DNA of 23,333 bases from Bdellovibrionota bacterium (GTDB lineage Bacteria > Bdellovibrionota_C > UBA2361 > JBIKWN01), in contig JBIKWN010000036.1 in the NCBI GenBank assembly GCA_044356295.1, positions 1-23,333 of the forward strand. Reading direction: 5' to 3'. The notes beneath the pieces are model-generated. The model saw nothing but the letters and a program-made list of their open reading frames with translations. It was not told where the DNA came from and searched no databases. Of the stretch, positions 1-23,333 are shown one piece after another. Numbering within the stretch: position 1 is the first letter of the stretch; each line of letters opens with the position of its first letter. Position numbers and translations under genes: made by a program.

Positions 1-233
1 CACTCTGTTGTGAAGCTGAAGCAAATTTTGTTTGTGAACCTAACAAAGCCATTGTAAATACTGCTTACCCTAAGGACTTTAATAATTTTGAGATTATCCC
101 TTCTAAGTCTTTGTTATTCAAGCCCTTTCGTACTGTCTTTTCATTTTTTTTTGAACAATCCTGTTTCATCTTGCGTCTGAAGAGTGTTCGGCGTAAAAGC
201 TAACTTGTTAATTTTGTTAATTATTCATTTTCT

Positions 234-1754
234 ATGACTCAAAAATCCTCATTTTTCCTTAGTTCTAAAGTAAAAACTTCTGCCCTTCTTTTCTCAGCAT
301 TACTGCTTTTAGGTTCCCCTTTTACTTCTGCTTTCAGTGAACCAACAAGTCCAGTTGTTAATGATCAAGCTCATGCATCATCAGTAGCAACTGCACAAAA
401 CCTCTCTAGTGCATTTGAAAAAGTAGCTGATGCAATTACTCCATCGGTTGTCAGTATTAGTACTGCAAAAAAACCGAAAAAAAATAACCGTGAAGCACTT
501 CGAAAAAAATTAAATGATCCTGCCCTCGAACAATTCAAAGAATTTTTTGGCCCGGACTTTTTTGATCGTTTCCAACAACAAAATCCTGATAATAGCCAGG
601 GAGGTCCAGTTGGTTTAGGCACTGGTGTTATTATCGACGCATCAGGATTAATTCTTACAAATAATCATGTATTGGGCGATGCTGATGATGTCACTGTTAC
701 TCTTTCAGACAAACGAAAATTTAAAGCTGAAGTAAAAGGGGTTGACCCAAAAAGTGATATCGCAGTAATTAAAATTAAAGCTGATAAACTTACTGCAGCA
801 ACTCTTGGAAGCTCTGATAGTTTAAAAATCGGAGAGTGGGTAATCGCTTGTGGTAACCCTTTTGGTTTAAGCAACTCTATTACTGCAGGCATTGTAAGTG
901 CTAAGGGACGTGCGATTTCAAACGGAGGACAGTTCGAAGATTTCATCCAAACAGATGCTGCAATTAATCCAGGAAATAGCGGAGGCCCACTCTTGAACCT
1001 CAATGGTGAAGTTGTTGGTATTAATACTGCAATTTTTTCACGAAGTGGCGGTTATATGGGAATCGGTTTTGCAATTCCAATCACTATGGCTAAATCAGTG
1101 ATGGAAAGCCTTATTTCCAAGGGCAAAGTCATACGCGGCTGGCTTGGTGTTGGAATTCAAAATCTTACTGATGAGCTTTCTGGAAGTTTTCAGTTCTCTG
1201 GTACTGAGGGTGCATTAGTAGGCACTGTTTCTGAAGGAAGCCCTGCTTATAAAGCTGGGTTTGAACAAGGAGATATCATTACTAAATTTGGTGATGTAAA
1301 AATTACCGATGTAAATCAGTTGCGAAATCTTGTTGCAGCTACTACGCCTGGTCAAAAAATTGATCTTGAAGTTCACCGAGCAGGAAAAATCAAAGTACTT
1401 TCCGTAAAAATCGAAGAGCTCAGCAATCAAGATCCTCAGTCAGCAGAAGTTGATAAAACGGATAGCTCAGTTGATTTAGGAATTGAGATGCAAACGTTAA
1501 CTCAAGAACTTGCAACACAACTTCGATCTAAGAAATCGCATGGTGTTGTGGTTACTGGTGTTAGTCCTGGTGGTCTTGCTGAATCAGCAGGGTTAGTTCC
1601 AAGAGATATAATTGTTAGCGTGAATGGTAAACCTATAAAAACTGTGAAAGAACTTCTTGGTGAAATTACTGAAGCTGCTCTTGCTAAAGGAGTACGGCTT
1701 GTTGTGGATTCACAGGGGATGGAGCGGTTTGTTTTCCTTCGGTCTGCTGAGTAG
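234..1754 (+). CDS. degP: Do/DegP/HtrA-family periplasmic serine endoprotease with two PDZ domains
   Basis: N-terminal signal peptide; trypsin-like triad motifs TNNHV (His), SDIAV (Asp) and QTDAAINPGNSGGPL (Ser); RGWLGV starts PDZ1; a second PDZ lies at the C-terminus. DegP versus DegQ cannot be resolved by eye. Confidence 0.93.
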   Translation: MTQKSSFFLSSKVKTSALLFSALLLLGSPFTSAFSEPTSPVVNDQAHASSVATAQNLSSAFEKVADAITPSVVSISTAKKPKKNNREALRKKLNDPALEQFKEFFGPDFFDRFQQQNPDNSQGGPVGLGTGVIIDASGLILTNNHVLGDADDVTVTLSDKRKFKAEVKGVDPKSDIAVIKIKADKLTAATLGSSDSLKIGEWVIACGNPFGLSNSITAGIVSAKGRAISNGGQFEDFIQTDAAINPGNSGGPLLNLNGEVVGINTAIFSRSGGYMGIGFAIPITMAKSVMESLISKGKVIRGWLGVGIQNLTDELSGSFQFSGTEGALVGTVSEGSPAYKAGFEQGDIITKFGDVKITDVNQLRNLVAATTPGQKIDLEVHRAGKIKVLSVKIEELSNQDPQSAEVDKTDSSVDLGIEMQTLTQELATQLRSKKSHGVVVTGVSPGGLAESAGLVPRDIIVSVNGKPIKTVKELLGEITEAALAKGVRLVVDSQGMERFVFLRSAE

Positions 1755-1780
1755 GGCTTGGTACGCTTCATCAAGTTACC

Positions 1781-1868
1781 TTCCCCCCGTGAACGTGACC
1801 TTGAGCGTGAGCGTGAGCGAAATTTACTCCGCTCACGCTCACGCCTACGGTCAGGGTCACGGGAGGAA
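1781..1868. repeat. Imperfect inverted repeat whose arms are tandem GTGAGC/GCTCAC hexamers
   Basis: Left arm ttcccccc-gtgaac-gtgacc-ttgagc-gtgagc-gtgagc (1781-1818), 12-nt spacer (1819-1830), right arm gctcac-gctcac-gcctac-ggtcag-ggtcac-gggaggaa (1831-1868). GC-rich compared with its flanks. Confidence 0.85.
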
Positions 1869-2105
1869 ATTCAGTTCATCTAGGGTGTTAAAAGCAATGA
1901 TCGTCCTTTTTTTTAAAGAATAAATACCAATAAAAGCTAACTACCCGAAATAATTCAGTTCTTTTTTACACCAAAACCTGAACCAATAGGTTGCCTCAAT
2001 CCGATATAACTTATAACACTTATGTGTAAACTGGGATGAGGAGGTTAATAGCTTCTTTCATCGATGAACTAAAAAAATTATTTGTTGTATTTGGAGCTTT
2101 TAAAA

Positions 2106-2537
2106 ATGAAATCATTATTTACTCACATTTGTCAGACAGTTCATTCGAACTTTTTGGCACCACGACGTGAAGTAGTTCAATTCCTTCTTTTTGGATTTGG
2201 AATCTCTGTTATGTCGATTGCACTTTCCGCTGGTACGGTAACTGCTCAGACAGGTCAAGGTCTTGATGTTACTCAATTTGCACCAGATGCTAACTTCGGT
2301 CGTATGGATAACATGATTGGAATTATCATGGCGTTAATCGAAGGACGATTCGGAGTATTAATCATGCTCTGCGCTGGAATCGCTGCGATTATCAGCTCAG
2401 CATTTGGTCAGTACCGTGCAGCTCTATCACTTCTCGTGGTAGCGCTTGGTGCGTTCATCTTAAGAACTCTTGTAACTGTTTTCTTCAACACACAAGGGAT
2501 CGGACAAGATGGTGGTGGAGACGTATTCGGACAATAA
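2106..2537 (+). CDS. Small membrane protein, probable TrbC/VirB2-family pilin-like protein
   Basis: GGAG Shine-Dalgarno shortly before ATG 2106 (the ORF track starts at TTG 2082). Long signal-peptide-like region ending GTVTA|Q, then two Gly/Ala-rich hydrophobic helices (EGRFGVLIMLCAGIAAIISSAFG and AALSLLVVALGAFIL) separated by a short basic loop (QYR). Confidence 0.6.
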   Translation: MKSLFTHICQTVHSNFLAPRREVVQFLLFGFGISVMSIALSAGTVTAQTGQGLDVTQFAPDANFGRMDNMIGIIMALIEGRFGVLIMLCAGIAAIISSAFGQYRAALSLLVVALGAFILRTLVTVFFNTQGIGQDGGGDVFGQ

Positions 2538-2559
2538 TTGTTTGAGTACTGACATTCAC

Positions 2560-2624
2560 AAAAAGAAGCCTGGGGTAACCTGGGCTTTTTTATTGGGGCT
2601 TTTTTATTGGGGCTTTTTTTTTAT
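2560..2624. terminator. Probable bidirectional intrinsic terminator with a triplicated 3' arm
   Basis: A-tract, stem aagcctggg / gtaa loop / cctgggctt, then a T-tract. The unit tg(g)ggcttttttat occurs three times (2581-2624). Lies between convergent genes. Confidence 0.7.
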
Positions 2625-4925
2625 TTATTGCGATTCTAACCGCTCCATCTGTCGCTTCTTTAAACTCTCATTACGTTCATTAGCAACAAATTTCTCAAGC
2701 AAGATACGTTCTTCCTTTTTATCGACAGCAAGCTGACTGTATGCAAATGCACGGACTAATGATTCTGCGTTACTTAACAGCCCAACGATCTCTTCAGGTG
2801 TTGGTTTATATCCCTGATTTAATAAATATTTTGCGCCGGCAATGGTAAACGGTTCATCAGGAGTCGGTTGTGGTTTACGCAGTAATATAGCAACGACAGC
2901 TCGAGGTGCAGGATGTGTATCAAACCATTGTAAAGAAAAAAGCCTCGCTCTATCTCCAGTAACTTGAACTGTAGAAAACAGTGATATTGATTGTGTTCGA
3001 GTCAACTCGCATTCATCACTTGATAAATATTCAAAAAACTTTCGATACGAGACACCAACAAGAGAAAGAATTTTTTCAAGTGCTTGTTCACGAATACGAA
3101 CGAGTGGAAACCTCAGCAGATCAACGTACTGTTCAGTAGCAAGTTTTGACGGCAGGATCCCAGTAAAAAGGCCTAACTTATCGGAAGAAGTTACGTGTAT
3201 CCAATTGGCTACAACATCTTTTCCAAACCAAGCAAGTGGATGATCTGAATCAATAGAGATCGCTTGCATGATTGCATCCCCTAACCCAGGAATATTTTCC
3301 AAAAGCGGCATCAGTAGTTCAAGCCGAGCGAAACTGATTTTTGGCTCACGGGTAATATCTATGAAACCAGATAATACAGAAGCTGAAGTATCCATCGAAA
3401 GAATATGAGCCAGATATTGTGAAGCAGAGCTACTCATGTCTTTAACGCCGAGGCGCTCTAAAGCAAGGAAAGCACTACCGTACATTCCAGAAAGTTCGCC
3501 AAGTCGTTTCGTTGAAACTTCTTTCAGTGGATGAAAATTATCGCTTGGTGATAACGTTGCAGCGATTGCAAATGCTACGGCAGGATGAAGTTTTGATAGA
3601 TCCGGAGCTTGTCGCATTGATGGGGGCACGAGTGACGGAGCTCCAAAAATGATTAATGCTTTAAAATCGTTCTCTGATATTTCATCAGTCCACAGTGGGT
3701 GAAATGCTATGAGGAAAAATTTCTTTTGAATACTTTGATGAGCATCACCACCATCTTCAAGCCGCTTCCTTAAAAACTGCGTAGCAGTAACGTTTCCTTG
3801 CAACGCCATCTGAACAACTTGTTGCATCAGTGGTAACTGATTACTCTCCCATAATCTTGAAAATTTATCCTCTGACACTGAAACATCAACAATATTTTTT
3901 GCTTGGTCAGCTCTAAAATTATAAACAAGACCTGAAATCAAAAGTAACCCAACTAAAATCAACCATTTATATTTGGCAAGTTCAGTAGGCGTTGGGAATG
4001 CAGAGATCAATGATGAAATCTTATGAAAAATTGGATGAAGTGAGCCATCTTCTTCAGTAGCTGATTCTTTCTGTATGGGCGTAGTTTTCGATTCTGGTTT
4101 ATTAGATTCATGAACTACAGGTTCTTTTTGAGCAGGTAAAAAGTGTTTAGCAACTTGACTCAGTGTTGGTCGAAGCTTTGGATCATTTAATAAAAGCACC
4201 TCTATTAGATTTCCATACTCAACAGCTAACTCACCTCCAAAGAGGCGTTTTGCAACAAGTCCTAATCCATATACATCAGCTGCAATATCTGCTGAAAGAA
4301 CCGAAGTTTGTGTCACTCGAAGCTCTGGTGCTAACGATAATGGATGACTACTGCCTGGATCGTAAATTTGAAAACCATGATCTATTAAAATGAGTTTACT
4401 TTTTTCAAGAGCTACGTTTTGCGGTTGAATATGTCCATGTATCAATCCTTCTGCATGTAATTTTTCAACATACTGCAGTAATGCAGACATTAATTGAGGA
4501 CGCTCAGTCATTGGAATCTCAACTGCATTATCACTCAGCAAATGGGTAAAGTATTTTCGAGTCACCCAAGCTATCCCTTCATTTGATCCACACACGATAC
4601 CCTGAAGCCCTGGGGTTAACTGTTCAATATGAAATACGTAACGTTTGAAGGAATCTGTTAAACTTATAGAACCCAATAATTGAGGAGAAAAAACTCGACT
4701 CACTGTCATCTGTCCACGTTGCAAAATCACAGGTCGTACATCTTCTGTTGGACCAGATTGCGTCACTGCTCCAACAAGAACACTGCCTGGAGCAATAATT
4801 TTTTGATATTTCTGAACGAGATCCTTCTTCTCTTGAGGAAGAGCTTCGAGGCTTATAAATTTAGAAGCTGTTGGGTTATCCTTCACGAGAGACAGAACAA
4901 CTGTTGGTTTTCGAGTTGAGGTCAT
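2625..4925 (-). CDS. Membrane-anchored Ser/Thr kinase-fold protein (probable pseudokinase) with a large helical C-terminal domain
   Basis: Kinase subdomain remnants LHAEGLIHGHIQPQNV (VIb), LIDHG (VII), LAPEL (VIII), ADVYGLG (IX) and DPKLRPT (XI); low-complexity linker; TM helix WLILVGLLLISGLVY; C-terminal region with HEAT-like segments (VRIREQALEKI, LVRAFAYSQL). Confidence 0.75.
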   Translation of the reverse strand: MTSTRKPTVVLSLVKDNPTASKFISLEALPQEKKDLVQKYQKIIAPGSVLVGAVTQSGPTEDVRPVILQRGQMTVSRVFSPQLLGSISLTDSFKRYVFHIEQLTPGLQGIVCGSNEGIAWVTRKYFTHLLSDNAVEIPMTERPQLMSALLQYVEKLHAEGLIHGHIQPQNVALEKSKLILIDHGFQIYDPGSSHPLSLAPELRVTQTSVLSADIAADVYGLGLVAKRLFGGELAVEYGNLIEVLLLNDPKLRPTLSQVAKHFLPAQKEPVVHESNKPESKTTPIQKESATEEDGSLHPIFHKISSLISAFPTPTELAKYKWLILVGLLLISGLVYNFRADQAKNIVDVSVSEDKFSRLWESNQLPLMQQVVQMALQGNVTATQFLRKRLEDGGDAHQSIQKKFFLIAFHPLWTDEISENDFKALIIFGAPSLVPPSMRQAPDLSKLHPAVAFAIAATLSPSDNFHPLKEVSTKRLGELSGMYGSAFLALERLGVKDMSSSASQYLAHILSMDTSASVLSGFIDITREPKISFARLELLMPLLENIPGLGDAIMQAISIDSDHPLAWFGKDVVANWIHVTSSDKLGLFTGILPSKLATEQYVDLLRFPLVRIREQALEKILSLVGVSYRKFFEYLSSDECELTRTQSISLFSTVQVTGDRARLFSLQWFDTHPAPRAVVAILLRKPQPTPDEPFTIAGAKYLLNQGYKPTPEEIVGLLSNAESLVRAFAYSQLAVDKKEERILLEKFVANERNESLKKRQMERLESQ

Positions 4926-4946
4926 TTTAGAACATGTAATAAAGCT

Positions 4947-6116
4947 CTATTTAGATGCAATTATTGCATTAAGCTCTTCCTTCACTTTACCCAGAATCTC
5001 ATCGTATCCGAAAGCACCAATAAGCTCACCTTTAAGCTTGAAATTCACATGTTTAGGTGCACACCAAAGCCCGATATCAGCATCGTCAGTCTCGCCTGGT
5101 CCATTTACTCTACAACCCATTACGGCGATGGTTACATTTTCTTTAGAAGCATACTGGGTTATCTCTTTCACTTTTTCTGCCAGCTCTACAAACCGTGAGT
5201 TTTCAACACGTGAACAACTTGGACAGGAAATAATATTTAAACCCTCCTGCTCAAATCGAGGGACTGACCTAAAACGCCCTGCATACACATCAGCAATGAT
5301 TCGCTTTCCGACTTCGATCTCTTGCCATTTTTTATCATTGGGAAGTGTTAGCGAAACACGCACGGTGTCCCCTATTCCTTTCACCAAAAGATTTTCAAAT
5401 GCAACACGACTTTTAATTTCACCCATCGGTAAAAGTCCTGCTTCAGTTACACCTAAATGCAGAGGGATATCATGAAATTTTTCTGCAAATCTAAAATTAA
5501 TATCCATCACATCATTTGGATCTGAACTTTTTAAACTGACAACAAAATTATGAAAATTCAGATCATGCATATAGCCGATGTGCTGCTCTGCTGAATTAAT
5601 AGCTGCTTCAAGACTATCTTCGTGCAACTCTTTAGCATTTGGATCAAGTGAGCCAAAATTAACCCCTATTCGCACAGCAAGGTTATGGTCTCTGGCAGCT
5701 TGCACAATAACTTTTACTTTTTCATGAACTGGGGTTTCTTTTTCATGATGATGAAGGTGCCCAGGGTTATATCTGATTTTTTCTACGAATGGGGCAACCA
5801 GTGTCGCCAATCGATAGCTCTCTTGTAGGTCAACAACGATACGAGCGTTTACTTTGTTTTCTTTTAACTTTTGTCGGATTTCACCAAGCGCTTCAACATC
5901 TTTCTTGCTATCAACTGCGACTCGGATGATATCAGCGCCATAATTGACTAGTTGGGTGATCTGACCGACCGTTTCAGCCACATCCTGCGTATGGGTTGCG
6001 CACATTGATTGGACAGAAATTGGGCCTTCACTGCCAATAATAAGGTCTCCTACCTGAACTGAGCGGGTTTTTCTTCTTTTAATCTTAGTGCCTATCTGGG
6101 TGACTGAATCTTCCAT
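4947..6116 (-). CDS. ispG: (E)-4-hydroxy-3-methylbut-2-enyl-diphosphate synthase (MEP pathway)
   Basis: Motifs PISVQSM, RYNPG, RIGVNFGSL, SLKSS, PLHLGVTEAG, GIGDTVRVSL; Fe-S ligand motifs SCPSCSR and AVMGCRVNGPGE. Confidence 0.97.
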   Translation of the reverse strand: MEDSVTQIGTKIKRRKTRSVQVGDLIIGSEGPISVQSMCATHTQDVAETVGQITQLVNYGADIIRVAVDSKKDVEALGEIRQKLKENKVNARIVVDLQESYRLATLVAPFVEKIRYNPGHLHHHEKETPVHEKVKVIVQAARDHNLAVRIGVNFGSLDPNAKELHEDSLEAAINSAEQHIGYMHDLNFHNFVVSLKSSDPNDVMDINFRFAEKFHDIPLHLGVTEAGLLPMGEIKSRVAFENLLVKGIGDTVRVSLTLPNDKKWQEIEVGKRIIADVYAGRFRSVPRFEQEGLNIISCPSCSRVENSRFVELAEKVKEITQYASKENVTIAVMGCRVNGPGETDDADIGLWCAPKHVNFKLKGELIGAFGYDEILGKVKEELNAIIASK

Positions 6117-6188
6117 AAGAGGGGAATAATAACAAAAACTCTTTTTTGCCGCTATAAATCCCTGAAAAGCTGTGATATTTTCTCCTCT

Positions 6189-6728
6189 ATGGTCGAATAC
6201 GAAGATATTAGTGAGATTTTTTCAAAAATTACCGAAACCTACCAAGATCCTGTTCCAATTGGGGGTCGGTGTGAAAGCAGCACCTACTACCGTGTTGAAG
6301 ATCTTACTGATGCAGATCTAAACCTGTGTGCAGAGTATGTTTCGCAACGAATCTACAATTTACTTTCCCCACATGGTCCTCAACTGTTTTTAAAACTTCC
6401 TGGTGGTTACACTTTTTTTGCTGAGCGACTTTGTGCAGTTTATTCTGAACTCTACGGCAAAAGTGAAGAGATACCTCTTGAACAGTACCTAGAAGCAAAA
6501 CTTTCCAATGGTCATGGAGAAAAATATAAAGGATGTAACGCTGTATTGATTACTGACGTTATCACTACTGCTCGTTCCTCCTTAGAAGCTCACACGAAAG
6601 CAACTCTTCGCGGAATTCCAGTTCTTACTTGGGCAACGCTCATCGATAGAACTTTTGGTCCTGGTCCTGTACCCGTTGTATCAGCTTTTACAGGAGCACC
6701 AGTAAGAGTTCTCACTCGAATTGGCTAA
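6189..6728 (+). CDS. Type I phosphoribosyltransferase-fold protein, PyrE-like but divergent
   Basis: PRPP-loop-like AVLITDVITTARS, N-terminal GGRCESSTYY (cf. PyrE SGxxSxYY) and LIDR near the C-terminus; 179 aa. Confidence 0.6.
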   Translation: MVEYEDISEIFSKITETYQDPVPIGGRCESSTYYRVEDLTDADLNLCAEYVSQRIYNLLSPHGPQLFLKLPGGYTFFAERLCAVYSELYGKSEEIPLEQYLEAKLSNGHGEKYKGCNAVLITDVITTARSSLEAHTKATLRGIPVLTWATLIDRTFGPGPVPVVSAFTGAPVRVLTRIG

Positions 6729-6752
6729 TTACATTTTCGCTGCCTTTAGCTT

Positions 6753-7802
6753 ATGAGCCCCCTTGTCTATACCATTGAAGAACTGTCGAAAAAGTTTGAT
6801 TTTACTTTTATTGGTGATAGTTCAAAAAAAATTACTGGGTTATCGCCACTTGATGAACCAGATAAAAACAATATTTCCTACAGCAAAAGTTCTTCTTTTG
6901 ATGTAGCAGACGCCGATCGATTTGGTGCAATCATTATCCCAATATCACTCAAGGAAAAAATACCAACGACAACTGCCGCTACTATTATTTTTTCTGAACA
7001 GCCATATGAACTTTTGGTTCGTATGATTCCACTGTTTTTCCCGATAAAAACTTCTATTATTGATTCCATCATTCACCCAACCGCAATTATTGATAAAAGT
7101 GCTGTAATCGGGAAAAGTGTTTCGATTGGAGCATATGTAATTATCGGTGAGAACTGTCGAATTGGTGACAACTCGATACTACATCCTCGAGTGACACTTT
7201 ATGAAAATGTATCAATCGGTACGAATACAATCCTTCACACGTCGGTAACGGTAAGAGAGTCTTGTAAAATTGGATCACACTGCACTATTCAACCCCATGC
7301 AGTCATTGGAGCAGATGGGTTTGGTTACGTACCTGATAAAACGCTTGGATTAAAAGCCATACCTCAAGTTGGAATTGTTGTTCTTGAGGATTTTGTTGAT
7401 GTCGGCGCATGCTCGACGATTGACCGTGCGACACTTGGCACTACTTTAATTTCACACGGAACAAAAGTGGATAACCAAGTACAAGTTGGTCACAATACAA
7501 AAATCGGGAAACATTCAATTCTTTGCGGGCAAGTTGGTATCGCAGGAAGCACTGTCATAGGTGACCAAGTTGTATTAGGTGGTGGTGTTGGAGTTGCAGA
7601 TCATTTAACAATTGTTAGTGGGACTAGAGTCGCTGCTGCTTCGCAAGTGATCTTCTCGCTAAAAGAGAAACAAGATTACATGGGGACGCCTGCTACAAAG
7701 GCATCTGTCTATCGCAGAAACACGGTCGAGCTAGCAAAGCTCCATGAGACCATTAAAGATCTCAAACAACAGCTGAAGGAACTTAGGGAAAAAAATTCCT
7801 AG
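6753..7802 (+). CDS. lpxD: UDP-3-O-(3-hydroxyacyl)glucosamine N-acyltransferase
   Basis: Hexapeptide left-handed beta-helix repeats; motifs IGADGFGY, IPQVGIV, TIDRATLGTT, KVDNQVQVGHN, GQVGIAGST; C-terminal coiled coil. Confidence 0.96.
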   Translation: MSPLVYTIEELSKKFDFTFIGDSSKKITGLSPLDEPDKNNISYSKSSSFDVADADRFGAIIIPISLKEKIPTTTAATIIFSEQPYELLVRMIPLFFPIKTSIIDSIIHPTAIIDKSAVIGKSVSIGAYVIIGENCRIGDNSILHPRVTLYENVSIGTNTILHTSVTVRESCKIGSHCTIQPHAVIGADGFGYVPDKTLGLKAIPQVGIVVLEDFVDVGACSTIDRATLGTTLISHGTKVDNQVQVGHNTKIGKHSILCGQVGIAGSTVIGDQVVLGGGVGVADHLTIVSGTRVAAASQVIFSLKEKQDYMGTPATKASVYRRNTVELAKLHETIKDLKQQLKELREKNS

Positions 7803-7806
7803 TTGT

Positions 7807-7823
7807 TCGGCACAAGGGTTGCT
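7807..7823 (+). promoter_or_regulatory. Sigma54 (RpoN) -24/-12 promoter of fliD
   Basis: tcGGCACaagggTTGCt: GG at 7809-7810 and GC at 7821-7822 with exact 10-nt spacing, matching TGGCAC-N5-TTGC. It sits in the 34-bp lpxD-fliD gap. Confidence 0.75.
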
Positions 7824-7836
7824 CTCTTGAACCTTT

Positions 7837-9294
7837 ATGTCGTCCATTAACTTTGCAGGATTAGCGTCCGGAATTGATACAAATGCCCTCATCGATGCGG
7901 CATCTGCTGCTACTCGAAAACAACGGGTTGAACCAAAAACAAAGAAAGTTGAAGAACTTACAGCGACAAACAGCGCTTTTGAAGAACTTAAAACTAGATT
8001 AAAAACCTTGAAATCCCTGGCTGAAGGATTTGGTACTATCAATGGTGGTGGTGTGGCAAAAAGTGCCACTTCTAGTAATGAAACAATCGCTACTGCTTCA
8101 GTTGTAAACGGAGCAACAAATGGGAATTACGATATCTCAGTGAGTGCACTGGCAAAGGCTGCTTCATATTCGTTTAACTATAACTATACAGGAAGCAGCG
8201 ATACTCTTTTTAACGCTGGAGAATCTGGAACGGTACAATTTCAGATCGGAAATTCTAGTACAGAAACTGTGGATGTAACTGTTACAGCGGGAATGACCGT
8301 CGCTGAATTCGTAACTCAATTTAATAATAATAGCGCACGTGCTGAAGCGAGTGTGGTTCAAATCGGATCAGGGCAATACCGAATCTTAATTACAACCAAT
8401 AACACTGGTACTGATGCAGGAGCAATTACCAGCTCAACAGTCAGTGCAAACTCTAGAATTGGAACAACTGTAGGCATTGGAGCTAATCAAGTTACGACTG
8501 ATTCTGCTACCAATGCAACATTCACTATGAATGGGATAGGCCCGTTTACTCGGCAATCAAATAAAATCTCTGATGTTATACCGGGATTAACATTTGAACT
8601 TTTAAGTTCTCCTGGAACCGTAAAACTCTCTGTCGGTGATGATCCTGATGCATCCATTGCAGCATTAAAGAAGTTTATTGATGCTTACAATCAGGTAGTA
8701 CTATACATTGAGGAAAATGATCAGATCTCTCAAGAAAACACTTCAGGTGAGGTGCAAAGTATCTTTGCACCTTTTGCATCGACCCGAACGGACAACTCTG
8801 CGTTAACTACCATACGCGAAACAATGTCTGCAATCCGATATCCTGACGTTATTCCTCCAGGGCAAGAAGGTTTATTTCCTGTTCGAATTCTAGCGGATAT
8901 GGGAATTGAAACTCAGAGAGACGGAACATTGAAATTTAATGAAACGACTTCAACGAGTGGTTTTTCAAGTTTTAGAAACGCACTTTCAAAAGATCCAACT
9001 GCAGTATCAGAGCTAACAAAAGAACTTGGGGATAAATTAGGCTTTACCTATAACGCTGCTGCAGGTACCGGTATTATTGACTCGATTGTAGGTTTCAATC
9101 GTTTATTTGATACAACAGTGAATAGCAATAAAACCCTCATTGAATCTTTGAATAACCAAGTTGCAGATGCAGAAAAATCAATTGCTCAAACTGAAGCAAA
9201 TATGAAAGCGCAATTTGCAAGACTTGAGTCTTTGATGAGTAAATTGCAGCAGCAGCAATCGAGTCTAACGAGTGCACTTTCGGGATTACGATAA
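7837..9294 (+). CDS. fliD: Flagellar filament cap protein FliD (HAP2)
   Basis: N-terminus INFAGLASGIDTNALID; GNYDISVSALAKA; SNKISDVIPGLTFEL; FIDAYN; LADMGIETQRDGTL; C-terminal MKAQFARLESLMSKLQQQQS. Confidence 0.95.
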   Translation: MSSINFAGLASGIDTNALIDAASAATRKQRVEPKTKKVEELTATNSAFEELKTRLKTLKSLAEGFGTINGGGVAKSATSSNETIATASVVNGATNGNYDISVSALAKAASYSFNYNYTGSSDTLFNAGESGTVQFQIGNSSTETVDVTVTAGMTVAEFVTQFNNNSARAEASVVQIGSGQYRILITTNNTGTDAGAITSSTVSANSRIGTTVGIGANQVTTDSATNATFTMNGIGPFTRQSNKISDVIPGLTFELLSSPGTVKLSVGDDPDASIAALKKFIDAYNQVVLYIEENDQISQENTSGEVQSIFAPFASTRTDNSALTTIRETMSAIRYPDVIPPGQEGLFPVRILADMGIETQRDGTLKFNETTSTSGFSSFRNALSKDPTAVSELTKELGDKLGFTYNAAAGTGIIDSIVGFNRLFDTTVNSNKTLIESLNNQVADAEKSIAQTEANMKAQFARLESLMSKLQQQQSSLTSALSGLR

Positions 9295-9430
9295 GCTGTT
9301 TTTGTCAGCTTGAAAATTTTTTAAAAAAGCCGATCTACATACATCTAAAGTTTTGACTTCTTTAAATATTACTCTTCGGTAGAAAGTATTTGAAGACATT
9401 ATTTCTAACGCAAAGGTCGCGTTAAAAAAT

Positions 9431-10591
9431 TTACTCTATAATCTTATTAATCAAATAATTAACAACAGCAAGAACTCGAGGTTTTATAGTAGAAATATAA
9501 ATCATTTCATTCTCCGTATGAGCGCCGATACCGTAAGGACCAAGTGCATCTAACGTTGGAATTCCAAGACTGCCAATAAGATTTGCATCGCTTAATCCAC
9601 CAACTCGGGGAAGTTCTTTAATTTGAAAATCTACCTCTGCTGCTTTTCGAGCAAATATTTCAAGCATCGCATCCGTTTTTGGAACTTTATTCAAAGGAGC
9701 TGTCTTCGTGTCTATAACAATAGATGCGTTTTCATATTGATCAACAATTTTTTGAAGCTGTTCATAAGACTGATCCATATCTTCAATAGTTCCAGCACGA
9801 ATCTCAATCCCAAGCGTTGCTTTTTCTGGTACTATACAAAATTGTTGCCCACCTTGAAGTTGTGAAACATTGACTGTGATATCTTTTTCAAGATTTGTAA
9901 GTGACGCTGCCTTCACAGCAATATCACAGATAGGCACAAGTGCATTACTGCCTTCACTGAAACTATTTCCAGAATGCGCAGCTTTTCCAACAACATTTAC
10001 CCAGCACTCAAGAATCCCCTTTCGTTGAGTAACAATACCACCGTCAACTCTTCCAATTTCAAACACTAAAGCTTCCTGAGCACCTTCTGCAATTTGTTGA
10101 ATTAATTTAGCACTGGTAGGAGTAGAATTTTCTTCACATGAATTAACTATAATTTTCAAAGGAAGGTGATCTAGTTTTTCTAATTTCTTTAAAATATCAA
10201 GAACTAGAAAAATATGAATGAGGCCTCCTTTCATATCAAGGACACCAGGGCCTGACATTTGATCTCCTTGAATTGACCAGTTTTGAAATCGAGACTGCGG
10301 GGGGTGAACTGTATCTGCATGCCCTACTAATAAGATCGGCTCACGATTGGCATTTGTAAGGTCTTTCCCATCGAATGAGTTCTTTGCAACAAGAATATCA
10401 GCACGTTTTGGACATGAAATTCGCTCTGTTCGAAGACCCATCTCCCAAAAGCTATCTTCCAGAATACTTTGAATCTTATGAACCCCTTCTCTATTGGTTG
10501 TATAGCTATTTTGATTGACGAGCTGCTTTAAAAGCTCAAATCGAGCAGGAAATACTTCATCGAAAATAGTTGAAAACAGTTGGGGGGTCAT
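9431..10591 (-). CDS. M20 family metallopeptidase (carboxypeptidase G2/ArgE/DapE-like)
   Basis: Metal-ligand motifs [39 protein letters not shown] and GAHTENE. Confidence 0.9.
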
Positions 10592-10629
10592 TTTTTATTT
10601 TGTTCCAGTTATATGCGAATATACCCCTT

Positions 10630-11616
10630 ATGACACAGATTTCAACCGATTGGACAGTCGATAAAGCATTAACGATATATGAGCTTCCACTTCCTGATCT
10701 TATCTTTAAAGCACAAACAATTCACCGTGAAACTTTTGATCCGAATGCAGTACAGCGCTCAACCCTACTATCAGTCAAGACTGGTGGATGCCCTGAAAAC
10801 TGTGGTTACTGCCCCCAGAGTGCACACCACGATACTGGAGTTGAAAAACATGGTGTCCTTCCAAAAGATGTAGTTCTTTCAGAAGCACAGAAAGCAAAAG
10901 AAGCAGGCTCTACCCGTTTTTGTATGGGTGCAGCTTGGAGAGAGGTAAAAGATGGTAAAGATTTTGACCATATTATAGACCTCGTATCATCAGTTTCAGA
11001 TATGGGAATGGAAGTTTGTTGCACACTCGGGATGCTGACTGAATCTCAGGCAAAACGTCTTAAAGATGCAGGGTGCCACGCTTATAATCATAATCTTGAT
11101 ACATCCCCTGAATATTACGGCGATATTATTACGACTCGTGTTTATGAAGATCGCCTTCGGACATTAGGAAATGTTCGAAATGCAGGTATTACTGTTTGTT
11201 GCGGAGGTATTGTTGGACTCGGAGAAAAAATTCGAGACCGCCTTGGACTTCTTACTCAACTTGCAACACAAGATCCTCACCCAGAAAGTGTGCCGATTAA
11301 TATGCTCATGCGAATTGAAGGAACACCACTGGCTGATCAACCACCAGTAGATCCAATCGAGTTTGTTCGAATTATCGCAACTGCACGAATTATGATGCCA
11401 AAATCGATGGTAAGACTTTCTGCAGGAAGAACTCAGATGAGTGATGAGATGCAGGCACTGTGTTTTATTGCTGGAGCAAACTCAATTTTTGCTGGAGATA
11501 AACTTTTAACTGCAGATAACCCTGGAGAAGACCACGATAATAGATTGATGCAAAAACTTGGTATGTATTGGTTTGGAGCTTCTGATGCTACCCAAAACGT
11601 CTGCAAAGCGGCTTGA
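10630..11616 (+). CDS. bioB: Biotin synthase (radical SAM)
   Basis: [15 protein letters not shown] (CxxxCxxC), [43 protein letters not shown]. Start moved to ATG 10630 because the TTG 10570 start overlaps the divergent gene. Confidence 0.98.
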
Positions 11617-12718
11617 AGAAAGAACCTCATTAGGGAACCTTCGTTCGTTATCAATAACGGATGATTCTCTTGTTGATTTTTGCTCGAATGATTATTTAGG
11701 CTTTTCAACATCTGGAGCTATTTCAGCTCGACTTCATGAACATCCTCTTTTTCAAGAAGAAAGAAAATTTGGAAGTACTGGTTCAAGACTGCTTTCAGGA
11801 AATTCCAAATATATCGAATCGCTTGAATCTAAAATTGCCGCAATGCATGGTTTTGAATCAGCATTATTATTTTCCACTGGATACGCTGCGAATGCAGGAG
11901 TTATTCAAGCATTCGCAACTCGTCACGATACCATTATTTATGATGAACTTTCACATGCATCGATTATCGATGGGGCACGAGCTTCAATTGCAAAAAATAT
12001 CCGGAGTTTTCGTCATAATAATATAGAGGACCTTAGAGAAAAAATTAAAAAAGGATCCGGGGATGTTTATGTCGTCACTGAATCCGTCTTTAGTATGGAC
12101 GGTGATTTTGCACCATTGGAAGATATCACCACTGTGTGTGAAGAAGAGAATGCTTTCTGCATCGTTGATGAAGCACATGCACTTGGACTTTTTGGGAAAG
12201 ATGGTAATGGTCGCCTGTATGAACTAGGGTTAGAAAAAAAGGTTTTGGCAAGTATTGTTACTTTTGGAAAAGCACTTGGTGCTCACGGCGCAGCAGTATT
12301 GTGCTCAACCAAAGCGAAAGAATTTTTAATCAATTTCTGTAGACCATTTATTTATTCAACTGCTCCTGATTTTCACCTGCTTGCTGCAATCGATATTGGA
12401 TATGACTTACTTCGAGAGCGCTCAAAAGAAACTTCGCAGCTTTTTTTTCTTGTCCATGAGTTCAGGAACACTGCGAAAAAATATCCACAGTTTAAGACTT
12501 TAGATTCACTGACAGCAATTCAAGGAATTATTCTTGGAACAAATGAAAGAGCTAAAAAAGCATCCGGTATCCTTCGAGATTCAAAAATAAACGTAAAAGC
12601 GATTCTTTCACCAACGGTGGCCGAAGGTTCAGAGCGCCTCAGAATCTGTCTGCATACTTTTAATACTCCACCTGAAATACAAGCAGTTTTTTATGAGCTC
12701 GGAAAAGCAACAATTTAA
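11585..12718 (+). CDS. bioF: 8-amino-7-oxononanoate synthase
   Basis: [51 protein letters not shown] (PLP lysine), PTV...RLRI. GGAG precedes ATG 11585, which overlaps the end of bioB. Confidence 0.95.
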
Positions 12719-13352
12719 ATTTTTTATTTCCGGTATTGGAACTGACGTCGGCAAAACTGTCGTTAGTACGATTTTAACAACTGCACTAGAAGCAGATTAC
12801 TGGAAACCGATACAATCTGGAGATCTTGATTGTACCGATACAATGAAAGTACAAACACTGGTTACCACAGCCAATCCTAAGCATCGTGGATTTTTTCATA
12901 GCGAAATCTATCAACTAAATTTTCCACTCTCGCCACACATTAGCGCAGAGAAAAGTAATATAAGCATTGATACTACAAAATTTCAGCCCCCCAAAACTAA
13001 CAATCACTTAATCATTGAAGGTGCTGGTGGGCTTCTGGTACCGATCACTCGAAAATTTCTTGTTGCTGATCTGATAAAGCAATTAGAAACTCCTGTCATC
13101 ATTGTTTCTAGACACTATCTTGGAAGTATCAATCACACACTCATGACGATTGAATCACTTCAACACAGAAGATTACCCATAAAAGGGATTATCTTTAATG
13201 GTGAAGAAAATAGTGGCACTGAATCCGTTATTACTGATCTTTATCCATCTATTCCATTCTACCGAATCCCTCATACAGATGAATTATCAGCAAAATTCAT
13301 TTCTCATGAAGCTTCACGTATACTTCCATTTATAAATCAATGTCTCGTATAG
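12693..13352 (+). CDS. bioD: Dethiobiotin synthase
   Basis: P-loop GIGTDVGKT, YWKPIQSG, IIEGAGGLLVP, LGSINHT; overlaps the end of bioF. Confidence 0.96.
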   Translation: MSSEKQQFKFFISGIGTDVGKTVVSTILTTALEADYWKPIQSGDLDCTDTMKVQTLVTTANPKHRGFFHSEIYQLNFPLSPHISAEKSNISIDTTKFQPPKTNNHLIIEGAGGLLVPITRKFLVADLIKQLETPVIIVSRHYLGSINHTLMTIESLQHRRLPIKGIIFNGEENSGTESVITDLYPSIPFYRIPHTDELSAKFISHEASRILPFINQCLV

Positions 13353-14611
13353 CAACACTCGACAAACAGTATATTTGGCACCCATTTGAAATGCCTGAAT
13401 CGCTTCCAGCGATACCGATTACACATGCAAAAGGTGTCCATCTTTACACTGAGGACGGAAGAACAATTATTGATGCAATTTCATCATGGTGGGTTAACTT
13501 ACATGGCCATGCACACCCGAAGATAACTGAAGCGATACAAGCTCAAGCTGAAAAACTTCACCATATTATTTTTGCAGGATTTACCCACGAACCCGCAGCC
13601 CTGTTAGCTGAAAAGCTAATGACAAAACTTCCCGCTAACCAACATAAATTATTCTTCTCTGATAATGGTTCTACAGCAATCGAAATCGCACTTAAAATCT
13701 GTATTCAATACTGGAAGAATCTTGGAGTAAAAAAATCCAAGATTATCGCCTTAGAAAATGGATACCATGGAGATACGTTTGGGGCAATGTCTGCCGGAGA
13801 AAGATCTATTTTTGTTACTCCGTTCAGAGAGTATCTCTTTGAAGTTTGTTTTATTCCTTCACCTGCTCTGAATCCAGACGGGGCAATAAATAAACTCAGA
13901 GAACTTGCTTCTCATAACGATGTAGCTGCATTCATCTTCGAACCACTCGTTCAAGGCGCAGGTGGCATGTTGATGTATGAGCCATCAGTTCTCAATTCAC
14001 TATTAACGATTGCACATGAATTTGATATTCCATGTATTGCAGATGAAGTGATGACTGGGTTTGGAAGAACAGGAAAATGGTTTGCAAGCGATCATTGTGC
14101 TGAAAAACCAGACCTTATATGTCTTTCAAAAGGTTTAACCGGAGGCACCTTACCCCTTGCTATTACAAGTTGTTCTGAAAAAATATTTAAGGCTTTCGAT
14201 TCGACGAGCCGTGATAAAGGTTTTTTTCATGGACATTCTTTTTCAGGAAATCCTCTTGCCTGTGCTGCAGCAGTTGCAAGCTTTGATCTGCTTAATACCA
14301 CTTCCTGTTGGGAGCAGATTGGATTCCTTATAAACCATCAAAAAGCTTTTGGTGAACTCATGAAAAATCATCCAAAAGTAAAAGAGACAAGAAGCTTTGG
14401 TGCTATTTGTGCAATCAATGTAAAGACAAGAGAGAATTCTTCTTACTTAAATCCAGTAAGAGATATCGTCATGAGTAGTTGCTTACAACAAGGAGTGATG
14501 ATTCGTCCACTCGGAGACCTAATCTATATTATCCCCCCCTACTGTATCACTGAATCTGAACTTTTAACTGTCTATGAAGCTGTTACCAAAGCTATCGATC
14601 TTCTTCCTTAA
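13340..14611 (+). CDS. bioA: 7,8-diaminopelargonate aminotransferase
   Basis: IWHPF, DAISSWWVN, SDNGSTAIEIALK, YHGDTFGAMS, EPLVQGAGGM, ADEVMTGFGRTG, LSKGLTGG (PLP lysine), HGHSF, RPLG. Confidence 0.96.
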   Translation: MSRIATLDKQYIWHPFEMPESLPAIPITHAKGVHLYTEDGRTIIDAISSWWVNLHGHAHPKITEAIQAQAEKLHHIIFAGFTHEPAALLAEKLMTKLPANQHKLFFSDNGSTAIEIALKICIQYWKNLGVKKSKIIALENGYHGDTFGAMSAGERSIFVTPFREYLFEVCFIPSPALNPDGAINKLRELASHNDVAAFIFEPLVQGAGGMLMYEPSVLNSLLTIAHEFDIPCIADEVMTGFGRTGKWFASDHCAEKPDLICLSKGLTGGTLPLAITSCSEKIFKAFDSTSRDKGFFHGHSFSGNPLACAAAVASFDLLNTTSCWEQIGFLINHQKAFGELMKNHPKVKETRSFGAICAINVKTRENSSYLNPVRDIVMSSCLQQGVMIRPLGDLIYIIPPYCITESELLTVYEAVTKAIDLLP

Positions 14612-14617
14612 AATTTT

Positions 14618-15787
14618 ATGTCTTCTACTAAAGTATATATCACTAAATTTGGAGGATACTTCGGACAACCAACTCTGTTTCAAGACGGCACCCCTGTTTT
14701 TGCATTTAAAGATGAAACGCACGATGTTATCAATAAAACCCTAGAACTTCTTAGCACGCGCACCCAGCATACAAATTCATTCGATAGAGTAACTAAACTT
14801 GCCTTAGCAAGCACATTAAAAGCATTTGATAATCAACATCTCCCAAACGATTGCACAGTCATTGCAGCCTCTGCGCGTGGAGCAACTGAAACAGTTGAAA
14901 AAGCCGTTCTTTCATTTAGTGAAGAACATAAAGTTAACCCACTAACATCTCCTTTTACCACTGCAGGCGGAATTGCAAGTTCGGTTGCAAGACTTCTTAG
15001 TACTACTCCTGATACTTCTATAAGTATTGGCACCTCAATGGCATGTGCATCTTTTTTTGAAGCACTACTCATTGCTCAAAGTTTTATTGTATCAAAAAAA
15101 TCAAAACGTGTGGTCGTCATTGGAGCAGAAGCGCCGCTGACTGCTTTTACTATTGCACAGATGAAGGCATTAAAGATCTATTCTAAATATCCTTTTAATG
15201 ACTCTCCTTGCCGCCCCTTTGAATGCATATCGGAGCACAAAAACAGCCTTGTTCTTGGCGAAGCTTGTGGAACGTTTCTGATCGAATCAGAAGAAAGCAT
15301 ATCTGAAACAAAAAATATTCCGATAGCAGAACTTTCAGGAATTGGATTCTCACAAGAGCTTTCAAGTACTTTAACAGGAATGAATGATGAAGGTATTGGA
15401 TACCAAACTTCCATGAAGCAAGCTCTTTATGAAGCAAAAATTCAAAGACCTGATTTTATAGTAGCTCATGGTGCAGGAACAATTATTGGTGATAGTGCAG
15501 AAAAAAAATCTCTAGAAACTCTTTTTAATAACGAAGTTCCACCAGTATTTTCAACGAAACATTTAACTGGTCATACATTTGGAGCATCTGCTGCAATCTC
15601 TCTACTATTTGCCTTAGAAGCATTTCAGCAACAAACTCTTCCAAAAAGTCCCTTCGGTGTATTCATGAATGAGAGCTACAAAAATTACTTCGCACTCGCG
15701 CATACGTCTATCTCTTCTTGCATTATTAATGCATCAGGTTTTGGGGGAGTCTCGTTATCAGCGGTTTTGCGCAGCCCACACTCTTAG
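14618..15787 (+). CDS. Beta-ketoacyl-ACP synthase, FabF/FabB (KAS I/II)-type, last gene of the bio operon
   Basis: Catalytic Cys in SMACAS; CRPF; LGEA; His in VAHGAGT; Lys/His in STKHLTGHTFGAS; C-terminal INASGFGG. Starts 6 bp after the bioA stop. Confidence 0.88.
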   Translation: MSSTKVYITKFGGYFGQPTLFQDGTPVFAFKDETHDVINKTLELLSTRTQHTNSFDRVTKLALASTLKAFDNQHLPNDCTVIAASARGATETVEKAVLSFSEEHKVNPLTSPFTTAGGIASSVARLLSTTPDTSISIGTSMACASFFEALLIAQSFIVSKKSKRVVVIGAEAPLTAFTIAQMKALKIYSKYPFNDSPCRPFECISEHKNSLVLGEACGTFLIESEESISETKNIPIAELSGIGFSQELSSTLTGMNDEGIGYQTSMKQALYEAKIQRPDFIVAHGAGTIIGDSAEKKSLETLFNNEVPPVFSTKHLTGHTFGASAAISLLFALEAFQQQTLPKSPFGVFMNESYKNYFALAHTSISSCIINASGFGGVSLSAVLRSPHS

Positions 15788-16747
15788 TGAGTCGGGAATC
15801 TTGCCATTAAAGGCTACAGTCGTACCCTTCTGATTAGGATTTATCTTATGATGGAACGATCTTGGTCCTAACTCATCAAGCTCTATCGCTTTTGCAGCAA
15901 TATCCTGATCAGTTACTTGGCTCCAAGGTTTAGAAAACATCACGTTATTTTCTGGAGCATCAAATTTCGGCAAGTTATACATTGATTGATGGAATTTTGG
16001 CCAAAAATCACGGTAATGCTCAATCTTCCGCTTAAGATTGAGCCAAGAAACATGCAAGACTGATGGAAGAAGTGATAAGGACTCCTCAAAGAAGGGTTTA
16101 AAGACCTCTGGGGGCATTGAAAAACTTGGCACTTCTACTGGAACCAACGATCGAACTGACTCTTTTGTGTCCTTATATATATAGTTACAGGAATCAGACT
16201 CAAAAGGTTTTGGATACACATGCCCCGCTTGATCAAAGACTTGATATTCATTGGGGATACCATGGGTAATACGAGGGTCATTTTTACTGAGACGCTGCTT
16301 CCATGTGAAAAAATCGGCACGAATTCTTTCAAAGCTCCCCCAAAACTCAATCATGGGTAAGTACACAATTGGTGCTTCTTCAAAAAGAGGAGCTAAAAGC
16401 TCAGGAAGTTTACGAATTCTTGCAAAATCATGAGGTGCAACAATTTCATCAGTATCAGTTTGCCAACAGTAATCTGATGTACAGCGAGCGCGGGCCTTAG
16501 CCTTCATATATCCATCCATATAAATCGCCCAGCGAGGATGGGTGAAATCTACAGGACAGACATAAAATGAGATTCTTGAATCTTTACGAGATAACCGATC
16601 AAGCAACTCGAGTGTTCCATCGCTACTGCCCCCATCAACAATTGAGATCTGGTCACTAAAACCTAAAAGACTTTCAATGCACAACTCAAGTGGATACTGA
16701 CGTTCAATACAGTTATAGGTGGTGGTATATGAAGAGATTGAAACCAT
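15758..16747 (-). CDS. Glycosyltransferase family 2 (GT-A fold)
   Basis: N-terminal TTTYN...CIESLL, IVDGGSSDGT and DxD motif QTDTDE. Its 3' end overlaps the ketosynthase 3' end by 30 bp. Confidence 0.85.
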   Translation of the reverse strand: MVSISSYTTTYNCIERQYPLELCIESLLGFSDQISIVDGGSSDGTLELLDRLSRKDSRISFYVCPVDFTHPRWAIYMDGYMKAKARARCTSDYCWQTDTDEIVAPHDFARIRKLPELLAPLFEEAPIVYLPMIEFWGSFERIRADFFTWKQRLSKNDPRITHGIPNEYQVFDQAGHVYPKPFESDSCNYIYKDTKESVRSLVPVEVPSFSMPPEVFKPFFEESLSLLPSVLHVSWLNLKRKIEHYRDFWPKFHQSMYNLPKFDAPENNVMFSKPWSQVTDQDIAAKAIELDELGPRSFHHKINPNQKGTTVAFNGKIPDSLRVWAAQNR

Positions 16748-17152
16748 TTGCAGGAGAATACCGCACTCTATGAAAACAGAAAATTGAGTAAAATGATTAA
16801 ATTGGTGGTTTTCCCTTTAAAACTTCTATTGAAAGGGTCAAATAAGAAGAAATATAGATAAAAATTTATCCAAATAAGAATTATTCATAGAAATTAATAA
16901 ATCGAGTAAAGCTAAAACTTAGTACCTGAACACTTGATAAATACCTGAAATTTGGTATGCGATGATCAAACTTAAGATCCTGGCGCATTTATTTTCTACG
17001 AAAATTTTGGAATTTAATACCAATTCGAGTTTGAAATGCATTTTTGGCTATAGAAAAAACAAGCTCCGTCCGTTCCTAAATCTAAGCAGATTAAGTGTGT
17101 CGTGGTTCCTTCTTTAAGCAGTGTTTGAACCCGAAATACGAAATTATTTAGT

Positions 17153-17206
17153 TGCCTCGAAAATCCAGGGACGGGTAGTCGAGGTAGGTTTTAATTCAAG
17201 GAGGAT
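17153..17206 (+). promoter_or_regulatory. Flagellin 5' UTR hairpin with CsrA/RsmA-type ANGGA sites and a strong RBS
   Basis: Outer stem tgcctcga (17153-17160) / tcgaggta (17179-17186); inner stem atcc/gggt presenting AGGGA (17167-17171) in the loop; further GGA motifs within the SD aaggagga before ATG 17210. Confidence 0.6.
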
Positions 17207-17209
17207 AAC

Positions 17210-18070
17210 ATGCCCATAACCATCAACTCAAACATTGCGTCGTTACAAGCTCAACGAAGACTTGGTATTGCTAACGAAGCATTAAATGACACATACCAGA
17301 AGTTAAGTTCTGGTCAACGTATTAACAAAGCTAGTGATGATGCTGCAGGACTCGCGATTGCGGACGCATTAAAAGCTAACCAACGAGTTGCAAGTGTTGC
17401 AATCAGAAATGCGAACGACGGTATCTCTACTGTTGCTATCGCTGATGGCGCACTTAACGAAATTGGTAACGTACTTTCACGTCTCGCAGAGCTCTCTGAG
17501 CAGTCAGCGAACGGCACGTTTTCTACAACTCAGCGTTCAGCGCTACAGAACGAATTCTCAGCACTTGCTTCTGAGATTGAGCGTATTGCAACTGTTACTT
17601 CATTCAACGGTGTTAAGCTGTTGTCAGGTGGTGCATCAGTTGTTCTTCAGGTTGGATTCGACTCACAATCGACTTCACAAATCAGCATTACGAACGTGTC
17701 AGGTACATTGTCATCATTAGGACTTGCTCCAGGCGGCTCTTCTGCATTGACATATTCAATCAGCGGAACATCCATCTCTGACGGTCAATCGGCTTCAAGA
17801 CTTGCTCTTGATGCGGTGAACAATGCTATCTCATCTCTTGCAAGTACAAGAGGTAACTTAGGAGCTGCTGAATCGAGACTTCGTGTATCGATCAACAACC
17901 TTCAAGTAGCACGTGAGAACTTTGCTTCTGCTGAAAGCCGAATCCGTGACGTTGACGTTGCGAGTGAAGCTGCTGAACTTACCAGAATTGGTATTTTACA
18001 ACAGGCAGGTGCTTCGATTCTTGCGCAAGCAAACCAACAGCCTCAGTTGGCTCTTACTCTTCTACGATAA
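17210..18070 (+). CDS. fliC: Flagellin (short, D0/D1 only)
   Basis: INSNIASL, LSSGQRINKASDDAAGLAI, RNANDGIS, LQVG, RGNLGA, AESRIRDVD, ILAQANQQP. Confidence 0.98.
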   Translation: MPITINSNIASLQAQRRLGIANEALNDTYQKLSSGQRINKASDDAAGLAIADALKANQRVASVAIRNANDGISTVAIADGALNEIGNVLSRLAELSEQSANGTFSTTQRSALQNEFSALASEIERIATVTSFNGVKLLSGGASVVLQVGFDSQSTSQISITNVSGTLSSLGLAPGGSSALTYSISGTSISDGQSASRLALDAVNNAISSLASTRGNLGAAESRLRVSINNLQVARENFASAESRIRDVDVASEAAELTRIGILQQAGASILAQANQQPQLALTLLR

Positions 18071-18096
18071 TCGTAAGATCGGTAGGAACGTATTGG

Positions 18097-18137
18097 ACGG
18101 TGTCAGCCTTTGGGCTGGCACCGTTTTTTGTTTTTTT
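18097..18137. terminator. Intrinsic terminator after flagellin
   Basis: Stem acggtgtcagcc / tttg loop / ggctggcaccgt, followed by tttttgttttttt; the convergent gene ends at 18136. Confidence 0.85.
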
Positions 18138-18777
18138 ATCCAGTACTACAAAGTTTTTCTTTTAAAGAAAGCTTTCTTTCAAGATTAGCAACATGGTTCA
18201 TTACATTTTTAAGTTGTCGTACATGTTTGGTATCGATAAGCTTTTCTTCTTCTGCTGTTGAACAAAGCAGATTAACAAACGCATTAGTTAAAAAGAGATG
18301 GTCTTGGGTCTGATGAATCTGACGAAGAGTTTGCACAGGATCTTTTATAAAAAGCTCGTCATCTTTTGACAAAGCCACAAGATTACTCAGTGCCTCACGA
18401 AAAAAACGCTCTGGATCTAGTTTTGCTTTTTGGAATAAGTCTAGTAGGTCATGAATATCATGTGGAGTAGCTCGAGAGCGAAGATGAACTTCTATAATCT
18501 CAAGTCCTTCTATGAAGGACTTTTTATTTTTAACATTATCCCAAATCCATACAATGACTGGAACCATTCCCTCAACTTCAGTTGCAATATTGAGAACTTC
18601 TCTGGCTAGCATCAGAAAACTTCTTTCAATTGAGCGAAGTTGGTGAGCTTGAACTGATTGAAGGTCGGCTTGACGAAATATTTCTATACTAAAAAGCTGG
18701 CGCCGCCTGGCTGCTTCAAGATCGCTACTTCGATCTTTTCGTTTATCTAAATGTTGGTCTAATCGATTTTCAAACAT
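18136..18777 (-). CDS. Hypothetical helical protein (213 aa) directly downstream of comEC
   Basis: Long ORF. ATG 18777 lies 10 bp after the comEC stop with AGGA upstream; the 18852 start in the ORF track overlaps comEC. No motif recognised. Confidence 0.65.
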   Translation of the reverse strand: MFENRLDQHLDKRKDRSSDLEAARRRQLFSIEIFRQADLQSVQAHQLRSIERSFLMLAREVLNIATEVEGMVPVIVWIWDNVKNKKSFIEGLEIIEVHLRSRATPHDIHDLLDLFQKAKLDPERFFREALSNLVALSKDDELFIKDPVQTLRQIHQTQDHLFLTNAFVNLLCSTAEEEKLIDTKHVRQLKNVMNHVANLERKLSLKEKLCSTG

Positions 18778-18787
18778 GGAATAAGTC

Positions 18788-20185
18788 CTACCACTGATAA
18801 TACCCCCAAGAGAACTGAGAAGCCCAGTGAACAAATTGCTCAAGATAATCAAGTAGAATAAGCGTTAGCATAGATAATTCATGCATCACAGGTATTTTAA
18901 ATACAATGCCAAAAAGAGCAGGAATGCCTCCATACACAGATAGAAGCGCGACGGTGGGGGCTAATAATGGATTGAGCAAAAATCCCATCACTGAAACAGA
19001 ATGGAACCAAAGCATTGTGACAAAATTGGTTAATATCCCAATAGCAAAACACATCACTCCATAGCCAATAATTTTATTTCGAAATTGCATGCCGATCCAA
19101 ATTCCAAATAAAGCGGCATATGTAAGCTGAACTCCTACTTCAAGAAGACACATTGGCCAAAAGAGGTTTAATAGAACAATTGAAAGAAACATTCGGTATA
19201 GCATTCCTCGGTTTGATTCGAATCGCTCACCTAAAGAAGAAAGCCAACATGCAATCAATGCTCTTACGGATGAAAGTTGTAGACCTATACTATATACAAG
19301 AAGCACCGTCGAAATCAGTGTTAGGATCTGAAGAGAAAGAAATATGTTCCTGTGTGGAGCATATCGAGCAAAAAATGCACCACAACTTCGAAATAGAAAT
19401 CCAAACATAAAATAGATAATCGTCGTCTGAGCACCAGAGAAAACTAATAGATGCGTTAATCCAGTTTTTTTGAATTCATTTTCAAGCTGCGGAGATAATT
19501 CACTGTCGATTCCAAGAATCAGTGAAAGTAGCAATCCATACTGAAGCCTATATGGATCGTGTTCGGGCATACTCCTTCGTATAGTTTCTATCCATGTTGC
19601 AGGTCGCTCTTTATCCCAAAGGGCAGCAACTTCTTTGATTCTACAAAATCCGGAATAACCTCTTCTAAAAAGAAGACCAAAATAAGAGAACGGTGAAAAA
19701 TGTTCGGGAAGAGCTTCGTAAACAAAAAGTGCTTGAAGCATATCCCCTTTTCGTACCCCACTAATATTAAGCCACGGCAACTCGGTTGCTCTGCAACGAA
19801 CGGCTATATCCCCTAGCTCACTATTGATGACAGTTGCCCCAAAAGAAACTTGCTGAACTCGTTTTCTCTCTGGGGTTGAAATAACTTTCAAAAGCGCACG
19901 ATACTCTTTTTTTGGATGACTTCTTTCAACTATTGATACTGTTTGAAAAAGACTCAAAACGCCTACTGCAAACGCGATTAAACTCAAACAAATTGCTCTT
20001 GAGTTAGGGAACGCACATACAGCGGAAAGCAGACCAAAAGATATAAGAATCCAAATAGATCCCGTACAAAGTGAAAAATATGCTCCACTTTGCCCCCATA
20101 AAATTCCCATTCCAACAAAAAGTAAAGGATAGCGTTTTCGAAGTGATACTTTTACTCTTTGTATCGGCAATGTTTTCATTGCCAT
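18788..20185 (-). CDS. comEC: ComEC/Rec2 competence (DNA uptake) membrane protein without the C-terminal beta-lactamase domain
   Basis: N-terminal TMs; OB-like DUF4131 region with PFSYFGLLFRRG; Competence-domain motifs SLILG...FKKTGLTHLLVFSG, SSVRA, GVQLTYAA and GFLLNPL. Confidence 0.85.
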   Translation of the reverse strand: MAMKTLPIQRVKVSLRKRYPLLFVGMGILWGQSGAYFSLCTGSIWILISFGLLSAVCAFPNSRAICLSLIAFAVGVLSLFQTVSIVERSHPKKEYRALLKVISTPERKRVQQVSFGATVINSELGDIAVRCRATELPWLNISGVRKGDMLQALFVYEALPEHFSPFSYFGLLFRRGYSGFCRIKEVAALWDKERPATWIETIRRSMPEHDPYRLQYGLLLSLILGIDSELSPQLENEFKKTGLTHLLVFSGAQTTIIYFMFGFLFRSCGAFFARYAPHRNIFLSLQILTLISTVLLVYSIGLQLSSVRALIACWLSSLGERFESNRGMLYRMFLSIVLLNLFWPMCLLEVGVQLTYAALFGIWIGMQFRNKIIGYGVMCFAIGILTNFVTMLWFHSVSVMGFLLNPLLAPTVALLSVYGGIPALFGIVFKIPVMHELSMLTLILLDYLEQFVHWASQFSWGYYQW

Positions 20186-20206
20186 CTATCGATAGTGGTC
20201 GAAACA

Positions 20207-20848
20207 ATGCAGAAGAAAGTTGTTAAAAAAGTTTTATTTTTATCTCTTTTTGGAGTCGTATTTCTCAGTAGTGGATGTCTTAGCTCTTTGCCTAAAAATC
20301 AAAGTGATATTGTAAATCTTCAGAAAGAAATTCAAGAGCACGGAGTCATTCAACAGTCAGACTTACATTCATATCTAAAATCGCGGCTACTACTGATCGA
20401 ACCAAATCAATCTAGTAAAGTAATTGTCCTTAATGATGCTCATCCAAGAGCTTTCTCGACTCCTCGTGAAATAGTTATTACTTCAGGGCTTATTGGTATG
20501 GCAACTCACCCCTCACAACTTGATTTTATAATGGCTCACGAGCTTGGTCACATTGTACATAAACATAATCAATCAACGCTTTCTCGATTTAAGCTTGAGA
20601 AAGATGCCGACGAATTCGCTGCAAAACAATTAGCCCAAAGAAGAATGCTTTGTAAGGAGGTTCTATCTTTATTTAGTTCAAATAATCAGTACTCCCTTAA
20701 TGCTTCTTTAACTCACAATGGCACTTATCCATCCGCAGAAGACAGAATATCTGTAATCTCGACCTATATTTCACCCTGTGTTACTTCTTATACTGACGAA
20801 AAACTATTTCAAAAAATAAGAAAAATTTTGATAGACTCCCTCTTGTGA
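20207..20848 (+). CDS. M48 family zinc metalloprotease lipoprotein (LoiP/BepA-like, minimal)
   Basis: Basic N-terminus, hydrophobic stretch and lipobox LSSGC; PRAFS...IVITSGL; HELGH; downstream EKDAD; TYPSAEDRI. Start set to ATG 20207. Confidence 0.8.
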   Translation: MQKKVVKKVLFLSLFGVVFLSSGCLSSLPKNQSDIVNLQKEIQEHGVIQQSDLHSYLKSRLLLIEPNQSSKVIVLNDAHPRAFSTPREIVITSGLIGMATHPSQLDFIMAHELGHIVHKHNQSTLSRFKLEKDADEFAAKQLAQRRMLCKEVLSLFSSNNQYSLNASLTHNGTYPSAEDRISVISTYISPCVTSYTDEKLFQKIRKILIDSLL

Positions 20849-22827
20849 ATACATCTATGAATTTAAATAACATCCTTGATCTTTCTTACCAAAAATCTAT
20901 CACTGACACAGAAGCATTTTGGTCGACTGTCGCTTCTAACACACTGGATTGGTTCTCTCCTTGGCATACGGTACTTCGGCATAACTACAAGGAAGGTCTG
21001 ATTAAATGGTTTGAAGGTGCAACACTTAATGTGTCTCATAACTGCATTGATCGACACTTAATAAAACAGCCAGATAAAACAGCACTCATTTGGGAAGGCG
21101 ACAATCCCCATGAATCCCGGCGCATTTCCTACAAAGAACTTCATCGTGAAGTATCGGCATTGGCGTTAGCTTTAAAAAGTATCGGCGTTGAAAAAGGTGA
21201 CCGTATTGTCATTTATATGCCAATGATTCCAGAAGCTGCATTTGCAATGCTTGCATGCGCGCGGATTGGAGCCATTCACTCAATTGTATTTGCTGGATTC
21301 TCTGCTGAGTCACTTCGCTCACGCATTGAAGACTGCTCGGCTAAAATGGTTATCACTGCAAATCTTGCGAAAAGAGGTGGCAAAATTATTCCACTGAAAC
21401 AAATTGTCGACAAAGCACTCGAAACGAAATCAACAATTGAGCACGTACTAATTTTTAATCGTGAAACAAATACTCAGTATCCACTTTGCACCGTCGAAGA
21501 AAGAGACCTCGAGGCTTCATCATTGATAGCAAAATTTTACGACAAACGCTCAGAGCCTGAAAAACTAGATGCCGAGCATCCTCTTTTTATTCTTTATACT
21601 TCTGGCTCTACTGGAAAACCAAAAGGAGTTGTTCATACCACTGGTGGATACCTGACCTACGCAGCAATTACACACCGAGAAGTATTTGATCTAAAAGATA
21701 ATGATATTTTCTTTTGCACAGCAGATATTGGTTGGATAACTGGACATAGCTATGTTGTGTACGGTCCACTTGCAAACGGTGCAACAACGGTGATGTTTGA
21801 ATCCACTCCACTGTATCCGAACCCAAATCGATATTGGGAGACGATAGAAAAATATAATGTTTCTATTTTCTACACAGCACCTACTGCAATCCGAACTTTA
21901 ATTAAAGAAGCTCCTGAATCTGCTAAAAATTTTCAAATGAGATCGCTTCGCGTTCTTGGTTCAGTTGGAGAGCCTATCAATCCGGATGCTTGGCAGTGGT
22001 ATCATTCCGAAGTTGGCAAAGGTCGATGTCCTATCGTTGATACGTGGTGGCAAACTGAAACGGGAGGGATATTAATTTCTTCTAGAGCAAGTGAATATAA
22101 AAATAAAGATGGTTCTCTTGTCGAGCAAAAACCAGGTGCTGCTGCTACTCCATTTTTTGGAATTAAACCTTGCTTGCTTGATGAACAAGGTAAAGAGATC
22201 TTTGAAACAGAAGCTTCTGGTAACCTTTGCATCTCTTTCCCATGGCCAGGACAGGCAAGAACAGTTTACAACGATCATCAAAGATTTATTGAAACATATT
22301 TCAAAATGTATCCTGGTTATTATTTTACAGGAGACGGCTCTCACCGAGATAAAGATTCAGAGTATTGGATTACCGGTCGTGTTGACGATGTACTGAATGT
22401 CTCAGGTCACCGCGTTGGAACTGCTGAAGTTGAAGGAGCAATTGTTCATTCAGGCGTTGTCACTGAAGCAGCTGTTGTTGGCAAACCTCATGATACGAAA
22501 GGAACTTCTATTTTCGCGTTTTGTATACTCGATGAGTTTCACTTAGGACTTCATACAAGTGATGAACAAAATCATTCAACAATCACAAAGGACTTAATCG
22601 ATAAAGTGAAACAAAGTGTGCGGTCTCAAATTGGTGGATTCGCTGTTCCTGACGGAATTCTTTTTGTTCCTGGTTTACCGCGAACTAGGTCAGGAAAAAT
22701 AATGAGAAGGATTCTTAGAAAGATAGTCGAAAATGATATCGGTGCTATTGGGGATACTTCTACTATTACAGATCCGTCGATTGTGTCAGTGATTTTGGGG
22801 CTTTATGAAAAAGAGTTTACGAATTAA
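20845..22827 (+). CDS. acs: Acetyl-CoA synthetase (AMP-forming)
   Basis: LNVSHNCIDRH, ILYTSGSTGKPKG, DIGWITGHSY, VGEPINP, DTWWQTETGG, YFTGDG, GRVDDVLNVSGHR, PRTRSGKIMRR. Start is GTG 20845 or ATG 20857. Confidence 0.97.
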   Translation: MNTSMNLNNILDLSYQKSITDTEAFWSTVASNTLDWFSPWHTVLRHNYKEGLIKWFEGATLNVSHNCIDRHLIKQPDKTALIWEGDNPHESRRISYKELHREVSALALALKSIGVEKGDRIVIYMPMIPEAAFAMLACARIGAIHSIVFAGFSAESLRSRIEDCSAKMVITANLAKRGGKIIPLKQIVDKALETKSTIEHVLIFNRETNTQYPLCTVEERDLEASSLIAKFYDKRSEPEKLDAEHPLFILYTSGSTGKPKGVVHTTGGYLTYAAITHREVFDLKDNDIFFCTADIGWITGHSYVVYGPLANGATTVMFESTPLYPNPNRYWETIEKYNVSIFYTAPTAIRTLIKEAPESAKNFQMRSLRVLGSVGEPINPDAWQWYHSEVGKGRCPIVDTWWQTETGGILISSRASEYKNKDGSLVEQKPGAAATPFFGIKPCLLDEQGKEIFETEASGNLCISFPWPGQARTVYNDHQRFIETYFKMYPGYYFTGDGSHRDKDSEYWITGRVDDVLNVSGHRVGTAEVEGAIVHSGVVTEAAVVGKPHDTKGTSIFAFCILDEFHLGLHTSDEQNHSTITKDLIDKVKQSVRSQIGGFAVPDGILFVPGLPRTRSGKIMRRILRKIVENDIGAIGDTSTITDPSIVSVILGLYEKEFTN

Positions 22828-22884
22828 TTTCTAAAGGCACTCTATAGAAATTCACCGCATACCCTTGGTATAGACTTTGTCGTA

Positions 22885-23229
22885 TTGGGGTATATGATTT
22901 TAAAAAGAGTTCAAAGCACAATTATATTCAAGGATTTCATAGAGTTATCTATGCTTCCAAACTTTGCTCAAGTGTCCCCCCTCGAGGTCTTATCCCTCGT
23001 AAGGGCGTTTAACGATGCGGCTATCCAAGAGATTAAAAACCGTCCAAATTTCGGACAAAAGCGATTTGAGGGTGCGGTATTGGGGGTATGGGAACTTGCT
23101 CGAGAAGCGAGCAAAACTACCGATCTTTCCCAGTCCAGAAATTGGAGAGCTGTAATGGCGACTTGCAACGCCACGTATGAAGCTATAAATAATACGAGAC
23201 AAATAATTCTTAGACGTGCTGCAGCGTAA
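22885..23229 (+). CDS. Small hypothetical helical protein
   Basis: 114-aa ORF in otherwise unoccupied space with plausible composition; start codon uncertain; no family recognised. Confidence 0.5.
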   Translation: MGYMILKRVQSTIIFKDFIELSMLPNFAQVSPLEVLSLVRAFNDAAIQEIKNRPNFGQKRFEGAVLGVWELAREASKTTDLSQSRNWRAVMATCNATYEAINNTRQIILRRAAA

Positions 23230-23267
23230 TACTGCTTAACCTATAAAAACTTTTGAATAATTGCTTG

Positions 23268-23333
23268 CTATACCTCGTCTGCTGACGAAACAAACAAATG
23301 TTTGTTGTTTATTTTAACTCTTTTTAACCCGCT
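23268..23333 (-). CDS. Possible 3' end of a gene entering from the right edge
   Basis: Minus-strand open frame SGLKRVKINNKHLFVSSADEV ending in TAG at 23268; too short to verify. Confidence 0.25.
   Translation of the reverse strand, partial: SGLKRVKINNKHLFVSSADEV

Follow-up and report, generated by a model that had tools for sequence, protein, structure and literature searches.

The biotin operon analyzed here ends in a gene for a KAS I/II-fold ketosynthase (KS) that, at a probability of roughly 70%, we take to be a dedicated condensing enzyme forming pimeloyl-ACP for biotin without a methyl ester. The operon lies in a 23,333-nucleotide stretch of DNA from a Bdellovibrionota bacterium (the window), and the assignment draws on the residues of the protein, the recurrence of its homologues beside bio genes and their distribution against the known pimelate genes. 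That KS is a pimeloyl-forming condensing enzyme of some kind, whatever its primer, appears slightly more probable still. We found no paper on the family to which it belongs.

A ketosynthase gene follows bioA in the biotin operon

The genes bioB, bioF, bioD and bioA each overlap the next, and the KS gene starts 6 nt past the end of bioA (Table 1). The overlaps amount to 32 or 59 nt between bioB and bioF (depending on the start codon used), 26 nt between bioF and bioD, and 13 nt between bioD and bioA. A sequence-only reading of this DNA had described the overlaps, the 6-nt spacer and the Cys-His-His motifs of the ketosynthase, all of which are confirmed by coordinates, profiles and translation. 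The bioF product is the consumer of the pimeloyl thioester; its best family is TIGR00858, which it matches at 332.7 bits, under the cut-off of 426. The bio promoter must be located within the 38-bp region that separates bioB from the divergent M20 peptidase gene or inside the neighbouring gene, and a consensus promoter scan returned no score above those of shuffled sequences. The convergent GT2 glycosyltransferase gene, itself outside the system, marks where the bio transcription unit ends. The remaining genes of the window are htrA, a kinase-like gene, ispG, lpxD, fliD, the M20 peptidase and GT2 glycosyltransferase genes, flagellin, a comEC-like gene, an M48 peptidase gene and acs; in line with the sequence-only reading, no bioC, bioH, bioG, bioW, KAS III, ACP or fab gene is found among the window's ORFs.

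Table 1. Coordinates of the biotin operon, its borders and the codons of key KS residues (positions in the window).
Feature	Position	Strand	Basis or remark
Divergent intergenic region, 38 bp	10592..10629	.	Between M20 peptidase gene (minus, 9431-10591) and bioB
bioB, biotin synthase	10630..11616	+	ATG 10630; TIGR00433 399.5 bits (cut-off 225); Radical_SAM + BATS domains
bioF, 8-amino-7-oxononanoate synthase	11585..12718	+	ORF opens TTG 11558, first ATG 11585
bioD, dethiobiotin synthase	12693..13352	+	TIGR00347 125.8 bits (cut-off 83.3)
bioA, adenosylmethionine-8-amino-7-oxononanoate transaminase	13340..14611	+	TIGR00508 524.1 bits (cut-off 405)
KS (P0001, 389 aa), KAS I/II-fold, candidate pimeloyl-ACP-forming	14618..15787	+	Pfam PF00109 + PF02801
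Codon of Arg87 (E. coli FabF Ile108 position, back gate)	14876..14878	+	Family + FabF alignment
Codon of active-site Cys143 (FabF Cys163)	15044..15046	+	Translation + family alignment
Codon of His284 (FabF His303)	15467..15469	+	Translation + family alignment
Codons Lys314 to His319 (FabF Lys335, His340; STKHLTGH)	15557..15574	+	Translation + family alignment
GT2 glycosyltransferase gene, convergent	15758..16747	-	Overlaps KS 3' end by 30 nt

KS is distinct from housekeeping FabF

KS consists of N- and C-terminal ketoacyl-synthase domains with a thiolase fold, and its catalytic set of Cys143, His284, Lys314 and His319 aligns with Cys163, His303, Lys335 and His340 of FabF. In the translation, these residues stand in the motifs GTSMACASF (Cys143), VAHGAGT (His284) and STKHLTGH (Lys314 and His319), and a further motif, AASARGAT, holds Arg87. 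The best Foldseek matches of the AF2 model (pLDDT 88.3, pTM 0.91) are FabF enzymes from B. subtilis, E. coli and S. pneumoniae (TM 0.80-0.85). Identity to housekeeping FabF and FabB is only 20-28%, and KS is about 25 residues shorter. As a FabF equivalog it falls far short, scoring 129.8 bits with TIGR03150 against a cut-off of 493.75. Nor is it of the BioZ/FabH type, as its triad is Cys-His-His and not Cys-His-Asn, the fabH model TIGR00747 gives 23.9 bits against 292.1, and the match to the KAS III Pfam domain is partial, at just 24.7 bits.

We defined an Arg-pocket, bio-linked KS family by an A1 profile score far above that of FabF, together with Arg87, Ser111, Thr115, Cys143, His284, Lys314 and His319. 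A1 scores are bimodal, with family members at 294-506 bits and FabF-like proteins at or below 204; the KS of the window scores 497.6 bits and carries the defining residues. A phylogeny against FabF and FabB, which the sequence-only reading had called for, sets the family apart: in a quick IQ-TREE tree, 82 family rows split from 12 FabF/FabB rows with an SH-aLRT support of 100. That reading had also raised the prospect that KS might be the genome's only FabF, which is dispelled by a separate true FabF on another contig (C51) that is 51% identical to the E. coli enzyme. The genome encodes one AcpP and FabD as well. KS is distinct from housekeeping FabF.

An invariant arginine occupies the back-gate position of FabF

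A profile alignment to Listeria FabF (3o04) places Arg87 in the column of Ile108. According to one account of FabF, the bound acyl chain meets, at C7-C8, a gate formed by Ile108 and Phe202 (PMC9006962). KS lacks this hydrophobic back gate, having Arg87 and Met182 in the two columns, and four further swaps fall in the pocket (Leu111 to Thr90, Val134 to Ser111, Ile138 to Thr115 and Gly201 to Gln181). The Arg of the ASARGAT motif had been singled out from the sequence as atypical of FabF, and it proves to be invariant, both in an alignment of 82 family members (82/82) and in a larger set in which Arg87, Ser111, Cys143, His284, Lys314 and His319 are all found in 253/253 members. KS and FabF have in common the gating-loop Phe (GFGG) and, at the malonyl site, a Thr and an Asn. 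The swaps suggest that KS has a short polar pocket where FabF has a hydrophobic acyl pocket, with Arg87 predicted, from sequence alignment and the literature, to be positioned inside it.

KS homologues recur beside bio genes

Bio genes adjoin the KS homologue at 69 of the 80 genome loci and at 60 of the 80 metagenome loci examined; the linkage is far beyond chance and recurs across independent loci. Where the flanks of a locus extend 3 kb or more on each side, a bio gene lies within 3 kb of KS at 53/59 genome and 28/32 metagenome loci. The neighbourhood search proposed in the sequence-only reading finds bio-linked homologues in Bacteroidota, Bdellovibrionota and one Pirellulaceae MAG, which verifies that reading's mention of such ketosynthases in Bacteroidota clusters. 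Four gene orders occur: bioBFDA-KS, as in the window; bioFDA-KS-bioB in Bacteroidota; bioF-KS pairs (genomes G385 and G410); and bioD-KS (G326). At 11 of the 80 genome loci there is no bio gene; KS is consistently unlinked in the Sphingobacteriaceae members seen, and likewise in a few Flavobacteriales. Genomes with an unlinked KS encode BioA elsewhere (5/5), and BioC is absent from all five.

Across 84 loci and the window, no ACP, FabD or KAS III homologue is found linked to KS, and the only FabG-like ORFs are three that lie at least 3 kb from it. Its conserved neighbour families include no FabZ-like dehydratase and, across 80 loci, no conserved CoA-transferase, ligase or lysine-catabolic gene and no conserved methyltransferase or hydrolase family. 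At three of the 80 metagenome loci (L153, L156 and L170), KS lies about 0.9 kb upstream of the housekeeping acpP-fabF genes.

KS and BioC do not co-occur in the genomes sampled

The sequence-only reading had proposed anti-correlation with the known pimelate genes as a check, and for BioC it is borne out in 425 genomes: KS is present in 19 of 301 Bacteroidota genomes and in 57 of 124 from the window's own phylum, and none of these encodes BioC (0/19 and 0/57). BioC is present in 112 other Bacteroidota genomes and in 22 others of the window's own phylum, where it is confined to sister orders; the sole KS-bearing genome outside the window's order (G326) is also without it. The Fisher p value for this complementarity, 2e-10, is not an independent-events probability, because the complementarity is partly phylogenetic, with whole orders sharing one state. 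A profile search of five KS genomes returned no match to BioG or BioW and none above the cut-off to BioH, and its controls gave matches in B. thetaiotaomicron, B. subtilis and E. coli. Putative BioE is encoded by 8 of the 301 Bacteroidota genomes, none with KS, and by 0 of the 124 genomes of the window's own phylum.

All 19 KS-bearing Bacteroidota genomes have BioD, and KS is found in none of the 141 that lack BioD. In the window's own phylum, six of the 57 genomes with KS show no BioD match; their completeness is 62-97% (97% for G381).

Proposed reaction and competing explanations

For the substrate, the product and the role of Arg87, we infer the following scheme. Cys143 would carry the acyl primer, and His284, Lys314 and His319 would decarboxylate malonyl-ACP. 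A short dicarboxyl primer, of which glutaryl (C5) is the likeliest, would be held in the pocket by its free omega-carboxylate, and its condensation with malonyl-ACP would yield 3-oxopimeloyl-ACP; ordinary FabG, FabZ and FabI, working on the single cellular ACP, could then produce pimeloyl-ACP for BioF. E. coli FabG, FabA and FabI are reported to convert the free-carboxylate product of BioZ into pimeloyl-ACP (PMC7645780). On this scheme, methylation by BioC and demethylation by a BioH-type enzyme would be unnecessary.

The origin of the glutaryl group is the less certain part of this scheme, and its single-round glutaryl version is put forward tentatively, at somewhat under even odds. The usual primer of KAS I/II enzymes is an acyl-ACP. 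The seven acyl-CoA dehydrogenases of the window genome include none assignable as a glutaryl-CoA source. Glutaryl-ACP, for its part, is described in a BioZ study as having no observation in nature (PMC7645780). A related scheme, possible though rather unlikely in our estimate, differs solely in where glutaryl comes from: KS would prime with a free-carboxylate malonyl group (C3), the product would be reduced to glutaryl-ACP, and KS would act again, so that three malonyl units become pimeloyl-ACP wholly on the housekeeping ACP, assisted by no more than FabG, FabZ and FabI. The same logic has been proposed for Desulfovibrio, but here KS would be the only dedicated component. The scheme accords with the use of ACP-bound primers by KAS I/II enzymes, with the lack of a conserved CoA-transferase, ligase or lysine-catabolic gene next to KS, with the three metagenome loci near acpP-fabF and with the spread of the family across metabolically different phyla. 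Its intermediate 3-oxoglutaryl-ACP is, however, a beta-keto acid that on general chemical grounds should decarboxylate readily; the Desulfovibrio clusters bring their own ACP, reductase and dehydratases, whereas no linked ACP accompanies KS in the 84 loci and the window; and a polar site (Arg87, Thr90, Ser111, Thr115 and Gln181) at C7-C8 depth would be a better fit for a diacid of C5 than of C3.

More distant explanations do not invoke a free carboxylate in the pocket, or separate KS from biotin altogether. KS might elongate methyl esters in the manner of E. coli FabB and FabF, together with a methyltransferase and an esterase that escaped detection because they are non-homologous to the known ones (BioC among methyltransferases; BioH, BioG, BioK, BioJ and BioV among esterases). 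The esterases of the pimelate pathway are reportedly notoriously diverse (PMC3494674), and all five KS genomes examined contain generic SAM methyltransferases, whose best scores with the BioC model are 62-80 bits, and alpha/beta hydrolases, which reach 95 bits with the BioH model. We nevertheless regard this as improbable, as no methyltransferase or hydrolase family is kept beside KS in 80 loci, the invariant Arg and four polar swaps are the opposite of what a hydrophobic mimic needs, and the resident housekeeping FabF could elongate methyl esters, making a second ketosynthase redundant. Even less credible is that KS is a lipid or secondary-metabolite enzyme (e.g. FabB-like or of the flexirubin type) whose place after bioA is a conserved accident. 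The unlinked genes of Sphingobacteriaceae and a few Flavobacteriales and the three loci near acpP-fabF would agree with such a role, but the bio linkage persists over at least four gene orders and three phyla, KS never occurs in the BioD-lacking Bacteroidota genomes sampled, the five genomes with unlinked KS all have BioA and no BioC, and an Arg at C7-C8 would be expected to shut the pocket to long acyl chains. Finally, the window genome contains three KAS III-like ORFs outside the window, one of which could in principle act like BioZ.

Significance

It is in the pimelate arm that biotin synthesis varies among bacteria, and the picture of this arm is not yet complete. Papers from late 2025 count four pimelate routes (BioC-BioH, BioI/BioW, BioZ and BioE), and a pimeloyl-forming KS family would add a further route to biotin's seven-carbon precursor. 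For about 6% of the Bacteroidota genomes sampled (19/301), and for nearly half of those sampled from the window's own phylum (57/124, mostly in one order), KS is the sole candidate; such genomes are now scored as lacking early biotin synthesis, an annotation that could be corrected. The enzyme would also show how nature has refitted a FabF pocket with an Arg to accept a dicarboxylate, which is useful for making odd-chain diacids. It is doubtful, though conceivable, that one enzyme is enough for an oxygen-independent, methyl-ester-free de novo pimelate pathway on the housekeeping ACP; were this true, it would overturn the view that fatty acid synthesis can process free omega-carboxyl intermediates only with the BioC disguise or a dedicated set of ACP, reductase and dehydratase.

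Comparison with known systems

The sequence-only reading listed BioC-BioH, BioW, BioI and BioZ as characterized routes, a list that leaves out BioE (PMC12704756) and the Desulfovibrio cluster. Like the proposed KS route, BioC-BioH(G/K/J/V), BioW/BioI and BioE all supply a pimeloyl thioester to BioF, and none of them is found together with KS in the genomes sampled. They do their job with unrelated proteins and different chemistry, namely methyl-ester disguise, ligation of free pimelate and oxidative cleavage of long acyl chains. Housekeeping FabF and FabB share the fold of KS and its catalytic Cys, His, Lys and His, but their genes sit with fabD-fabG-acpP, whereas the KS gene sits with bio genes.

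Desulfovibrio offers a precedent for a bio-cluster enzyme of the KAS I/II type, namely DVU2563, which is genetically required for biotin synthesis (PMC545781, PMC10102598). As described in these reports, the cluster DVU2558-DVU2565 encodes the FabF-type KAS DVU2563, the ACP DVU2562, the reductase DVU2561 and two FabZ-like proteins, and the nitroreductase-like DVU1220 also belongs to the extended bio system (PMC545781, PMC10102598). Reported fitness data make the cluster, DVU2563 included, necessary for growth without biotin, and the proposal made for DVU2563 is that a less hydrophobic active site allows pimeloyl-ACP to be formed without methyl esters (PMC10102598). Both systems have such an enzyme encoded among the bio genes of genomes that lack bioC, bioH and bioW. 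Desulfovibrio, however, dedicates its own ACP, reductase and dehydratases, whereas KS is the only dedicated component in a genome with one ACP; the former system is reported only from anaerobes (Desulfobacterota and Chrysiogenetes), and the KS hosts seen are Bacteroidota and Bdellovibrionota.

The other close precedent is BioZ, likewise a single dedicated condensing enzyme that is described in bio operons of genomes without BioC and BioH (PMC7645780, PMC8024396, PMC12625853). BioZ has the KAS III/FabH architecture with Cys-His-Asn, uses a CoA primer and is alpha-proteobacterial, whereas KS has the FabF architecture with Cys-His-His and Lys. Their carboxylate sites would differ as well: the candidate in KS is Arg87 at the FabF back gate, while BioZ was once credited with Arg147, a residue reported to be conserved in FabH too and dispensable (PMC12625853). 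As in the scheme suggested for KS, BioZ bypasses methyl esters and leaves its product to be finished by the ordinary reductases and dehydratase of fatty acid synthesis, and the two enzymes probably catalyze the same reaction, in which a glutaryl thioester and malonyl-ACP give 3-oxopimeloyl-ACP.

A biotin operon that ends in a ketosynthase gene

The window is one contig of a 2.96 Mb assembly (128 contigs, 93.6% complete), and its biotin genes are followed by a single ketosynthase gene (KS; Table). DNA runs of lake-water metagenomes contain this stretch, one of them being perhaps its origin, and no RNA run with it was listed. The sequence-only reading had described overlapping bio genes with KS placed immediately after bioA, an intact catalytic triad accompanied by an atypical arginine, and a neighborhood devoid of known pimelate-supply, ACP or other fab genes, and each of these descriptions was confirmed. 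The ORF coordinates place overlaps of 13 to 59 nt among the four bio genes and a spacer of 6 nt between the bioA stop and the KS start, the translation contains the quoted motifs (Cys143, His284, Lys314 and His319, with Arg87 in AASARGAT), and a search of the window's other genes revealed no known pimelate-supply, ACP or fab gene. A convergent glycosyltransferase gene overlaps the 3' end of KS, and the unit therefore ends with KS. Consensus scans of positions 10300-16900 yielded fewer promoter-like sites than shuffled sequences and no convincing terminator. The operon is flanked by fliD on one side and a flagellin gene on the other, with lpxD and ispG farther upstream, surroundings that are usual in motile Gram-negative bacteria. 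The window also contains a long ORF whose sole match is a weak protein-kinase domain (24.6 bits, below the cut-off).

Table. Positions of the biotin operon and of other features in the window
Feature	Position	Strand
ORF, 766 aa	2625-4925	-
fliD	7837-9294	
bioB	10630-11616	+
bioF	11558 or 11585 to 12718	+
bioD	12693-13352	+
bioA	13340-14611	+
KS, 389 aa	14618-15787	+
flagellin gene, 286 aa	17210-18070	

KS homologues are mostly linked to biotin genes

Homologues of KS were located in species-representative genomes, where the best 80 loci derive mostly from Flavobacteriaceae, Hymenobacteraceae and Sphingobacteriaceae, together with Bdellovibrionota MAGs and one Pirellulaceae MAG. Bio genes are present at 69 of these 80 loci, typically in the order bioF-bioD-bioA-KS and often with bioB next. 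The end of bioA lies at most 300 bp upstream of KS at 52 of the 80, and a bio gene is found within 3 kb of KS at 53 of the 59 loci that have at least 3 kb of flank on both sides. An independent scan of metagenome contigs, seeded with divergent high-GC family members, returned bio genes at 60 of 80 loci (28 of 32 where the flanks were adequate); its matches are ordinary KS-only bio clusters with 30-38% identity to the seed, and the extended ACP/KR/DH clusters that it sought were found at none of the 80. Both samples bear out the predicted linkage of KS homologues to bio genes, and the occurrence of bio-linked ketosynthases in Bacteroidota, which the sequence-only reading had mentioned, is substantiated by, for example, the Flavobacteriaceae and Hymenobacteraceae loci.

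The closest named relative of the cluster resides in a Bdellovibrionota MAG, where KS is 61% identical and the order bioF-bioD-bioA-KS is the same as in the window. Within the window's phylum KS occurs in 57 of 124 genomes, 56 of which belong to the window's order. In a large genus of this order, bioF and KS form a unit of two genes and bioD lies about 16 kb from it (genomes G385 and G410), and in the sole carrier outside the order in this set (G326) bioD overlaps KS. Because the linkage is kept through four gene orders, it is strong evidence of shared function. No bio gene is present at 11 of the 80 genome loci; at five of these the contig is short or KS lies at its end. Among five genomes examined in which KS is unlinked, BioA was found above its cut-off elsewhere in every one and BioC in none.

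The remaining unlinked loci include Sphingobacteriaceae. KS is not bio-linked at the loci observed in Pedobacter, Sphingobacterium and Daejeonella (including L016, L046, L048, L051 and L058), and in five of the seven Sphingobacteriaceae loci it precedes a QueD-like (6-pyruvoyl-tetrahydropterin-synthase) gene of 118 aa. The seven KS proteins make up one subclade with a support of 100. In three marine metagenome loci (L153, L156 and L170) a family member with no bio genes beside it precedes, by about 0.9 kb, an acpP of housekeeping type (77 bits) and a true fabF (~430 bits). Twenty-three Flavobacteriaceae loci (e.g. L068:7602-8015) contain a conserved ORF of 126-160 aa between bioF and bioD, which matches DUF2007 weakly, has a zinc-ribbon-like CxxC...CxxC motif at its C terminus as well as a hydrophobic stretch, and is absent from the window. 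Flavobacterium-type bio-KS clusters also occur on contigs from one study that are labelled as MAGs of Bifidobacterium breve (L039) and Bdellovibrio sp. ZAP7 (L084); as their KS proteins nest among those of Flavobacterium and other Bacteroidota in the tree, these contigs are probably mis-binned. A protein-language-model search placed two ketosynthase clusters, labelled mostly Uroviricota, near KS. In a scan of viral contigs (L207-L256), KS-like genes are indeed encoded, but the relatives are only 19-27% identical and fall outside the family.

KS and BioC do not occur together in the genomes sampled

Known pimelate routes were sought in five KS-bearing genomes (the window's, a complete Flavobacterium, a Hymenobacter, a Pontibacter and a complete Bacteroidota MAG) using searches that gave the expected matches in control genomes. 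Neither BioG nor BioW had a match in the five, and neither BioC (top score 79.8 bits, cut-off 184.95) nor BioH (top score 95, cut-off 206.95) was found above its cut-off. Across 301 Bacteroidota genomes, BioC (E <= 1e-35) is present in 112, BioD in 160 and KS in 19; all 19 KS-bearing genomes contain BioD and none contains BioC. In the window's phylum, full-length BioC (E <= 1e-30) is present in 22 of the 124 genomes, all in sister orders, and in none of the 57 that bear KS. BioD is found in 51 of these 57, the other six being MAGs with completeness of 62-97%. BioC is also missing from the one KS carrier that falls outside the window's order, which makes this genome a second and independent case of the KS/BioC swap. 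The anti-correlation that had been predicted is therefore observed in both sets, with KS and BioC never found together, and a Fisher p of 2e-10 overstates independence because the KS/BioC states are common to whole clades. In two genomes (G011 at L092 and G005 at L094) a stand-alone bioD homologue adjoins lpxK and is the only bio gene in its neighborhood. In Bacteroidota, the presence of BioD by itself is therefore an imperfect marker of biotin prototrophy.

No KAS III homologue was found in any KS locus. BioZ-type clusters would have been seen, as one Bacteroidota genome (G076, locus L258 on contig C6) has a FabH-like gene (343 aa) between bioF and bioA in the order bioB-bioF-FabH-like-bioA-bioD. 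That cluster is of BioZ type and comes from outside the alpha-proteobacteria, as the work cited also notes for Rhodothermus (PMC7645780). Other contigs of the window's genome carry three ORFs that resemble KAS III, two of them adjacent and divergent (C70:23071-24855) and one of PRK09258 type (C18:47101-47442), and the genome has no FabH above the TIGR00747 cut-off.

The BioE route was described in December 2025, with reports from several families of Bacteroidota (PMC12704756). A putative BioE was sought in those BioD-positive genomes that lack both KS and BioC, and this search yielded a bio-linked ferritin-like protein of 207-212 aa with two ExxH motifs (P0272 at L275:6382-7005, and L269:6715-7353), which has 51% identity between the two clusters and no Pfam or NCBIfam match. 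Going by the papers' description, it is probably the published BioE. Its homologues are present in 8 of the 301 Bacteroidota genomes, none of which contains KS or BioC, and in none of the 124 genomes of the window's phylum.

KS has a FabF fold and a distinct acyl pocket

An AlphaFold2 model of KS (pLDDT 88.3, pTM 0.91) has FabF structures as its best structural matches (TM 0.80-0.85, 20-24% identity). Although KS shares the FabF fold, it is not a member of FabF, as its score, clade and pocket differ. Against the NCBIfam fabF equivalog it scores 129.8 bits (cut-off 493.75). A profile of 20 family members, run against the 301 Bacteroidota genomes, gives bimodal scores, in which the best match reaches 294-506 bits in 19 genomes and everything else, FabF included, scores at most 204 bits. 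In a tree of 94 rows (a quick IQ-TREE search, with one truncated row left out), 82 family members are split with an SH-aLRT of 100 from 12 FabF/FabB proteins, which include E. coli FabF, E. coli FabB and the FabF of the window's genome. KS is thus placed outside the housekeeping clade, and the genome has a separate FabF on contig C51, its one other KAS I/II gene (51% identity to E. coli FabF), in addition to a single AcpP (65% identity), a single FabD and a FabG-like gene.

Residue equivalences were obtained from an alignment of 95 sequences that includes E. coli FabF and FabB, using mature E. coli numbering. KS residues Arg87, Thr90, Ser111, Thr115, Gln181 and Met182 correspond to Ile108, Leu111, Val134, Ile138, Gly201 and Phe202 in E. 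coli FabF, respectively, and the family profile aligns "gsaRGaTetlE" opposite "GSGIGGMETFE" in Listeria FabF. Arg87, Ser111, Cys143, His284, Lys314 and His319 are invariant in all 82 members from the loci and in all 253 full-length members from two database searches. In FabF, Ile108 and Phe202 are described as a "back gate" at about C7-C8 of the bound acyl chain, and the I108F mutation as confining the enzyme to short chains (PMC9006962). Judging from the aligned residues, the invariant Arg87, with hydroxyl and amide side chains beside it, would seal the pocket and would offer a carboxylate-binding site at the depth of a C5 diacid on the active-site cysteine.

Proposed reaction

We consider it probable, at roughly 0.75, that KS is a dedicated condensing enzyme that forms pimeloyl-ACP with no methyl ester. 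The enzyme retains all that is needed for a decarboxylative Claisen condensation with malonyl-ACP. Within this reading, we tentatively favor a single round that starts from glutaryl: condensation of a glutaryl thioester with malonyl-ACP would yield 3-oxopimeloyl-ACP, which follows the logic of BioZ and is the simplest pathway with one dedicated gene, and the housekeeping FabG, FabZ and FabI enzymes would complete pimeloyl-ACP. The BioZ product is described as being finished by E. coli FabG, FabA and FabI (PMC7645780).

KS could instead perform two rounds from malonyl-ACP, as the work cited proposes for Desulfovibrio (PMC10102598). This route would suit the preference of KAS I/II enzymes for ACP-bound primers. 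Also in its favor, no source of glutaryl-ACP is known and no glutaryl-CoA pool is demonstrable in the window's genome, where none of the seven acyl-CoA dehydrogenases reaches a naming NCBIfam cut-off. However, its first product would be 3-oxoglutaryl-ACP, whose free carboxylate makes it a beta-keto acid, and the clusters thought to run two rounds encode an ACP, a reductase and dehydratases of their own, with no counterpart linked to KS here. For these reasons we rank the iterative route second and regard it as somewhat less likely.

Comparison with known systems

The 2025 BioE papers list only BioC-BioH, BioI-BioW, BioZ and BioE as routes (PMC12704756), and KS homologues have only generic names at NCBI. 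A full-text search, with subscription-only work outside its reach, found no paper on a FabF-type ketosynthase in the bio clusters of Bacteroidota or Bdellovibrionota. If KS forms pimeloyl-ACP from glutaryl, it would work like BioZ, yet it is not a BioZ, since the catalytic triad and fold class differ. Among KAS I/II-type enzymes encoded in bio clusters, the closest precedent by description is DVU2563 of Desulfovibrio. Its role was predicted in 2004 (PMC545781), and transposon fitness data are reported to show that it is needed without biotin (PMC10102598). The Desulfovibrio system differs in having four further dedicated proteins and is reported only from anaerobes. The Bdellovibrionota members described here have the KS-only form, are widespread within one order and extend the family beyond Bacteroidota, and the bioF-KS and bioD-KS arrangements, together with the control against a putative BioE and the complementarity of KS and BioC within a phylum, are new observations.
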